A stretch of 64,000 bases of DNA, from the NCBI GenBank assembly GCA_965198235.1, contig OZ240248.1, forward strand, positions 128,001-192,000, in the 5' to 3' direction. The position numbers were made by a program, and so were the translations under genes. Of this stretch, positions 1-64,000 are shown piece after piece; within the stretch, counting starts at the first letter, position 1, and the number at the start of each line of letters is the position of its first letter. The notes below the pieces were generated by a model. That model worked only from the letters and a program-made list of their open reading frames with translations. It was not told where the DNA came from and did no database searches. Source of the DNA: Candidatus Poribacteria bacterium. GTDB lineage: Bacteria; Poribacteria; WGA-4E; WGA-3G.

Positions 1-178
1 GGTTCGGTTAGGTGGGTTGGGATTTTCAAGTTCATCTCCGTAGAGCCGTCTTCCACTTCGTTTCAGACTACGCGCTCTCGCTAATTTTAAGTAGAACTTA
101 ACACATAATTCCATCTAATATTGTGCTAAGCTCGCGAGGAAACTTCGATCTGGAGATCAAACTATAGGAGGGACTTTG

Positions 179-844
179 ATGTCTCAATCTGGAAACGGAA
201 TTAACCTTTTCAATGGTAAAAATATGGAGGGTTGGCTCGCCCGAGGTGGCGCACCACAACATGAATGGGATGCCGCTGGCAGCGTCGCTCTCAACTCCGA
301 TGATGCTAAACTGCTGACAACAACGGCAGGCGAGGGAATTTTTTGTAACGGTGCCACAGGACGAACCATCGACATCTACACCGAGGCTGAGTACGGTGAT
401 TGTGAACTCCATTTGGAATTTATGGTGCCACAAGGTTCTAACTCAGGTGTTTATCTCATGGGGAGATACGAACTTCAGATATTGGACAGCTGGGGTGAAA
501 CGGAGCTCCACTATGGGACCTGTGGGGGTGTATATTGCCGTTGGATCGACAATCAACCGGTAGACGGTGTGCCGCCGCGCGTCAATGCCAGTAAACCTCC
601 AGGCGAATGGCAGACGTACGACATCACCTTCCGCGCACCAAAATTCGATGCCGATGGTAATAAAATTGCCAATGCTACCTTTGTCAAAGTCGTGTGGAAT
701 GGACAGGTAATCCATGAAGATGTTGAAGTGGTGGGTTGCACGCGCGGGACAATGATTGAAGATGAAGCCGCTATGGGTCCGTTAATGTTGCAAGGCGACC
801 ATGGACCTGTTGCCTTTCGCAACGTTGTGTTGAAATCTGCTTAA
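179..844 (+). CDS. DUF1080 (3-keto-disaccharide hydrolase-like) family protein
   Basis: LFNGKNMEGW, EFMVPQGSNSGVY, YELQILDS, GEWQTYDITF and LQGDHGPVAFRN motifs; AGGAGG upstream of ATG 179. Confidence 0.85.
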   Translation: MSQSGNGINLFNGKNMEGWLARGGAPQHEWDAAGSVALNSDDAKLLTTTAGEGIFCNGATGRTIDIYTEAEYGDCELHLEFMVPQGSNSGVYLMGRYELQILDSWGETELHYGTCGGVYCRWIDNQPVDGVPPRVNASKPPGEWQTYDITFRAPKFDADGNKIANATFVKVVWNGQVIHEDVEVVGCTRGTMIEDEAAMGPLMLQGDHGPVAFRNVVLKSA

Positions 845-883
845 GTCTTTTTGTCTATGGATATACCTTCTTAAGGAAATGTT

Positions 884-1972
884 ATGCAAAAATTGAAACT
901 GGGTGTTATTGGTGCAGGCGGTATTGTCTGCCGAATGCACCTGCCTGACCTCGCACAAGGCACTGATTTTGAAGTCAGTGTCATCGGTGGCAGACGTGAA
1001 CACCGTCTCAAGCATCAATGTCAAGAATTCGACATACCGCGTTGGACACAGGATTACGACACGATCATCGCTGATGGGACGCTTGATGCAATTCTTGTGG
1101 GTACCCCGCATCCATTACATGTTTCATGGGGTATTAAAGCGTTGGAAGCCGGCAAACATGTGCTCATGCAAAAACCGCTCTGTGGCGATATGGATGAAGC
1201 GAATCAATTTGTCAAGGCAACTGAAGCGAGTGGCAAAACGGTCATGTGTTTTCCACATTTCAACGCCGCTATCTATAAAATTCGCCAATTGATTGCAGAG
1301 AATGCGATTGGACGTGTGTCCGGTGCGAGAATGCGAAGCAGTCATGGAGGTCCCGAAATTTACTACGCGGAGATTCGTGACATCTTCGGTGAATCTGGCG
1401 ATGATTTGTGGTTTTTCGATGCAAAACAGGCGAGTGTCGGCGCGCTTTTTGACATGGGAGTTTACGCTGTTTCTGGTCTCGTCGCGATGCTCGGCACCTT
1501 CAGGCGGGTGACCGGCTTCATTTCTACGTTCGACAAACCGACAGAATTAGAAGATGTCGCCACGCTTGTGCTTGAGATGCAATCGGGAGGAATTGTCACT
1601 GCGGAGACGAGTTGGTGTGATCCCGCGCGCACGGGTGAAGCGAGTGTGCACGGCACGGCTGGCAAATTCACGATGCCCGGCAAAGATGGCGCGACACTCA
1701 GTCAATGGACACCAACCTCTTATACACGCGAACACGCTCCCGTCGATGTCAAAGCGATCGACTGTTCCGACACAACACCAAGCGGAATGCACACACATTT
1801 TGCGGAGTGTATCCGTGAGGGAACGCAACCGCCGCTCTCAAACGTGTATACGGCGCGGCATGTCACTGAGATTCTGCTTGCGGGTCTCGAATCCTCTGAG
1901 GCGGGTAGGGCGATTGAATTGACAACAGAAGCGGACAATTGTGGAAATTGTTCATCGTCGGCCTGTTGTTAA
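884..1972 (+). CDS. Gfo/Idh/MocA family oxidoreductase
   Basis: GVIGAGGI Rossmann motif, AGKHVLMQKP, GALFDMGVY. Confidence 0.9.
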   Translation: MQKLKLGVIGAGGIVCRMHLPDLAQGTDFEVSVIGGRREHRLKHQCQEFDIPRWTQDYDTIIADGTLDAILVGTPHPLHVSWGIKALEAGKHVLMQKPLCGDMDEANQFVKATEASGKTVMCFPHFNAAIYKIRQLIAENAIGRVSGARMRSSHGGPEIYYAEIRDIFGESGDDLWFFDAKQASVGALFDMGVYAVSGLVAMLGTFRRVTGFISTFDKPTELEDVATLVLEMQSGGIVTAETSWCDPARTGEASVHGTAGKFTMPGKDGATLSQWTPTSYTREHAPVDVKAIDCSDTTPSGMHTHFAECIREGTQPPLSNVYTARHVTEILLAGLESSEAGRAIELTTEADNCGNCSSSACC

Positions 1973-2030
1973 GAGAGTTATCAAACTAATGACAGAAGGA
2001 ACAGGTAATTAGGAAGGAAAAAGAGGTGTG

Positions 2031-2063
2031 TTCATGTAGGCGCGCTTTCCGCGCCTACATGAA
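2031..2063. terminator. Hairpin between convergent genes (GTAG-type REP-like or bidirectional terminator)
   Basis: TTCATGTAGGCGCG-CTTTC-CGCGCCTACATGAA, perfect 14-bp stem. Confidence 0.6.
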
Positions 2064-2076
2064 ACGCTCTAAACGT

Positions 2077-2535
2077 CTAACCTAAACTGGCGTGAAGTTC
2101 ATACCAGTCATCAAGGTTGTTGAGATTAACAGCGTCTAAGATAGAGCCGTCGTCATCAATACCGCTTGCACCGAGGATGCTCCCGCGGGTATCGTCATCG
2201 TGATTATAGCCACCAATTGCAGCGTTCAGTTCATCAACCGCCGATTGATCGAGGCTTCCACCGCTCTGTTCCAAAACCCACGCTTCAAATTGTGGATAGG
2301 TGGGGGAATTGTCACTGATATATGCCAGCGTAGCATCCTTGTCCAGACCGAGTCCATCTAACACCATTTGATCGAAGCCGGCTCCGCATGCCGGATAATC
2401 TTCATGCAGCTGACCCTTGGCATCCATTAGCACTTTCGACCAGAATCGGGGAAGATGCGACACGCCGAGCGGTCCTTTAACCCCGGAACTAATTGTCGGA
2501 ATCATTTTTGCCATTTTGCTTTTCCTTCCGAACAT
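2077..2535 (-). CDS. DUF5069-like domain protein
   Basis: GPLGVSHLPRFWSK...DYPACGAGFDQMVL...LNNLDDW pattern; AGGAGGAG upstream of ATG 2535 (alternative start 2514). Confidence 0.65.
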   Translation of the reverse strand: MFGRKSKMAKMIPTISSGVKGPLGVSHLPRFWSKVLMDAKGQLHEDYPACGAGFDQMVLDGLGLDKDATLAYISDNSPTYPQFEAWVLEQSGGSLDQSAVDELNAAIGGYNHDDDTRGSILGASGIDDDGSILDAVNLNNLDDWYELHASLG

Positions 2536-2742
2536 TGAATATCTCCTCCTTTTGAACATTGTGAACAATAGGCGGGCATCATCAGCACAATTGGTGCCGT
2601 TACCTGCCATGCGAAATTCCACGCCATTATAGCACAACGCGCAAAAAAAGCAAAGAAAAAAATTTTAAGCGAATTTCGTGAACCTCTCTTTAACTGAAGG
2701 TGTTAAAAAGTTACAAACCCAGTACAGATATGACCAAAAAAC

Positions 2743-2790
2743 CTGCCCGAAATGTAATGGAGGGCAGAGCAGAAACTCAATCATTAAAAA
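2743..2790. repeat. Dispersed palindromic repeat, copy 1 (CTGCCCGAAATG..TGGAGGGCAG family)
   Basis: 33 nt (2758-2790) identical to 4561-4593; related copies near 47760, 59270 and 61950 (reverse). Confidence 0.7.
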
Positions 2791-3071
2791 TCCGCATCGG
2801 GTTTAACAACTTTAAATCTGAGTTCACCCGGCTTGATATAGCCGAGTCGTTTTCTGGCGAGGCGTTCCTTTGTTAACTTGTCGTTTCGTAGCATTTCGAC
2901 GCGTTGCTTAAGTCGATCGCGTTCCGCCTCTAATTCCCGTATCTCAGCACGGTAGGCTTCTTCCGCAAGCTGTGCTTGTTGCCAGTCGTTATAACCGTTC
3001 ATAAATTGCTTGACACTCACGAGAAGTAAGGCAAGTGCGATCAAGAATAAAATTGGACGAAAAATACGCAT
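2784..3071 (-). CDS. ftsB: Septum formation initiator FtsB/DivIC
   Basis: N-terminal TM, coiled coil, ERLARKRLGYIKPGE motif; directly downstream of enolase. Confidence 0.85.
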   Translation of the reverse strand: MRIFRPILFLIALALLLVSVKQFMNGYNDWQQAQLAEEAYRAEIRELEAERDRLKQRVEMLRNDKLTKERLARKRLGYIKPGELRFKVVKPDADF

Positions 3072-3101
3072 TTTTTAATTAATTGCTCCGAAACTCAATA
3101 A

Positions 3102-4593
<1,492 letters not shown>

Positions 4594-4604
4594 ATTAGTC
4601 AATA

Positions 4605-5297
4605 CTATTCTTCAATAACGGCATCTGCAAGTAGATACGCAGATGCTAAAAAGATTAAACTATACCCGGCGAGCAACTTCAGCCAGAACCCGCCCTCTAA
4701 TCCACCGGTTACCAAAAGTGAGACGGTGCATTTCGCACCGCCCATAATGATTGGAATCACGAGCGGAAGTAGAATAACGGACAGCAGGCTTTCACCGCCG
4801 TTTGCACTTGTGGACATACCTGCTAACAGGACACCAACAGCGCAAAAACCGAGCGTGCCGATACCCAGCACGCCGAACAGTTTCAATAATATGCCCACGG
4901 TCACTACGTCAAGCAGATCCAAGAATTGGAGTGCGATGGGCGTGATGACAATTTCCAATAAAAATAAGAAGACAACGTTGCTAACGACTTTGGAGAGGTA
5001 GAGGTTACTTGCATCAACGCCGGTGAGCCGAATACCGTCCAGCGCACCGTGCGCGCGTTCTAATGCGAATGAACGGTTCAAGCTAATAATTCCTGCAAAG
5101 ACAAATGCTGCCCAGAGGACACTGGCGGTTAATTTACCACGTTCTACCTTTTCTGGGAAAATCGGACCGAACGCAAAAGCGAAGATGAGGACAACCAGTA
5201 CGCTGAAAACGAAGATGAGTACCAACGTCTCTTTTGAACGGAATTGAAGTCCAAGGTCCTTACGAATCAACGCGCCAATTTGACGGAGTGCCTTCAT
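4605..5297 (-). CDS. ccmB: Heme exporter / cytochrome c maturation permease CcmB
   Basis: KDLGLQFRSK, RSFALERAHGALDG, LLPLVIP; multi-TM; follows ccmA. Confidence 0.9.
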   Translation of the reverse strand: MKALRQIGALIRKDLGLQFRSKETLVLIFVFSVLVVLIFAFAFGPIFPEKVERGKLTASVLWAAFVFAGIISLNRSFALERAHGALDGIRLTGVDASNLYLSKVVSNVVFLFLLEIVITPIALQFLDLLDVVTVGILLKLFGVLGIGTLGFCAVGVLLAGMSTSANGGESLLSVILLPLVIPIIMGGAKCTVSLLVTGGLEGGFWLKLLAGYSLIFLASAYLLADAVIEE

Positions 5298-5322
5298 ATT
5301 TTTCTCAATTTGAAAGGTCTAT

Positions 5323-6042
5323 CTATAGATCCTTCGGAGCGTTGTCTATCAACCTCTCCTTATACGTTTGCAGTAATGTCTCTGCTTCGATTTCATCTTT
5401 CTGTGCAACCTCTTCCAATTCTCCATCTATCATGAAGAGAAACCTTGTCCCTACGAGATAGCCCAACTCTGTGTTGTGTGTTGTAATGACGATGCCTGTG
5501 CCTTTTTGTTGTTCCCGTGCAATACGATCAAGGACGAACTGTCGGGCAGAAGCATCCAGTCCAGAGAAGGGTTCATCGAGTAACAGCACTGAGGGGACGT
5601 GGAGAAGGGCTCTAGCGATCATGAAGCGTTGCGTCATGCCGCGTGAGAAGATGCGAAGGGGTTCATGTAAAAAACGCTGCAGCCCGACTTCAGCAAGAAG
5701 TGTTGTTGCACGGTGTTCCAACTGCTTAACGCCATACATCTGCCCGAAAAACTTGAGGTTCTCATAAGGACTGAATGAAGGGTAGGCGAGATTTTCATGA
5801 ATAACGACCCCGAGCGCGCTACGCACGTCCGAGTAATCCGCGATTGCATCCGTACCTTCAATCTCAAGTTTTCCAGATGTCGGTTTCAGGAGGGTTGCGA
5901 GAATTCTGATGAGCGTTGTTTTACCGGCACCGTTGGGACCGAAAATTGTGACCACTTCTCCGGGATGAACCGAAAATGTGGCGTTTTTGACAATCGTGCG
6001 ATGTCCGAAGTCCTTTGTGAGTTGGGAAGCACGAAGGCGCAT
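5323..6042 (-). CDS. ccmA: Heme exporter ABC ATPase CcmA
   Basis: GPNGAGKTT Walker A, FSRGMTQR signature, LLLDEPFSGLD; adjacent to ccmB. Confidence 0.88.
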   Translation of the reverse strand: MRLRASQLTKDFGHRTIVKNATFSVHPGEVVTIFGPNGAGKTTLIRILATLLKPTSGKLEIEGTDAIADYSDVRSALGVVIHENLAYPSFSPYENLKFFGQMYGVKQLEHRATTLLAEVGLQRFLHEPLRIFSRGMTQRFMIARALLHVPSVLLLDEPFSGLDASARQFVLDRIAREQQKGTGIVITTHNTELGYLVGTRFLFMIDGELEEVAQKDEIEAETLLQTYKERLIDNAPKDL

Positions 6043-6119
6043 GGTGCGAGAGATTCCGTGTCAGGTAAAAAAGGCAATGGGCGGGACATGAGCCCGCCCT
6101 ATACGCCGGGGTCCCCACC

Positions 6120-6147
6120 CAGGGTTCCCACCCGTTACTGGGAAGGG
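6120..6147. repeat. 28-bp repeat shared (inverted) with 14670-14697
   Basis: Reverse complement CCCTTCCCAGTAACGGGTGGGAACCCTG versus CCCTTCCCAGTAACGGGTGGGGACCCTG, 27 of 28 identical. Confidence 0.7.
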
Positions 6148-6216
6148 ATGCTGGAAAGGGGCATATCGTGGGTAAAAAGGATAGGTAAGCGCAAAACCTA
6201 CCAACACCTCTCTTCT

Positions 6217-7134
6217 TTACATCATACGCCGAATAATTGCATCACCTTGTTCTTGGGTAACGCCAAGCGGTTGATGCGCCATGGGACCGTTTTCCAAAAC
6301 AGGTTCCATTTCATCCAAGGCGGGACGGCTCGTATCTTGATAAAAGAGCCCGATCGGGATTTCGTCGCCCCACTTGACGGCTTGTTCAAGTGCCGCAGTT
6401 TTATCGCTCGGATCGTGATCTTCAAGTTCCTGGACACGCTGTTTGAAAAAGTCACTCGTGTTGTCCTTATTGAAGGTGATACAGGGGCTGAACACATCAA
6501 TAAGGGCGAAGCCTTTGTGCTGCATGCCATTGTACATCAAGTCGGCGAGTTGCCGTGGGTTACCGCTAAATCCTCTTGCAACGTAAGTCGCTCCAGCGAC
6601 AATCGCCATAGCGATCGGATTGAGTGGAGCCTCTATATTGCCAAACGGTGTGCTTTTAGTCGTCATATCCAGCATACTGGTTGGCGAAGCTTGGCCAATG
6701 GTCAACCCGTAAATCTGGTTGTCCATCACAATATAGAGGAGATCGATATTTTTTCGCATCGTATGAATGAAGTGGTTTCCGCCGATGCCGTATCCGTCCC
6801 CATCACCACCGGTAACAACCACGTTCATGTGGTGATTCGCGAGTTTGGCACCTGTTGCAACCGCGAGTGACCGCCCATGGAGCGTATGCATTCCGTACGT
6901 CCGAATATAGCCAGGAAGGTTGGAGGAGCATCCGATACCACTTACGGTGAGGTGTTCATGATTGCCTTTGCCAAGTTTCGCATAAGCACTTTGTAGCGAA
7001 CTGAGTACACCGTAATCACCGCAGCCTGCGCACCAATCTGGACGAACATCACCTTGAAAGTCTTTCGCCGTAGGCGCACCTTGAATGGGTCTTTCTCGTC
7101 GAGTAGATCGTTCTCGTTTCGCCATCTGATTCAT
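6217..7134 (-). CDS. 2-oxoacid:ferredoxin oxidoreductase beta subunit (KorB/OorB-like)
   Basis: WCAGCGD, SGIGCSS, HTLHGR, TPP-binding GGDGDGYGIGGNH, DNQIYGLTIGQASP. Confidence 0.95.
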   Translation of the reverse strand: MNQMAKRERSTRRERPIQGAPTAKDFQGDVRPDWCAGCGDYGVLSSLQSAYAKLGKGNHEHLTVSGIGCSSNLPGYIRTYGMHTLHGRSLAVATGAKLANHHMNVVVTGGDGDGYGIGGNHFIHTMRKNIDLLYIVMDNQIYGLTIGQASPTSMLDMTTKSTPFGNIEAPLNPIAMAIVAGATYVARGFSGNPRQLADLMYNGMQHKGFALIDVFSPCITFNKDNTSDFFKQRVQELEDHDPSDKTAALEQAVKWGDEIPIGLFYQDTSRPALDEMEPVLENGPMAHQPLGVTQEQGDAIIRRMM

Positions 7135-7143
7135 CCTCCTTTT

Positions 7144-8928
7144 TTAGACAACAATTTCTTGGTAGGGAACATAGAGGTCTGTCTTACCGGTTAAGAGTTC
7201 GCGGATACCATCAACGATATGATGTGGCATGAACGGTTCGCCGTCGTATTTGCGGATTTGACCGTCCGCCTTAAAGCCGGTTTCACCGCGTAGGAATCGT
7301 GCGAATTGACCGGTATAGTTGCACTCAACGATGATGGAATGCGCCGATTTTGCCAGCACCTCGTTCACTGCATCTTCGTCCATCGGATAGAGCCACTTGA
7401 AATGGATGTGATTCGTAGAAATGCCGGCTTCTGTTAGCAGTTGCGCGGCTTCGCTAATCACACTATGGGTGGAACCCCACCCGACGAGAGTGACTTCGGC
7501 ATCCGCCGGTCCTTCAAGAGTCGGGGGCGGGATGAGTTCGACGATACCGTCCATCTTCCGTTGCCGTTTTTCCATGATGTCGCGCCGTTTGTGAGGATTC
7601 GTGAATTCGTCACTAATCAAAGTGCCGTCTTCAGCGTGGTCATCAGTCGCAACGACGTGGACATGGCCCGGAGTGCCGGGAATCGCTCGCGGTGAGATCC
7701 CACTATCGGTGATTTCATAGCGGAGGTATTCACCTTCAGGTTGGGCATCACTGCCAATAAGAGCCCCTCGATCTATTTCGGGTTCCCAATTGATGGAATC
7801 CGGTTCAAACGTCGTGAAGCCCATAGACAACGTTAGATCGGAGAGGACCATGGCGGGACACTGGAATTTGTCTGCGAGATTGAAGACCTCAGGAATGGTA
7901 TCAAAACCGTCCATAATGCTCGTAGGCGCGACAACAATCTTCGGGAAATCCCCTTGACTTGCACCGAGAATCTGCCACAAATCGCCCTGTTCCGTTTTAG
8001 TAGGCAAACCTGTGGAGGGACCGCCGCGTTGGACGTTAATAATGACGATGGGAATTTCCATCATGCCGGCGCTACCGATAGCTTCCGACATGAGAGCGAA
8101 TCCACCGCCTGATGTCGCACACATCGCGCGGCACCCAGCGTGTGATGCTCCGATAACCATATTGACAACGCTAATTTCGTCTTCGCATTGACGGACCATG
8201 ATGTTGAGATCGCGAGCGTTGTTTGCCATCCAGTGCAGAACACCCGTTGAAGGACTCATCGGATAGGCAGCATAAAATTTGACACCGGCGGCTGCACCGC
8301 CCATTGCCATTACCGAGTTGCCGTCAGCGACGGCGAGAACTGGTGTCTGTTTCTCAAATTGGGTGTCGAATGCAGTGAAGTTTTCAGATGCGTGATTGTA
8401 ACCTGCACGCGCGACATCAATGTTCGCATCTACGACCGCTTGTCCTTTGCGTTTGAGGAATTGAACAGTGAGCATATCCTCAAACACTTTTAGATCTCCG
8501 CCCACAAGCTTCATCGCTGCCCCGAGCATACAGACATTTAGCATCAGCTTTTTTCTATCGGTCTTGTTACACAATTCTTGATAGGACAGAGGTGCCAGTT
8601 GTATGTCGTCGCGCTCTGGTGCCTGTTTGACATCATCGCTATTATAGATGAGCGTGCCGCCGGGAGCAACATGTGGAAGGTGTGTCTCCAAGCTATTCCG
8701 GTCTAAGGCAATAACCAGATCAAGCTTGTCGCCTTGGTTAGCGACCGATTCAGAACTGATTCTGGCAGTAAGGAAGGTGTGACCGCCGCGGATGAGGGAT
8801 TGGTAAGCACTATAGGTAAAGATGTGCAAACCGTGCCGGGCACAGATCCGAGTCAAAACCTGACCAACGGAGTCTATTCCCTGTCCGGGTGCCCCTCCTA
8901 CAGCGATTACAAAATCGTATTTTGCCAT
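7144..8928 (-). CDS. 2-oxoacid:ferredoxin oxidoreductase alpha subunit (fused gamma-alpha, KorA-like)
   Basis: GGAPGQG, IRGGH, AAYPMSPST, TSGGGFALMSE, QRGGPSTGLPTKTEQGD. Confidence 0.95.
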   Translation of the reverse strand: MAKYDFVIAVGGAPGQGIDSVGQVLTRICARHGLHIFTYSAYQSLIRGGHTFLTARISSESVANQGDKLDLVIALDRNSLETHLPHVAPGGTLIYNSDDVKQAPERDDIQLAPLSYQELCNKTDRKKLMLNVCMLGAAMKLVGGDLKVFEDMLTVQFLKRKGQAVVDANIDVARAGYNHASENFTAFDTQFEKQTPVLAVADGNSVMAMGGAAAGVKFYAAYPMSPSTGVLHWMANNARDLNIMVRQCEDEISVVNMVIGASHAGCRAMCATSGGGFALMSEAIGSAGMMEIPIVIINVQRGGPSTGLPTKTEQGDLWQILGASQGDFPKIVVAPTSIMDGFDTIPEVFNLADKFQCPAMVLSDLTLSMGFTTFEPDSINWEPEIDRGALIGSDAQPEGEYLRYEITDSGISPRAIPGTPGHVHVVATDDHAEDGTLISDEFTNPHKRRDIMEKRQRKMDGIVELIPPPTLEGPADAEVTLVGWGSTHSVISEAAQLLTEAGISTNHIHFKWLYPMDEDAVNEVLAKSAHSIIVECNYTGQFARFLRGETGFKADGQIRKYDGEPFMPHHIVDGIRELLTGKTDLYVPYQEIVV

Positions 8929-9120
8929 CTTGGCTCCCTTCTAATGTTTTGTATTCCATTCTGGTATAGCGAATTCACCGAAGATACGCTACAGTTCGAT
9001 AAACCTGACGACACCAGAGTGGTGGACAAATAAGCAAGTTGATTCGTTTGTTAGTTACATGGCGATATTTGCGCCTTTTTCTTAATATTGATGAACACAT
9101 AAAACATTTTTCTTTCTTTA

Positions 9121-9149
9121 ATTATACTACATTCGATGCACTTTTTCAA
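9121..9149 (-). promoter_or_regulatory. Sigma70-type promoter for the oxidoreductase operon
   Basis: TTGAAA-N17-TATAAT on the minus strand. Confidence 0.6.
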
Positions 9150-9319
9150 GTTTTTTTAAGATTTGGCAAATTTATCGCAACGTTTATTGGAGCATCAACT
9201 TTTATGAATTCAATCTATTGAAAGCAATTTCTCAGCGAATTCTGTAGCCATGAACAAACGTCAAAATATGTGTCTGTCCCATGCTTCGGAGGAATTTTGG
9301 AAGGATATGAACTTCCGCA

Positions 9320-9931
9320 CTATGCTTGGGTCAATGCTGTGAGTGCCTGTTTCGCTTCTGGGGTTCCAATTTTTTCCAAGGCATACGCTACATGCTGTTG
9401 AACCCGTTCGGAGTCATCTTCTAATGCTTTGATTAACGCAGGTACAGCTGCCGCGGCAACTTCCTCAAGATTTGAGAGGGCGTATGCGCTATAGGTCCGA
9501 ACCTCTTCTTCGGGATCGCTTAAAGCTTCAATAAGCACCGGTATTGCACCGATTGCCGCCAGTCCCATGCCATTGAAGGCGCGGACAGCATATTCGCGAA
9601 GTTGCTCATCTAAATCTTGTAAGGCTTCGCTGAGTGCGGGAATGGCAGGGGCACCAATTCTACCTAACGTATCACTTATGCAGAGGGCATGATATCGTTC
9701 GGCTATTGCCAACTCCTCCATTAGTGCTGGCACTGCAGAAACACCGATTTCTGCCAAAATGTCTGCCGCTTGATCCGGAACATCCCACAAATTTTCTGAA
9801 AGCGCCTCGATGAGTTGTGGAATAGCCGGTTCGCCAATAGCAACCAATTCTTTTCTTGCGGCCTCGCGGACATCGTCCTCCATATCCGACAGCTCATCAA
9901 TCAAGTCGGCTATGACGTGCTCGCTGTCCAT
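9320..9931 (-). CDS. HEAT/PBS-lyase repeat protein
   Basis: Repeated AIPALIEALxDxxxxVRxxAAxALxxIG units. Confidence 0.9.
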   Translation of the reverse strand: MDSEHVIADLIDELSDMEDDVREAARKELVAIGEPAIPQLIEALSENLWDVPDQAADILAEIGVSAVPALMEELAIAERYHALCISDTLGRIGAPAIPALSEALQDLDEQLREYAVRAFNGMGLAAIGAIPVLIEALSDPEEEVRTYSAYALSNLEEVAAAAVPALIKALEDDSERVQQHVAYALEKIGTPEAKQALTALTQA

Positions 9932-10327
9932 CTATTCTCCTTTTTTAACGTACGCCAACATTGTGATAAGACGGTCAGTTTGCTCGGGTCGCAGGTACTT
10001 GTAAAACCATTCGGAAAACTCACGTTCGGCTCTGGTGAGTTCCGCCGTGAGTGCGGGGATGGTAGATTCCCCGATTTTTGCCAACACCTCCGCAGCATGA
10101 TTCGCCATCTGCTCCATGTAAACAGGAATAGCGGATTCTTCAACGTGCGTGTAAAACTCGGCTCCGTACCCAGAGATATGCCAACATTCCTGAGTAAGGA
10201 CATCGATGAGTTGCGGAATAGCCGGTTTGCCTATGGCAATCAATTCTGCTTTCGCGGTATCTCGAACGTTTTCGTCTATATGACCCAACATGACTATCAG
10301 ATCAGCGATGTGGTGTTTGCTATGCAT
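9932..10327 (-). CDS. Short HEAT-repeat protein, paralog of the downstream gene
   Basis: MHSKHHIADLIVMLG...AIGKPAIPQLIDVL matches the N-terminus of 9320-9931; AAGGAG upstream of ATG 10327. Confidence 0.7.
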   Translation of the reverse strand: MHSKHHIADLIVMLGHIDENVRDTAKAELIAIGKPAIPQLIDVLTQECWHISGYGAEFYTHVEESAIPVYMEQMANHAAEVLAKIGESTIPALTAELTRAEREFSEWFYKYLRPEQTDRLITMLAYVKKGE

Positions 10328-11639
10328 CGGTTCTCCTTTTTTGTTCTTCGAGGAGTGTCGTGAGGCGTTCCGTTTGTTCTCGGCGCAATCGTTTATAGAC
10401 GCGCTCCGAAATTTCTTGCTTCTCATACTTATCATCGAGATGCGTGATGAATTCAAGCCTTGCGACGCGGACATGCTCGTGATCATCTGGACTCAGCTTA
10501 CGGAGCCAGCCTGCGTCTGATGGCGTTGCGGTGTCATCGGTATCAGACTTGGTACTGCTGTTTGCTGTACGGAGTTTAAAAAGAGCGGCGACGAAGAATC
10601 CACCGGCTAATGCTGCTGCAACAGTAATAAGTATCAACTGCCTCAGATTAGATGTTTGCCCCGGTAGGGCACCACGGGCAGGACCCATGTTTACATTAAG
10701 TGCTAAATCAACCGTCGTGCCAGCATTAAACGCCTTTGGCGCAGTGCTTCGATATATAAGATAAATATCATTGTGAATCTGTTCGCGCTTTGGTGCACCG
10801 AAAAACTTCGCACGCGGCGCAAAGTCGATACCTTCGGGGACAAAGAATAAGAACTCTGCCGTGGCAAAATTCAAGCGACGCGATAAATCCAGCCCGTTTT
10901 TTTCGACGTGGAAAATATAAGTGTAGCCTAAATGTGTTTCCCCTGGTGGCAATGGCATCGTGCGGATGGCTTGATTGGTAGCAGCGTTTATCGTGAGTTC
11001 TGTTGACTTATGTGGCTGAAAACCCTCAGTCCCTTTAGGAAGGGTTAAATGCAGTCCGACTGTTTGTGTGCCGTGCGTTGTCCTAAAAGGTAGGTCGCTC
11101 AGGTTTTCAATCCCAATTGCTTCAATGACTGTGACGGCACCATCGGGCGCGTGGTCGGGAGGCGGAGGCGCAATGACAAAACTATGCGACTTCACACGGA
11201 TTCGCGTTTTGTCATCTGTAAATGCCCCAATTTCAAAGTCGATTTTGATGTTTGGAGCCCAAGTTGACAAAACGAGGTCCTTCTCGGTGTGGTTAGTTCC
11301 TTCATGAACGGTAGAAACCGTATAATGGACGCTTGGATCGAGCGGTAAATTCCCAAAACGATAGTTCCCATTTTCATCTGTTGTCGTTTCTTGGGTCTCA
11401 AGAGTGTCCGTCTTATGGATAGTGAGGGTTACGGGCTGTGAGACGAGAGGTTTGTCCTGCTTTCTATCGATAACCGTGCCTTGAATATCGCCTGATTCTG
11501 TCGTTTGCGCGTACGGAGTGGGAAGTGAAAAAAGAAGCGTCAAGGCAACCGCTAATAGGCTACTTATCCACCATATAGTGATATAGCGAATCTGCGAATT
11601 GCCCCTTGCATTGCTATATGAAGATATATTCGTGTACAT
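10320..11639 (-). CDS. Membrane-anchored protein with carboxypeptidase-regulatory-like (Ig-like) domain, ccm operon
   Basis: Signal-like N-terminus, GDIQGTV...TTTDENGNYRF, C-terminal TM and LDDKYEKQEISERVY tail. Confidence 0.7.
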   Translation of the reverse strand: MYTNISSYSNARGNSQIRYITIWWISSLLAVALTLLFSLPTPYAQTTESGDIQGTVIDRKQDKPLVSQPVTLTIHKTDTLETQETTTDENGNYRFGNLPLDPSVHYTVSTVHEGTNHTEKDLVLSTWAPNIKIDFEIGAFTDDKTRIRVKSHSFVIAPPPPDHAPDGAVTVIEAIGIENLSDLPFRTTHGTQTVGLHLTLPKGTEGFQPHKSTELTINAATNQAIRTMPLPPGETHLGYTYIFHVEKNGLDLSRRLNFATAEFLFFVPEGIDFAPRAKFFGAPKREQIHNDIYLIYRSTAPKAFNAGTTVDLALNVNMGPARGALPGQTSNLRQLILITVAAALAGGFFVAALFKLRTANSSTKSDTDDTATPSDAGWLRKLSPDDHEHVRVARLEFITHLDDKYEKQEISERVYKRLRREQTERLTTLLEEQKRRTDA

Positions 11640-11640
11640 A

Positions 11641-11988
11641 TTATGTTTGGCGTTGTTGCTGTTTGAATCTCTCAATTTCTGCTTCTACATCTGACAGAGA
11701 CTCGTTTTCGAGTTGCATGATGACACGCGCAGTCTCTTGCAAGAGGTCTTCACGTAACGCTTGATAATCGGTATCTGAGAGTTTTCCGGTTTCGTAATCT
11801 TCATCGAGATCTGTCAGTGCGGCGTAACTGCGCTCACGTTCCTGAAAAAGGGTTCGTCGTCGTTCCTCGATTACATCGTCGGACGTTGCAGCAAGTTGTG
11901 AACCTGTTTTCGAGAAAATTGGAAGTCCCAGATACACAAGGAGTGCAATTCCGAGAATTATCATCCATAGAAGCACGAGAAAAGACAT
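11641..11988 (-). CDS. CcmI N-terminal-like small membrane protein
   Basis: TM helix then ERERSYAALTDLDEDYETGKLSDTDY; follows ccmH. Confidence 0.65.
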   Translation of the reverse strand: MSFLVLLWMIILGIALLVYLGLPIFSKTGSQLAATSDDVIEERRRTLFQERERSYAALTDLDEDYETGKLSDTDYQALREDLLQETARVIMQLENESLSDVEAEIERFKQQQRQT

Positions 11989-12044
11989 GAAACACCCTTT
12001 CTGAAGTGCACGCGGGGCATCTATTCTGCCGAAAATCGCCGCGC

Positions 12045-12590
12045 TTAGTTTTGCCGTTTGTACCTTTCCAGTTCAGCTTCGACCTGTTTCACGGTTGTAT
12101 CGGAGACCTGTTGATTTGGTTCTTCAAGCCCATCACTTGTTGCTGCTTGCTGCTTTAACCTTCGAAGCACGGCGAAGGCAATGCCACCGATGAGGATAAG
12201 AATGACGGCGGGCATAATGTAGGCAAGTAAATTGATACCCTCTGCAGGCATGATAGCGTAAAACTGCGGTCCGAACGTGTCAAGGTAATTAGTGCGAATC
12301 TGCTCGACCGTTTGACCCGCCAGCAATCGGTTACGGAAATCTTTTTCAAGCATCACTGCCGTGTCGCACACACATACTTTAATCGTCTCTCGCTGACAAC
12401 CGCAGTAACAGTAAACTGTAGTCAGTAATTCCTCTAACTTAGACGCAACCGCTGTATCTTTTACGTCTTGCGTCTGCGCCTGCACGAGGACAATAAAACA
12501 ACATACCATGAAAAGTGCAACAATCGGCGCAAAGTTAAGAATTGCAGCGTTGTTGGAGATAGCAATGTGTTCAAATCTTCTTGTTTTCAT
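12045..12590 (-). CDS. ccmH: Cytochrome c biogenesis protein CcmH-like
   Basis: CYCGC..CVC, GQTVEQIRTNYLDTFGP, C-terminal TM; follows ccmF. Confidence 0.75.
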   Translation of the reverse strand: MKTRRFEHIAISNNAAILNFAPIVALFMVCCFIVLVQAQTQDVKDTAVASKLEELLTTVYCYCGCQRETIKVCVCDTAVMLEKDFRNRLLAGQTVEQIRTNYLDTFGPQFYAIMPAEGINLLAYIMPAVILILIGGIAFAVLRRLKQQAATSDGLEEPNQQVSDTTVKQVEAELERYKRQN

Positions 12591-12608
12591 AGTCTTGTCC
12601 TTCGCCTA

Positions 12609-14630
12609 TTAAGAGTCTTTACCGTGTTCAGCTTTTTCAACTATAGCGACAATTCCGCCCAGCACCATCACAGCAACGCCAATCCAGACAACACCAATGA
12701 GAGGATTATAATATGCTTGTACATTCACAACACCTCCTGTCTTAACGTCCGGTGGGATGCTGCCGAGAGCGATATAGAAGTCGTTCACACCGAAGTGGCG
12801 GATGGCAGATTCAATAGTATCCTGTTCTCCCTGTCCAGTCTTGTAATAGAAGTGGCGTGCTGGTTCCATCGTTCCTATCTGTTTCCCGTTCTTTGTGACA
12901 TCAAAAACAACGCCGGTTCGGCGATAGTTCGCAAATTCTTTCTCAAACGAGTCTTTCATTGTAAGTTGAAACTGGCCAACCTCCATTGATTCCCCGATTC
13001 TCAAACTCTTGGATTCAAGCAGAGAATAGCCTTTCGATCCCATAATGCCTATATAAAGGATAACGATGCCAATATGGATGATGTAACCGCCATATCGTCT
13101 CTTATTACGTTGGATGAGGAGATTCAAACCGTTGAGGAGGGAGGTCTTTTGCCGTTTCGCACGAAGTTTCGCACCACGATAAAATTCAGCAAAGATTGCG
13201 ACAACCACAAAGGTACCCACGGAAACACAGAGTACCGAATAGAGCGGGGAAGTCTCTTCTTTTATTAACGCGAGAAATCCCCATGTTAATGCGCCTCCGA
13301 CTAAACCGATAACAAGCGGTAACAAAAACATCCGCTGGAAGTTGTTAGCGGTAATCTTTTTCCATGAAATAATCGGACCGGCACCTGTGAGAAAAAGGAG
13401 CAGCAATCCCGGTATAATAACGACTTGATTGAAAAAGGCTTCAGGAACGGAGGATTTTTGACCGTTAATCGCCTCGGAAATAATCGGCCACAACGTGCCC
13501 CAGAGGATGATTAAGGTTAACCCGACGAGGAGCCAGTTATTCAGAATAAAAGCACTTTCGCGGGAAAGAAGGGATTCTAAACGATTCGCACTCTTAAGGC
13601 GTTTCCAGCGATAGATGATGAGTCCGATGACACCGGCTGTTGAGGCTAAAATGAAACCAAGGAAATATCCACCAATATCAGATTGTGCGAAGGCGTGCAC
13701 CGATGAAATGATTCCGCTACGCGTGATAAAGGTTCCCAAGAGTGTGAATTGGAACGCAAGCGTAATGAGAAGAATATTCCACAGCTTGAGCATATTCCGC
13801 TTCTCTTGAATCATCACGGAGTGTAGATAAGCGGTACCGAGGAGCCACGGCATAAAAGAAGCGTTTTCAACCGGATCCCATGCCCAGTAACCACCCCAGC
13901 CAAGCTCGCGATATGCCCAATTACCACCAAGCGTGATGCCAATGGTCAAAATGATCCATGAGAACAGCGTCCACCTGCGTGACCGAAGTATCCAGTCGCT
14001 TCCAACTCTACCGGAGGCAAGCGCACCCACTGCAAACGCGAACGGCACCGTTAGGCTAATCCAACCGATATATAACGTCGGCGGATGGAATGCCATGCTT
14101 GGGGTCTGCAGGAGTGGGTTCATACCGGCACCATCAGGTGCCATCTGTCCATTGGGGAATCGCGCAAGTGGGTTATAAACCCCTTCGATTAAGCCGGTGA
14201 CGAGCAGGATGAAGAAGAGTTGTATAATAGCGATAGGAATCAGAGCACAATCCGCGAGGGTATTATTCGTTTCTTTCTTCTGTCGGTGGTTTTGCCAGAC
14301 GACAATCACGCCTGCGACAGTGAGCAACCAGAGCCAGAATAAAAGAGATCCGGACATTCGTCCCCAGAGTGCTGTGATTTTATAGAGTAGCGGTTGCGCT
14401 GCGCTTGATACTTCAACAACGTAGCGCATTGAGAAATCGTCGGTGACAAAACCGTAGATGAGGGCACCAGTCGCGATACTGATAAGAATGAAGGTGGCAA
14501 TGACGGCGTTCCTACCACTTCGGATAGCACTCTGATTTCGCGTGCGTAGCCCGATGCAGAGGAAGCCAATCGCCCACAAGCCAGAGAGCACAGAGAGAAA
14601 TATAGCGGCTTGTCCAATTTCCGCAGTCAT
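12609..14630 (-). CDS. ccmF: Heme lyase CcmF/NrfE
   Basis: WAYRELGWGGYWAWDPVENASFMPW WWD domain, GMNPLLQ, FHPP, SVHAF. Confidence 0.97.
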   Translation of the reverse strand: MTAEIGQAAIFLSVLSGLWAIGFLCIGLRTRNQSAIRSGRNAVIATFILISIATGALIYGFVTDDFSMRYVVEVSSAAQPLLYKITALWGRMSGSLLFWLWLLTVAGVIVVWQNHRQKKETNNTLADCALIPIAIIQLFFILLVTGLIEGVYNPLARFPNGQMAPDGAGMNPLLQTPSMAFHPPTLYIGWISLTVPFAFAVGALASGRVGSDWILRSRRWTLFSWIILTIGITLGGNWAYRELGWGGYWAWDPVENASFMPWLLGTAYLHSVMIQEKRNMLKLWNILLITLAFQFTLLGTFITRSGIISSVHAFAQSDIGGYFLGFILASTAGVIGLIIYRWKRLKSANRLESLLSRESAFILNNWLLVGLTLIILWGTLWPIISEAINGQKSSVPEAFFNQVVIIPGLLLLFLTGAGPIISWKKITANNFQRMFLLPLVIGLVGGALTWGFLALIKEETSPLYSVLCVSVGTFVVVAIFAEFYRGAKLRAKRQKTSLLNGLNLLIQRNKRRYGGYIIHIGIVILYIGIMGSKGYSLLESKSLRIGESMEVGQFQLTMKDSFEKEFANYRRTGVVFDVTKNGKQIGTMEPARHFYYKTGQGEQDTIESAIRHFGVNDFYIALGSIPPDVKTGGVVNVQAYYNPLIGVVWIGVAVMVLGGIVAIVEKAEHGKDS

Positions 14631-14669
14631 TCGTTTTTGTACCTCCTTACTTTTGATAGCAAGTTCAGC

Positions 14670-14697
14670 CCCTTCCCAGTAACGGGTGGGGACCCTG
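14670..14697. repeat. 28-bp repeat shared (inverted) with 6120-6147
   Basis: 27 of 28 identical to the reverse complement of 6120-6147. Confidence 0.7.
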
Positions 14698-14757
14698 ACG
14701 TTGTAAACTGCGCCAAAAAGGTGTTGTTGAGCATATTGCTACAGTGTTGTGTATTTC

Positions 14758-15219
14758 TTATTCCGAGATGTACGAGGTCTCATTTGTGGGTGTGACACTC
14801 TCTGCTCCCTCGTATTTCGAGGCACACTTCGTCATGAGTTTAGATGCGACAATGAGGTTCTGCGTTGCATCGTATTTGCCTTCTACGAAAACGCTACCGC
14901 CATCTGTAAAATTATCCGGTTTAAGTCGATCCTTGTAAATCACGTTGACCGTTGCTCCAGTTTCGCGGTCGCCCACAGCAAAGGTGAGCTTAAAATTAGC
15001 GGCATCCCATTTGGAGCTGCCCTCTGCAATAAGCCCATCAACTTGGACCTGTTGATTGTTCATTCTATTTCCGTCTGTCACAAGCGAAGCTGGCGTGAAA
15101 TGCCGAACACTTGTCCTTTTAATCCCAGCTACCATTAAAAGTGCCATACCACATAATAAAATGACGCTCGCGGCAATCACTTTAAGCCTTCTCTGTTTTT
15201 TCACCTGGATATCCTCCAT
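14758..15219 (-). CDS. ccmE: Heme chaperone CcmE, CxxxY variant
   Basis: N-terminal TM, PDNFTDGGSVFVEG, TKCASKYE heme-binding motif. Confidence 0.9.
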   Translation of the reverse strand: MEDIQVKKQRRLKVIAASVILLCGMALLMVAGIKRTSVRHFTPASLVTDGNRMNNQQVQVDGLIAEGSSKWDAANFKLTFAVGDRETGATVNVIYKDRLKPDNFTDGGSVFVEGKYDATQNLIVASKLMTKCASKYEGAESVTPTNETSYISE

Positions 15220-15281
15220 TAATCAGAGTCAGTAGACGTGATTTTTCAATCGTACCGACGAGATGAACCCTTACTCTTTAA

Positions 15282-15319
15282 AATAATACTTGATTTTACA
15301 TGCAAAATCAAGTTAAAAT
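15282..15319. promoter_or_regulatory. Palindrome overlapping the putative ccmE promoter
   Basis: ACTTGATTTT-ACATGC-AAAATCAAGT (15288-15313); minus strand reads TTGATT-N17-TATTAT. Confidence 0.45.
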
Positions 15320-15920
15320 AGAATTTAATTTAGAGGACATGGAGAATTTTTAATAAAAAAGCAGTCAGGTTAGATGGTTCCTGCCGCTTGCAGGGATTTG
15401 TCTGTATCATCGCGATACATCTTGTTCGCATACACCATAGCCCTGAGGCTGATTGATATGAAAATTTCATAGTATTCACAGTAAACATTCCAGAGATGGT
15501 CTTTGTAACCCTCGCAGAACGTAGATGTGGCGTGGATTTATAGGCACTTAGAAGGCATTGCATTTTTCGGAGTTTACTGTGAAATTATAAAAATTGGGAC
15601 TCGATCCAACCATCGCAAAACGCAGGTATGGTGTGGGTTCATAGACTATCTGGAAGATTATCATTTTTTTAGCGTTACTGTGAAAGTATTGAAATGTATA
15701 TAAAATACTAACAAAACGAAACATTTTAAGGTTTTATATGACATTATTTAAGGGCAATCGTAAAGAATACACTCGTCAACCATGTTAATCACAAACTGAC
15801 ACGTATTAGTGGATTTGGGTAAACAGGTATTTCTCTGTATTCTTTGGAAGGGAAACGCATACCCCAAACTGCGAAAGAATCTGATTTTAGGGTGCTAACG
15901 CGTCTGAACTTTAATTATAG

Positions 15921-15973
15921 GAGGAGGCTTTTCTCCCTGCACTAAAGCACGGGGTTCCAGCCCAAAGATTTTG
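15921..15973 (-). mobile_element. IS200/IS605-family left-end remnant
   Basis: Minus strand TTCAT|CAAAATCTTTGGGCTGGAACCCCGTGCTTTAGTGCAGGGAGAAAAGCC: subterminal hairpin with the same CTTTAG core as the TnpB right end. Confidence 0.6.
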
Positions 15974-16915
15974 ATGAATTGGCAACATCACCCGTGGGCG
16001 GGTGTATTTCCGGCGACGCTCTGCCCCTTTCATGAAGATGAATCGATTGACGAAGCCGGATTGCGTCAGTATATGCAGGAACTCGCGAGTGTTCCGGGAA
16101 TAAAAGGAGTTGTCTGTAATGGACACACCGGCGAAATCATGTCCCTCCGCTTGCATGAACGACAACGCGTTACGCAGATTACCGCTGAAGCTGTTGGGGA
16201 TCGGGTTAAAGTCGTCTCAGGGATTAGCGCAGAAGGGAGTCTCCCAGCAATTGATAACGCACTCGCGGCGAAGGAAGCCGGGGCGGATGCCATCCTGTTG
16301 ATGCCCGCGCACCACTGGTTGCGTTTTGGAAGGACTCCTGAAACCGCAGTCGGTTACTTTCAAGATGTCGCCGAGGGCGCAGATATACCGATTATTGTTC
16401 ACCAGTACCCCGCATGGACAAAGGCAGGATATAGCCTTGAAGAGATGTTAGAAATGGTGAAGATCCCACAGGTTATTTGTATTAAAATGGGTACCCGTGA
16501 CATGGCGCGCTGGCGATGGGACTATGAGCAGTTGAAAGAAGCCGCACCGGATGTGCCTATTTTGACCTGTCATGATGAATATTTGCTTGCCTCCTTACTG
16601 GAAGGAAGCGATGGTGCGCTCATCGGGTTTGCAGGTTTTGTGCCCGAGTTGATGGTGGATGTCGTCCACGCCGCACTCAACAACGATCTCATCGGTGCAC
16701 GTAAGGCACGCAGTCAAGTAGACTCGTTGGCACGAATCGTCTATAACTTCGGTGAACCGAGCAGTGACGCACATCAGCGAATGAAATGCGCTCGCTGGTT
16801 GATGGGCAGATTCCCCTCAATGACGATGCGCCGACCCCTTCGTCAATTGTCCACAACCGAAGTGAATAAAATCCGAACGCGTCTTGAAGATACCGGTTAT
16901 CAGTGCGTTAATTAA
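15974..16915 (+). CDS. Dihydrodipicolinate synthase / N-acetylneuraminate lyase family aldolase
   Basis: GVFPATLCPF, NGHTGE, GADAILLMP, Schiff-base lysine in ICIKMG. Confidence 0.88.
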   Translation: MNWQHHPWAGVFPATLCPFHEDESIDEAGLRQYMQELASVPGIKGVVCNGHTGEIMSLRLHERQRVTQITAEAVGDRVKVVSGISAEGSLPAIDNALAAKEAGADAILLMPAHHWLRFGRTPETAVGYFQDVAEGADIPIIVHQYPAWTKAGYSLEEMLEMVKIPQVICIKMGTRDMARWRWDYEQLKEAAPDVPILTCHDEYLLASLLEGSDGALIGFAGFVPELMVDVVHAALNNDLIGARKARSQVDSLARIVYNFGEPSSDAHQRMKCARWLMGRFPSMTMRRPLRQLSTTEVNKIRTRLEDTGYQCVN

Positions 16916-16987
16916 GTTTCTTGGAAACCCGTTTACTGATAGGTGTTGTGTCTTGATGCAAGTTGTCCACGGAATTAGAGGAGCAGA

Positions 16988-18202
16988 ATGTCACGTCTAA
17001 AATACGCTTTGATCGGTCATGGCAGACGCGGTGCCGCGCATCTGTCAACAGCCGCTACATTAAAGGATACCTTTGATATAGTTGCCGTGTGTGATGCGCA
17101 CGCGGAATCCGCAGAGGCGGGCGCGGCGAAACTCGGTGTTAATGCCTATACCGATGTCCGGAAAATGATTGATGAAATATCGCCTGATGTCTGCGATGTC
17201 GTTGTGCCTGCGCCGCTACACCATATCGTTTCCTGTTACCTTTCCCGATGTGGCATCCCGCATAACGTAGAGACAGGGCTTGCCCCAACACTCGGTTTGA
17301 TGGATATGATGATAGCCGACGCTGCCGAAAATCGGGTAAAACTCCAAACGTCAGAAAATTTTCCTTTTGTCCCTGTGGAACAATTCGTCTGCAAGCTCAT
17401 CCAGGAAGGCGTGATTGGCAAGGTCCACAAGTGTTACCGACTCTTCTCCACAACCGGCTATCATGGACTCGCTGCAATACGGTGCCGTATGGATGCCGCC
17501 CCCAAATCGGTTAGCAGCATCGGGCATACGATGCTTGTTTCTCCCTATGTTGACAGGGCGAAACGGGATTACAATCGGGAAGGTCTTGAGTTTTATGCCG
17601 TAGATTTTGAGAATGGCGGAATCGGCATCGCCATGGTAGGCAATAAGAATGGATGCCTCGGACGGAATAAACTTGTCGGTTTCGAGACGTGTGGTGAGCG
17701 CGGCACGATTATCACCAACGGAAATCAAAGCGCATCGGGTGGCGAAACAGTTAACGTTTGCACAGATGAGGACCTCTCCGAGAATGGGGGAAGGGCGCAA
17801 ACATACGAATTCCAGCGGGAGTCGGGTGACGATGGGACGCTACGTCGTATCTTTGTAGAACTGCCGCCGTCATTAGGTGGGACTATTGAATGGGTGAACC
17901 CTTATCAACGGACAACTATCGCAGAGTCTGGCATTTCATTGGCGACCATGCTTGACGGTATCGCTCGCGCTATCCGGGAAGACACGCAGCCGCTATGGAC
18001 AGGCGAAATGGGCAGAGCCGATCAGGAGATGGTGATTGCCGCACATCGGTCAATCCAGATGAATCGACAGCCTATCGAACTTCCCCTTCAGCCTGATCCT
18101 GCTGAAGAAGACGCGTTCGACCGCGACTTTGAAGCCCAATTTGGTGTTCACCCACGTGAAAATATTGAAAAAGCGTTACAGGTTAATTTCAAAGCGCGTT
18201 AG
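16988..18202 (+). CDS. Gfo/Idh/MocA family oxidoreductase (divergent)
   Basis: ALIGHGRRG, VAVCD; EKP replaced by ETG. Confidence 0.8.
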   Translation: MSRLKYALIGHGRRGAAHLSTAATLKDTFDIVAVCDAHAESAEAGAAKLGVNAYTDVRKMIDEISPDVCDVVVPAPLHHIVSCYLSRCGIPHNVETGLAPTLGLMDMMIADAAENRVKLQTSENFPFVPVEQFVCKLIQEGVIGKVHKCYRLFSTTGYHGLAAIRCRMDAAPKSVSSIGHTMLVSPYVDRAKRDYNREGLEFYAVDFENGGIGIAMVGNKNGCLGRNKLVGFETCGERGTIITNGNQSASGGETVNVCTDEDLSENGGRAQTYEFQRESGDDGTLRRIFVELPPSLGGTIEWVNPYQRTTIAESGISLATMLDGIARAIREDTQPLWTGEMGRADQEMVIAAHRSIQMNRQPIELPLQPDPAEEDAFDRDFEAQFGVHPRENIEKALQVNFKAR

Positions 18203-18253
18203 CAGAAGTGAAATTGGCAATAAATAATTCTTAGATGTTTATAGAGGTAAGAG

Positions 18254-19228
18254 ATGAAAGAAATTAGAATTGGGTTTATCGGATGTGGCGGCAATGCGAA
18301 TGGGCACATGAACCAATTAGCCGGAATCGAAGGCGCAAGTGTTGTGGCTGTGTGCGATATTCAAGCTGAACGGGCGCAAAGCGCAGCCGAGAGACATAGT
18401 GCGGATCCCTATACCGCACATCAAGCCCTACTCGAACGTGATGACTTGGATGCCGTCTATCTGAGCCTCCCAGTTTTCGCCCATGGGCAGCCAGAACTTG
18501 ACGTTATTGCGCGAGGCTTACCCTTTCTCGTTGAGAAGCCCGTTGCCATCAGTATGGATATCGCCCGTGAGGTTGAAGCAGCGGTGGCGAGTGCTGGACT
18601 CATAACTTGTGTCGGTTATCAACTCCGTTACCTCGGTTCGACAAAAATAACGCAACAGATTCTGCAGGGAAGAACGATTAACATGGTCGTTGGTAAGTAC
18701 TGGTGCAGCACTGGACACGGTGACCCGAGCGCATGGCTCCGGCAGATGGGCAAATCCGGGGGTCAACTCGTCGAACAAGCGACACATACGATCGACATGA
18801 TGCGCTACATGGGCGGAGAAGTGGAAACTGTCTATGCCATGCAGGCGAACCGATTTCTCAAAGAGACGGATTGTCCTGATGCCAATAGTGTCGCTCTCCA
18901 GTTTGCGAGTGGTGCCGTCGGTTCGTTGACTGCTACTTGGGCTTACGCAGGTGACTGGTCGAACGCGAATATCCTGGATTTACTGTATGAGGGAGAGTTG
19001 TTGAATTGGAATCCATCAAGGGTCTTGGTACAGGAAAATGGCGAATGGGTGGATAAGACAGAGCCGAGCCCAACAATTGATGAGGTTTTCGTGGACGCAG
19101 TGCGAAACGGTGATGCCTCTTCAATCTTGAGTCCTTATAGTGATGCAGTCAAAACGCTTGCAATATCGCTGGCAGCAAACCAATCTGCGCAAGAAGACAG
19201 ACCTATAGCCATTTCGGAGATTTTGTAA
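18254..19228 (+). CDS. Gfo/Idh/MocA family oxidoreductase
   Basis: GFIGCGGNA, LVEKPVA, SGGQLVEQATHTID. Confidence 0.92.
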   Translation: MKEIRIGFIGCGGNANGHMNQLAGIEGASVVAVCDIQAERAQSAAERHSADPYTAHQALLERDDLDAVYLSLPVFAHGQPELDVIARGLPFLVEKPVAISMDIAREVEAAVASAGLITCVGYQLRYLGSTKITQQILQGRTINMVVGKYWCSTGHGDPSAWLRQMGKSGGQLVEQATHTIDMMRYMGGEVETVYAMQANRFLKETDCPDANSVALQFASGAVGSLTATWAYAGDWSNANILDLLYEGELLNWNPSRVLVQENGEWVDKTEPSPTIDEVFVDAVRNGDASSILSPYSDAVKTLAISLAANQSAQEDRPIAISEIL

Positions 19229-19264
19229 GGATGCCTTCCGAATTTGCTTTAAAAGGAGTTAATT

Positions 19265-20260
19265 ATGTCGCAAACTTCGTCGAAATACCGTGTAGCAATC
19301 GTTGGGTGTGGTGGTATCTCTAACGCGCATGGCAAGGCGTGGCGGAATCTACCAGAAATTGAAATTGTAGGGGCATGCGATGAGCAGTTTGAACCGCTCA
19401 AGCGTTTTGCTACCGAATATAACGTTCAGAATACCTACAACGACCTCCAACAGATGCTGGAGAAACAGCAACCCGATGTCTTAGTGATCGCAACGTGGCC
19501 CTCGAGCCATCTGAAAAATGTTCTGGAAGCAGTGCGGTGCGAAGTCAAAGGTATTCTTGTTGAGAAACCCATTGCGGTTAACACCACGCAACTGGAGCAG
19601 ATGATTCAGGTTACAGAACGCGCTGACATCCGATTAATGGAAGCCTTCATGTATCGACATCACCCCTTGACGCTCGCGGTGAAACAGAAAATTGAGGAAG
19701 GTGTAATCGGAGAGGTCCGCTATGCCCGTTCTACTTTTTCAACAGGACTCACAGACCGACGGAATTGGCGATTAAGAGGCGATCTCGGCGGGGGTGCCGT
19801 CATGGATTTAGGCTGTTATTGCATCAATATCATCCGTTATCTCGTTGGGCGAGAACCACAGTCGGTCTGGGCAACGGGCAAGTTTGAACCGATTAACAAC
19901 GTTTGGGAAACTCTGATCGGAACCTTGGATTTTGGCGATGGTATTACTGCGCAACTCGATTGTAGTTTCGGTTGGACGTGGCGCGAATCTTATGAGGTCG
20001 CTGGGACGGATGGCACCCTCTTTGTTCAGAGCGCGTGGGGCAACTCGGAAGGCGAATCTCATTTTATTGTAAACGGCGAAACTATTAGCGTTGCTAATGG
20101 TGTGAATCCTTATGCCGCTGAGATTTTGGATCTCTGTCGAGCAGTGGAGACGGGTGCACCAACTCACTTACCAATATCGGACGCACTTGGAAATATGCGG
20201 GTCATCGACGCACTACACGAATCGGCACACACAGGTCAGGGCATCAAGATCCCTGTGTAA
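19265..20260 (+). CDS. Gfo/Idh/MocA family oxidoreductase
   Basis: AIVGCGGIS, LVEKPIA, GGGAVMDLGCY. Confidence 0.92.
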   Translation: MSQTSSKYRVAIVGCGGISNAHGKAWRNLPEIEIVGACDEQFEPLKRFATEYNVQNTYNDLQQMLEKQQPDVLVIATWPSSHLKNVLEAVRCEVKGILVEKPIAVNTTQLEQMIQVTERADIRLMEAFMYRHHPLTLAVKQKIEEGVIGEVRYARSTFSTGLTDRRNWRLRGDLGGGAVMDLGCYCINIIRYLVGREPQSVWATGKFEPINNVWETLIGTLDFGDGITAQLDCSFGWTWRESYEVAGTDGTLFVQSAWGNSEGESHFIVNGETISVANGVNPYAAEILDLCRAVETGAPTHLPISDALGNMRVIDALHESAHTGQGIKIPV

Positions 20261-20437
20261 AGGCTTTAAATTGTCCTTGCCGCAATCGCTGCTTGAACGA
20301 TTGTTATCGGTTAGGATGTAAGGAGAGCGGCTTTTAGGACCGGACGGAGGGCGTCATTATCCCGAGTAATCGTTCAGTTTCACCAAAAACCCGATTGGCC
20401 TGTAAGGTCAATCGGTCCAGAAGTCCAATAGTTAAAA

Positions 20438-22855
20438 ATGTTTGAAAAAATGATGAAGTACCCCATTGACGTTTTCCGAGAGGGGAATTTCTCGTTCGGG
20501 GTACCATTGCCAGGGCTTCTTATAGCCGTTCTACTCGTAGCACTTTTCGCCGCTACGACATGGGCATATCGGAGTACCCAAGGACGCATCCAACGCGTCT
20601 TCCGGGGCTTTCTCATCTTTCTCCGCACGATTGTACTTTGCCTGCTTGCCTTCTGCCTTCTTAAACCCTTTCTAACAATTTATCAAACAAACCCTGATGA
20701 TTCCTATCTGTTGGTGATGGTTGATCGGTCCAAAAGTATGCAGATTACCGATTCTGCTGATTCAGTGACACGGTTGCACCGCGTCAACGACCTACTCTTT
20801 TCGGAAGAAGAGGGACTCCTTGAAAAGCTGAACGCTAAATTCAAAGTCAGGCTCTTTGCATTCGACACTACGGCAAAACGGATTCCGAGCGAGACGTTGA
20901 CCAGGGCAGAGGGGGAAAGTACAGATATCCCACAAGCGTTAAACGAAGCACTTGATGACTTGCAGGGAATCCCACTCTCCGGAGCTGTACTCTTGACTGA
21001 TGGTGTGGACAGAAGTGGTGTTGATGTCGCAAAGTTCGCAATGCAAATCCGAGAGCGGAAATTACCTATCCATACGGTTGGCATTGGCACAGAAGAGGGC
21101 AATCCAGATCTCGAGCTTGTCAAGGTCGATGTGCCTCGGACTGCAGAAGAAGATTTTCCTGTCAAGGTATGGGTAACGCTGAAGCGGAAGCGGTTCAAAG
21201 GAAAAAAGGTGAATGTCCAATTAACAAGCAACGGACGAGTCCTGAAAACTGAGTCCGTCGATATGGATGAAGGAACCTCTTGGATGTCGCAGCTCAGCGG
21301 GACAGATTCAGCTTCTAATACCAAGACGGAACGCGTATTGCTTAAATTTACCCCTCGCGAAGCCGGCACCCAAAAATTTGAAGTACATGCGGAGTTAGGA
21401 GAAGTGGAAGCGGTCCCACAAAACAACACGAAAACGTTTTTACTCAAGGTGGCACCTACCAAACGTGTGAAAATCCTGTTTGTTGATGGTAAACCGCGTT
21501 ATGAATTTGGCTTTATAAAGCGTGCCTTGAAAAACGACCCGAACATCCAATTAACGGATCGGTTTTTGAAAAGCGTCACTGATGGTGAGCGGAAGTACGG
21601 CGGCACCCGCACCGAGGCATCACATGATTTTAAATTTTATCCGGACGATAAGGAGATGCTTTTTGACTTTGACGCTATCATTTTAGGCAACGTGGATGCA
21701 TCCGAATTTACACCTTCACAGTTGGAGAATACAGTTGAGTTTGTACGCACCCGAGGGGGCGGCCTGCTTATGTTGGGTGGTTCCAGTTCTTTAGGTAACC
21801 ATGAGCTTTCTGGGTCCTATATCAACACGCCGATTGCGCAATGTCTCCCCGTAGAATTGGAGCTTGGATCCCCACCACCTCCATTAGCACCGAGGCGACT
21901 CGGTAGGTCGATCACGAGTTCACAGCCTATTAGAGACAAGGGCTATAAATTGCAACTCACACCGGAAGGGAAAGTCGAAACTTTGATGGCTTTGGTGGAT
22001 ATGCCTGCCGAGAATTTGGAACGCTGGCAGATCTTGCCTACGTTGAAGGGATATAGTAAGGTGAAACGTGCCAAAGCAGGAGCAATCGTTTTGGCGGAGC
22101 ATCCAACCGATCGGAATGAATTCGGCAATCGAATTCTTATCGCAACGCATAATTACAATGCCGGACGCGTAATGGTATTTACACCGCATACCTCTTGGCG
22201 CTGGCAGATGCTACCTTCTCATGAAGATGGGGATCAACGATTCTGGCACCAAGAGGATAGTCCGGAACGGTTCTGGCGACAGGCAGCGAAGTGGCTGACG
22301 ACTGCCCCGAAGGAACATATTAAACTCGATATTGCAAAAACGGCTTACGCTTTGAAAGAGCCTATCGTAATTGAGGTCACTGCCACGGATCCACAGTTTC
22401 AGTTGACAAACAACGCGAAAATCCGAGCCGTGGTTCTTGATGAAGCTGGGAAACGCAGGGAGTTAAAACTTGAACAGGTCCTCGGCAAAGATGGACGCTA
22501 CACGGCGCGTTTTATTCCGAATCGTTACGGCGAATACACCATCACCGCAACCGGGACCCTTGGTAGCGAAAACTTAGGCGAACAACAGACCCTTTTTGAG
22601 GTAAAAACATCTTACGCCGAATTTAGTAATGCTGAGCTGAACGTCGCGCTTCTCAAAACGCTTGCTGAAGGAAGTGGCGGTACGTACTACACCATGGAAG
22701 AAGCAACCCAACTTGTAAACCAGATTCCGCTTGTCGAGAGTGCAACATCAAAGATTACGGATGTTGATATCTGGGATATGCCTCTCATTTTCGGTGCGGT
22801 TATCGCGCTACTTGGGTTTGAGTGGTTCTTAAGAAAACGCGGTGGTCTCGTGTAA
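20438..22855 (+). CDS. Membrane protein with vWA domain and class I glutamine-amidotransferase-like (DUF1355-type) domain
   Basis: Two N-terminal TMs, VDRSKSM MIDAS motif, LLTDG, GGGLLMLGG, C-terminal EWFLRKRGGL. Confidence 0.8.
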   Translation: MFEKMMKYPIDVFREGNFSFGVPLPGLLIAVLLVALFAATTWAYRSTQGRIQRVFRGFLIFLRTIVLCLLAFCLLKPFLTIYQTNPDDSYLLVMVDRSKSMQITDSADSVTRLHRVNDLLFSEEEGLLEKLNAKFKVRLFAFDTTAKRIPSETLTRAEGESTDIPQALNEALDDLQGIPLSGAVLLTDGVDRSGVDVAKFAMQIRERKLPIHTVGIGTEEGNPDLELVKVDVPRTAEEDFPVKVWVTLKRKRFKGKKVNVQLTSNGRVLKTESVDMDEGTSWMSQLSGTDSASNTKTERVLLKFTPREAGTQKFEVHAELGEVEAVPQNNTKTFLLKVAPTKRVKILFVDGKPRYEFGFIKRALKNDPNIQLTDRFLKSVTDGERKYGGTRTEASHDFKFYPDDKEMLFDFDAIILGNVDASEFTPSQLENTVEFVRTRGGGLLMLGGSSSLGNHELSGSYINTPIAQCLPVELELGSPPPPLAPRRLGRSITSSQPIRDKGYKLQLTPEGKVETLMALVDMPAENLERWQILPTLKGYSKVKRAKAGAIVLAEHPTDRNEFGNRILIATHNYNAGRVMVFTPHTSWRWQMLPSHEDGDQRFWHQEDSPERFWRQAAKWLTTAPKEHIKLDIAKTAYALKEPIVIEVTATDPQFQLTNNAKIRAVVLDEAGKRRELKLEQVLGKDGRYTARFIPNRYGEYTITATGTLGSENLGEQQTLFEVKTSYAEFSNAELNVALLKTLAEGSGGTYYTMEEATQLVNQIPLVESATSKITDVDIWDMPLIFGAVIALLGFEWFLRKRGGLV

Positions 22856-22901
22856 CCGATGTCTGAAAATTAAAATCGAAAGGAGAAATAATTTATAAAA
22901 A

Positions 22902-24254
22902 ATGAGTTATAAAAGCGTCATGTTTGTTATCGCGGACGATTGGAGCCGCATCGCAAAGTGCTATGGAAATGAGGTTATCCGAACCCCGCACATCGATGCG
23001 TTTGCCGAACGCGGTGTTGTGTTTGACTACGCATTCTGTACCAGCCCCTCGTGCGCCGTGAGTCGCGCCTGTATTCTCACGGGACAGCATAGCCATACAC
23101 ACGGGCAATATGGACACTGCCACGGCATTCACGGATTTCGCACGCACGAATATATGCAATCGGTGCCGAAAATTCTGAAAGCGCACGGATTTGCTACGGC
23201 GTGCATCGGAAAGAAACACGTTGAACCCGAAAGTGTTTACCCTTTCGATTTTGAACCGAAAGTCGATCCCCGAAGTCCTGTGGACACGGCGGCGAAGGTT
23301 ACACAATTTCTCAACGAGAATTCAGATACACCTTTTTATCTCCATATCGGCAGTACGTATCCACATCGTGCTGGCAAAGGATTTGGGAACGACCGGACGC
23401 ACGCTGGCATTCGACCGGGTTCTTATGCGCCAGGTGAAATCATTGTACCGAACTTCCTGCCGGACGTGCCCGCTGTACGTGAAGATCTCGCTGATTATTA
23501 CGAAAGTGTTTCACGGTGGGATACTGTAGTGGGTGCGGTTTTGGAGGCACTTGACGCTTCTGGGCGCACAGATGAAACCCTCGTTTTTGTCACAACCGAT
23601 CACGCAATGCCATTTCCGGGCGCGAAGGCATCCAGTTTTGATAGCGGACACCACTGTCCACTGCTTATCGCCAGCCCAACACAACAGAAACGCGATTTCC
23701 ACAATCAGGCACTCGTCAACTGGGTAGACTTTTGTCCAACAATGTTGGATTGGTGCGGTGTTACACATCCCGATGGCGCAGACGCACTTCCCGGTAGGTC
23801 GCTGCTCACTGTCCTGGAGGACGATAGTCCACACCCCGGTAATAGGGACTGGGAGGAAACGTACTTTTCCCACTGTTTCCATGAAGTGACGAACTATTAT
23901 CCCTATCGCGTGCTGCGCGGCAGACGATATAAGTACGTCCGCAATCTGGCATACCAATTAGAAACTCCACTCCCAAGCGACCTATTCCGTTCAATCTCAT
24001 GGACAGCAGTGCGGAACGACAACGTCCAGCACCTCGGTGAACGACAACGGACCGAATTTCTACAGCAAGGTCGTGAGGCTTTATTTGATATGCAGAACGA
24101 TCCAGCAGAATCGAAAAACCTTATTGACGTGCCAGAGTTACAAGACATTGCTAATGAGATGCGTCAAAAGGTTATCGAATTCAGGCAAAAAACCGAGGAT
24201 CCGTGGCTTGAGCAGTCCTTCCAGGAAGGCGAAACGCAACCTTTTTTCACTTAA
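22902..24254 (+). CDS. Sulfatase, N-sulfoglucosamine sulfohydrolase-like
   Basis: IADD, RTPHIDAFAERG, SCAVSRACILTG, GKKHV, TTDHAMPFPGAK. Confidence 0.88.
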   Translation: MSYKSVMFVIADDWSRIAKCYGNEVIRTPHIDAFAERGVVFDYAFCTSPSCAVSRACILTGQHSHTHGQYGHCHGIHGFRTHEYMQSVPKILKAHGFATACIGKKHVEPESVYPFDFEPKVDPRSPVDTAAKVTQFLNENSDTPFYLHIGSTYPHRAGKGFGNDRTHAGIRPGSYAPGEIIVPNFLPDVPAVREDLADYYESVSRWDTVVGAVLEALDASGRTDETLVFVTTDHAMPFPGAKASSFDSGHHCPLLIASPTQQKRDFHNQALVNWVDFCPTMLDWCGVTHPDGADALPGRSLLTVLEDDSPHPGNRDWEETYFSHCFHEVTNYYPYRVLRGRRYKYVRNLAYQLETPLPSDLFRSISWTAVRNDNVQHLGERQRTEFLQQGREALFDMQNDPAESKNLIDVPELQDIANEMRQKVIEFRQKTEDPWLEQSFQEGETQPFFT

Positions 24255-24543
24255 TAGCCATCAACTGTCAGCAATCAGAAAGAGACTTTAGTTTAATCAG
24301 GTGAGTTCAGGGCAAGGTTTTAATGGTCTTGGATTTCACATGCGTTCAACTCGATCTACGTTCTCTAAAACCCTTTGTTTATTGTAGGAATGCTACCAAG
24401 CGGAGACGATTTAGTTCTTTGTATTGTAGGTAACACGTACTGCCCGCAACAGAAAACCGTAATTTCCAGCAACTCGGTACCGATCTCGTCAGAAACGACG
24501 ATCTGACAACGGAAGATCGTCACGAAGGCCCATATTTAAAAAT

Positions 24544-25536
24544 ATGCAAAATTACGATTTAGAAGCGATGAATGCCCGCATCCAAGCGGATAGTGGGCTT
24601 ATACAGCAGATTCTCACAGAGACAGGAAAAGTCATCGTTGGGCAGAGCGCGTTGTTAGAGGGATTAGTGATAGGGTTGCTCTGCAACGGGCATATTCTAC
24701 TTGAAGGGGTACCCGGACTCGCAAAGACGACTGCCGTGAGTGCACTTGCGCAGACGATTGACGCTTCTTTCAATCGCCTTCAGTTTACACCCGATCTGCT
24801 ACCCGCCGACCTCGTCGGCACACTCATCTACGACCAACAAAAGGGTGATTTTTACACAAAAAAAGGACCGATTTTCGCCAACGTTATCCTCGCAGATGAG
24901 ATAAATCGTGCCCCCGCCAAAGTGCAAAGTGCCTTACTTGAAGCGATGCAGGAACGTCAGGTAACAATCGGCGGGACTACCTATCCACTTGACAATCCAT
25001 TTCTCGTTCTGGCGACCCAAAACCCGATTGAGCATGAAGGCACCTATCCGCTCCCCGAAGCGCAGGTAGATAGATTTATGCTGAAGATTAAGGTTAACTA
25101 CCCTTCGCATGCAGAGGAATTGCAAATTCTTCGACGGATGACAACCGAAGAGATCTCCACGATTCAACCCGTGATTTCCCCGGAAGATATTATCCGATTC
25201 CGAGAGGTGGTCCGAAACATCTATATGGCAGAGCAGTTGGAGAATTACATTGTCGATTTGGTATGTGCGACGCGCGCACCCGAAGCGTATCAGTTGGATG
25301 AACTCAGCACGTTAATTGAATACGGTGGCTCACCGCGTGCGACCATTTTTCTCGCGTTTGCCGCAAGGGCGCGAGCGTTCCTCTCTCAACGCGGTTACGT
25401 TACCCCTGAAGACATCCACGCAGTCGGCATGGATGTCCTGAGACACAGGGTCATCATCAGCTACGAAGCAGAGGCGGACGGACGCGATGTTGAGAGCATT
25501 ATCTCACAGGTGTTCGCAAAAATTGAAGTGCCTTAA
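24544..25536 (+). CDS. MoxR family AAA+ ATPase
   Basis: LEGVPGLAKT, QFTPDLLPAD, DEINRAPAKVQSALLEAMQE, TQNPIEHEGTYPLPEAQ. Confidence 0.95.
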   Translation: MQNYDLEAMNARIQADSGLIQQILTETGKVIVGQSALLEGLVIGLLCNGHILLEGVPGLAKTTAVSALAQTIDASFNRLQFTPDLLPADLVGTLIYDQQKGDFYTKKGPIFANVILADEINRAPAKVQSALLEAMQERQVTIGGTTYPLDNPFLVLATQNPIEHEGTYPLPEAQVDRFMLKIKVNYPSHAEELQILRRMTTEEISTIQPVISPEDIIRFREVVRNIYMAEQLENYIVDLVCATRAPEAYQLDELSTLIEYGGSPRATIFLAFAARARAFLSQRGYVTPEDIHAVGMDVLRHRVIISYEAEADGRDVESIISQVFAKIEVP

Positions 25537-25643
25537 AGTCTATCGAATTCATCTATAGTGAGTCCAGCATGCCTCAAAATAGATCGGAGTGTCCCAATCT
25601 TTACTTCAACTCTAAAACACACCGACAACAAACTCGTTGCACA

Positions 25644-26882
25644 TTACTCCTGCGTCTGTCCAGCGACAGCTGATGCCCGTGCACCTACACCAAGCACCGC
25701 CAAAAATCCTTCTGAATCGGCATGGTCAAAGTCGCCAATCGCCTCCATAGATGCGGTCTCTTCAGAGTAGAGCGAATGCGGAGCACCACCTGCGGCATAG
25801 AACGCGACGTTCCCCTTGTAGAGTGCAACTGTAATGGTTCCACTCGCTAAGTTAGTAAGCGGTTCAATAGAAGCCAGCAGGGCTTGCGTCGCAGCATCGA
25901 ACCAGTAACCCTGATAAATCTGTTCCGCAATCGTGGCGGCTACGCCATCAAAGTGTCGGCGCGCCCGTCTATCTAAAATCAGTTGCAGCAGATACTCGTA
26001 ACACTTCCCAAGCAATTCCATCCCCGGAGATTCATAAACGCCACGGCTCTTAATCCCGACGAACCGGTTTTCAACGGTGTGAATGCCGATCCCGACACCA
26101 TTTCGTCCACCGATGCGATTTGCCTCTAATAGACTCTGGAGGGATGTGACAGGGCTTCCGTTAACTTCAACAGGTGTTCCCCGCGCAAAGGTGACCGTAA
26201 AGTGCTCTACATCATCAGGCGCGTCTTTTGGATGGACTCCCATGCCGGGGGTAATAAAACCAGCAGGAGTTTTCAGTGATTCGAGCCGTCCAGCTTCATG
26301 TGTAAGTCCGAGTAGGTTCGCGTCGGTTGAGTAAGGTTTCTCGTGTGTAGCAGTAATAGGTAGGTTATGTGCTTGGCAGAAGTCTATCATCTCTTTCCTG
26401 CCACCGAACACTTTGAGAAAGTTCGGATCTCGCCACGGGGCATAAACAGCAAAGTGTGGATTGAGCATATTGGTAGCGAGTTGAAACCGCACCTGATCGT
26501 TGCCTCTGCCGGTTGCGCCGTGTGTTAATATAGCAATACCGCGCTTTTCCATCTCTGGCAGGAGTGCTTCCACCGTAACATGTCTCGCGATGCCAGTCGT
26601 ATTCCAATACCCACCTTCATACATGGCTTGGCACTGGACGAGGCGGATGCCCGCTTCTGCAAGCGCGTCTTTCGCATCTACAATAATGGCATCTTCGGCA
26701 CCGCATGCCAACATCCGTTCCCGAATTTCGGAAACGTCTCGTTCGTCAGGTTGTCCGAGGTCTGCCGTAAAACAGACGACCTTGACCCCATTATCGACTA
26801 ACCACTTGGTGATAGTACAACTATCCAAGCCACCAGAAACAGCGGCACCCACCGTTTTTCCTTTTAATGTATCAATATTCAA
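25644..26882 (-). CDS. argG: Argininosuccinate synthase
   Basis: SGGLDS, HGATGRGNDQVRF, YSTDANL, ENRFVGIKSRGVYE. Confidence 0.95.
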   Translation of the reverse strand: MNIDTLKGKTVGAAVSGGLDSCTITKWLVDNGVKVVCFTADLGQPDERDVSEIRERMLACGAEDAIIVDAKDALAEAGIRLVQCQAMYEGGYWNTTGIARHVTVEALLPEMEKRGIAILTHGATGRGNDQVRFQLATNMLNPHFAVYAPWRDPNFLKVFGGRKEMIDFCQAHNLPITATHEKPYSTDANLLGLTHEAGRLESLKTPAGFITPGMGVHPKDAPDDVEHFTVTFARGTPVEVNGSPVTSLQSLLEANRIGGRNGVGIGIHTVENRFVGIKSRGVYESPGMELLGKCYEYLLQLILDRRARRHFDGVAATIAEQIYQGYWFDAATQALLASIEPLTNLASGTITVALYKGNVAFYAAGGAPHSLYSEETASMEAIGDFDHADSEGFLAVLGVGARASAVAGQTQE

Positions 26883-26982
26883 AAGCAGTCTCCAAGGTAT
26901 TGTGTATTAAGTTATGACGGAATTATACCACTTTTTGGTGCAGCTTGCAAATCAATATTGAGACATTGAATAAAAAATAGAT

Positions 26983-27011
26983 TTGACAATTTATCTCATT
27001 TATAGCATAAT
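26983..27011 (+). promoter_or_regulatory. Sigma70-type promoter for the 983-aa ORF
   Basis: TTGACA-N17-CATAAT. Confidence 0.65.
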
Positions 27012-27199
27012 AATCCAAAGGATGCGACGGCACCTGCTCCATCTGAAGCAACCAACCTGAGAGGGGAAGGTAGCGAGACTTTTCTCCCACGCCCTCTCAC
27101 AAACCGCATTAGGTTCGCAATTTTCACACGATTCTCTCAAGTCGTTTCTAAGGTTCGTAAAAACCCAAGAACGTCCATTTTCTACGGAGATTTCCGCAC

Positions 27200-30151
27200 A
27201 TGGAATCTGTGAAGGATATTATCCAACAGTGCCATGAACAGCGACAGAAGGTCATGCAACAGCGGAAGACTATCGTTTCACCTGCTTTGTATGGGAATTA
27301 TTTTTACCATTACACAGTGCATTGTGCGCATCGGTATCCGCTGCTTTTGCATGCGCTTGAACAGGCAGATATTTCGTTTATGCCCATTGGACAGGCACCA
27401 TTCGATCGGGGTCCAGCGTATTGTGGTGGCAATCGTTTCTTAAGACGACAAGGCACACTCGACTGGAGCCCGAGGCGATGGTTTTCGTCATGGGGTATTC
27501 AGATCTATACAGGAACGCCATCTGCGCGCGACGGGGCTAACTGGCATGACATCGAGTTCACCTACAGAGCGATCCGCGACGCGCCTGATGCCGTTGTTGC
27601 ATGTGTGGACGCACTCGTCAACGCTGTTATAAATCCGCTACTCACCTTACTCAAGGGTGGAGGCTTACGGTTTTCGTGTCGAGTGCCGGACTATCTTCAT
27701 CCGAACACAACGGACGCAAGGCAATATATTCATAAGCATCTACCTGACATAGATCATACCCGCGATAGAGATATCTATGTAGACATCGTTGGGGATAAAG
27801 GCTTTACTCGTTGGGATGCCCGCTATGAAATTCTTAAGGGGAGCCTATTAGATCCGCCCATCATTTCTAAAGATGTGCTTTTTGCGTTTCTCGATGTCTT
27901 GCGAGAGTTGCTACATGAACCCGCCCCGGCATCAGAATTAGACACGATAGATGAAGCGATCGTGGATACACAGGATTTCGACGATTTTGCTGTCATAGAA
28001 TCTTTAGAAACAGAGCAAGTTGTAAATGAAAATATCCTTGCGGTGCGACGCGGTGAGCTTTCTCCGACTGGAATCAGACGACCGAAACCTATCCTTGAAA
28101 AACTGGAACGCACTGAGGCGGAGGATGAGAGGAATCTCTTTGAAGGGGAAGAACGCATTCTTGGGCTTGTCACGGGTTTGATAAGTACTGAAAAGAAACG
28201 TGAGATTGAAGCCTCCTTTCTCAATACCGTCCCTATATGTGTCAACTCTAATACCGTTTATGACGCAGAGGACGCACAGCGGTATTACGAGCGACAGGGA
28301 ATTACCGTCGGGCGATGGAAACCGCGAAACTATCGCTGGGAACAGGCGAAGGAGGAACCGCTTGCTGAACGGATGCAGAACCCTTTTGCGCATGGGAACG
28401 TCTGCGAAGATGCTGAAAGATGTGATGCGTTGGAGCAGAAGGGCGGTGATCCGAATAAAAGTATTTGCCCGAGTTGTCCCGTTTATGACGCGTGTCAAGA
28501 GCGCGGGTATCTTTCTCAATTTACTGTGCTACGGGAGAAACAGGTCATCGTATCTGATATTTCTAACCTCTTTTTGGATCGGCAGTATGAGATGTGCATT
28601 GATGCTGTGATTGAATCGGAGCGGCTCTGCATTGTCAACGATTCCGAATCGCAGATTGCGAACCTCTTTTCGGAGTGTCATCTACCGAGAGAGGTTTTGG
28701 AGGGTTGGATTACCCATTGGAACGGCTCTGCTTTAGGACGCTTCGCGAAGACGCTACTCAATGCGATTCGGATCACAGATCGACTTCATGGCGATATTGT
28801 CAAGCGTGTCCGCACAGTCGTTCAGGCATTTGAAGGTTTGGAAGGGGCTCTTATCAGCGAGATGTGTCAGGTGAATTGCCCAATCGAGAGAGATGGTGAT
28901 GAGATTGCCATAAGCATGGATGAAGCGATCCAGTTAGGGATTTTGGATGTATCCACATCCGAAAGCATCAAGAGGTTCCCAACGGTTTCTTGGAACCCGG
29001 ATTGGACATTTTGGCATCAACTGAAATCCTTTTTTTCGCACTACCCTCGCGATACGGACGCGCCTCTGTTTGTTGATGAAGGTGTGTTGAGATTCTGGTT
29101 ACCACCGGTGCTACATCAACGGGTCAAGAAACTTATATTCATGTCACCTTCGGCTTCAGAAAACCATTTAAAGCAAGCGTTCCCGGATGCGTCAGTGGCG
29201 GTGAGAGCGGTTGAGATACTGGAGGCATCGATTCAGGAGAACAGAGTTTTCCAGTTGCGGAGTGCAACACACACCGCACGCGCAATCACGAATTACGATG
29301 TCGATTGGGATGTGTATGGTCTCTCGAAAATCGGGCATCGTTTCTTTCTCAGTATCCATCGTGATATAGAAAAGCACCCAGATCGCAATCATGTTGTTAT
29401 ATCGAGTTTGGGGGCAGTTTCGATGTTAAAAGATGTGTTTGGTGGGAGGGTCCTTACCTACACGGATCTCGTCAGAGACACCTCAGAAGATGTCGCAGAT
29501 GTTGTTTGGGTAGTCGGAACGCCTTACTTTCCTCCGAGTTTTATCTGGGAACAGGCGAAAATATTGTTTGGAAACCAAGTCGAGCCGTTAAGTTATAATC
29601 TGACGATGAACCCTTATCAATTCGAAGATGAACGCATACAAGAACTCTACGAACAGAATGCTATAGGTGTACTGACACAGATTGTCCGTATCGCTGGATT
29701 CAATGAGGCATCAGATAAAACGCTGATTCTCAACACGGCTTTGCGGATACCCTCTGTCACCGACGCGCCAGAGACGGAATTGTTTGATTGGGAAGACTTC
29801 GAGATCGCTGGTGGGTTGGATGAACTTTCAGAGACGATTCGGATACGTGAGGGGTACGAGGCAGAATACGCGAACATGGATGCGTCTTGGAGCCGAAAAC
29901 GCGTTGAATATTTGCTTGGTGTTTCTAAGGCGCAAGCGAACCGCATCTTGATGAGATTGAGGGGTAGTAAACTCGAGCGGATCCCATTTCATGTGCAGAT
30001 TTTCGAGCTGCTCTCGGATGGAGAGAAAACAACATCTGAAATCCTTGAATCAATTCAGGGGAATCCGGGCTCCATTAAAAACGAACTCACCCATCTTGTA
30101 GAAATGGGTGAGATTGTCAGGATCCGGCGCGGTGTTTATGCGTTAGCATAG
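27200..30151 (+). CDS. Large hypothetical protein resembling a degenerate Prim-Pol/Cys-cluster/helicase/wHTH fusion
   Basis: 983-aa uninterrupted ORF with GGAG RBS; GIQIYTG..WHDIEF..KGGGLRF, CxxxxxC..CPSCPVYDAC, C-terminal LTHLVEMGEIVRIRRGVY winged helix. Confidence 0.6.
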   Translation: MESVKDIIQQCHEQRQKVMQQRKTIVSPALYGNYFYHYTVHCAHRYPLLLHALEQADISFMPIGQAPFDRGPAYCGGNRFLRRQGTLDWSPRRWFSSWGIQIYTGTPSARDGANWHDIEFTYRAIRDAPDAVVACVDALVNAVINPLLTLLKGGGLRFSCRVPDYLHPNTTDARQYIHKHLPDIDHTRDRDIYVDIVGDKGFTRWDARYEILKGSLLDPPIISKDVLFAFLDVLRELLHEPAPASELDTIDEAIVDTQDFDDFAVIESLETEQVVNENILAVRRGELSPTGIRRPKPILEKLERTEAEDERNLFEGEERILGLVTGLISTEKKREIEASFLNTVPICVNSNTVYDAEDAQRYYERQGITVGRWKPRNYRWEQAKEEPLAERMQNPFAHGNVCEDAERCDALEQKGGDPNKSICPSCPVYDACQERGYLSQFTVLREKQVIVSDISNLFLDRQYEMCIDAVIESERLCIVNDSESQIANLFSECHLPREVLEGWITHWNGSALGRFAKTLLNAIRITDRLHGDIVKRVRTVVQAFEGLEGALISEMCQVNCPIERDGDEIAISMDEAIQLGILDVSTSESIKRFPTVSWNPDWTFWHQLKSFFSHYPRDTDAPLFVDEGVLRFWLPPVLHQRVKKLIFMSPSASENHLKQAFPDASVAVRAVEILEASIQENRVFQLRSATHTARAITNYDVDWDVYGLSKIGHRFFLSIHRDIEKHPDRNHVVISSLGAVSMLKDVFGGRVLTYTDLVRDTSEDVADVVWVVGTPYFPPSFIWEQAKILFGNQVEPLSYNLTMNPYQFEDERIQELYEQNAIGVLTQIVRIAGFNEASDKTLILNTALRIPSVTDAPETELFDWEDFEIAGGLDELSETIRIREGYEAEYANMDASWSRKRVEYLLGVSKAQANRILMRLRGSKLERIPFHVQIFELLSDGEKTTSEILESIQGNPGSIKNELTHLVEMGEIVRIRRGVYALA

Positions 30152-30254
30152 TCAGGTATCTATCCTTTCAAACCGCATTTTTTGCACAAAATTCATCAAA
30201 AATAAGATTTTTTCATACAAAAATTGCTTTTTTTTACAATTTTTGTATTTTTTC

Positions 30255-30283
30255 TTGCAAAACCGGATTAATTGATGTATAAT
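30255..30283 (+). promoter_or_regulatory. Sigma70-type promoter with no substantial downstream CDS
   Basis: TTGCAA-N17-TATAAT preceded by an A/T tract. Confidence 0.6.
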
Positions 30284-30288
30284 TTAAA

Positions 30289-30420
30289 TATGACTGAAAT
30301 CCATTCATACATCATACGTCATCATGATTTCAGTCATACTCCAAATTCAAAAGGAGATTGGTAGAGCGCAGAGAGGAAAATTCCAGAAGCGCATCCTCTC
30401 TGCCGCTCGCCAACTCCTTC
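30289..30420 (+). ncRNA. Candidate structured ncRNA (two long hairpins)
   Basis: TATGACTGAAATC/GATTTCAGTCATA stem, then AAGGAG-ATTGGT-AGAGCG-CAGAGAGGA / TCCTCTCTG-CCGCTC-GCCAA-CTCCTT stem, starting at the predicted +1. Confidence 0.4.
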
Positions 30421-30645
30421 TTCAAGCCACCCCGGCGAATACACTCTCACATGCCCGACAGATAGGAATATTTGTTGCATCCATACTATACTAACCTAAC
30501 CCAAGTTGCTACGGACAAGATTTTAGGTATGCAGATGCCGTTTTTCATCAAAGAGGTCTGCGCAAGCCTCTATAGGAAACCTGCGGGACAATATCCGTAG
30601 AGGTTTGTCGCGTAAACTTTCAGTTTGCGCACGTGTATGCAGAAT

Positions 30646-31827
30646 CTAAAAGATTATGCTACAAAGGTGGGAACTTGGGTTATACAAATAAGCATCTGCA
30701 ATAGTTTCATTCACCGTCTCACGCCACGAATCTTCAAATAGCATCCGGAAAGACATCGTTTTATTATTGGGTGCGGTGATATTCATTGTGCCGTGTGATG
30801 TAGCGTTTCGATATGTTGTTTCTAATGTTTTAATAAGTTGCTGTTTATAGGTGGTATCGTTATTTCCTTCAAGATGTTGCCCTTTAGTTTCAAAGATGCA
30901 GAGCCTTTGCGGTCCCGTTTGACTCCGTTGGATACAGGCGATAAAGTCTGGATAGACGCGGTCACGTCGCCACCCTTGTAAAAAGTACCCCTGCCTCGCA
31001 GCAATGCGGTGCCACCATTCAATCGCGCTCTGTTTGTCTATGTAGAGTGCAAAATCTGTTTCTAAATTGTTGAATTCTGCTTCAAAGACTTGTTCAAATA
31101 GATTAAGTTGTAACGGATCCCCGTGCGGATGCATCATCGGTTTTGCCTCAGGTGTGAGGCTGACCACGAGTGTTCTTTCCAGTTGGTAGTTTAACTCGCT
31201 ATCTGTTTGCAAGTTAAACTGGATCTTTCCGGCTTCCAACTTTTCTTTGAAAACGGTCTCAGCGAGTTTATCAATGCGATCGCGCAAACGACGTTTCAGG
31301 TACTCGGAAAGATACAACCGGTGTGTATACAACGTTTCTTCGTCGACACCTTCTTCACGGTAGGCAGCGAGCGTTGCCTTCACGATGCGTGCGGCGTGCC
31401 AGGGATTTGGAAGTACATCACCCAACCGCCGGACGAAAAATGCTACCTCCAAGTTGTGTGCCGCACTTTCTTGCAACTTTTTATCAATCACCGCTTCGTC
31501 TTGGAGATGGATGGTCGCACGGATCTCTTGAAGTTGTGCCGCCTCGCCTAAGTTGATAGGTGCTACCGGACCGAGTTGATGCCAGTCGATTGCACTGAGG
31601 ATGTCGCGCTCATAATTGAGTTCCCGCCAACTTCGTCCTTGCTTATGCAGTACACGCGGCAGAAAGATGTCTATATTGCGATATTCTTGCTTGCGTTCAA
31701 TAGTCCTCTGAACACGTTCCACACCGGCACTTTCAACAAATCCACCAAGCCCGGTTAACCCCTCTGCCTCTAAACCCTTCTTGACATTGCTAACAGCTGC
31801 CCCGACTCCTTGATTGTAGCAGAAGAT
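30646..31827 (-). pseudogene. Type III restriction enzyme Res subunit, C-terminal fragment
   Basis: YFLQGWRRDRVYPDFI...FETKGQHL PD-(D/E)xK nuclease; frame is open back to IFCYNQ.. at 31827, exactly at the IS right end; no helicase N-terminal half. Confidence 0.75.
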
Positions 31828-31990
31828 TTGACATCCTCTCCAGTCTAAAGACTGGAGATTCCTTTTGTCCCTTGTAGAGACATTCCTTGGGTTTAAGCCA
31901 AGGCAACAGGGACTTCCAAACGAAAGCCCAAGGGCGGTGCCATCCGGGTAAAACCCATTGCCGCCACTACAGGGTCGCCTAAACCACCCT
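31828..31990 (-). ncRNA. Predicted TnpB omega/reRNA scaffold (5' boundary approximate)
   Basis: Overlaps the tnpB 3' end and right-end hairpin, as established for TnpB systems; guide would begin AUCUUCUGCUACAAUC. Confidence 0.55.
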
Positions 31991-33134
31991 GATACTTTCT
32001 CAAAATATTTATCGCACCTACACCGTCACGGTGATATAAGAAACCGCATTTACAGGTGTAATCACGATTATTCGGTTTCTTTCTATTGCCACACTTTGGA
32101 CAGGTCTGTGAGGTGTAAGCCTCATTAATCTGAACAACCTTGATACCTAATACCTTGGCTTTATAGGTTATCAAAAACGTAATCTTACCAAATGCCCATT
32201 GATGTAGGCGTTGATTGGCACTCTTACCGTAATCAATATTATCACGTATGCCAGTTAAGTTACCGAGAACAATGGTACCGATGCCCTTAGTGTGGCAATA
32301 TTTCAGGAACTTGGTGGTATGTTTATGGAGTGCGTCTTTGATTTGGTTGTCAATCTTTGTGATGCGTTTCCATTTTCTGCGTGTGAGTTTCCACCAGCGT
32401 TTGGAATGGCGTTTACACCTGCTAATAGCATGGCTGAATTCAGATAGCACTTTATTACGATGCCGGTATAGCGAACGTATATACCGTCCATTGTAAATAT
32501 GTGTATCAGTTTCATCATGACTGACTATAGGATGTATCTCGCCAATATCTACACCTATAACACCTTCGCCCGTCTCAGTGTCTTCCGTCTCATATCTGTA
32601 GGAAAAATGCAACTCCCATTGGCCGTAGTTGTAGACTAAATCAATAGTTGCGATATGTTCCGTTTCGGACATATTGAAATTACTTGGCAGTTGTATATCT
32701 AACTTAGGTCTACCAGCACCCATTGAAAGTTCAACGCGTTTGCCAAACAAACTACCCTCCACAAAAGTAATCGCAGATTTCAACCAACGCGTCGTCATAT
32801 AGTTCTTACGTTTGTTAGGAGGCTTAGGTTTCTCTATGACACCACTCTTTTTCAAGGCAGAATAAGACTTCCACGATTTGAAGTATTGCTTTCTGATGGC
32901 TTGAATACTCTGTGAATGCAGTGGCTGTGATTTAGACAACCGCTTATCTACCCAACCCTCACAATCATTTCCGAACCAGAAATCATGATGCGCATGTGGG
33001 TACCCACGATGCCACTGATACATATCCATCTGATGCAAACACTCGTTCCACACTTCTGCCGATGCAGCATTTATTTCGGAAAACACAGCCTGTTTGTCTA
33101 CTTTCAGAATCTTCGTTCTGTGGAATGTTGCCAT
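31893..33134 (-). CDS. tnpB: RNA-guided endonuclease TnpB
   Basis: GVDIGE (RuvC-I), IVLGNL, INEAYTSQTCPKCG..CKCG zinc ribbon, HRDGVGAINI (RuvC-III). Confidence 0.95.
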   Translation of the reverse strand: MATFHRTKILKVDKQAVFSEINAASAEVWNECLHQMDMYQWHRGYPHAHHDFWFGNDCEGWVDKRLSKSQPLHSQSIQAIRKQYFKSWKSYSALKKSGVIEKPKPPNKRKNYMTTRWLKSAITFVEGSLFGKRVELSMGAGRPKLDIQLPSNFNMSETEHIATIDLVYNYGQWELHFSYRYETEDTETGEGVIGVDIGEIHPIVSHDETDTHIYNGRYIRSLYRHRNKVLSEFSHAISRCKRHSKRWWKLTRRKWKRITKIDNQIKDALHKHTTKFLKYCHTKGIGTIVLGNLTGIRDNIDYGKSANQRLHQWAFGKITFLITYKAKVLGIKVVQINEAYTSQTCPKCGNRKKPNNRDYTCKCGFLYHRDGVGAINILRKYQGGLGDPVVAAMGFTRMAPPLGFRLEVPVALA

Positions 33135-33209
33135 CCTATACCTCGTTTTTCAGCAAAGACTGCCCTATATAGGGCACTTAGCACCAACTACCAGATACAC
33201 ACTTAACAA

Positions 33210-33238
33210 GTATATCACAAGCACACCTTTTTGTCAAA
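33210..33238 (-). promoter_or_regulatory. tnpB promoter
   Basis: TTGACA-N17-TATACT on the minus strand. Confidence 0.7.
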
Positions 33239-33243
33239 AGAAA

Positions 33244-33449
33244 TCACTTATTGTGTTTCAAGTCAAAATATCCATTTTCCACTACTCGTATCAGGGGTGG
33301 CGGGTAAGTGAATTTTGCTTGAGACCTGATAGCACGGAACTGGTTACGCATTGCGTCTACGGAATCTTTATCAAGAGTATCGGGATTATTCTCGACAAAA
33401 TACTCGAAAGATTCTTGGAGTTCTTCAAATCCAACTGGCAAATTCTGCT
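33244..33449 (-). pseudogene. 3' fragment of an unidentified gene joined to the hicA stub
   Basis: Open frame QQNLPVGFEELQESFEYF...FDLKHNK with no start or RBS of its own. Confidence 0.35.
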
Positions 33450-33524
33450 GGAGTGGTTACCACCTTCACGAATAAAATAACAGCCGTGCCTTTTGAGGTG
33501 TTGAATCAACGCTCGCCGTTTCAT
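33450..33524 (-). pseudogene. hicA: Truncated HicA toxin
   Basis: MKRRALIQHLKRHGCYFIREGGNHS, ATGA overlap with the hicB stop, then similarity is lost. Confidence 0.7.
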
Positions 33525-33736
33525 ACTGCAATCGTAGCTTCCTCAAAAGACTCGCCCTCCGTCCGACGAATTGCCTCTTCCCGGTTAAGTTCCAAAATAT
33601 CTTCAAGACCGCTTTTAAGGCTAACCAGCAACTCTTCCCGAGTACGCTCTTGGCAGTTAACCCCGTTGACTTCCTGTATCCAGCCAATCCACCAACCTTC
33701 GCTTTTTTGGATGACAGCGGTATAGTTCTGTGTCAT
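33521..33736 (-). CDS. hicB: HicB family antitoxin
   Basis: YTAVIQKSEGWWIGWIQEVNGVNCQERTREEL; AGGAGG RBS. Confidence 0.85.
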   Translation of the reverse strand: MTQNYTAVIQKSEGWWIGWIQEVNGVNCQERTREELLVSLKSGLEDILELNREEAIRRTEGESFEEATIAV

Positions 33737-33824
33737 CGGTTCCGTCCTCCTTTAAAATGATACGATAAGTGTAGCATGAATTTACAGCCCAGTCAAATCA
33801 AACACGAACAACACAAACCGCTCT

Positions 33825-34223
33825 CTACGCATCTGTAATGCGATGAATGTTGTAAGGCAGCTGGCAGAAAGTGATCCCCATGTCTGTCAACTCTTTCTGA
33901 CTGACGAATTTCTGTGGGGCATAGACATAAGCCTTTTTACCTGTTTCTTTGCAGGCTCTGGCAATCTGCTCTGTACGTTCTCCATCTAACGCAGACTTAT
34001 GACTTTCTAAAAATTCTAACGTCGGTTCATAGATGAGATAGAAACGGATGCCGTCGGTTTCGCCGAAGCAATAATCTGCCTGTTCTGCGATTGAGGTTAG
34101 AGCATTGCCTGTGGCAGTATAGGCAATGTAGTCGGCTAAGGTCTCGTAGGTGGGAAGGGTTTCGCCGGTGAGCATGCCTTCTTCGTCAATCGGTTCGCCG
34201 AGGGTGCAGTAGGTGAAGGATTG
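33825..34223 (-). pseudogene. Type III R-M Mod (methyltransferase) C-terminal fragment
   Basis: SFTYCTLGEPID..MLTGETLPTYETLADY...ITFCQLPY resembles Mod C-termini; no DPPY or SAM motif upstream. Confidence 0.6.
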
Positions 34224-34446
34224 ACGCGGTTCATTAACGACTTCCGGCCGGGCTATGCAAGACGAGAACGTTAGCGGGTTTTTAATCAAACCGATCTTGA
34301 GACATGGGAAACGGAGACTTTTCTTGTCCGATCCTCTAGAATTCTCAGGTTGATGATTTGCAGAATCTCTCTATCTTCATTTGAAAACGGGTTTTGAATG
34401 TGCTATGCTATAAATGAGACAGTTTCTATATTTGGGAGGGATATAC

Positions 34447-34665
34447 ATGCCTATTCATTGGAGAGACCATATCGTTAGCACACCGGATATATTACGAGGT
34501 AAACCGCGCATCAAAGGGACGAGGATTCCAGTAAGCCTTCTCCTCGGATACTTGACAGCGGGTCATACTACAGATGAAATAATTGCTGAATTCCCTGACC
34601 TCAAAGCGATGCAGATTCACGCCTGTCTTGATTACGCCCGTGAATTAGCAGATTCCAACCAATAA
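34447..34665 (+). CDS. DUF433 family antitoxin-like protein
   Basis: PDILRGKPRIKGTRIPV...EIIAEFPDL..IHACLDY. Confidence 0.9.
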   Translation: MPIHWRDHIVSTPDILRGKPRIKGTRIPVSLLLGYLTAGHTTDEIIAEFPDLKAMQIHACLDYARELADSNQ

Positions 34666-34750
34666 ATCGCGTCAAAAAATCCTTGACATCCTTCCCAATA
34701 CTGTATACAATAAAACCCCAATTACAACATATCGTATACGGAGGTTTCTC

Positions 34751-35383
34751 ATGCCGACAATCGAAAAAGTTTTTGACACCCCAGGACCACAACCTAACGG
34801 AATGCAAGCCACTGAAGAGGGGCTCTGGATTCTCGACCAGCAGACCAACGAGGTGCACCTCGTCTCTTACGACGGCGTAGTGAAAAAGACGCTCGCTACC
34901 AGCTCCGATAGAGGTAGCGGTATTACAGATACAGGGGACACGCTCTGGCTCGCGTCCACCTACAGTTGCGAAATCCTTTCAACAGATCCAGAAAGTGGCA
35001 AAACGCTCGCCTCTTATGAGACACCCGGTGCAGGTCAGACCGGCGCGCACGGCTTAGAATGGCGCGACAATAAACTCTGGCTGGCGGTCCCGCCGTCTGC
35101 CACTATCTATCAGGTCGATGTTGAAGACGGTTTCAAGGTAATTCACACGCTCCCTGCCCCCGGCAATCGACCACACGGTATCGCATGGATAGGCGACGAT
35201 CTCTGGTGCGTTGAGACCGACCATCGCGCAATCTTCCATCTCAATCCGGAAGATGGCAGCCATCTGAACAAAATCGAGATACCGGAACCGCATCCGGAAC
35301 CGCATGGAATGACCTACTGGGATGGGTGTTTCTGGTATTGCGATGCGCATACGACAGCGGTGTGCCGCGTAGCATTATCCTAA
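34751..35383 (+). CDS. Beta-propeller protein (glutaminyl cyclase/Vgb-like repeats)
   Basis: Repeated PGxxPHGxxWxxxxLW blades. Confidence 0.7.
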   Translation: MPTIEKVFDTPGPQPNGMQATEEGLWILDQQTNEVHLVSYDGVVKKTLATSSDRGSGITDTGDTLWLASTYSCEILSTDPESGKTLASYETPGAGQTGAHGLEWRDNKLWLAVPPSATIYQVDVEDGFKVIHTLPAPGNRPHGIAWIGDDLWCVETDHRAIFHLNPEDGSHLNKIEIPEPHPEPHGMTYWDGCFWYCDAHTTAVCRVALS

Positions 35384-35385
35384 TC

Positions 35386-36168
35386 ATGGAAACGATCGGC
35401 AGACTCCTGAACATGGGAAAGAGCAGTGCCGCGATGAATATGGCGATTGACGAGGCAATTCTGCTCGCGCAGAAGGCACAACCGAACTCGACGCTGCGAT
35501 TTTATGAGTGGTCGTCCCCAGCTTTCAGTTTCGGCTATTTTCAAGATATTGATTCAGAAGTTGATGTGGAGGCGTGCCGCGCAGATGGCATCGAATTGGT
35601 GAAACGGATGACTGGCGGCGGGACCGTTGTACATGGATGGGAATTGACGTACACGCTGGTGCTCCCACGAGCTGCTGCAGCGCTGGGTATTTCCGAGGCG
35701 TATCGACGCATTGGACAATCTCTTGCCAAGGCGTTCCAGAAACTCGGTGTCCTCGCGCAGTGCTATGCTGCATGCCCCGATCCTTACCAAGCGGCTCCAA
35801 ATATCTGCTTGACGAATCCTGCCGAGCATGATGTTATGTCTAACGACAAGAAGTTAGCAGGTGTTTCTGTGAGGCGTAACCAAGACGGGATAATGTTTCA
35901 GGGATATATTTCATTGGATATGCCGCCCTCCTTTATCCTCGATCGCGTTTCAAAGGACCCGAAGGCCCAACAAGGCATCCGCGAAAAATCGACTGCTCTC
36001 AATATAGATGGACGCTTTATAATGAGAGACGCGCTCATTCAAGCCGTCTATGAAACATTTGAAGTCGGAATTGCGTTTAATTCGGGAGAACTGTCGCCGA
36101 TGGAGCGAGCGCAAGCAGAAACTTTGGTTGAGACCAAGTATACTACAGCAGCGTGGAATTTTGAATGA
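35386..36168 (+). CDS. Lipoate-protein ligase A family protein (LipM-like)
   Basis: NMAIDEA, LRFYEW, KRMTGGGTVVH, KKLAG. Confidence 0.88.
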   Translation: METIGRLLNMGKSSAAMNMAIDEAILLAQKAQPNSTLRFYEWSSPAFSFGYFQDIDSEVDVEACRADGIELVKRMTGGGTVVHGWELTYTLVLPRAAAALGISEAYRRIGQSLAKAFQKLGVLAQCYAACPDPYQAAPNICLTNPAEHDVMSNDKKLAGVSVRRNQDGIMFQGYISLDMPPSFILDRVSKDPKAQQGIREKSTALNIDGRFIMRDALIQAVYETFEVGIAFNSGELSPMERAQAETLVETKYTTAAWNFE

Positions 36169-37238
36169 ATCAGAACCAAAAACCTACCAACGTTGTTCTT
36201 ATTCCACAGGGCGCGTTTATCATGGGCACCGATATTGAAGCGTTCTATGGCACTGCCTTAGCCAATTCGGAGCACGCCAAACTTGATGAAGCACCGATGC
36301 ATATCCGTTTTCTGGAGGCATACCTCATTGAGCAGTATCCCGTAACAAACGCCGAATACGCTGCTTTCGTACAGGAAACGAATCACCCGCCGCCGCCACA
36401 TTGGAAAAACGGCGACTTCGCGCCTGAGGATGCAAACCTCCCAGTTGTTCACGTGAGTTGGCATGATAGTCGCGTGTATGCGCAATGGGCAGGCAAACGA
36501 CTACCGACAGAGGCAGAATGGGAGAAAGCCTGCCGTGGTCCCGACGGGCGGATTTATCCGTGGGGTAATGTTTTTGCTCCTGATGAATCTGAATCTACAG
36601 AAACGCCAATGGAAACTTTACAGATTCTGACAGCACATCTCACGCCTGCAGGCGTTCGTCCTGCTACAGTAAGCCCTTACGGAGTCGGCGACGCGGCAGG
36701 GAATGTCTGGGAATGGACTGCCGATTGGTATCAACCATATCCTAATCCAAAACCGCTTAAACAACGGACCGATGATAAACAGAAATCCCTGCGTGGAGGG
36801 TCATGGTTAGAAGTGCGTGATGGCACAGCGGAACGCTACTTTCGGTGTGCCAATCGCTTACATGCACCGCCAAACTATGCCGCCGGAAATATCGGTTTTC
36901 GGTGTGCGCGCGAGGTGCCACCTGAACAAGCCGAGTCGGTGCATGTTCCTGTGGAACCACTTGCTGACTATGTAAAGCAACGGAAGTTAAGTAACCTGCG
37001 TCTCCTTGGAAAACGAACACAAAAGAACAGTTTCAAAGATGCCCTCATTGCCCTCCTGCTCATCGGGGCAGCAATCTATGGTATTGTGGCGAAGCCTGAG
37101 TTGGTATTGGGTGCTGTGACAGCGGGTATTATCGGAGTTGGATTTCTTTTTAGTGCCAGTGTGAATTTCTGGCGGCGGTGGCGTGCAGTAAAGCGAGCAA
37201 AGCAGGTGGAATCCGAAAGTTTCCTACCTTCTCGTTAA
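36165..37238 (+). CDS. FGE-sulfatase (SUMF1/EgtB/PvdO) domain protein with C-terminal TM helices
   Basis: YPVTNAEY, KRLPTEAEWEKACRG, AGNVWEW, RGGSW, IGFRC. Confidence 0.88.
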   Translation: MNQNQKPTNVVLIPQGAFIMGTDIEAFYGTALANSEHAKLDEAPMHIRFLEAYLIEQYPVTNAEYAAFVQETNHPPPPHWKNGDFAPEDANLPVVHVSWHDSRVYAQWAGKRLPTEAEWEKACRGPDGRIYPWGNVFAPDESESTETPMETLQILTAHLTPAGVRPATVSPYGVGDAAGNVWEWTADWYQPYPNPKPLKQRTDDKQKSLRGGSWLEVRDGTAERYFRCANRLHAPPNYAAGNIGFRCAREVPPEQAESVHVPVEPLADYVKQRKLSNLRLLGKRTQKNSFKDALIALLLIGAAIYGIVAKPELVLGAVTAGIIGVGFLFSASVNFWRRWRAVKRAKQVESESFLPSR

Positions 37239-37329
37239 AGGTATTTTTTGCCTTGACCGAAATTTGAATTCAGTGTAAACTTTAGCAAACTAAAGCATCG
37301 CGACCTCAAGTCGCTTCTATAGGGGAAAA

Positions 37330-38181
37330 ATGATGAATACGCTATGTTTGGAACACTGTTTGACTGAAACAGAAAAACAGCAATTTGAAGACAACGGTTT
37401 CTTTGCGGTTGAGGATGCCATCCCGCAAGAGATGGTTGATAAACTGATTGCCGCTGTTGACCGAGTCGGGGCAGAGCATCTGGGAAAAGATGAGATCCCG
37501 TCCGATGCGCGTTTCAACCTCCTCGATTTTGTCGGCAGAGACGAAAACTTTATCGAACTGCTTGACTGGCACACAACATTTCCGAAGGTCTGGGGAATTT
37601 TGGGGTGGAACATCAAACTCTACCATTCACATTTAATTGTGATGCCGCCGCTTCCACCTGAAGAGCGCGACCAGCCTAAACGTCTCGGTTGGCACCAGGA
37701 TAGTGGTAGACTCAACTTTGAGTTGGAGGGCGACCCGCGCCCGCGTGTATCGTTGAAAGTGGCATTTTTCCTCACCGATACATCCGTTCCGGGGCGTGGT
37801 AATTTCTCGGTGGTACCCGGTAGCCACAAATCGAATACATTAGAGATGCCCGAGGATATAACTACGGATCCGGAAATCGCGATCCCCGTTTTCGCCAAGC
37901 CGGGTACAGCTGTCTTCTTCGATCGCAGGCTCTGGCATTCCGCAGGACGGAATACCTCTGACATCACCCGAAAAGTGCTGTTTTACGGCTACAGTTACCG
38001 ATGGTTGCAGCCACGCGATGATATGACGGTCGAGCATTACATGGAATGCTCTGATCCGATTCGTCAACAGATTATGGGCAAAAGTACAGGTGGACATGGC
38101 TTTACATCGCCCGGTGAAAAGGATGTCCCACTTCGCACATGGATTCAGGAAAACCTCGGTTCTGAGGCAGTCGCGGGCTGA
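37330..38181 (+). CDS. Phytanoyl-CoA dioxygenase (PhyH) family Fe(II)/2OG oxygenase
   Basis: WHQD, VVPGSHK, FFDRRLWHS, R in ITRK. Confidence 0.9.
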   Translation: MMNTLCLEHCLTETEKQQFEDNGFFAVEDAIPQEMVDKLIAAVDRVGAEHLGKDEIPSDARFNLLDFVGRDENFIELLDWHTTFPKVWGILGWNIKLYHSHLIVMPPLPPEERDQPKRLGWHQDSGRLNFELEGDPRPRVSLKVAFFLTDTSVPGRGNFSVVPGSHKSNTLEMPEDITTDPEIAIPVFAKPGTAVFFDRRLWHSAGRNTSDITRKVLFYGYSYRWLQPRDDMTVEHYMECSDPIRQQIMGKSTGGHGFTSPGEKDVPLRTWIQENLGSEAVAG

Positions 38182-38192
38182 CATAAAAGCAC

Positions 38193-38220
38193 GAAGGGCG
38201 GGCAACGCTGCTCGCCCTTC
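38193..38220 (+). terminator. Hairpin after the PhyH gene
   Basis: GAAGGGCGGGCA-ACGC-TGCTCGCCCTTC. Confidence 0.5.
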
Positions 38221-38415
38221 ATCCCACCCAAAAACTAAAAATCCCACATTTCTTTGGCAATTCCGAAAAGAAAAATTGTATACTTTTATAGCATAATGTG
38301 AGTTCCACATAAGAATATCAGAACTTCCTGCTCGCATGCTGTAAACTCTTAAATCGGACTCACGTTGAATATATCGCATACAATTTTCTAACACAGATAG
38401 GAGTTGTCAACTTTA

Positions 38416-40638
38416 ATGAAGGCTTTTTTATGCCTACTAATGGTATTGTGGATTCCCGCAGTTGCCTTTTCCCAGACAGGAACAATTCAGGGCACTGTTT
38501 ACAACAATAGTACGAAAGAACCATTAGCAGGGGCAGAAGTTCTCATCGTTGAAATTGACACACGTCAGAAAACTGATGAAAATGGAAAGTTCGTTTTTAG
38601 TGCCATTCCCGCAGGAACCTATATTTTAGTTACCACGGTGCCTGATACTGAGTTGTTGCAACGTACCTCTATTGTTGTCACGGCAGAAGAAACGCTGGAA
38701 CCTGAAATCTATGTCAAAACAACGCAGTATCGTCTTGAAGGTGTCAAGGTAACCGGTGAAAGTGCCCCTAAGACTGTCAGTAAAAAAAGCCTTCAAGCGC
38801 AGGAAATTACACGCCTGCCCGGTACAGCCGGTGATGCCCTTCGTGCCCTTCCAGCGATTCCTGGCATCGGTGTCGCAAACGATTTTAGCGGTGCCCTCTA
38901 TATTCGCGGCGGCTCCGATGAGGATAACCTCTACTATTTCGACCGAGTGCCTGTCGGTTATCCGTACCACTTTGGTGGGATCGTCTCATCCTTGAGTTCC
39001 GAAATTATCGATCGGATTGATGTCTATGCTGGCGGATATGGCGCCGAGTATGGTGTAGATTCTCAAGCCGTGATTGACATCTATTCACAGGACAGCAGTC
39101 CAGTAGATTTGCGTGGAAAATTTAATCTCAATCTTCTCTTTTCGGAGGGACTGCTTCAAGGCAAAGTTGGCGAAAACGGCTACTGGTATGCCGCGGGACG
39201 CAGAAGTTACATTGACCTTTTCATCGGATCCCTGTCATTTGGCACAGGAGCGATCACTGCCTTTCCGCGTTTCTGGGATTATCAGTTGAAGGTGGGCTAC
39301 GACTTCAGCGAAAAACATCAACTCTTTTTTAATCTCTTTGCTTCTGGCGATCGGTTTGCCCTGAAGTTGGATGGTGAAAATGTAGACGAAGATTTTAGAG
39401 GGAACGCGAGTTTTGAAAGTGGTTTTGAGGGAGGAGGGATCCACCTCCGCTCCTTTCTGACAGAACGGCTTACCTCCTATTTATCGCTGACCCGTTCAAA
39501 ATTTCTATTTGATGTCAATTTCGGTCCAGCACTTTCACTTGAAATTGATGCACCAGATTATGTTCTTCGCGAGGACCTCACTTATGAGTTAAACCCAAAG
39601 CATCGGTTGGAATCTGGGTTAATTCTCGGATTTGAACCCGGGCAAGTTTCTGGAACCTTCACTCGGATCCCTGATGAAGGTGAGGCTGACTTTGACATCC
39701 GGTTCGAGGAAAAAGTAGTCATAGACGAGGATGTGCGCGGGCATCGCGTCGAAGCCTATTTGCAAGACCGATACACACTGCTGCCGTTTTTGTCAGTTGT
39801 GTTTGGACTGAGGTTTGATTATTTCAATCGCATTGATCAACTTTCTGTCCAGCCGCGCGGCAGCGTACTCGTGGAACTTCCCAACAGTTCTGAACTCCAA
39901 TTTGCCTATGGGGTTTACAACCAGACCCCGCTGCCACCACAACTCTCTCCCAGCATTGGCAATCCTACCTTGAAGTCGAGTCAGGCAAGTCATTATATTC
40001 TTGAACTTAAACGGCAACTTTCACAAGACACAGAAATCAAAATGGCAGCCTATTACAAAAACCTTGCCGACTTAGTGACTGTTGACGAAGATGTCGGTTA
40101 TCTGAATCAAGGGGTCGGTTATGCGCAAGGCACCGAGATTTTTCTACGACATCACCGCGGCAATCAATTTTTTGCTTGGGTTTCCTACGCGTATGCTTTG
40201 TCTAAACGCCGTGATCGTGTCGGCGAACCTTACCGCTTCTATTCGTTTGATCAGACGCATGTCGCTACATTCGCCGCGAGTTACGACCTCACCCCGACGT
40301 GGGAGATTGGCGCGAAGTGGCAGTACCGCACTGGTAATCCATATACACCTGTCGAAGACGCAACGATCCGATTTGATCCGAGAAACGGAGAACCTATTTA
40401 CGTCCCCATTTATGCTGAAACCAACTCTGATCGGTTGCCTCCGTATCACAGACTCGACCTGCGCGTCAGTAAAACCTTCCAGTTTAGCGGATGGAAGTTG
40501 GGGATCTTCTTGGAACTCCTAAATGCTTATAACCGAAAGAATTTGCTCGATTACAGATATAGCGAGAACTACACAGAGCGCGAAGATGTTAACCAATTAC
40601 CTATCATTCCTTATTTGGGGATTACAGCGGAATTTTAA
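38416..40638 (+). CDS. TonB-dependent receptor with N-terminal carboxypeptidase-regulatory-like domain
   Basis: Signal peptide, IRGG..EDNLYYFD plug, RLPPYHRLDLR, C-terminal Phe (alternative start TTG 38404). Confidence 0.92.
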   Translation: MKAFLCLLMVLWIPAVAFSQTGTIQGTVYNNSTKEPLAGAEVLIVEIDTRQKTDENGKFVFSAIPAGTYILVTTVPDTELLQRTSIVVTAEETLEPEIYVKTTQYRLEGVKVTGESAPKTVSKKSLQAQEITRLPGTAGDALRALPAIPGIGVANDFSGALYIRGGSDEDNLYYFDRVPVGYPYHFGGIVSSLSSEIIDRIDVYAGGYGAEYGVDSQAVIDIYSQDSSPVDLRGKFNLNLLFSEGLLQGKVGENGYWYAAGRRSYIDLFIGSLSFGTGAITAFPRFWDYQLKVGYDFSEKHQLFFNLFASGDRFALKLDGENVDEDFRGNASFESGFEGGGIHLRSFLTERLTSYLSLTRSKFLFDVNFGPALSLEIDAPDYVLREDLTYELNPKHRLESGLILGFEPGQVSGTFTRIPDEGEADFDIRFEEKVVIDEDVRGHRVEAYLQDRYTLLPFLSVVFGLRFDYFNRIDQLSVQPRGSVLVELPNSSELQFAYGVYNQTPLPPQLSPSIGNPTLKSSQASHYILELKRQLSQDTEIKMAAYYKNLADLVTVDEDVGYLNQGVGYAQGTEIFLRHHRGNQFFAWVSYAYALSKRRDRVGEPYRFYSFDQTHVATFAASYDLTPTWEIGAKWQYRTGNPYTPVEDATIRFDPRNGEPIYVPIYAETNSDRLPPYHRLDLRVSKTFQFSGWKLGIFLELLNAYNRKNLLDYRYSENYTEREDVNQLPIIPYLGITAEF

Positions 40639-40660
40639 ACGTTTTTCCGAGAGACAAAAC

Positions 40661-42946
40661 CTGAAACAGATATTAATCCTTCTAATTCTCATACTACCGC
40701 TTAGTGCCTTCGGACAGACTGATGAGGGTGATGCCACTGAATCAGACGCCGCAAAGGATGAAGCATCACAACCTGTTATCACGTTAGAAGAGGTAAGGGT
40801 TGAAACAGAGCGATTGGAAACAAGACTACAACGGACGCTGAGCGGAGACTTGCTCAGGCGAGCTACAGGCAGTGCTGGTGATCCAATTCGCGGAATATCC
40901 CGACTTCCAAGCGTCGGTACAGTTAACGATTTCTTTGGTGCACTTTCTGTGAGGGGCGGCGCGCCGGGGGATAATCTTTACTACTTCGATCGATTGCCGT
41001 TAGGATACCCTTATCATCTGCTCGGTATTGTCTCAGTGGTGAGTTCCGAGGTCACTGGAAAAATTGATGTGCATCCGGGTGGATTTGGTGCTGAGTTTGG
41101 CACCGACTCACAGGCGGTGATTGATATCCATTCCCGCCCACAAAAGCTGGAGTCTTTAGGGTGGTTAGATGGAATGCTAAAACCGAGTTTTATCTATTCC
41201 GAAGGCTTTCTCAGTGGTGCTTTATCCTTTCGAGAGAGACCCACACCCAATGTTCCAAACGAAACGGATAAAAAACCGTCCATTTTCCATCTTTTCAAGG
41301 ATACACTCCTCGGCGATGTTCAGATATTCGGCAGAGATGCGAACGAAACAGGTGAAAAACCGGCGAGTACCGACCAGGAACTCATAGAAAACAGAGCGTT
41401 ACCCGGGCAAGGCTATTGGTACGCTTTCGGCAGACGCAGCTATCTGGAGCCACTTTTTGAATTGGCTTCGAGGTTAGTGGAGATTGAAGATTTGGTGCAA
41501 CAGGTGCCAAGTTTTTGGAGTTATCAGTTAAAGGGCGTTTATAAACTCAATAATGCTCATGGAATAGTGCTCAACGCTGTCACGGCGTATGACGCATCTA
41601 AATTGCAATTGGGATCAAATGAAGTCCATGACAGCGATCTCCACGGTCCCTTAAGCTCGGAAAACCCGTTTGATGTCCAAGGGATCCACTTTTACTCTCG
41701 GTTATTGCCGCGATTCAGATCTGTTCTGTCACTCACCCGTTCGTTTACAGAAAATGAAATCGCTTTTGGTGAAAGGTACTACTACCGAACGGCAGCCTCT
41801 GTCTACGCACTCCGAAATGACTTCACTTATACCACATCCTCGGAGAATACCGATGAAACTGTAGAATTCGGCTACCTACTTTCAAGTACCCCTTCAACCG
41901 TTACGAGTCATGGGGCGCGCCGAGTTGAAGAGGGAGACCCTGATTATGAATTCCGAATCCGGCACAAACTGAAAAAAGTCAATGTCACTGAGACCCGAAA
42001 CATCCATCGCTTAGAGGGGTATCTTCAAGCTCGGCAGCCCCTATTCACTTCTAACGTCTTGGGCACTTTTGGAATGCGAGCGAGTTACTTTGATCTCACG
42101 GATAACCTATCGCTTCAGCCACGTGCACAACTCCGTTTTAGTCTGCCATGGGAAGCATTTCTATACTTCAGTTATGGACATTATACGCAAAATCCACGAT
42201 TAGATCAGTTTGTGCTGGGTGTAACACCCAACGCGTCTCTTGGACAGAGTCTTGCAACGCATTACGTTCTTGAGTTGAGACAAAGGCTGCGCTTCGGTGC
42301 GAAAGTGAATATCGCGGGCTATTACAAAAAACTGCAAGATCTCATCATCTACAATAAAGATGAGAAGCAGTATCAAAACAGTCAGGCAGGATTCGTGCGT
42401 GGGTTTGAAGTTTCTTTTGAACACAAAATTTCCGACACCTTTGATGGATGGGTGGCGTATGCTTATACTGTTTCCAAACGCCGCGATTTTCCTGAAGAAT
42501 TCCACCGGTTTTACACTTACAATAGTCCGCATGTTCTGACCCTCGCAACGAATTACAGCGCGCCTCAGGCACTAATCCTCTCTGTCCCGCTCATCAAATC
42601 GTTGGATATAAGCGCAAAGTGGCAATATCAGAGCGGTGTACTCTATGCCCCTTTAGCAGGTCGTACCCCCTTTACGAACTTTCGGACGAAGGAAAAAAAG
42701 TGGCGACCAATTTACGGAGAATGGAAGCGCACCGCACCATATCACCGGTTAGACCTAAGCCTCCACTTTCAACTGTTCGGTGATTTAGAGAATGAAGGTT
42801 GGGAATTTGGGTTGGCACTTGAGGTATGGAACCTTTATAACCGCAACAATATACTTGAAGTTCGCTACAGTCGGAATTTTACAAAAGAGGAACCTGTTTC
42901 GCAATTGCCGATTATTCCATTTGTGGCGATGACTTTGGAATTCTGA
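40661..42946 (+). CDS. TonB-dependent receptor (paralog), probable CTG start
   Basis: LSVRGGAPGDNLYYFD plug, PYHRLDL, C-terminal Phe; signal peptide begins at CTG 40661. Confidence 0.85.
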   Translation: MKQILILLILILPLSAFGQTDEGDATESDAAKDEASQPVITLEEVRVETERLETRLQRTLSGDLLRRATGSAGDPIRGISRLPSVGTVNDFFGALSVRGGAPGDNLYYFDRLPLGYPYHLLGIVSVVSSEVTGKIDVHPGGFGAEFGTDSQAVIDIHSRPQKLESLGWLDGMLKPSFIYSEGFLSGALSFRERPTPNVPNETDKKPSIFHLFKDTLLGDVQIFGRDANETGEKPASTDQELIENRALPGQGYWYAFGRRSYLEPLFELASRLVEIEDLVQQVPSFWSYQLKGVYKLNNAHGIVLNAVTAYDASKLQLGSNEVHDSDLHGPLSSENPFDVQGIHFYSRLLPRFRSVLSLTRSFTENEIAFGERYYYRTAASVYALRNDFTYTTSSENTDETVEFGYLLSSTPSTVTSHGARRVEEGDPDYEFRIRHKLKKVNVTETRNIHRLEGYLQARQPLFTSNVLGTFGMRASYFDLTDNLSLQPRAQLRFSLPWEAFLYFSYGHYTQNPRLDQFVLGVTPNASLGQSLATHYVLELRQRLRFGAKVNIAGYYKKLQDLIIYNKDEKQYQNSQAGFVRGFEVSFEHKISDTFDGWVAYAYTVSKRRDFPEEFHRFYTYNSPHVLTLATNYSAPQALILSVPLIKSLDISAKWQYQSGVLYAPLAGRTPFTNFRTKEKKWRPIYGEWKRTAPYHRLDLSLHFQLFGDLENEGWEFGLALEVWNLYNRNNILEVRYSRNFTKEEPVSQLPIIPFVAMTLEF

Positions 42947-43033
42947 TGAACCCGCCCAATTGAAATTTATATAGTCCAATTTGCCTCTTTTTTCGTCTTT
43001 ATATTAATCACATCTCTTTTTTGGAAGGAGGCA

Positions 43034-45298
43034 ATGTTCTTGGACAACTATCTATTTTCTGCACTGAAATTCCGAAGGATCGTAATTCCCTTATTCCTCA
43101 TTGTGCTTTGGCACGTCGTTGTCACCAACGTACATCCCGAATCGCACGATCACCAGATTAAGGCATATCGTACCTACCAAAGTATTGAGATTGACGGTGA
43201 TTTAACGGAAGAGGATTGGAAACACGCCGAGCCAATTGACGAGTTTGTGCAGATTGAACCGTATGAAGGCGAAATCAGTTCCGAATCAATGGAGGTTCGG
43301 GTTCTCTACGATAATGAGAATATCTACTTCGGCTTTACCTGTTTCGATTCGGATATATCGAAATTGGTCGCCAATGAGATGCGCCGAGATTCTCGTGACC
43401 TGCACGACAACGACACCGTGTTCCTGATATTGGATACGTATAACGACCAGCGGAGTGGCTTCTTCTTCCGCATAAACGCCCTCGGTGCGATACAGGACAG
43501 AGCCGTAACCAACAGCGGCGACACGCTCAACAGGGATTGGGATGCCGTTGTGAAATGTAAATCGAAAATCAACGACACTTATTGGACTTCCGAACTTAGT
43601 ATTCCATTTACTCAACTTCGTTTCAAGCAGAGCGATCAGATAGTATGGGGTATGAACACCGGTCGCGAACTCGCCCGAAATCAAGAAGAGATGATATGGG
43701 TCCCTGTTCCAGCGTCCTATGGCGGCATGGCAAAGTACCGAACTGCTAACCTTGGAAGACTTGTCGGGCTCTCAGGCATTGCCCCCTCTCGAAACTTAGA
43801 GATACTTCCGTACATCCTTCCCGGCGTGACCCAAATTAACGGAAATGATGCAGGGCTTGAAACCGAAGGCAAGTTCAAGATAGGTATTGATGCCAAATAC
43901 GGCATTACGTCTAATCTGACAGCAGATGTCACTTGGAACACTGACTTCGCACAGGTTGAAGCCGATGAAGAACAGGTGAACCTGACCCGATTTAGCCTCT
44001 TTTTTCCTGAAAAGCGTCCCTTCTTTTTGGAAGGTGCCGGACTTTTCGATTTTGGAGTGCCGCGGACCAGTTACCGCCGACCACCCCCGATGCTCCTTTT
44101 CTATAGCCGCCGCATTGGACTTGCCCAGGGCAACGCAATTCCGATTATTTTCGGTGGAAAAACGAGTGGCAAGGTGGGGTCTTACGGTGTAGGGTTCCTC
44201 AACGTCCTGACAGACGAATTCTACGATGCTGATACGGAAGATGATCCCCTTGACATCCCGCACACCAATTATTCTGTAATGCGTATTACAAAGGACGTTG
44301 CCTCAGGGTCCCGTATCGGCATAATTGCTGTCAATAAAGATGAAATTGACGACTACAATCGCGCAGGTGGTTTTGACTTTGAATACCGTCCGAATGACAG
44401 TGTAGATGTACGGGGGCTGTGGTCTCGCACGTTTGAACCGGGGGCATCTGGACAAAATAATGCCTGGTATCTCGGTTCCAACTGGCGGAGCAAGCATTTC
44501 CGTGTAGAGGGTTCGTATACCGATATTGATGAGGATTTCAACCCCGCTGTCGGATATGTCAGACGTACTGGCATCCGACACTTCCGCGGTGAAATGCGGT
44601 GGGTCCCCATGCCCCAAAGATTTGGAATCCAAGAAATTTGGACCGGCCCAGAGGTTAACTATATTCTCAACCACGACAACGAATTGGAAGAATGGGACAT
44701 TTCTTACACCAACTGGTTTCAATTTTCTACCGGAGATTATATCCTTTTCAACGGGAGACGCAGCTTTGAACGTCTGAACGATGTTTTCAACTTCAGGGAC
44801 GGCGTAGAGATTCCGATAGACGACTACTCGTCTAACTCATATCGTGTACGTCTCTCCAGTAACGATAGTCGTCCGATCAGTACAACCATCGGCGGCGGTA
44901 TTGAAGATTTCTACAAAGGCGAAGTTCGTAGAGCATATATACAAACCACTCTTAAGCCGAATGGGCATATAAGCCTGAGCGCACAATATCAGTTTAATCA
45001 GGTAGTGGATCTACCGGAAGTGTATTTCACCGATGGGCAACCGCGTCCTGTTTACGTTAATCTTTTCAGAGGCAGACTTGACTATTCCTTCACTACGGGA
45101 CTCTTTGCAAAACTGTTTGCACAGTGGAATGCCGATACGAACGTTGTGTCTACCAACTTCCTTATCAACTATATTTATCGTCCGGGAAGCGATTTCTACT
45201 TCGTTTTCAATCAAACGTATGATACCAACGGCACCACGCGATCTCGTCTATTGGATTCAACCGTGGTTGCGAAGATGACCTATTGGTGGAATCCGTAA
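43034..45298 (+). CDS. CBM9-like / DUF5916 outer-membrane protein
   Basis: IEIDGDLTEEDW, NTDFAQVEAD, NLTRFSLFFPEKRPFFLEG, FYSRRIG. Confidence 0.88.
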   Translation: MFLDNYLFSALKFRRIVIPLFLIVLWHVVVTNVHPESHDHQIKAYRTYQSIEIDGDLTEEDWKHAEPIDEFVQIEPYEGEISSESMEVRVLYDNENIYFGFTCFDSDISKLVANEMRRDSRDLHDNDTVFLILDTYNDQRSGFFFRINALGAIQDRAVTNSGDTLNRDWDAVVKCKSKINDTYWTSELSIPFTQLRFKQSDQIVWGMNTGRELARNQEEMIWVPVPASYGGMAKYRTANLGRLVGLSGIAPSRNLEILPYILPGVTQINGNDAGLETEGKFKIGIDAKYGITSNLTADVTWNTDFAQVEADEEQVNLTRFSLFFPEKRPFFLEGAGLFDFGVPRTSYRRPPPMLLFYSRRIGLAQGNAIPIIFGGKTSGKVGSYGVGFLNVLTDEFYDADTEDDPLDIPHTNYSVMRITKDVASGSRIGIIAVNKDEIDDYNRAGGFDFEYRPNDSVDVRGLWSRTFEPGASGQNNAWYLGSNWRSKHFRVEGSYTDIDEDFNPAVGYVRRTGIRHFRGEMRWVPMPQRFGIQEIWTGPEVNYILNHDNELEEWDISYTNWFQFSTGDYILFNGRRSFERLNDVFNFRDGVEIPIDDYSSNSYRVRLSSNDSRPISTTIGGGIEDFYKGEVRRAYIQTTLKPNGHISLSAQYQFNQVVDLPEVYFTDGQPRPVYVNLFRGRLDYSFTTGLFAKLFAQWNADTNVVSTNFLINYIYRPGSDFYFVFNQTYDTNGTTRSRLLDSTVVAKMTYWWNP

Positions 45299-45428
45299 TG
45301 TAAGAAATGAACCGCTTTGATAGAACCATCCAGTGCTTCCTGAATTGCGATCTTCCGTTGACAGGCTCTTTACTGTCAGTAGGAGGGAATTCCGATTCCC
45401 GACGCTTTTACCGCTTTAATGCTAAAAA

Positions 45429-45457
45429 TTGACACAAAACTGAAAGTGTGTTATAAT
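45429..45457 (+). promoter_or_regulatory. Consensus sigma70 promoter, probably native to tonB
   Basis: TTGACA-N17-TATAAT with extended TG. Confidence 0.75.
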
Positions 45458-45605
45458 TAGAGTATGTTTATGCCAAAATAGGAACTCGTGAACCGCGAAT
45501 AATCATTGGGTATTTTTGTAAAACCCACTTTAGTCGACCTCATAACATAGGAAACACGAGCGAGCAGTGTGCTGAGACCGAGACTATCCCTCTTTTCTTT
45601 TTAAG

Positions 45606-46697
45606 TAGGACTTACGCAATAATGTTTGACATAGACTCCCGAAACCTGTAACATGGTGTGCCAGGAGGTATCTAAAAATGGTTAGACCGACACGTCTGGA
45701 TTACTGTCAATATCTACTCAGCACGCCCCTCAACTATACACTCACTCATTTCGCGGACCACTCTGATCGATTTAGTCATGATCAGATAAACCGGTATCTC
45801 GCCAATGACCGTCTCCGACCGCGTCAAGTCTGGGAACATGTCAAATCGCACTTGGAGCAGACGCCCGATGGCTACATCATCTTTGACGACACGGTGTTGG
45901 ATAAACGGTATGCGAAACAGATGGGTCTGGCGAAAAGGCAATATTCTGGCAATGCCGGGGGTCTCATAAATGGTATAGGCATTGTGACGTGTGTCTACGT
46001 CAATCCTGCGTTAGACCGATATTGGTTGATAGATTATCGCATCTACGATAAACAAGGCGACGGTAAATCGAAGTTGGATCATGTCCGAGATATGCTCTCG
46101 GTGTTGGTAGACTCTCGCGATGTTGCTTTTTCGACAGTGTTGATGGATTCGTGGTATGCCAGCAAATCGCTACTGCTTTACATTGAGAGTCTGGACAAGA
46201 CGTATTATTGTCCATTGAAATCGAATCGTCTCGTTGATGATTCTCAGGGTAGCAAACCTTACCAACGCATTGACACTCTCCAGTGGACGCCCGCTGAACA
46301 GACCTCTGGCAAACGCGTCAAACTCAACAAGTTTCCGAAAAATCACAAGGTGAAAGTTTTCCGGGTAGCGTCTTCAAGACGCACGGATTATGTTGTGACC
46401 AACGACTTGAGTCAATCCGATGTGTCCGTCGTCCGACAGGTGTGCGACGTCCGCTGGAAGATTGAACAATTTCATCGGGAAACCAAACAGTTGACAGGAC
46501 TTGAAAAATGCCAATGTCGTCTCCCGCGTATTGTTCGCAATCACATCAGTGCTGCGTTTTTGGTGTGGATTCACCTGATGCGTAAAGCACATGAAACCCG
46601 TCAAACCCTTTACCAAGTCAAGCATGGATTACTCTCTGAGTATTTATGTCAACAACTGAAATCACCGACTCTAAAAATACAGACTGCGTAAGTCCTA
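45606..46697 (+). mobile_element. Complete IS701-family insertion sequence
   Basis: 13-bp terminal inverted repeats TAGGACTTACGCA/TGCGTAAGTCCTA; TTAAG duplicated at 45601-45605 and 46698-46702. Confidence 0.9.
45678..46691 (+). CDS. IS701-family DDE transposase
   Basis: IIFDDTVLDK, QYSGNA, VLMDSWY, RWKIEQFHRETKQ. Confidence 0.92.
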   Translation: MVRPTRLDYCQYLLSTPLNYTLTHFADHSDRFSHDQINRYLANDRLRPRQVWEHVKSHLEQTPDGYIIFDDTVLDKRYAKQMGLAKRQYSGNAGGLINGIGIVTCVYVNPALDRYWLIDYRIYDKQGDGKSKLDHVRDMLSVLVDSRDVAFSTVLMDSWYASKSLLLYIESLDKTYYCPLKSNRLVDDSQGSKPYQRIDTLQWTPAEQTSGKRVKLNKFPKNHKVKVFRVASSRRTDYVVTNDLSQSDVSVVRQVCDVRWKIEQFHRETKQLTGLEKCQCRLPRIVRNHISAAFLVWIHLMRKAHETRQTLYQVKHGLLSEYLCQQLKSPTLKIQTA

Positions 46698-46714
46698 TTA
46701 AGGAGGAAAAACAG

Positions 46715-47668
46715 ATGAATAGCAGAACTTCCGGCATCCTCAGTCAGATGCAGCAGCGCCGAGCAGAGCGTAAAAAACCGAAGCGTTTTGTCGCATTAAA
46801 AAAAGTTTCGCTTGATGCCAGCCAGCAGCACGGCATTTCTACGGCACAAACGAACATGCCGAAGCATCCTGTCACACAAATGCACGTCGGACGGAGTTCC
46901 GCCGCGTTTGGAGTCGCAATGGTGTTTCATGTCCTTATAGCGATTATCATTGGTGTCTTCTATATCGCCGATCGGATTGAATTTGAAAAAGAGACGTTTG
47001 ATATTAGTATCGTCACAGAAGATGCAAAAACCAAACGCCGGTTCATACGTAGGGAAGTACCGAAGTTTAATGAAGCAAAACAGGACCAGCAGAAAGTTCT
47101 TGTCCAACCACCCGTGACGACTGTCACTGACCAACCGCTATCGAATGACGCATTTGCAATCCCTCAGGGTCCCGAGACTACAGGGGATCTCACAACACCC
47201 GGCACCAATGAGGGACCCAGACTTATAGATGTCAATCGCGATTTTGTACAGCCCACAACGACGGTGGAACCCAATACAAAGGCACCGGCATTTGAGATAC
47301 AGCGGGACGCACCAACACTGATTGACAAACTCGACACTCCTGCTCCCGATAACGCACCTGGATTGGATGGTGTTAATTTTGAGAGTGCGCCCGGAGTCGT
47401 TAGACCCGAATACAAATTCAAGGTGGAACCCAAGTATCCAGAGGTTGCCTCGAAGGCAGGCAAGGAAGGGCAGGTCCTCTTACAGGCAACCATTGATGAG
47501 AACGGCATTCCGCAGGACATTGTAGCGATTACAGATATTGGGTTTGGGTTTGAGGAAGCAGCGATTGCGGCGTTGAAGAAAACCACTTTTCGTCCTGCCA
47601 CAAAAGGCGGTAACCCGATCAGCCTTCAGGTTGAAGTACCCTATTCTTTTTTGCTTAAAGACAAGTAG
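46715..47668 (+). CDS. tonB: Energy transducer TonB family protein
   Basis: TM with His (VFHVL), Pro/Thr-rich linker, PKYPEVASKAGKEGQV...FRPA C-terminal domain; AGGAGG RBS. Confidence 0.85.
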   Translation: MNSRTSGILSQMQQRRAERKKPKRFVALKKVSLDASQQHGISTAQTNMPKHPVTQMHVGRSSAAFGVAMVFHVLIAIIIGVFYIADRIEFEKETFDISIVTEDAKTKRRFIRREVPKFNEAKQDQQKVLVQPPVTTVTDQPLSNDAFAIPQGPETTGDLTTPGTNEGPRLIDVNRDFVQPTTTVEPNTKAPAFEIQRDAPTLIDKLDTPAPDNAPGLDGVNFESAPGVVRPEYKFKVEPKYPEVASKAGKEGQVLLQATIDENGIPQDIVAITDIGFGFEEAAIAALKKTTFRPATKGGNPISLQVEVPYSFLLKDK

Positions 47669-47802
47669 TGGACTGTCCATCTTAAAAGTGTAGGGGCAGC
47701 CTTTGTGGATGCCCTGGCGCAATACTCTACATCAAAAAATCCGTATCGCGTGACCGAGAACCTGCGCGGAACGAAGTGGAGCGCAGCCCAGAAGCCCATA
47801 AA

Positions 47803-48567
47803 TTAAAAACCGATTTTTAGCAAGCCTTTTGCTGCGAAGTTCCGAACCAGGTTCACAACCGAATGGCGTGCTGTGTCGGCTATTTGTGTCTGTTCAAACG
47901 TTAGTTGAGCAGTTTCTGCTTCAATGGCTTCTGCCTGTGATGCTGACATATTCTCAAAAAATCGGTCATGTATGGCAGTCGGTGCGTTGAGTAGGGCAAG
48001 GGCTAAGGTCGGTTTGTCCAGCACTTGTAAAATAGTTCTGATTGCTTCATTCCCCAAGTTCCCCAAGTCCTCAAACGTAAACAACCGTTCAGAGACGCTA
48101 TCCACTACCTCAGGCTGCTTTTCACCTAACGCTTCCAGCAACTCATTCTGTTCTGTTATATCCAGATATGATAACAATTTTGCAAGGTTCGCTGTGCCTT
48201 CACCTAAGAAGGTGGTTTTTTGGATTGCTTCCTTAATCCGAGCGATCTGTTCATTCCAAATGTGCATCGCGTGTTCGGAGTCAATCGTCTCTGTCGCCGT
48301 CACCTTCTCAGCGATACTAACCTGTTTGTCAAAAGGTAGTTGCGCAAAAAGTTTTCCCGCATGCGTGGCGAGAGCATTTCCCGTGGATTCACTTTTCAAG
48401 TGTGTACACATAACTAAAAACACCGCCGCATCGTTATCGTCGACACCTTGGAATGCTGCCAACGCCACTTGTGGGTGTGTTTCGTCAAGCAAGTCCGTCA
48501 GTTCTTGGAGAGCCGCTTCATCTAAAAAGGTAGGTGTGGTCTGCGAATCTGTGTTAGGAAGGGACAC
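47803..48567 (-). CDS. FliG middle/C-terminal domain protein
   Basis: LFTFEDL..L...AIRTIL..LD...LALAL......HDRFFENMS; overlaps the purM stop. Confidence 0.7.
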   Translation of the reverse strand: MSLPNTDSQTTPTFLDEAALQELTDLLDETHPQVALAAFQGVDDNDAAVFLVMCTHLKSESTGNALATHAGKLFAQLPFDKQVSIAEKVTATETIDSEHAMHIWNEQIARIKEAIQKTTFLGEGTANLAKLLSYLDITEQNELLEALGEKQPEVVDSVSERLFTFEDLGNLGNEAIRTILQVLDKPTLALALLNAPTAIHDRFFENMSASQAEAIEAETAQLTFEQTQIADTARHSVVNLVRNFAAKGLLKIGF

Positions 48568-49594
48568 CTTGGACCCCCTTTTCTCCCGCGATTACTTCAC
48601 CAATTCGGTAAGTGGATTCCCCAGATGCTTTAAGAAACGCAAGGGCAGCATCAACGACATCAGGCGCGACTATCGCTACCATCCCAATTCCCATATTGAA
48701 AACTCTGTACATTTCTGCCGCTTCAACGTCCCCTTTCGCCTGTAAAAACGAGAAAATAGGCAGAATCTCCCATGTGCCGTTCCGAATATAGGCAGTACAC
48801 CCATCTGGAAGGATCCGCGCCACATTTGCTGGTAGACCGCCTCCGGTGATATGGGCAAGACCTTTAATGTCGCATACTTTACGAAGGGACAGAATAGAAT
48901 TCACGTAACTCCTGTGGCAGGCAAGCAGTGCTTCCCCGACTGTTGCAGAGAGTTCAGGAAGATAGGTGTCTACACTGTAATCGCACCTGTCGAACAGAAT
49001 ACGCCGCGCCAATGTAAAACCGTTCGTATGTAAACCTACCGACCCTAAACCGATGAGTTGATCTCCCGGCGTAATTCTCTCTCCGGTAATCACGTCGGCT
49101 TTTTCAACAGCACCCACAATAGTCCCCACCAGGTCATACTCACCCGGTGTATAAATATCTGACAACTCTGCGATTTCACCGCCGATTAATGCACAACCGA
49201 TCTCTTTGCATCCTGACGTTAGACCCGTCACGATCTCTTCAATCACCACTGGCGATACCTTACTAATGCCAATGTAATCTAAAAAGAAGAGAGGTTCCGC
49301 TCCCTGCACGACGATATCGTTGCCGCAATGTGCGACAATATCGAAACCGACCGTGTCGTGTCGTCCTACTTTAAACGCGACCTTTAGTTTTGTGCCAACA
49401 CTGTCTGTACTGGAAACGAGAACCGGTTCTTGATACGTTTTGAGTGCAAAAAGCCCGCCGAAACTGCCGACATCGCTGAGCACTTCAGATCGGTAGGTGG
49501 TTTGAACAAGGCGTTTAAGCCGTCCTATCGCCTCGGATTCTGCTTCAAATGAAACGCCAGCATCGGCGTACGTCATAGGCTTTTTATCAGCCAT
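48554..49594 (-). CDS. purM: Phosphoribosylformylglycinamidine cyclo-ligase
   Basis: TYADAGV, STDSVGTK, GAEPLFFLDY, GLHTNGF, AHITGGG, FNMGIGM. Confidence 0.97.
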   Translation of the reverse strand: MADKKPMTYADAGVSFEAESEAIGRLKRLVQTTYRSEVLSDVGSFGGLFALKTYQEPVLVSSTDSVGTKLKVAFKVGRHDTVGFDIVAHCGNDIVVQGAEPLFFLDYIGISKVSPVVIEEIVTGLTSGCKEIGCALIGGEIAELSDIYTPGEYDLVGTIVGAVEKADVITGERITPGDQLIGLGSVGLHTNGFTLARRILFDRCDYSVDTYLPELSATVGEALLACHRSYVNSILSLRKVCDIKGLAHITGGGLPANVARILPDGCTAYIRNGTWEILPIFSFLQAKGDVEAAEMYRVFNMGIGMVAIVAPDVVDAALAFLKASGESTYRIGEVIAGEKGVQGVPS

Positions 49595-49925
49595 CTGATT
49601 TCTCTTGTTCCTTTAATAATTGTTTACGAAGCGGTGAAGTGCCTCTCTTCGGTCTTAAGAGACTAACGACTAACACAATACCACTGATGCCTAAGGCTAT
49701 GAGAACACCAATCTCTTCTGCCTCGTCTGCTTTCATATCCGGCTGTAACTTCCCAATCAAGAACGGAAGAATTCTGCTCAAAACCATACCAAGGATGGCA
49801 CAACCGAGCAGAGAGATGAGCGTATATCGTCCTTGCGCTGTACCTATCGGACTCGGTTTTTTCTGTTTGCCACGTTGTCTATACTGCATAAAAATTTCCC
49901 TTGTGAGGCGCACTTCCAAGTCCAT
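49587..49925 (-). CDS. Hypothetical two-TM membrane protein
   Basis: Two hydrophobic helices; lies between purF and purM and overlaps purM; start uncertain. Confidence 0.6.
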   Translation of the reverse strand: MDLEVRLTREIFMQYRQRGKQKKPSPIGTAQGRYTLISLLGCAILGMVLSRILPFLIGKLQPDMKADEAEEIGVLIALGISGIVLVVSLLRPKRGTSPLRKQLLKEQEKSDG

Positions 49926-49938
49926 GTTAAGACCGGGT

Positions 49939-51348
49939 TTAATCTACGATTAAGGGGAGTTGTTGTGAGGATTCTTCCACAAATGGAATCGGATATTTTC
50001 CATCAAAACAGGTGGTACAAAAATCCTGAGGTGTTTCCACGGATTGGAGCATTCCCTCAATACTCAGATAACCCAGACTGTCAGCGCGGATATACTTGCG
50101 GATTTCCTCAATTGTATGTGAACTCGCAATTAATTCACTACGGGTCGGCGTGTCTACACCATAGAAACATGCGAATTTATTCGGAGGGGATGCAATGCGC
50201 AGATGGACGGCTGTCGCGCCGCCTTGCCGAACGATCTTGATGAGTTTCCTGCTGTTTGTCCCCCGCATGATTGAGTCGTCTACAAGCACGACCCGTTTAC
50301 CGCGCAGCACATCGCGCACTGGGTTCAGTTTTATCTTCACCATCAGCTCTCGGACATCCTGCGTCGGGTTCATGAAGGAACGACCGACGAAAGTGTTCCG
50401 AGAAAGCCCTAAATCGAACGGGATGCCAGATTCTTCGGCGTATCCGAGAGCGGCGATTGTTGCAGAATCAGGCACTGGGATAACAACATCTGCTTTGACG
50501 GGGTGTTCGCGGGCGAGTTGTCTGCCGAATTCACGGCGCGTGTTGTTTACACTCTGCCCAAACATCATGCTATCTGGTCGCGCCAAGTAGATATATTCAA
50601 AGATGCACTGCGATAATTGCGATTGTCTTTTATGAAAGCGAAACGACTCTACACCGCGATAGTTGGAACGTGTAAATACTAACTCCCCTGGCTCTATCTC
50701 ACGTATTGGTTCCGCTTCAATCACATCAAGCGCACACGTCTCGGAAGCTAACACGTATGCGTTACCGAGCTTACCGAGCCAGAGAGGTCGAAATCCGTGG
50801 GCATCGCGGGCTCCTATCAGCGTGTTTTTATCCATGCATACAAACGAATACGCACCCTCAATACTTCGCAGCGCGTCAATAATTCTATATTCCAACGCCT
50901 GCTTCCGAGAGTGCGCTATCAAGTGGAAAATGACTTCAGTATCCAAACTCGTGCTAAAGATGGAACCGGCATCCTCTAAGTGATTCCGAACTTGCGGCGC
51001 ATTGACGAGATTGCCATTGTGACCGAGGGCGAGGGGACCTTGCTTGTAGTTCCGAACCAAAGGCTGCGCGTTTTCAAGCGTGCTTGCCCCTGCTGTTGAA
51101 TAGCGGTTGTGTCCGATAGCGATATGCCCTTCCAGTCCCGCCAAAGCCTCAGTGGTGAAGACAGAATGAACAAGTCCCATACCGTGGTGGTATGTGAACT
51201 TCTCTCCGTCTGACGCGACAATACCGCTACTTTCCTGACCCCGATGCTGAAGGGCGCGTAACCCCAAATACGTCAATTCTACCGCTTTTGGATGGCCGAA
51301 AACGCCGAACACACCGCATTCGTCCTTTGGTTTATCATCGTATTGCAT
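49939..51348 (-). CDS. purF: Amidophosphoribosyltransferase
   Basis: Propeptide then CGVFG, LQHRGQES, HNRYST, VDDSIMRGT, Fe-S Cys in CIFE, CFYG and CTTC. Confidence 0.97.
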   Translation of the reverse strand: MQYDDKPKDECGVFGVFGHPKAVELTYLGLRALQHRGQESSGIVASDGEKFTYHHGMGLVHSVFTTEALAGLEGHIAIGHNRYSTAGASTLENAQPLVRNYKQGPLALGHNGNLVNAPQVRNHLEDAGSIFSTSLDTEVIFHLIAHSRKQALEYRIIDALRSIEGAYSFVCMDKNTLIGARDAHGFRPLWLGKLGNAYVLASETCALDVIEAEPIREIEPGELVFTRSNYRGVESFRFHKRQSQLSQCIFEYIYLARPDSMMFGQSVNNTRREFGRQLAREHPVKADVVIPVPDSATIAALGYAEESGIPFDLGLSRNTFVGRSFMNPTQDVRELMVKIKLNPVRDVLRGKRVVLVDDSIMRGTNSRKLIKIVRQGGATAVHLRIASPPNKFACFYGVDTPTRSELIASSHTIEEIRKYIRADSLGYLSIEGMLQSVETPQDFCTTCFDGKYPIPFVEESSQQLPLIVD

Positions 51349-51420
51349 TTTGATGGGTGAAACCTCCAGCGTGCACGCTTGAATTTTCGCAACTGTTCAT
51401 TAAAGAACCCTTTCGTGAAT

Positions 51421-51963
51421 TTAAGCCTGTTCTGCACTCACTTCCGTGTTTTCTACCGGTGTTAACCTGTATCCTAATATTGCACCGATAGGAACAGCAA
51501 GAATGTACCAGATTTCGACTGGCAAACCGAGGTGCACCCACCCGCGCATGGGTAACGAGATAATATACGCAAGTGTTTTAAGAACTGGCAGGAGCAACGC
51601 CAAGATCAGATTTGGTCTGCCAAATATTTCCCATGGAACGTTGAGTAAGGCAAGCAAACCGACGACAGCAGGTGGACCCAAAAATGCACCCGAACAAAGC
51701 GGTTTTAGAGGAACATCGGTGCCAAATTTTCGACTCACAAAGCGGATCCCTGTGCTTGCCCCCATAATCACAATCCCGTATGTGACGCTCAACGAGATGA
51801 GGAGGAATAAACCTACCCAGAAACCGTGGCTGACTCGGTTTCCAAGTAGTAATTGCCAAATAAAATTCTCAAATATCAGCAGGCAAATCCACCCGCTTAC
51901 CAGTCCGATGATACTCCCTGCAGCGATTTGCCCAAGCGTTAGTGTTATATTATTTTTTGCCAT
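51421..51963 (-). CDS. Hypothetical multi-TM membrane protein
   Basis: Four to five hydrophobic segments; upstream of and co-oriented with purF. Confidence 0.7.
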   Translation of the reverse strand: MAKNNITLTLGQIAAGSIIGLVSGWICLLIFENFIWQLLLGNRVSHGFWVGLFLLISLSVTYGIVIMGASTGIRFVSRKFGTDVPLKPLCSGAFLGPPAVVGLLALLNVPWEIFGRPNLILALLLPVLKTLAYIISLPMRGWVHLGLPVEIWYILAVPIGAILGYRLTPVENTEVSAEQA

Positions 51964-51982
51964 ATAGCCTAACTCTCTTTTC

Positions 51983-52095
51983 GACTTACGCGATTCATCA
52001 GTTCTTGCTTTTCAAATCATCCTTACTAAAGCGTAGGAATTACAAACCCTTCCTACAAAAGGTAGGCAGACCAAACCGATTCGGCGGAAGCCTTG
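51983..52095. repeat. MITE-like repeat, copy A
   Basis: Aligns over about 110 nt with 53462-53568; begins with the IS701 TIR core GACTTACGC. Confidence 0.65.
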
Positions 52096-52118
52096 TAAGA
52101 AAAAAGTTTTGAAATTTC

Positions 52119-53267
52119 TCAATTTCTTTTCAAAATAACAATCCGGTTGCTGTTTGTGCCCTTCCTGTTATTGGAAACCCCCCAGCAATTTGCCGTTTTT
52201 GTAAAATGCTGATCGTTAATCATCAGTTTTTCAGGCATAAGCCCAGCATCCAATGACGCTTTGACAACAGCGTTCTCTAAAAAGACAGTTCCATTCCGGA
52301 CCTCCCCGACTTCAAATGCGACCCGTCCTCCATGCTTCAATACCCGACGCAGTTCCACAAAGACATCTGTCATCCGAGTAACCCAATCCTCCAGCGATTT
52401 TAATTGCCAAATTTTGCCCTGTTCAATTTCTACACCACAAAACCACATCCGTAACCAGTTATCTTGCATATAGTCAATAGTGTCAAGAAAAGGTGGCGAA
52501 GTGACAACCAAATCAACTGATTCGTCCTCAATTTGAGGAGTTCTGTCGGCGGATTCGGTAAGAAGCAAAGCATCATCACGCCAAAAATGATCCGGTAGAC
52601 TATGCCTCAACAACTGCTTCGATTTGCGGTGTATCAGAGCCCTCGTATCCCGATATTCAGGTTTCTGATTTCGTTTTTCGTTGATTCTTCGTTGAGAAGC
52701 AACCGAAGCTGCAAGATTCGGTGGAAGGGTGAAGACTGAGAAAAAACCGCTAGAATGCCCCGTCAACCGACTAGATGCCACCATTTGTAACCATGCATCG
52801 ACAGGGTCAAGTTGTTTTTGTTGGAAATAGGAACGCCATCCGTAAATCTCTTGCAGTGTGTCCTCGTGAAAAAAGACGAGGAGTTCTTTGTCTATTCCTT
52901 CGCCAGTAGATAGGTTGATTTCCTGTAACCGCTTTTCCATCTCTGCTAACGTCGGTGGGTTGAGACGAGGATATGTGAGGATTTTAGACAATGGATTCAC
53001 ATCATTGCCAATGACACGGTGCCCGTGCAACTGTGCTTCTACCAATGTTGTCCCCCGTCCCATAAACGGATCATAAACTACAGATTCCGATTCGCAGAAC
53101 TTCTGGATGAAATATCCCGGTAACTGCGGTTTGTAACAGGCACGATATGAAACCTCATGAAGAGAATGTCCAGCGCGTTGTTTCGCTGTCCAAAACTCCT
53201 CTACATGAGTAGGGAGGTGAATCGTATAATCGTTGGGTCTGTTAAAATCAAAGGCTAATTGCATCAT
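52119..53267 (-). CDS. Orphan amino (N4-C/N6-A) DNA methyltransferase
   Basis: YDPFMGRGTT SAM-binding motif before the catalytic VVTSPPF. Confidence 0.88.
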   Translation of the reverse strand: MMQLAFDFNRPNDYTIHLPTHVEEFWTAKQRAGHSLHEVSYRACYKPQLPGYFIQKFCESESVVYDPFMGRGTTLVEAQLHGHRVIGNDVNPLSKILTYPRLNPPTLAEMEKRLQEINLSTGEGIDKELLVFFHEDTLQEIYGWRSYFQQKQLDPVDAWLQMVASSRLTGHSSGFFSVFTLPPNLAASVASQRRINEKRNQKPEYRDTRALIHRKSKQLLRHSLPDHFWRDDALLLTESADRTPQIEDESVDLVVTSPPFLDTIDYMQDNWLRMWFCGVEIEQGKIWQLKSLEDWVTRMTDVFVELRRVLKHGGRVAFEVGEVRNGTVFLENAVVKASLDAGLMPEKLMINDQHFTKTANCWGVSNNRKGTNSNRIVILKRN

Positions 53268-53461
53268 ACACTATGAACAATCTCCCTATGGCAATGAATT
53301 TGCGGACTAGATTATTTTACTATAGTGATGCCACTTGCCAATATCTTGTGATTCACAGAGGCTTCAAGCCTAACATTCACGGCAGTTGTAGGTTCAAGGA
53401 AGTCCAATCGAATAGCGTCACTTGAATAGTATATCACAAAAGCAAAAAGATACAAGTTCAG

Positions 53462-53568
53462 GACTTACGCAGGGCATCGTTCCTTGCTTTTCAAACCCTT
53501 CCTCTAAAGAGTGAGAGTCATAACCACTCCTACAAGAGACAGACTATACCAATTCGGCAGAAGGCCTA
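53462..53568. repeat. MITE-like repeat, copy B
   Basis: Direct, diverged repeat of 51983-52095. Confidence 0.65.
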
Positions 53569-53791
53569 TTAAACTTAATTCTATTGTATCACGATGCAAC
53601 ATTATTGTCAAAATAATCTCATCTTTTTTCTATCAGAGAATTGGTTTGACACAATTTTGGTTTTCAATTAAACTATTTCCACGAATTGCAGTTCTTACGT
53701 TCGATCTCTTATCGTAAGCGGCGGATTCAGTGCCGTTTCCAAATTGTGCAATTAAGGCACAATTTGTCTTTGTTTTACATTGGAGGCTCTC

Positions 53792-54436
53792 ATGTCGGAA
53801 ATTCTCGTGTTATCAGGTGAGAATCACGGTTTCAATGCAAGTGCCAGCGTCATTCACGATTTTCTCTCCGAAGATGCTAATATTTCAGCGGCGTTAACTG
53901 ACGATAAAGGAATTTTAGCATCAGCGGAGTTGAATACCTACGATGCGTGCGTCTTTGGCACCGGCTTCACGCGTACAGAGCGTCAAGCCGACGGCTCCAC
54001 CGCTCGTATCTCCGATTTAGCACCAGCTGAAGAAGATGGCTTGTACCAATTTGTCAGTAGCGGCAAAGGGTTGGTCGGTATTCACGGCACCGCATGGTGG
54101 ATCGGTGGTCGCGCCGTGGATCTTATCGGTGGACATTCCAATTGGCATCCACCCGGCTCGACTTTCACTGTCCATATTGAGGATAGCGAACATCCGACGA
54201 CCCAAGGTATTGAAGATTTTGATGTGGAAGATGAGATCTATATCTCTGCACACGATCCGCACATTCACGTGTTGGCATCCGCTGAGTGGTTCGGCAAAGC
54301 ACATCCCATGGCGTGGGTGAAGTCTTACGGTTCTGGACGTGTCTTTTACACCACTTTAGGGCACGGACCGGGAACCTTCGAGCGCGCAGGAATGCAGAAG
54401 TTCCTCACTCAAGGCGTGAAATGGGCGGCATCGTAA
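53792..54436 (+). CDS. ThuA-like domain protein
   Basis: GKGLVGIH, HPTTQG..DF.VEDEIY, YGSGRVFYTTLGH. Confidence 0.88.
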   Translation: MSEILVLSGENHGFNASASVIHDFLSEDANISAALTDDKGILASAELNTYDACVFGTGFTRTERQADGSTARISDLAPAEEDGLYQFVSSGKGLVGIHGTAWWIGGRAVDLIGGHSNWHPPGSTFTVHIEDSEHPTTQGIEDFDVEDEIYISAHDPHIHVLASAEWFGKAHPMAWVKSYGSGRVFYTTLGHGPGTFERAGMQKFLTQGVKWAAS

Positions 54437-54489
54437 TAACCCGTGAGGCGAGGCACCCATGTCTCGCCGCTCCATTATCTGAGATGGAA

Positions 54490-55569
54490 ATGCCCATACT
54501 AAAAATCACGAACATAGAGACTACGGTCGTTCAGGTAAATGACCGCGGTAATTGGCTCTTCGTCAAGGTACATGCTGACGATGGCACAATCGGCATCGGC
54601 GAGGCTTCCCACGGCAGGAATGACGCGCACGTTCAACACGTCATTAACACCCTCAAATCTACGCTCGTCGGATGGAATCCATTTCAACTGGAGGCATTTC
54701 GCCAGCGTTTCTATCACGACTCTGAAAGCCACACCTACCATACCGCTCTCAGCGGGATCGAGCAGGCGATGTGTGATCTGATAGGTAAGGCTCTAAATGT
54801 GCCGAGTTATCAATTGTTGGGTGGCAAGTGCCGAGAAAAAATCCGTCTCTACGCAAATATTAACCGCGCAACAGTCGATCGCAGTCCTCTCGGTTTTGCT
54901 CACAATGCCGAGCGCGCCGTTGCCGAAGGGTTTACCGCCATAAAATGCGCGCCCTTTGACGATGTTTCCGTCGCGAATGTTTCGCGCGGAACGCTAACCC
55001 CTGCTATCTGCGCCGGAATTGATCGCGTCCGCACAATTCGCACCGCAATTGGTGCAGATATCGATCTCATGGTGGATTGCCATAGTCGTTTTAATCCGGG
55101 TATTCTCATCCAAGTCGCTAAGGAACTCGAGGATTTGCACCTCTTCTGGATTGAGGATGCCGTGCCGCTGGATAATCTCGATGCCTTCGCCTATATAAGT
55201 CAATCCATTGGTATCCCGATTGCCACCGGCGAGCGCTTACGAACTCTCACAGACTTTGATAGGTTGCTAACCCAAGCACACGTTGATTATATTTTACCGG
55301 ATGTCAAGCATGTTGGCGGAATTTCGGGTTTGAAAAAAGTCGCGACGCTTGCTGCTGCGAGAAACATCATGGTAACACCTCACAATCCGAGCGGTCCCGT
55401 CGCGACCGCCGCGAGTGTGCAATGCATGGCGAGTGTCCCGAATTTCGCAATCCTTGAATACGCATGGGGCGAAGTAGACTGGCGCGCTTCTCTTATTGAT
55501 CCACCGGAAGAAATCCTTGATGGATTTATTGAAGTGCCTTCCCGAACCGGATTAGGCATTACGTTCTAA
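54490..55569 (+). CDS. Mandelate racemase/muconate lactonizing enzyme family (galactonate dehydratase-like)
   Basis: WLFVKV, GIGEA, ALSGIEQAMCD, MVDCH, WIED, ATGE, PHNPSGP. Confidence 0.9.
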   Translation: MPILKITNIETTVVQVNDRGNWLFVKVHADDGTIGIGEASHGRNDAHVQHVINTLKSTLVGWNPFQLEAFRQRFYHDSESHTYHTALSGIEQAMCDLIGKALNVPSYQLLGGKCREKIRLYANINRATVDRSPLGFAHNAERAVAEGFTAIKCAPFDDVSVANVSRGTLTPAICAGIDRVRTIRTAIGADIDLMVDCHSRFNPGILIQVAKELEDLHLFWIEDAVPLDNLDAFAYISQSIGIPIATGERLRTLTDFDRLLTQAHVDYILPDVKHVGGISGLKKVATLAAARNIMVTPHNPSGPVATAASVQCMASVPNFAILEYAWGEVDWRASLIDPPEEILDGFIEVPSRTGLGITF

Positions 55570-55588
55570 AATATATCAGGAGCGATAA

Positions 55589-56365
55589 ATGATACTTTGC
55601 AATCTTGACAGGCAAGCTATCTCGAAATTTATTCCCCTTTGTCTCTTTCTACTCGTCGTTACCCTTGCTGGATGCCTCGGAAATCTGCAGACGATGCAAA
55701 CGGCAACCGACGCGCCTGCCCCCGCTACAGAGACAGAGGAATCACCACGTCCGCTCGTCGAACTTCAACTTTCGACCCCTAAAACAAATTATGCCGCGAA
55801 GGAAGAGATCCCCCTTGAACTCAATATTCAGAACGGTAAATTTGACCTTCTTGTGCCTTCTTTTAGCGTTGCGACAAAGGGAGCCTTTACGCAGATAACA
55901 GTGACGGACGCGAACGGACAAGTTGTCGAACCGAAACGCGCAATTACACAAGAGAATCCACAGAAATATGTAACGCAAGACGGAAAATCCATCCGATGTA
56001 TTCACGGATTTGAACTCAAAGCCGACGCACGTCAGGAACTGAAATTGAAAGATATACAGCGATACTATCAGTTACAACCCGGTACTTACACGATAACACT
56101 TACGATTGAGTTGGAAGTTTACCGAGAATCTATAATCGAGGAACATCCGGAAGTACTTGAGTTGCAACGTGATCTCGCACGGATCCAGAGAGATCCAAAT
56201 CTTCAAACAGCTGCAAAGCAGGACGCTCTCAATTACTACCAAGAACAGATTAAATTTATTAAAGAGAGACACAAGGATGAAGTGAAGGACATTTACTTAC
56301 CTGTCAAATCACGTCGTGGGAAGACATCACTTGTATCTAACGAAATCACACTAACGATAAAGTAG
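55589..56365 (+). CDS. Hypothetical lipoprotein
   Basis: LAGC lipobox; paralog of the next gene. Confidence 0.75.
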   Translation: MILCNLDRQAISKFIPLCLFLLVVTLAGCLGNLQTMQTATDAPAPATETEESPRPLVELQLSTPKTNYAAKEEIPLELNIQNGKFDLLVPSFSVATKGAFTQITVTDANGQVVEPKRAITQENPQKYVTQDGKSIRCIHGFELKADARQELKLKDIQRYYQLQPGTYTITLTIELEVYRESIIEEHPEVLELQRDLARIQRDPNLQTAAKQDALNYYQEQIKFIKERHKDEVKDIYLPVKSRRGKTSLVSNEITLTIK

Positions 56366-56373
56366 CGTTCTCT

Positions 56374-57099
56374 ATGAAAATATTTAAAAACCTTGCGTTT
56401 CCTTGTCTATTTCTGATTTTTAGTGTGGCAGGGTGCGTCACAAGTTCGCAAACCCCCTCTCTACCAACGGATGTAGCGACTGCTACTTCAGGTGTTGTCC
56501 TCTCTCTTACCACGCCGAGATTAACTTACGCGCCCAAAGAACCTATCTCTCTTGAACTCAGTATTCAGGGCGGCGAGTTTAATCTGCTCGTTCCTTTTGC
56601 CAATGTCGCAACAGCCGGTGCGTTTACCCAATTGAAAGTAACCGATACCAACGGCAACATTGTCGAACCCAATCGCTCGATTACACTGCCCAGTACAGAA
56701 GAAATTTTTATCGAAAAAGAGGGTAAATCTATCCAGTATATCCGAGGATTTGAATTGAAATCTGCCGCGACACAGATTGTCTCTTTGGCAGATGTGCGAA
56801 AATATTATGAGTTTCAGAAAGGTAATTACACAATCGTACTCACGATGGCGTTACCGGTTTACCGAGATTTTTTGAAAAAGCGACATCCAGAGGTCATAGA
56901 ATTAGAGGAGGAGATTAAGCGGATTCAGAAGATCACAGACGCACATGTTTCCGCTGCCGACAAACGTTCCGCAGTGAACGACCTACAACAACAGATTGAA
57001 CGCCTCGAAAAGAAATCCAACGATATCTACTTGCCTATCAGATCGCTGCTCGGTCCGGCATCGCTCACGTCCAACAGTGTTGTTCTGACAATAGAATAG
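56374..57099 (+). CDS. Hypothetical lipoprotein (tandem paralog)
   Basis: VAGC lipobox; shares YAxKExIxLEL, GAFTQxxVTDxNG, GFELK and DIYLP. Confidence 0.75.
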   Translation: MKIFKNLAFPCLFLIFSVAGCVTSSQTPSLPTDVATATSGVVLSLTTPRLTYAPKEPISLELSIQGGEFNLLVPFANVATAGAFTQLKVTDTNGNIVEPNRSITLPSTEEIFIEKEGKSIQYIRGFELKSAATQIVSLADVRKYYEFQKGNYTIVLTMALPVYRDFLKKRHPEVIELEEEIKRIQKITDAHVSAADKRSAVNDLQQQIERLEKKSNDIYLPIRSLLGPASLTSNSVVLTIE

Positions 57100-57292
57100 G
57101 GATTTGGCAAAGTATTTAATCTGTGTATCAGATCTGAGTTATGCCAACTGCTACGACGCTTAGCCAAATATCTCAGATACCACATATTGATTACGGAGAA
57201 TCCTAATTAGGATGGTATACAATTTGCTATGGTGTACACAACACCTATAAATTACTCACCCGATGTTTTCTGCACAGGTTAAAAATTTTTAC

Positions 57293-57321
57293 TTGCAAAT
57301 TGGCGTAAAATGATATATAAT
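57293..57321 (+). promoter_or_regulatory. nuo operon promoter
   Basis: TTGCAA-N17-TATAAT. Confidence 0.6.
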
Positions 57322-57388
57322 TTTAACTAACGAAATCGTATATGCACGAAAGTTTTCGCGACATCGCGGTTCTCAAGGATAATCCAGA

Positions 57389-57799
57389 ATGCTTTTTAAC
57401 TTTGCAAATGTGCTAATCTTCTTGATCGTTGGCTGTTTATTTGTCGTTCTAAACCTTACTGTCTCTCGCCTCCTCCAGACTAAGCTGTTCTCAGGCGAAA
57501 AGTATATCCCCTATGAATGCGGCGAAGATCCGATCGGTGATACGCGGATTAAGTTTAACACCCGTTTTTACGTCATCGCGCTCATTTTCCTAATCTTCGA
57601 CGTGGAAGCCGTGTTTCTTTTCCCGTGGGCGGTCGTCTTCCGGGACTTCGGGCTTTTCGCATTTTTGGAGATGCTCGTTTTCATCGCTATTCTGTTAGTC
57701 GGGCTTGCCTACGTCTGGGCAAAAGGAGATCTGGAGTGGATCCGATCCACGCAGTTGGAAGTCCAATCCGTCCGGAGGGAAGAAAGTTATGATAATTGA
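57389..57799 (+). CDS. nuoA: NADH-quinone oxidoreductase subunit A
   Basis: [29 protein letters not shown]. Confidence 0.96.
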
Positions 57800-58370
57800 T
57801 GAAAAACTGGACAAAAATGTTATTGTTACCTCAGTTGATGCCGTCGCCAACTGGGCACGCGCCTCTGCACTCTGGCCCATGACGTTCGGACTCGCCTGCT
57901 GCGCCATTGAATTTATGGCAACCGCCGCTTCCAATTACGATTTGGACCGATTCGGGGCAGGTGTGCCGCGCGCGACCCCGCGTCAATCCGACCTCATGGT
58001 AATCTCTGGCACGGTGACCCTCAAAATGGCAACACGGATCAAACGGCTTTATGAACAGATGCCGGAACCGAAATACGTCATTTCGATGGGCAGTTGCGCT
58101 ACCAGTGGCGGGCCCTATTGGCAACACGGGTACCACGTCCTCAAAGGCGTTGATCGGATTATCCCTGTTGACGTTTACGTGCCTGGATGTCCTCCGCGCC
58201 CGGAAGCACTTATTGAAGGATTGCTCAAATTACAAGAGAAAATCAAAACGCAGACAGTCGCGAAACGCGATCATGTGCCGTTTTTAAAGAGACTCTTTAC
58301 CAAAACGGAGTGGTACGAGCTTGAAGAGACTGAAGCTGCAGAAGGCGATGACGCTGAAACTAACGTCTAA
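57789..58370 (+). CDS. nuoB: NADH-quinone oxidoreductase subunit B
   Basis: [28 protein letters not shown]. Confidence 0.97.
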
Positions 58371-58384
58371 AGGACCAGTTCGTT

Positions 58385-58450
58385 CAACGGTAGGAGCGAT
58401 TTGGAATCGCGACTTTTCCAACCAACGGTAGGAGCGATTTGGAATCGCGA
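58385..58450. repeat. Tandem pair of GTAG-type REP-like units
   Basis: CAACGGTAGGAGCGATTTGGAATCGCGA twice, 10 nt apart. Confidence 0.8.
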
Positions 58451-58468
58451 TCATGGAGTAGGATATTC

Positions 58469-58954
58469 GTGAAACCAGAAGAAATCTATGAAGTTCTAAC
58501 CAAACAGTTTGGTGAAGCCATCCTCGGTTTTGACACCGAACTCGCTGGTGACCCGAACATTCGCATTGCCTCCTCAGCAATCGCCGATGTGTGTCAATAT
58601 CTCGCCGAAACCGACACATTGGCATTTGATTCCCTGATGTGCCTCAGTGGTGTTGATTTGAGTGCCAACGATGAAGAACTCGCTATCGTCTACCATCTCT
58701 ATGCCATGCAGCACCGGCATAGCGTAGTTTTGAAAACGACTGTTCCGAAAACCGATCCGCACCTCCCAAGTGTTTCGCATATATGGAAAACCGCGGATTG
58801 GCACGAACGCGAAACTTATGACCTTTACGGAATCCTCTTTGAGGGACACAGCGATCTCCGCCGCATCTTGCTTCCCGATGATTGGGAGGGATACCCCCTA
58901 CGTAAGGATTACAAGGAACCTGAATTCTATCGTGGTATGCGCGTGCCGTATTAG
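58469..58954 (+). CDS. nuoC: NADH-quinone oxidoreductase subunit C
   Basis: ADWHERETYDLYGILFEGH.DLRRILLP..WEGYPLRKDY; GTG start. Confidence 0.95.
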   Translation: MKPEEIYEVLTKQFGEAILGFDTELAGDPNIRIASSAIADVCQYLAETDTLAFDSLMCLSGVDLSANDEELAIVYHLYAMQHRHSVVLKTTVPKTDPHLPSVSHIWKTADWHERETYDLYGILFEGHSDLRRILLPDDWEGYPLRKDYKEPEFYRGMRVPY

Positions 58955-59179
58955 GGATAGGGAGATTGAGTTTTCGTCTTGTGTGGCACGATATGAAAAT
59001 GTTACACTTTTCCATTTTTTCGCAACGGACATTAAATTCAAAATGCCTCGGAACTTAGGCAGGACGCTGGTTTGTGGACGTGAATGCGAAGCATGCAATG
59101 TTACACTGGTGTAACATTTTAACGCCGGAGTAATACCCAAATTACGACACGGGCTCTCCCCGAAAAAACAGGTTCAGAT

Positions 59180-59208
59180 TTGACATTGGACGGCAAAAGT
59201 GGTATCAT
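59180..59208 (+). promoter_or_regulatory. Internal promoter upstream of nuoD
   Basis: TTGACA-N17-TATCAT. Confidence 0.55.
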
Positions 59209-59372
59209 ATATAATGGTAAAGTCCAAAAATAGGACAGAACGCGTAAGTCCTACGTAAAAAGAAACGCAGCTTGGAACGAAGTGGAAAGCGGATTTAAGA
59301 GATGGACGTGAAGGCTTCGACTCCGTTGTTTAACCGCAAGGTAAGTTAGAAAAACGTTGCTGAACCCGTATT

Positions 59373-60578
59373 ATGGAAACTACACCACAGACTGAAAGCA
59401 AAATTATAGAGTTAAAACCGTTCGCTGATGAAATGGTCGTCAACATGGGACCTCAGCATCCAAGTACACACGGCGTGTTACGTCTGGAATTGAAATTGGA
59501 TGGTGAAATAGTTCGGGAAGCAATTCCGCACATCGGCTACCTGCACCGCTGTTTCGAGAAGCACTCCGAGAATCTCTCCTATCCTCAAATTATCCCCTTT
59601 ACCGACCGAATGGATTACGTGGCGGCGATGAACCAGAATTGGGGATTCTGTCTCGCTGTTGAGAAATTGTTGGAGGCGGATGAAAGCAAGGAATTCGAGG
59701 TGCCAGAACGGGCGGAATACCTGCGGGTGCTCATCTGTGAATTAAATCGTATTGCAAGCCATCTCCTCTCTTTTGGAACCTACGGGATGGACATCGGCGC
59801 ATTTACCCCCTTTCTCTACGCTTTCCGGGACCGAGAACGGTTACTCCTGCTTTTCGAGAAAGTGTGCGGTGCACGACTCACCTATAATTACATCCGTATC
59901 GGTGGTGTCTCCGAAATCATCCGGATAGAGCCGGGTTCCATTGCCGAACAGAATTTTTTGGACGAAATCGAAGAGTTTTTAGACTATTTTGAACCGCTGA
60001 TTGACGAATATAACGAGCTCCTGACAAAAAACAGTATTTTCTCGGAGCGCACAACGAAGGTCGCTGTTATGTCGGCGGAGATGGCATTGAGCTACGGCGC
60101 GACAGGTCCTAACCTCCGCGGTTCCGGTGTTGATTGGGATTTACGACGAGACGAACCCTACTCTATTTATGACAGGTTTGACTTTGATGTGCCTGTTGCT
60201 GTGGAAGTCCCAGAATTAGGATCGGTCGTTGGGGACTGCTGGAGTCGTTACAAAATACGCATGGATGAAATGAAACAGTCTGTCCGGATTGTACGACAGA
60301 TTTTAGCGGAAGGACTCCCCGGTGGTCCCGTCATGGCAGATTTAAAAGCCGTCCGTCCACCCAAAGGCGAAATCTATTTCCGTAGTGAAGCCCCGCGCGG
60401 TGAACTTGGGTTCTATATTGTCAGCGATGGCACACCGAAGCCAGTCCGTCTCAAGGGACGTTCCCCCTGTTTCAGTGCCTTGAGCGCACTACAGGAGCTC
60501 AGTCGAGGTTTGATGGTCGCAGATATTATCGCCATTATCGGCAGCATTGATATTGTGATGGGAGAAGTAGATCGCTAA
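59373..60578 (+). CDS. nuoD: NADH-quinone oxidoreductase subunit D
   Basis: NMGPQHPSTHGVLRL, GYLHRCFEK, EAPRGELG, DIVMGEVDR. Confidence 0.97.
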   Translation: METTPQTESKIIELKPFADEMVVNMGPQHPSTHGVLRLELKLDGEIVREAIPHIGYLHRCFEKHSENLSYPQIIPFTDRMDYVAAMNQNWGFCLAVEKLLEADESKEFEVPERAEYLRVLICELNRIASHLLSFGTYGMDIGAFTPFLYAFRDRERLLLLFEKVCGARLTYNYIRIGGVSEIIRIEPGSIAEQNFLDEIEEFLDYFEPLIDEYNELLTKNSIFSERTTKVAVMSAEMALSYGATGPNLRGSGVDWDLRRDEPYSIYDRFDFDVPVAVEVPELGSVVGDCWSRYKIRMDEMKQSVRIVRQILAEGLPGGPVMADLKAVRPPKGEIYFRSEAPRGELGFYIVSDGTPKPVRLKGRSPCFSALSALQELSRGLMVADIIAIIGSIDIVMGEVDR

Positions 60579-60622
60579 ACGCGCCTCATAGCGAAGTTGA
60601 CCGAATCAGATAAGGAGGTCAG

Positions 60623-61891
60623 ATGTCGGATTTTAGGGCGATGCTTGCAAGCCCAGATTTCAACATATCTGAAAGTTTCTTACCCAATATAAACTTACAA
60701 AATAAACTCAATTGGGCGGAGGAATTTATACAGAACGTTGTAATTCCGCGATTGCCGGAAGCGGTTGCTTCGCATTTTCCTGTGGAGATAGGCACAGTTC
60801 TCGTCATGTTTGCATGTGCTGGCGTTTTTGTTGGAGTCGTCCCACTACTTCCCTTGGTATTGGTGCTTGCAGAGCGAAAGGTCTCCGCACGTTTTCAGAA
60901 CCGAACGGGTCCTATGCGCGTTGGACCGTGGGGTACACTGCAAACGGTAGCCGACGGTGTAAAACTCATCTTCAAAGAAGATTTTATCCCCCCACAAGGC
61001 GATAAACTCCTTTTCCTTCTTGCCCCCTATATCATTTTTGCCTGTTCTTTCGCTGTCTTCGCCGCTATTCCCTTCAGTCAAGGTATATTGGTTAGCGACT
61101 TTAATATCGGCATCTTCTATATCATGGCGATTTCCTCTGTGATTGTCATGGGGGTGATTATGGCGGGCTGGTCCTCGAATAGCAAATGGTCACTGTTGGG
61201 GTCGCTCCGCTCCGCCGCCCAGATTGTCAGTTATGAAATTCCGCTCGGTCTTTCCATCCTTACTGTTGTTATGCTCGTCGAAAGTTTGAGCATGCAGGAG
61301 ATTGTCGCAAGCCAATCCAACGGCGTTTTCAGTTGGCTCATTTTCCGAACCCCCTTTACCTTTATCGCATTCTTTATCTTCTTTATCTCTTCTATCGCTG
61401 AGGTAAACCGCACACCCTTTGATTTGCCCGAAGCCGAATCTGAAATCGTGGCTGGCTTCCATACCGAGTATAGCGGTATGCGCTTCGCACTCTTCTTTAT
61501 TGCTGAATACGCGAACATGTTCGCCGTGAGCGCAATTGCGGTGACACTTTTCCTCGGCGGTTGGGAAGGGGTCTTGCCGGGTTACGACATCCTCGGCGGA
61601 TTCCCCGGTTTCGTTATCAAATCTCTGGCACTCGTCTTCTTGATGATGTGGTTGCGATGGACGTTGCCGCGCCTACGGGTAGATCAGTTGATGAATCTCT
61701 GCTGGAAATACTTTATCCCGATCGCCTTCTTTAACATCTTAGGCACTGGCATCTGGGGACTCATTTTCCCAAAGGATACCTTGATTAGCACTGCTATTAG
61801 TTGCGCGATTATCTATATTGGGCTTATCGCCGCGTATAAAGTTGCTGGGCGGACGATCGCGCAGAGACCAGCACCCCAACCGAATTTTTAA
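60623..61891 (+). CDS. nuoH: NADH-quinone oxidoreductase subunit H
   Basis: ERKV..RFQNRTGP, AQIVSYE, NRTPFDLPEAESE, PRLRVDQLM. Confidence 0.97.
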   Translation: MSDFRAMLASPDFNISESFLPNINLQNKLNWAEEFIQNVVIPRLPEAVASHFPVEIGTVLVMFACAGVFVGVVPLLPLVLVLAERKVSARFQNRTGPMRVGPWGTLQTVADGVKLIFKEDFIPPQGDKLLFLLAPYIIFACSFAVFAAIPFSQGILVSDFNIGIFYIMAISSVIVMGVIMAGWSSNSKWSLLGSLRSAAQIVSYEIPLGLSILTVVMLVESLSMQEIVASQSNGVFSWLIFRTPFTFIAFFIFFISSIAEVNRTPFDLPEAESEIVAGFHTEYSGMRFALFFIAEYANMFAVSAIAVTLFLGGWEGVLPGYDILGGFPGFVIKSLALVFLMMWLRWTLPRLRVDQLMNLCWKYFIPIAFFNILGTGIWGLIFPKDTLISTAISCAIIYIGLIAAYKVAGRTIAQRPAPQPNF

Positions 61892-62019
61892 TTTTACCTT
61901 GCGGATCAGTTTCGCGGTTTGGTTTCTGAAAAATTTTCGTGTACGAGTCGCCCTCCATTTCATTTTGGGCTTGGTTTTTGGTTCATCTTTTCCATCAATC
62001 GTTGTAGGAAGGATTTAAA

Positions 62020-62709
62020 ATGGACAAATACATACGAAACATCTACAGAGGCGTTTATACCGTTCTCGTCGGGATGCGGGTGACAATCAGGCAGTTCTTT
62101 GAACCGAACGTCACGCATCAATACCCGTATGAACACGACTTTGAAAAGAAACGGAACGTCCGGGAGATTCCGAAAGGGTATCGCGGGCAGTTGTACAATC
62201 GAATGGAGGATTGCATCGGGTGCAAAAAATGTGAAATGATTTGCCCGGTCGATTGCATTACGATTGTAGGCACCAAACTCCCCAAAGGTGAACAACTCTG
62301 GGATAGCATGAACGTCGTGCATCTCAAGGACGGACGGGAAATCATCGGCATCATTGAAGGTGACGATAAAAAGATAAAGTCGGAAGATTCGATAACCCTT
62401 ACGAATATCACCTCCCGCCAGGGTCCGCAGGAGGTCATAGATCGCCTTGAGCCATCGGGTATAGAGAATCGAGCCCAAACCTTTTCCAGTGACGAGGTGT
62501 CGCGTGTTGTCACCCGAAATCCGGTTGTTTTCTACCTCGATCAGTTCGATATTGATATGTCCCTCTGTATGTATTGTGGACTTTGCACTGAAGTTTGTCC
62601 GACAGAGTGCCTTACGATGAAGGACACACTCGCTGGCGTTGAATACTCCAAATTCGACCGGTCGGATCTAATCTTCCAGTTTGACAAGCAGGAGATGTAC
62701 AAGAACTAA
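62020..62709 (+). CDS. nuoI: NADH-quinone oxidoreductase subunit I with internal insertion
   Basis: CIGCKKCEMICP and CMYCGLCTEVCP 4Fe-4S motifs; T.QYP N-terminus. Confidence 0.92.
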   Translation: MDKYIRNIYRGVYTVLVGMRVTIRQFFEPNVTHQYPYEHDFEKKRNVREIPKGYRGQLYNRMEDCIGCKKCEMICPVDCITIVGTKLPKGEQLWDSMNVVHLKDGREIIGIIEGDDKKIKSEDSITLTNITSRQGPQEVIDRLEPSGIENRAQTFSSDEVSRVVTRNPVVFYLDQFDIDMSLCMYCGLCTEVCPTECLTMKDTLAGVEYSKFDRSDLIFQFDKQEMYKN

Positions 62710-62740
62710 TTTTCAAAGGAGAATTTGGGTTCACAGGGGT

Positions 62741-62896
62741 GTAGGTTGGGTTGAGCGAAGCGAAACCCAACAAATGTAACTTCATATCAAGAGTTGGGTT
62801 TCACTCGGATTTTGAAGACTACAACCCGCATGGTTACCGGAAGGGTTCCATGTTTCCGCGTGCGTTTGATTTTGTTCTCCGTTCAACCCAACCTAC
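62741..62896. repeat. REPIN-like element (inverted GTAG REP pair)
   Basis: GTAGGTTGGGTTGAGCG...CGTTCAACCCAACCTAC. Confidence 0.8.
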
Positions 62897-62938
62897 GCAT
62901 TTAAGTTGAACTCACGTTAATTTTAAAGGAAATTACGT

Positions 62939-63494
62939 ATGCGAATTTATGCAGTCTTTTCAGTGTTGTTTTTGCTGTGTGGGCTAGTTGTTTTAGGTTG
63001 TGGTGATAGCGTAGAGGATAGCGATGCTGGTGTGCTTGAACCTGACGGGGATTTTAGGTTTCAGGATCTCCCGTTGTAGAAAGGGGCAGTCTTATACCGC
63101 CCGATGAGGTTCCTGTCATTACTATTGAGAAGACTCGCGAAGATGCAGAAAATATTTGGTGGAGACTTAAGGCGGATCCTGTCCCTTCGCGGGAAGATTT
63201 AGTGGTGTATGTCCGTGCTAGACCGTTAAGGTTTCTACCCGGGATGAGGACGTATCACAGACAGCTACTGTCCATACCCATATTTGAAAATAGTTCCGTA
63301 GAAATGAAAGTGCCGCGTTTCCAGGAGGCGTTCGAGTTTTACGTGGGACGCTTTGGCAACTTAATAAATCTGTTGCATCAAATGTCCTTTGAACTCGACA
63401 ATGGATATGTTGTTCCCCAGGGATTGAGTTCTCTTACTATTTGGCGGGGACACCTTCTATTTTGGAGATTCCTGCTAAGGAGCAAGTACAATAG
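62939..63494 (+). pseudogene. Frameshifted lipoprotein gene
   Basis: AAGGA RBS, MRIYAVFSVLFLLCGLVVLGC signal and lipobox; coding-like sequence continues in shifted frames after about 63070 and about 63424. Confidence 0.5.
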
Positions 63495-63656
63495 GTTATC
63501 TGTCCCCACAGGATCGCAAAGCATAAGACCTCACACTATAGGAAAAATAAAAAATGACAAAAGCCAGCAGCACTGCAACAACGGCAGCAGTGCGGACCTG
63601 AAAATAGGAGCTGCACACTAAGTAATTCTGACAATTCGCTTGCGCCAGTTTAAAAA

Positions 63657-64000
63657 ATGGAATTTACGCTTAAAACCTTTATTTTTTACGGCTTCGCCCT
63701 GACGACAATTGCTTCCGCACTCGTTGTTGTCACAACGCGAAACATCGTCCACGCGGCGTTTTCACTCATGGTGACACTCTTCGGCGTTGCCGGGCTTTAC
63801 GTCTTTTTACAGGCTGATTTTCTCGCCGCAACGCAGGTGATTGTCTATGTCGGCGGCATACTCGTCCTCATTCTATTCGGAGTCATGATGACAAGCGGAC
63901 GTTTGGAGATGCGGATTCATGTTGAACGCGGGCAGCTTCTACTCGGAGGCGTGGTTGCCCTGGCACTGCTTATGCTGCTCTTAACTGTTATTGCGAATAC
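63657..64000 (+). CDS. nuoJ: NADH-quinone oxidoreductase subunit J (runs off the window end)
   Basis: RNIVHAAFSL, ADFLAATQVIVYVGGILVLILFGVMMT. Confidence 0.93.
   Translation, partial: MEFTLKTFIFYGFALTTIASALVVVTTRNIVHAAFSLMVTLFGVAGLYVFLQADFLAATQVIVYVGGILVLILFGVMMTSGRLEMRIHVERGQLLLGGVVALALLMLLLTVIAN

Follow-up and report, generated by a model that had tools for sequence, protein, structure and literature searches.

Fusions of an AEP primase with a helicase are known from mobile elements, and in these proteins an N-terminal AEP domain is followed by a helicase and a C-terminal winged helix, for which a role in origin recognition has been proposed (Kazlauskas et al. 2018, PMC5862659). In the available part of this survey, AEP motif I is defined as DhD/E, which also covers DxE, and the helicase partners are RepA, DUF927, DUF3987, VirE, D5-like SF3 and MCM, with one group remotely SF2-like; no DinG/XPD-type partner was found there among primase fusions. 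Among AEPs, the Prim-Pol family (PF09250) occurs in plasmids, phages and integrated elements, and BT4734-like (VirE_N) AEPs include the CRISPR-associated PrimPol type B. DinG/XPD helicases (Rad3-like; DEAD_2, PF06733) have a Cys triad that binds [4Fe-4S], and AbiEi antitoxins belong to type IV toxin-antitoxin/abortive infection systems. A literature search found no paper on a fusion of a primase with a DinG/XPD-like helicase in Poribacteria.

We analyzed a 64,000-nt stretch of a Poribacteria genome (hereafter, the window); the host is a bacterium living as a sponge symbiont. An intact 983-aa ORF on the + strand, with an ATG start codon, was found exactly where the original prediction had placed it (Table 1), and all of the motif strings listed in that prediction could be located. 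Its product belongs to an undescribed family that combines a Prim-Pol domain, a DinG/XPD-like helicase and an HTH/wHTH end. Except for a sub-threshold winged helix of the AbiEi type, the query had no match in Pfam, NCBIfam, PHROG, PADLOC or PDB sequences. Among 8000 candidates scored, 1088 were homologues at E<=1e-3, and the family comprised at least 600 representative clusters (50% identity). Members were divided by identity to the query into three groups, clade A, clade B and distant relatives, and the counts below refer to related, non-independent members, some of which are fragments. Poribacteria names were found among the database homologues, one ortholog was named AbiEi-domain protein in one database record, and the distant relatives come from metagenome contigs. 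Apart from the AEP/PriCT part, relatives were absent from collections of phages, plasmids, viral contigs and species genomes. The AEP and RecA folds discussed below are proposed from profile comparisons.

Table 1. Features of the 983-aa ORF and its flanks. Positions are those of the window; residue numbers are those of the protein.
Feature	Position	Strand	Description
Promoter-like TTGACA-17-CATAAT	26983..27011	+	~190 nt upstream of start codon; 11/12 consensus match; in divergent argG/ORF intergenic region
983-aa ORF (P0001)	27200..30151	+	ATG start; intact; clade-A member of undescribed family
Prim-Pol-like AEP domain	27353..27895	+	Residues ~52-232; by hhalign, no Pfam match
AEP motifs			I, D117-I-E119; II, G153-x-G155-x-R157 (Arg for His); III, V194-D195
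Family-specific insert in AEP domain			W205-D206-A-R208-Y-E
Helicase-derived region	28145..29779	+	Residues ~316-860; homologous to DinG/XPD-like SF2 module; motifs I, II, III and VI lost
Degenerate Walker A/motif I	28172..28198	+	T325-G-L-I-S-T-E-K-K333; aligns to GxGK[ST] of relatives
Cys cluster	28403..28519	+	C402-x20-C423-x2-C426-x5-C432, then G436-Y-L-S-Q440; putative [4Fe-4S]-type insert
Degenerate Walker B/motif II	28628..28651	+	C477-I-V-N-D-S-E-S484; aligns to hhDE of relatives
Probable HTH and winged helix	29885..30148	+	HTH ~896-922 (by eye); winged helix ~927-983 (AbiEi_4/ArsR-like)
Promoter-like TTGCAA-17-TATAAT	30255..30283	+	Downstream of stop codon; 10/12 match; conserved in orthologous loci
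Two strong hairpins	30289..30419	.	Between convergent ORF and 358-aa ORF; hairpin 1, 30289-30338, 13-bp perfect stem; hairpin 2, ~30351-30419, long stem

The N-terminal domain resembled Prim-Pol AEPs over nearly its whole length in profile-profile comparison. Against eight genuine Prim-Pol domains, hhalign probabilities were 82–84% (P 7.8e-6 to 1.1e-5, 110–140 columns), with the best match at 84% (P 7.8e-6, 110 columns) and another at 82% over 140 columns. The score of the Prim-Pol match (40.3) was above all of 80 shuffles (40 column shuffles, maximum 18.2; 40 block shuffles, maximum 27.5), and the reversed-profile control gave P 0.081. The original prediction had proposed a Prim-Pol motif order for the strings GIQIYTG, WHDIEF, LKGGGLRF and VDIVG, and the hhalign alignment reproduced this mapping: D117 and E119 fell on motif I (DxD of Prim-Pol), R157 on the motif-II His and D195 on motif III. 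Shared features include the order of motifs, G-I-x-x-x-T-G before motif I, D-h-E at motif I, S-G-G-h-(basic) at motif II, and h-D/E-h-x-G at motif III, which is followed by PP. Of the features that define Prim-Pol, motif I (hhhDhD/E) and motif III (hD/E) are present and motif II (sxH) is absent. In place of the motif-II His, the family has an Arg that is invariant in clades A (78/78) and B (69/69) and kept in 27 of 28 distant relatives, His being found in the single remaining one. The family also differs from Prim-Pol in a 13-residue insert after motif III with an invariant W-D-x-R-Y-E, in which D206 is kept in 78/78 clade A, 69/69 clade B and 30/31 distant sequences and R208 in 78/78, 69/69 and 31/31, respectively. 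The Pfam Prim-Pol model misses the family: a six-frame search with PF09250 matched none of 56 genomes of the genus, no Pfam AEP family matched the query, and AEP families were absent among the best 25 of 64 families matched by 39 diverse members. When residues 1–300 of an ortholog were compared by atlas features, the top three neighbours with names were all Prim-Pol (0.88), which we treat as a lead only.

The same N-terminal slot is occupied in some distant family members by another type of AEP, as these members carry BT4734-like_N and PriCT_2. The available part of PMC11724360 describes BT4734-like AEPs as likewise having the motif-II His swapped for a basic residue, in this case Lys. The query had no Pfam match to this family (PF08800), and hhalign gave P 0.076 and 0.039. 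The helicase and HTH parts of BT4734-type and Prim-Pol-type members were 49% identical, and the N-termini of P0160 and P0179 had no BLASTP similarity. The relationship between the two kinds of N-domain is one of module swap, not descent.

We found that the central region of the query was homologous (HMMER) to that of motif-bearing relatives, the distant ones showing ADTGxGK, PTxxLA, DE, MSATL and QAIGRARL. The positions read in the original prediction as Walker A (GLISTEKK, ~326–333) and Walker B (IVND, 478–481) are indeed such sites, being degenerate by homology to GxGK[ST] and hhDE of relatives. When motif loss was scored by regular expressions on the HMM alignment, motifs I (GxGK[ST]), II (DE), III (SAT) and VI (QxxGR) were each found in 0/79 members of clade A (query included). 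Motif I was present in 22/59 clade B and 53/64 distant sequences and motif II in 18/62 and 44/81, respectively, whereas motifs III and VI were present in 58/83 and 70/79 distant sequences. In the tree, 28 of 53 distant tips and none of 39 Poribacteria-type tips had all four motifs intact; support was 0.99 for clade A and 0.88 for A+B, and the motor-dead clade occupies a derived position.

The motif-intact members also pointed to a probable origin of this module. A profile of 28 such relatives aligned end to end with 14 DinG-type ORFs (95%, P 4e-8, 547 columns), whereas the comparison with ResIII-type ORFs gave 39%, against a DinG-versus-ResIII baseline of 42%; the reversed control gave P 0.42. 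For clade A alone the direct similarity to DinG was gone (P 0.16), and for clades A and B together P was 0.019, so the link between the query and DinG would be a transitive one, through motif-bearing relatives. Unlike DinG/XPD helicases, the family module is fused to primase and HTH domains, and the query has no ATPase/helicase motif at all. The Pfam DEAD_2 model gave no match to the family among those listed. Together with the Prim-Pol-like N-domain, the homology of the central region to relatives with SF2 motifs bears out the descent from a primase-helicase that had been suggested by eye. Neither of the two outcomes that would have spoken against the original prediction was observed; in particular, the motifs are intact only in relatives below 38% identity, and the close homologues are no ordinary Rep proteins. 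That prediction also called the protein catalytically rewired. The DxE and the Arg are present, but the wording is too strong for the N-domain because DxE fits DhD/E and the Arg is family-wide, occurring also with intact helicases (27/28). The true loss is that of the helicase motor, plus that of the motif-III acid in part of clade A.

Between the positions of helicase motifs Ia and II lies the Cys cluster (C402, C408, C423, C426 and C432, then GYLSQF). Four of these Cys residues are kept in 79/79 clade A, 57/58 clade B and 73/75 distant sequences, and the fifth, C408, is clade-specific. The cluster aligned to the C-x4-C-x5-C-FYF stretch (the Cys triad) of DinG-type ORFs, as expected for the Fe-S-type helicase insert to which it had been likened, with a spacing of C-x20-C-x2-C-x5-C in the family versus C-x4-C-x5-C in DinG. 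A WhiB match at the cluster was weak (E 0.45). The cluster probably binds [4Fe-4S], and a zinc site may be the alternative.

The predicted HTH and winged helix at the C-terminus matched only weakly in the query itself (AbiEi_4, E 6e-4, 20.3 bits versus a cut-off of 25; HTH_5, E 0.063) and more strongly in relatives, with AbiEi_4 in 10/15 (best E 8.8e-7) and HTH_23 in 12/36. The winged helix of the query resembles AbiEi_4, but the match to AbiEi covers ~20–50 residues below the curated cut-off, and the query is approximately four to five times as long as the matched AbiEi models (198–280 positions). An AbiE type IV system was considered and rejected on the basis of the AbiEi_4 score and the lack of an adjacent AbiEii nucleotidyltransferase: among adjacent ORFs, Pfam revealed no AbiEii partner, the upstream gene being argG and the downstream ORF having no Pfam/NCBIfam family.

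The flanks of the gene agreed with the original prediction in part. It had assigned the ORF its own promoter, and the 11/12 site has both hexamers kept in three orthologous loci, in an argG/ORF intergenic region that was 71–81% identical to L001 in 7/8 loci; however, the number of promoter-like sites in the region (9 versus 7.2 +/- 3.2 in shuffles) was not above chance. Of the structured segments proposed on both sides, the downstream one stood (z -8.1; 0/200 shuffles were as stable) and the upstream one did not (z -1.49). Hairpin 2 was conserved in 8/8 syntenic loci, with compensatory changes in 2/28 pairs and a covariation term near 0. The 3' hairpins may function as a terminator or belong to a small RNA. 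An RNA partner of the protein, also suggested earlier, was not supported, as the 3' hairpin is locus-specific, lies between convergent genes and is single-copy, occurring only beside the clade-A ortholog, in 4/5 genomes. Similarly, the decayed defence island said to border the gene was not recovered, since the ORFs at 30.6–34.3 kb matched no Pfam/NCBIfam family except TnpB. The reported absence of a nearby integrase held true: the only two PF00589 matches in the genome are at 2.97 and 3.48 Mb, and the window is at 0.128–0.192 Mb.

The gene was found in one genus only. Paralog counts and dN/dS had been suggested as checks in the original prediction; the window's genome has a single copy and five relatives have 7–13 intact copies, some of the paralogs forming tandem arrays, and dN/dS was 0.17 overall (36 ortholog pairs), indicating purifying selection. 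By domain, dN/dS was lowest in the N-domain (0.13), with 0.14 in the C-terminal end and 0.17–0.19 in the helicase-derived region. The gene is chromosomal, stand-alone and under purifying selection, so the proposal of a domesticated replication-protein derivative fits.

Based on these data, we consider it likely that the ORF encodes a domesticated, motor-dead descendant of a primase-helicase fusion that acts as a DNA-binding scaffold. Its ancestor would have consisted of a Prim-Pol-like (AEP) primase, a DinG/XPD-like SF2 helicase with a four-Cys insert, an HTH and a winged helix. The present protein would be unable to hydrolyze ATP or unwind DNA and would instead serve as a scaffold on DNA, with the HTH and winged helix providing sequence-specific binding, like the origin-recognition modules of mobile-element primase-helicases, and the Cys cluster and RecA-like shell holding single-stranded or forked DNA without translocation. 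Because D117, E119, R157 and D195 are all kept in this copy, its N-domain may still be capable of nucleotide binding or of limited nucleotide addition. It is unlikely that this domain is conserved for catalysis, since the motif-III acid is replaced in 37/78 members of clade A (R 14, K 13, H 5 and others). The protein may act as a sensor, regulator or defence factor, as the original prediction suggested; we speculate that the protein most likely controls or interferes with DNA elements replicated by related active proteins, or participates in chromosomal regulation.

Other explanations were also considered. One is that the protein is an active Prim-Pol primase/polymerase that serves in repriming or repair of the chromosome, the dead helicase shell and the HTH only delivering it to DNA. 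The query keeps D206 in addition to the four residues mentioned above, the N-domain is the most constrained part of the protein, and the motif-II Arg probably permits activity, given that relatives whose helicases are intact have it too. However, the motif-III acid was present in only 41/78 clade A sequences (59/69 in clade B and 28/31 in distant relatives), and the second acid of motif I, which together with the first is well kept in clade A (D117 in 77/77, E119 in 75/77), was non-acidic in 30/69 clade B sequences. The variability of these acids indicates that selection across the family acts on something other than catalysis, and we regard an active enzyme as unlikely.

A somewhat less probable explanation is an anti-mobile-element factor, in which inert initiator look-alikes bind origins or replisome parts of invaders and block plasmid or phage replication. 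Consistent with this idea, the expansion is genus-restricted and includes tandem arrays of intact paralogs, the protein diverges more quickly than the product of the adjacent argG (72–77% versus 93–96% identity), active-type relatives are present in metagenomes, and the winged helix is of the AbiEi type; besides, BT4734/VirE-type AEP domains recur in defence systems, according to the available part of PMC11724360. On the other hand, PADLOC gave the query nothing beyond the weak winged helix, the genes beside this copy, and those beside the examined paralogs, were metabolic rather than defence genes, the window's genome has one copy only, and the overall dN/dS carried no sign of an arms race at the gene scale. 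An extended version of this idea, which we offer as a long shot, is that, in one genus of sponge symbionts, a primase fused to a DinG/XPD-like Fe-S helicase and origin-type DNA-binding domains was captured by the chromosome, multiplied to approximately ten copies and stripped of its motor stepwise, yielding inert initiator mimics that would make up a novel type of immunity or control proteins. Such copies would recognize replication origins or forks of invaders that use the active version and would either jam or report them. Among them, the argG-linked copy in the window would be the most derived, and it may be paired with the conserved 3' hairpin RNA.

A functionless, decaying relic whose frame is open by chance is already very improbable. 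Catalytic motifs have been lost, the ortholog G006 appears split into two open frames (844 and 219 aa) and a 152-aa fragment left from another paralog is present in the window's genome, but the 10 loci examined carry an unbroken ORF of ~1000 aa, dN/dS was 0.13–0.19 in every structured domain, many positions are invariant and the promoter boxes are conserved. In addition, metatranscriptome contigs >=99% alike span most of the ORF, with DNA carry-over in RNA libraries being possible. Finally, the protein could be the working Rep of a mobile element, such as a plasmid or phage, that has become integrated: its architecture is that of mobile-element primase-helicases (described in the available part of PMC5862659), and a TnpB gene, the only mobile-element gene near, lies 1.7 kb downstream. 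This explanation is close to refuted: all four helicase motifs are gone, the argG-adjacent position is fixed in 7/9 loci of relatives, tyrosine integrases are found only megabases from the gene, this copy and the examined paralogs have metabolic neighbours and no phage or plasmid genes next to them, and phage, plasmid and viral-contig collections contained no match. The query is set apart from mobile-element primase-helicases, with which it shares the logic of its architecture, in being chromosomal, syntenic and motor-dead.

The likely domestication of a primase-helicase as a motor-dead scaffold has several implications. The family is large at 50% identity, yet neither the PDB-sequence search nor any of four HMM libraries gave the query a match beyond a weak winged helix. 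Its combination of a Prim-Pol or BT4734-type primase, a DinG/XPD-like helicase with a Cys cluster and an HTH is absent from the available part of the primase-fusion survey (PMC5862659). The family also offers a natural decay series, from full-motif helicases to a motor-dead protein under selection with the Cys cluster kept throughout, and is therefore a useful system for the role of an Fe-S helicase shell once it is immobile. Besides, the expansion is confined to one genus of uncultivated sponge symbionts and may serve as a lineage marker. Paralogs that turned out to act against mobile elements would represent a novel principle of defence, whereas as regulators they would provide a clear case of replication-protein domestication.

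The open reading frame has exactly the coordinates assigned to it in the original prediction, and every motif string quoted there is present in its product. On sequence grounds, curated libraries leave this protein (the query) unexplained: the only Pfam matches were AbiEi_4 at residues 963-983 (E 6e-4; 20.3 bits, where the cut-off is 25) and HTH_5 (E 0.063), NCBIfam had no match, PADLOC returned weak AbiEi winged-helix matches and nothing else, PHROGs returned nothing useful, and PDB chains, compared both by sequence and by profile, gave no significant match. A literature search found no paper on the query's family in Poribacteria. Homologues numbered 1088 at E≤1e-3 among 8000 candidates scored, and all organism names among the matches listed were Candidatus Poribacteria; a profile search of 1.84 billion representatives yielded 600 family clusters at E≤1e-3 and 249 at E≤1e-30. 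Three groups of family members were set by their identity to the query: clade A (≥60%), clade B (38-60%) and distant relatives (<38%). The distant relatives came from metagenome contigs except for one Acidimicrobiaceae record.

Features of the window around the query ORF
Feature	Positions	Strand	Description
Promoter-like site	26983-27011		11/12 match, conserved
Query ORF	27200-30151	+	983 aa, ATG start
Second promoter-like site	30255-30283	+	downstream of ORF
Hairpin region downstream of ORF	30289-30419		two strong hairpins, z -8.1
36-nt repeat	30557-30592		internal hairpin potential; dispersed in genome
ORF without Pfam or NCBIfam family	30646-31722	-	358 aa
Weak Rfam HgcC match	31815-31959	-	E 0.18, far under gathering score; overlaps TnpB 3' end
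TnpB	31893-33134	-	intact, 413 aa; OrfB_IS605 and Cas12f1-like TNB domain

Distant relatives share profile positions ~295-950, with the strings ADTGxGK, PTxxLAxE, DE, MSATLD and QAIGRARL (the standard SF2 motifs I, Ia, II, III and VI), and the invariant Cys cluster of the family sits between motifs Ia and II. Because Pfam matches of these relatives were only sub-threshold (ResIII in 8/15, DEAD in 6/15), a profile comparison was made between 28 motif-intact members and DEAD_2-bearing (DinG/XPD-type) ORFs from 14 genomes of the order. We found that the two aligned almost end to end over 547 columns (hhalign, 95% probability, P 4e-8), with motifs I, Ia, II, III and VI coinciding; the same members scored 39% against 14 ResIII-type ORFs, the baseline of DinG against ResIII was 42%, and the reversed control gave P 0.42. 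The family's CxxCx5C-GYxSQ aligned onto the C-x4-C-x5-C-FYF stretch of the DinG-type ORFs; in DinG/XPD, C-x4-C-x5-C ligates a [4Fe-4S] cluster. Four Cys residues (C402, C423, C426 and C432) are universal in the family and C408 is confined to the Poribacteria clades. A WhiB match was weak (E 0.45), the C...CxxCx5C pattern being common to both. The order's DinG-type ORFs (loci L025-L038) carry a C-x4-C-x5-C triad, preceded in the four ORFs inspected by zero or one Cys, the one far upstream. E. coli DinG has a four-Cys pattern, from which cluster ligation in these ORFs may, judging by their Cys positions, differ.

When the clade-A region alone was compared with DinG, there was no longer a match (hhalign, P 0.16). 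Judged by the motif counts across the three groups, GLISTEKK and IVND in the query do mark genuine degenerate Walker A and B positions, as had been read by eye. A tree of residues 316-983 (92 sequences thinned to <80% identity, midpoint root) united all Poribacteria-type copies in a single group (support 0.88), with motif-bearing relatives branching around it; clade A was a derived tip lineage (0.99), and motifs I and II persisted in one clade-B lineage (1.0). The full set of four helicase motifs occurred in 28 of 53 distant tips versus none of the 39 Poribacteria-type tips. Besides, most clade-B paralogs have two extra inserts of ~70 and ~55 residues that are absent from clade A (columns ~290-390 and ~710-770 of family alignment A1), the first of them falling after the Prim-Pol domain and before the helicase, a place taken by PriCT_2 in other relatives.

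Helicase motifs and Cys cluster among sequences covering each motif region (the three identity groups include related, non-independent sequences and some fragments)
Motif	Clade A	Clade B	Distant
I, G.GK[STDN]	0/79	22/59	53/64
II, hhDE	0/79	18/62	44/81
III, SAT	0/79	5/59	58/83
VI, Q..GR	0/79	8/61	70/79
Four-Cys cluster	79/79	57/58	73/75

For the N-terminal domain, Pfam AEP models did not match the query, PF09250 was not found in 56 genomes of the genus, and no AEP family was among the 25 of 64 Pfam families listed for 39 diverse members. Atlas features agreed with Prim-Pol and serve as a lead only. Against a reference alignment of eight genuine Prim-Pol domains from other families of the phylum, the Poribacteria-type N-domain matched over 110 columns (hhalign, 84% probability, P 7.8e-6) and the whole N-region over 140 columns (82%, P 1.1e-5; positions 3-156 of 172). 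The reversed-profile control gave P 0.081, and BT4734-type N-termini, also used as a control, gave P 0.0045 against Prim-Pol. The real match scored 40.3, and the maxima of 40 column shuffles and 40 block shuffles were 18.2 and 27.5, respectively, a null in which some of the 80 runs may repeat the preceding value, which cannot inflate it. This alignment placed D117/E119 on DxD, R157 on the motif-II His, D195 on motif III and P219-P220 on PPS, the same residues as proposed from the sequence by eye.

The protein had also been described as catalytically rewired, which overstates the case for this domain: motif I is defined as DhD/E in the passages of PMC5862659 and PMC11724360 that treat it, and so includes DxE, and Arg replaces the motif-II His family-wide (in 27 of 28 within the group that includes intact-helicase members), which makes the domain a family-typical Prim-Pol variant. 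A parallel to this Arg is the Lys that BT4734-like AEPs have at the motif-II His position, according to the relevant part of PMC11724360. The motif-III position is acidic in 41 of 78 clade-A sequences (R in 14, K in 13, H in 5) and the second motif-I acid is acidic in 39 of 69 clade-B sequences; the query keeps every one of these motif-I and motif-III acids.

A BT4734-type origin of the N-domain was considered and rejected. BT4734-like_N occupies the N-terminal slot in 14 of 36 distant relatives, PriCT_2 is present as well in 10 of 36, and the query-type N-domain matched BT4734-type N-termini weakly (hhalign, P 0.076 and 0.039). Two family proteins, P0160 and P0179, share 49% identity across 837 helicase and HTH residues and show no similarity in their N-termini of ~305 residues; judged from these two sequences, the N-module has therefore been swapped within the family. 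The two N-module types interleave in the tree.

At the other end, the winged helix is weakly AbiEi_4/ArsR-like in the query and clearer in relatives (AbiEi_4 in 10/15, HTH_23 in 12/36); the HTH before it (~896-922) was called by eye. Pairwise dN/dS among nine syntenic orthologs (36 pairs) was 0.17 overall, with 0.13 for the N-domain, 0.27 for the linker, 0.17 and 0.19 for the helicase-like halves and 0.14 for the C-terminus. In 7 of 9 relatives' loci the clade-A ortholog adjoins argG in divergent orientation; its identity there is 72-77%, versus 93-96% for argG.

The family was detected in 23 of the 24 further genomes of the genus but in none of the 16 genomes that represented seven other genera of the order. 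Five near-complete relatives had 7, 8, 9, 12 and 13 copies, none with an internal stop and some arranged in tandem arrays of four, and the window's genome had one full copy. For example, locus L012 (4625-17634; G016:C1, ~2.56 Mb) contains four paralogs of 1155, 1160, 816 and 768 aa in tandem on one strand, flanked by genes for a BNR-repeat sulfatase-modifying enzyme, PhyH and PLD on one side and by TnpB on the other. Elsewhere in the window's genome (locus L002, 1411-1869; G000:C1, ~4.80 Mb), a 152-aa ORF consists solely of the C-terminal HTH and winged-helix end of a clade-B-type paralog, with 50% identity to query residues 866-982 and a TnpB fragment alongside; it is either a deleted paralog's remnant or a free-standing DNA-binding protein. 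Similar short proteins were observed among the representative clusters (e.g., P0188, P0196 and P0224). The clade-A ortholog match lies within a single open frame in 15 other relatives (14 complete; that of G011 is cut by the contig end). In G006 (C1:1522004-1525026) the ortholog is seemingly broken into two open frames (844 and 219 aa), which may reflect a frameshift or an assembly error.

The neighbourhood did not bear out a decayed defence island: upstream of the query ORF are a sulfatase, a MoxR ATPase and argG, and downstream are the 358-aa ORF, TnpB and then metabolic genes. Similarly, the neighbours of the paralogs examined were metabolic genes and TnpB. The absence of a nearby integrase was confirmed, the genome's two tyrosine recombinase matches being megabases away. 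We found no helicase-module relatives in phage and plasmid collections, where only the AEP/PriCT part of P0179 was matched by tblastn; pattern scans of viral contigs (alignments A6 and A1) and species genomes (A6), each of which used just two short peptide patterns and so says little about absence, recovered no relatives. By analogy with AEP fusions in the portion of the literature consulted (PMC5862659), we infer that the distant relatives may have originated in mobile elements. TnpB was a near neighbour of the family both in the window and at 2 of the 3 paralog loci scanned for neighbours. An association with the family was rejected, since TnpB is abundant (15-46 TnpB-like first-look candidates per genome) and only one of 21 close matches in five genomes lay between paralogs. 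The window's TnpB itself had 2-7 matches at E≤1e-10 in each of five relatives, all with close relatives at 59-79% identity. The 3' end of TnpB is the expected place of its guide (omega) RNA. Near the C-terminus of the 358-aa ORF, a PD...E-x-K-like string (YPDF ... IFETKG) was noted by eye, and the protein may be what is left of a nuclease; as far as the short flanks of the other loci extend, it was not found beside the ortholog there.

Of the structured flanks proposed on both sides of the query ORF, the downstream one stood and the 5' leader was not unusually structured (z -1.49). The longer 3' hairpin was kept in 8 of 8 syntenic loci, with compensatory change in 2 of 28 pairs, and occurred once per genome, beside the clade-A ortholog only. 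Its place between convergent genes would suit either a terminator or a small RNA. The suggested RNA partner was abandoned, since this hairpin is single-copy and tied to one locus and shows too little covariation for a call. An Rfam search of window positions 20-40 kb yielded no match above threshold, SCARNA7 and HgcC being far below their gathering scores. In four sponge metatranscriptome runs from one study, 37-75% of sampled words were present and contigs at least 99% alike spanned most of the ORF, which is consistent with its transcription, although such libraries may contain DNA. The 36-nt repeat had 30 matches at E≤0.01 in the genome, some of them partial, and the surrounding 141 nt occurred in three full copies; the repeat resembles REP- or MITE-type elements. 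The metatranscriptome contigs break at this dispersed repeat, with unrelated continuations, because of it, and the breaks were thus rejected as RNA ends.

These observations support reading the query as a primase-helicase derivative that has been domesticated. Its DinG/XPD-like motor has been lost completely, which is the decisive change, and selection still maintains the Cys-cluster shell and the DNA-binding end. The likeliest mode of action of the protein would be to bind DNA without unwinding it.
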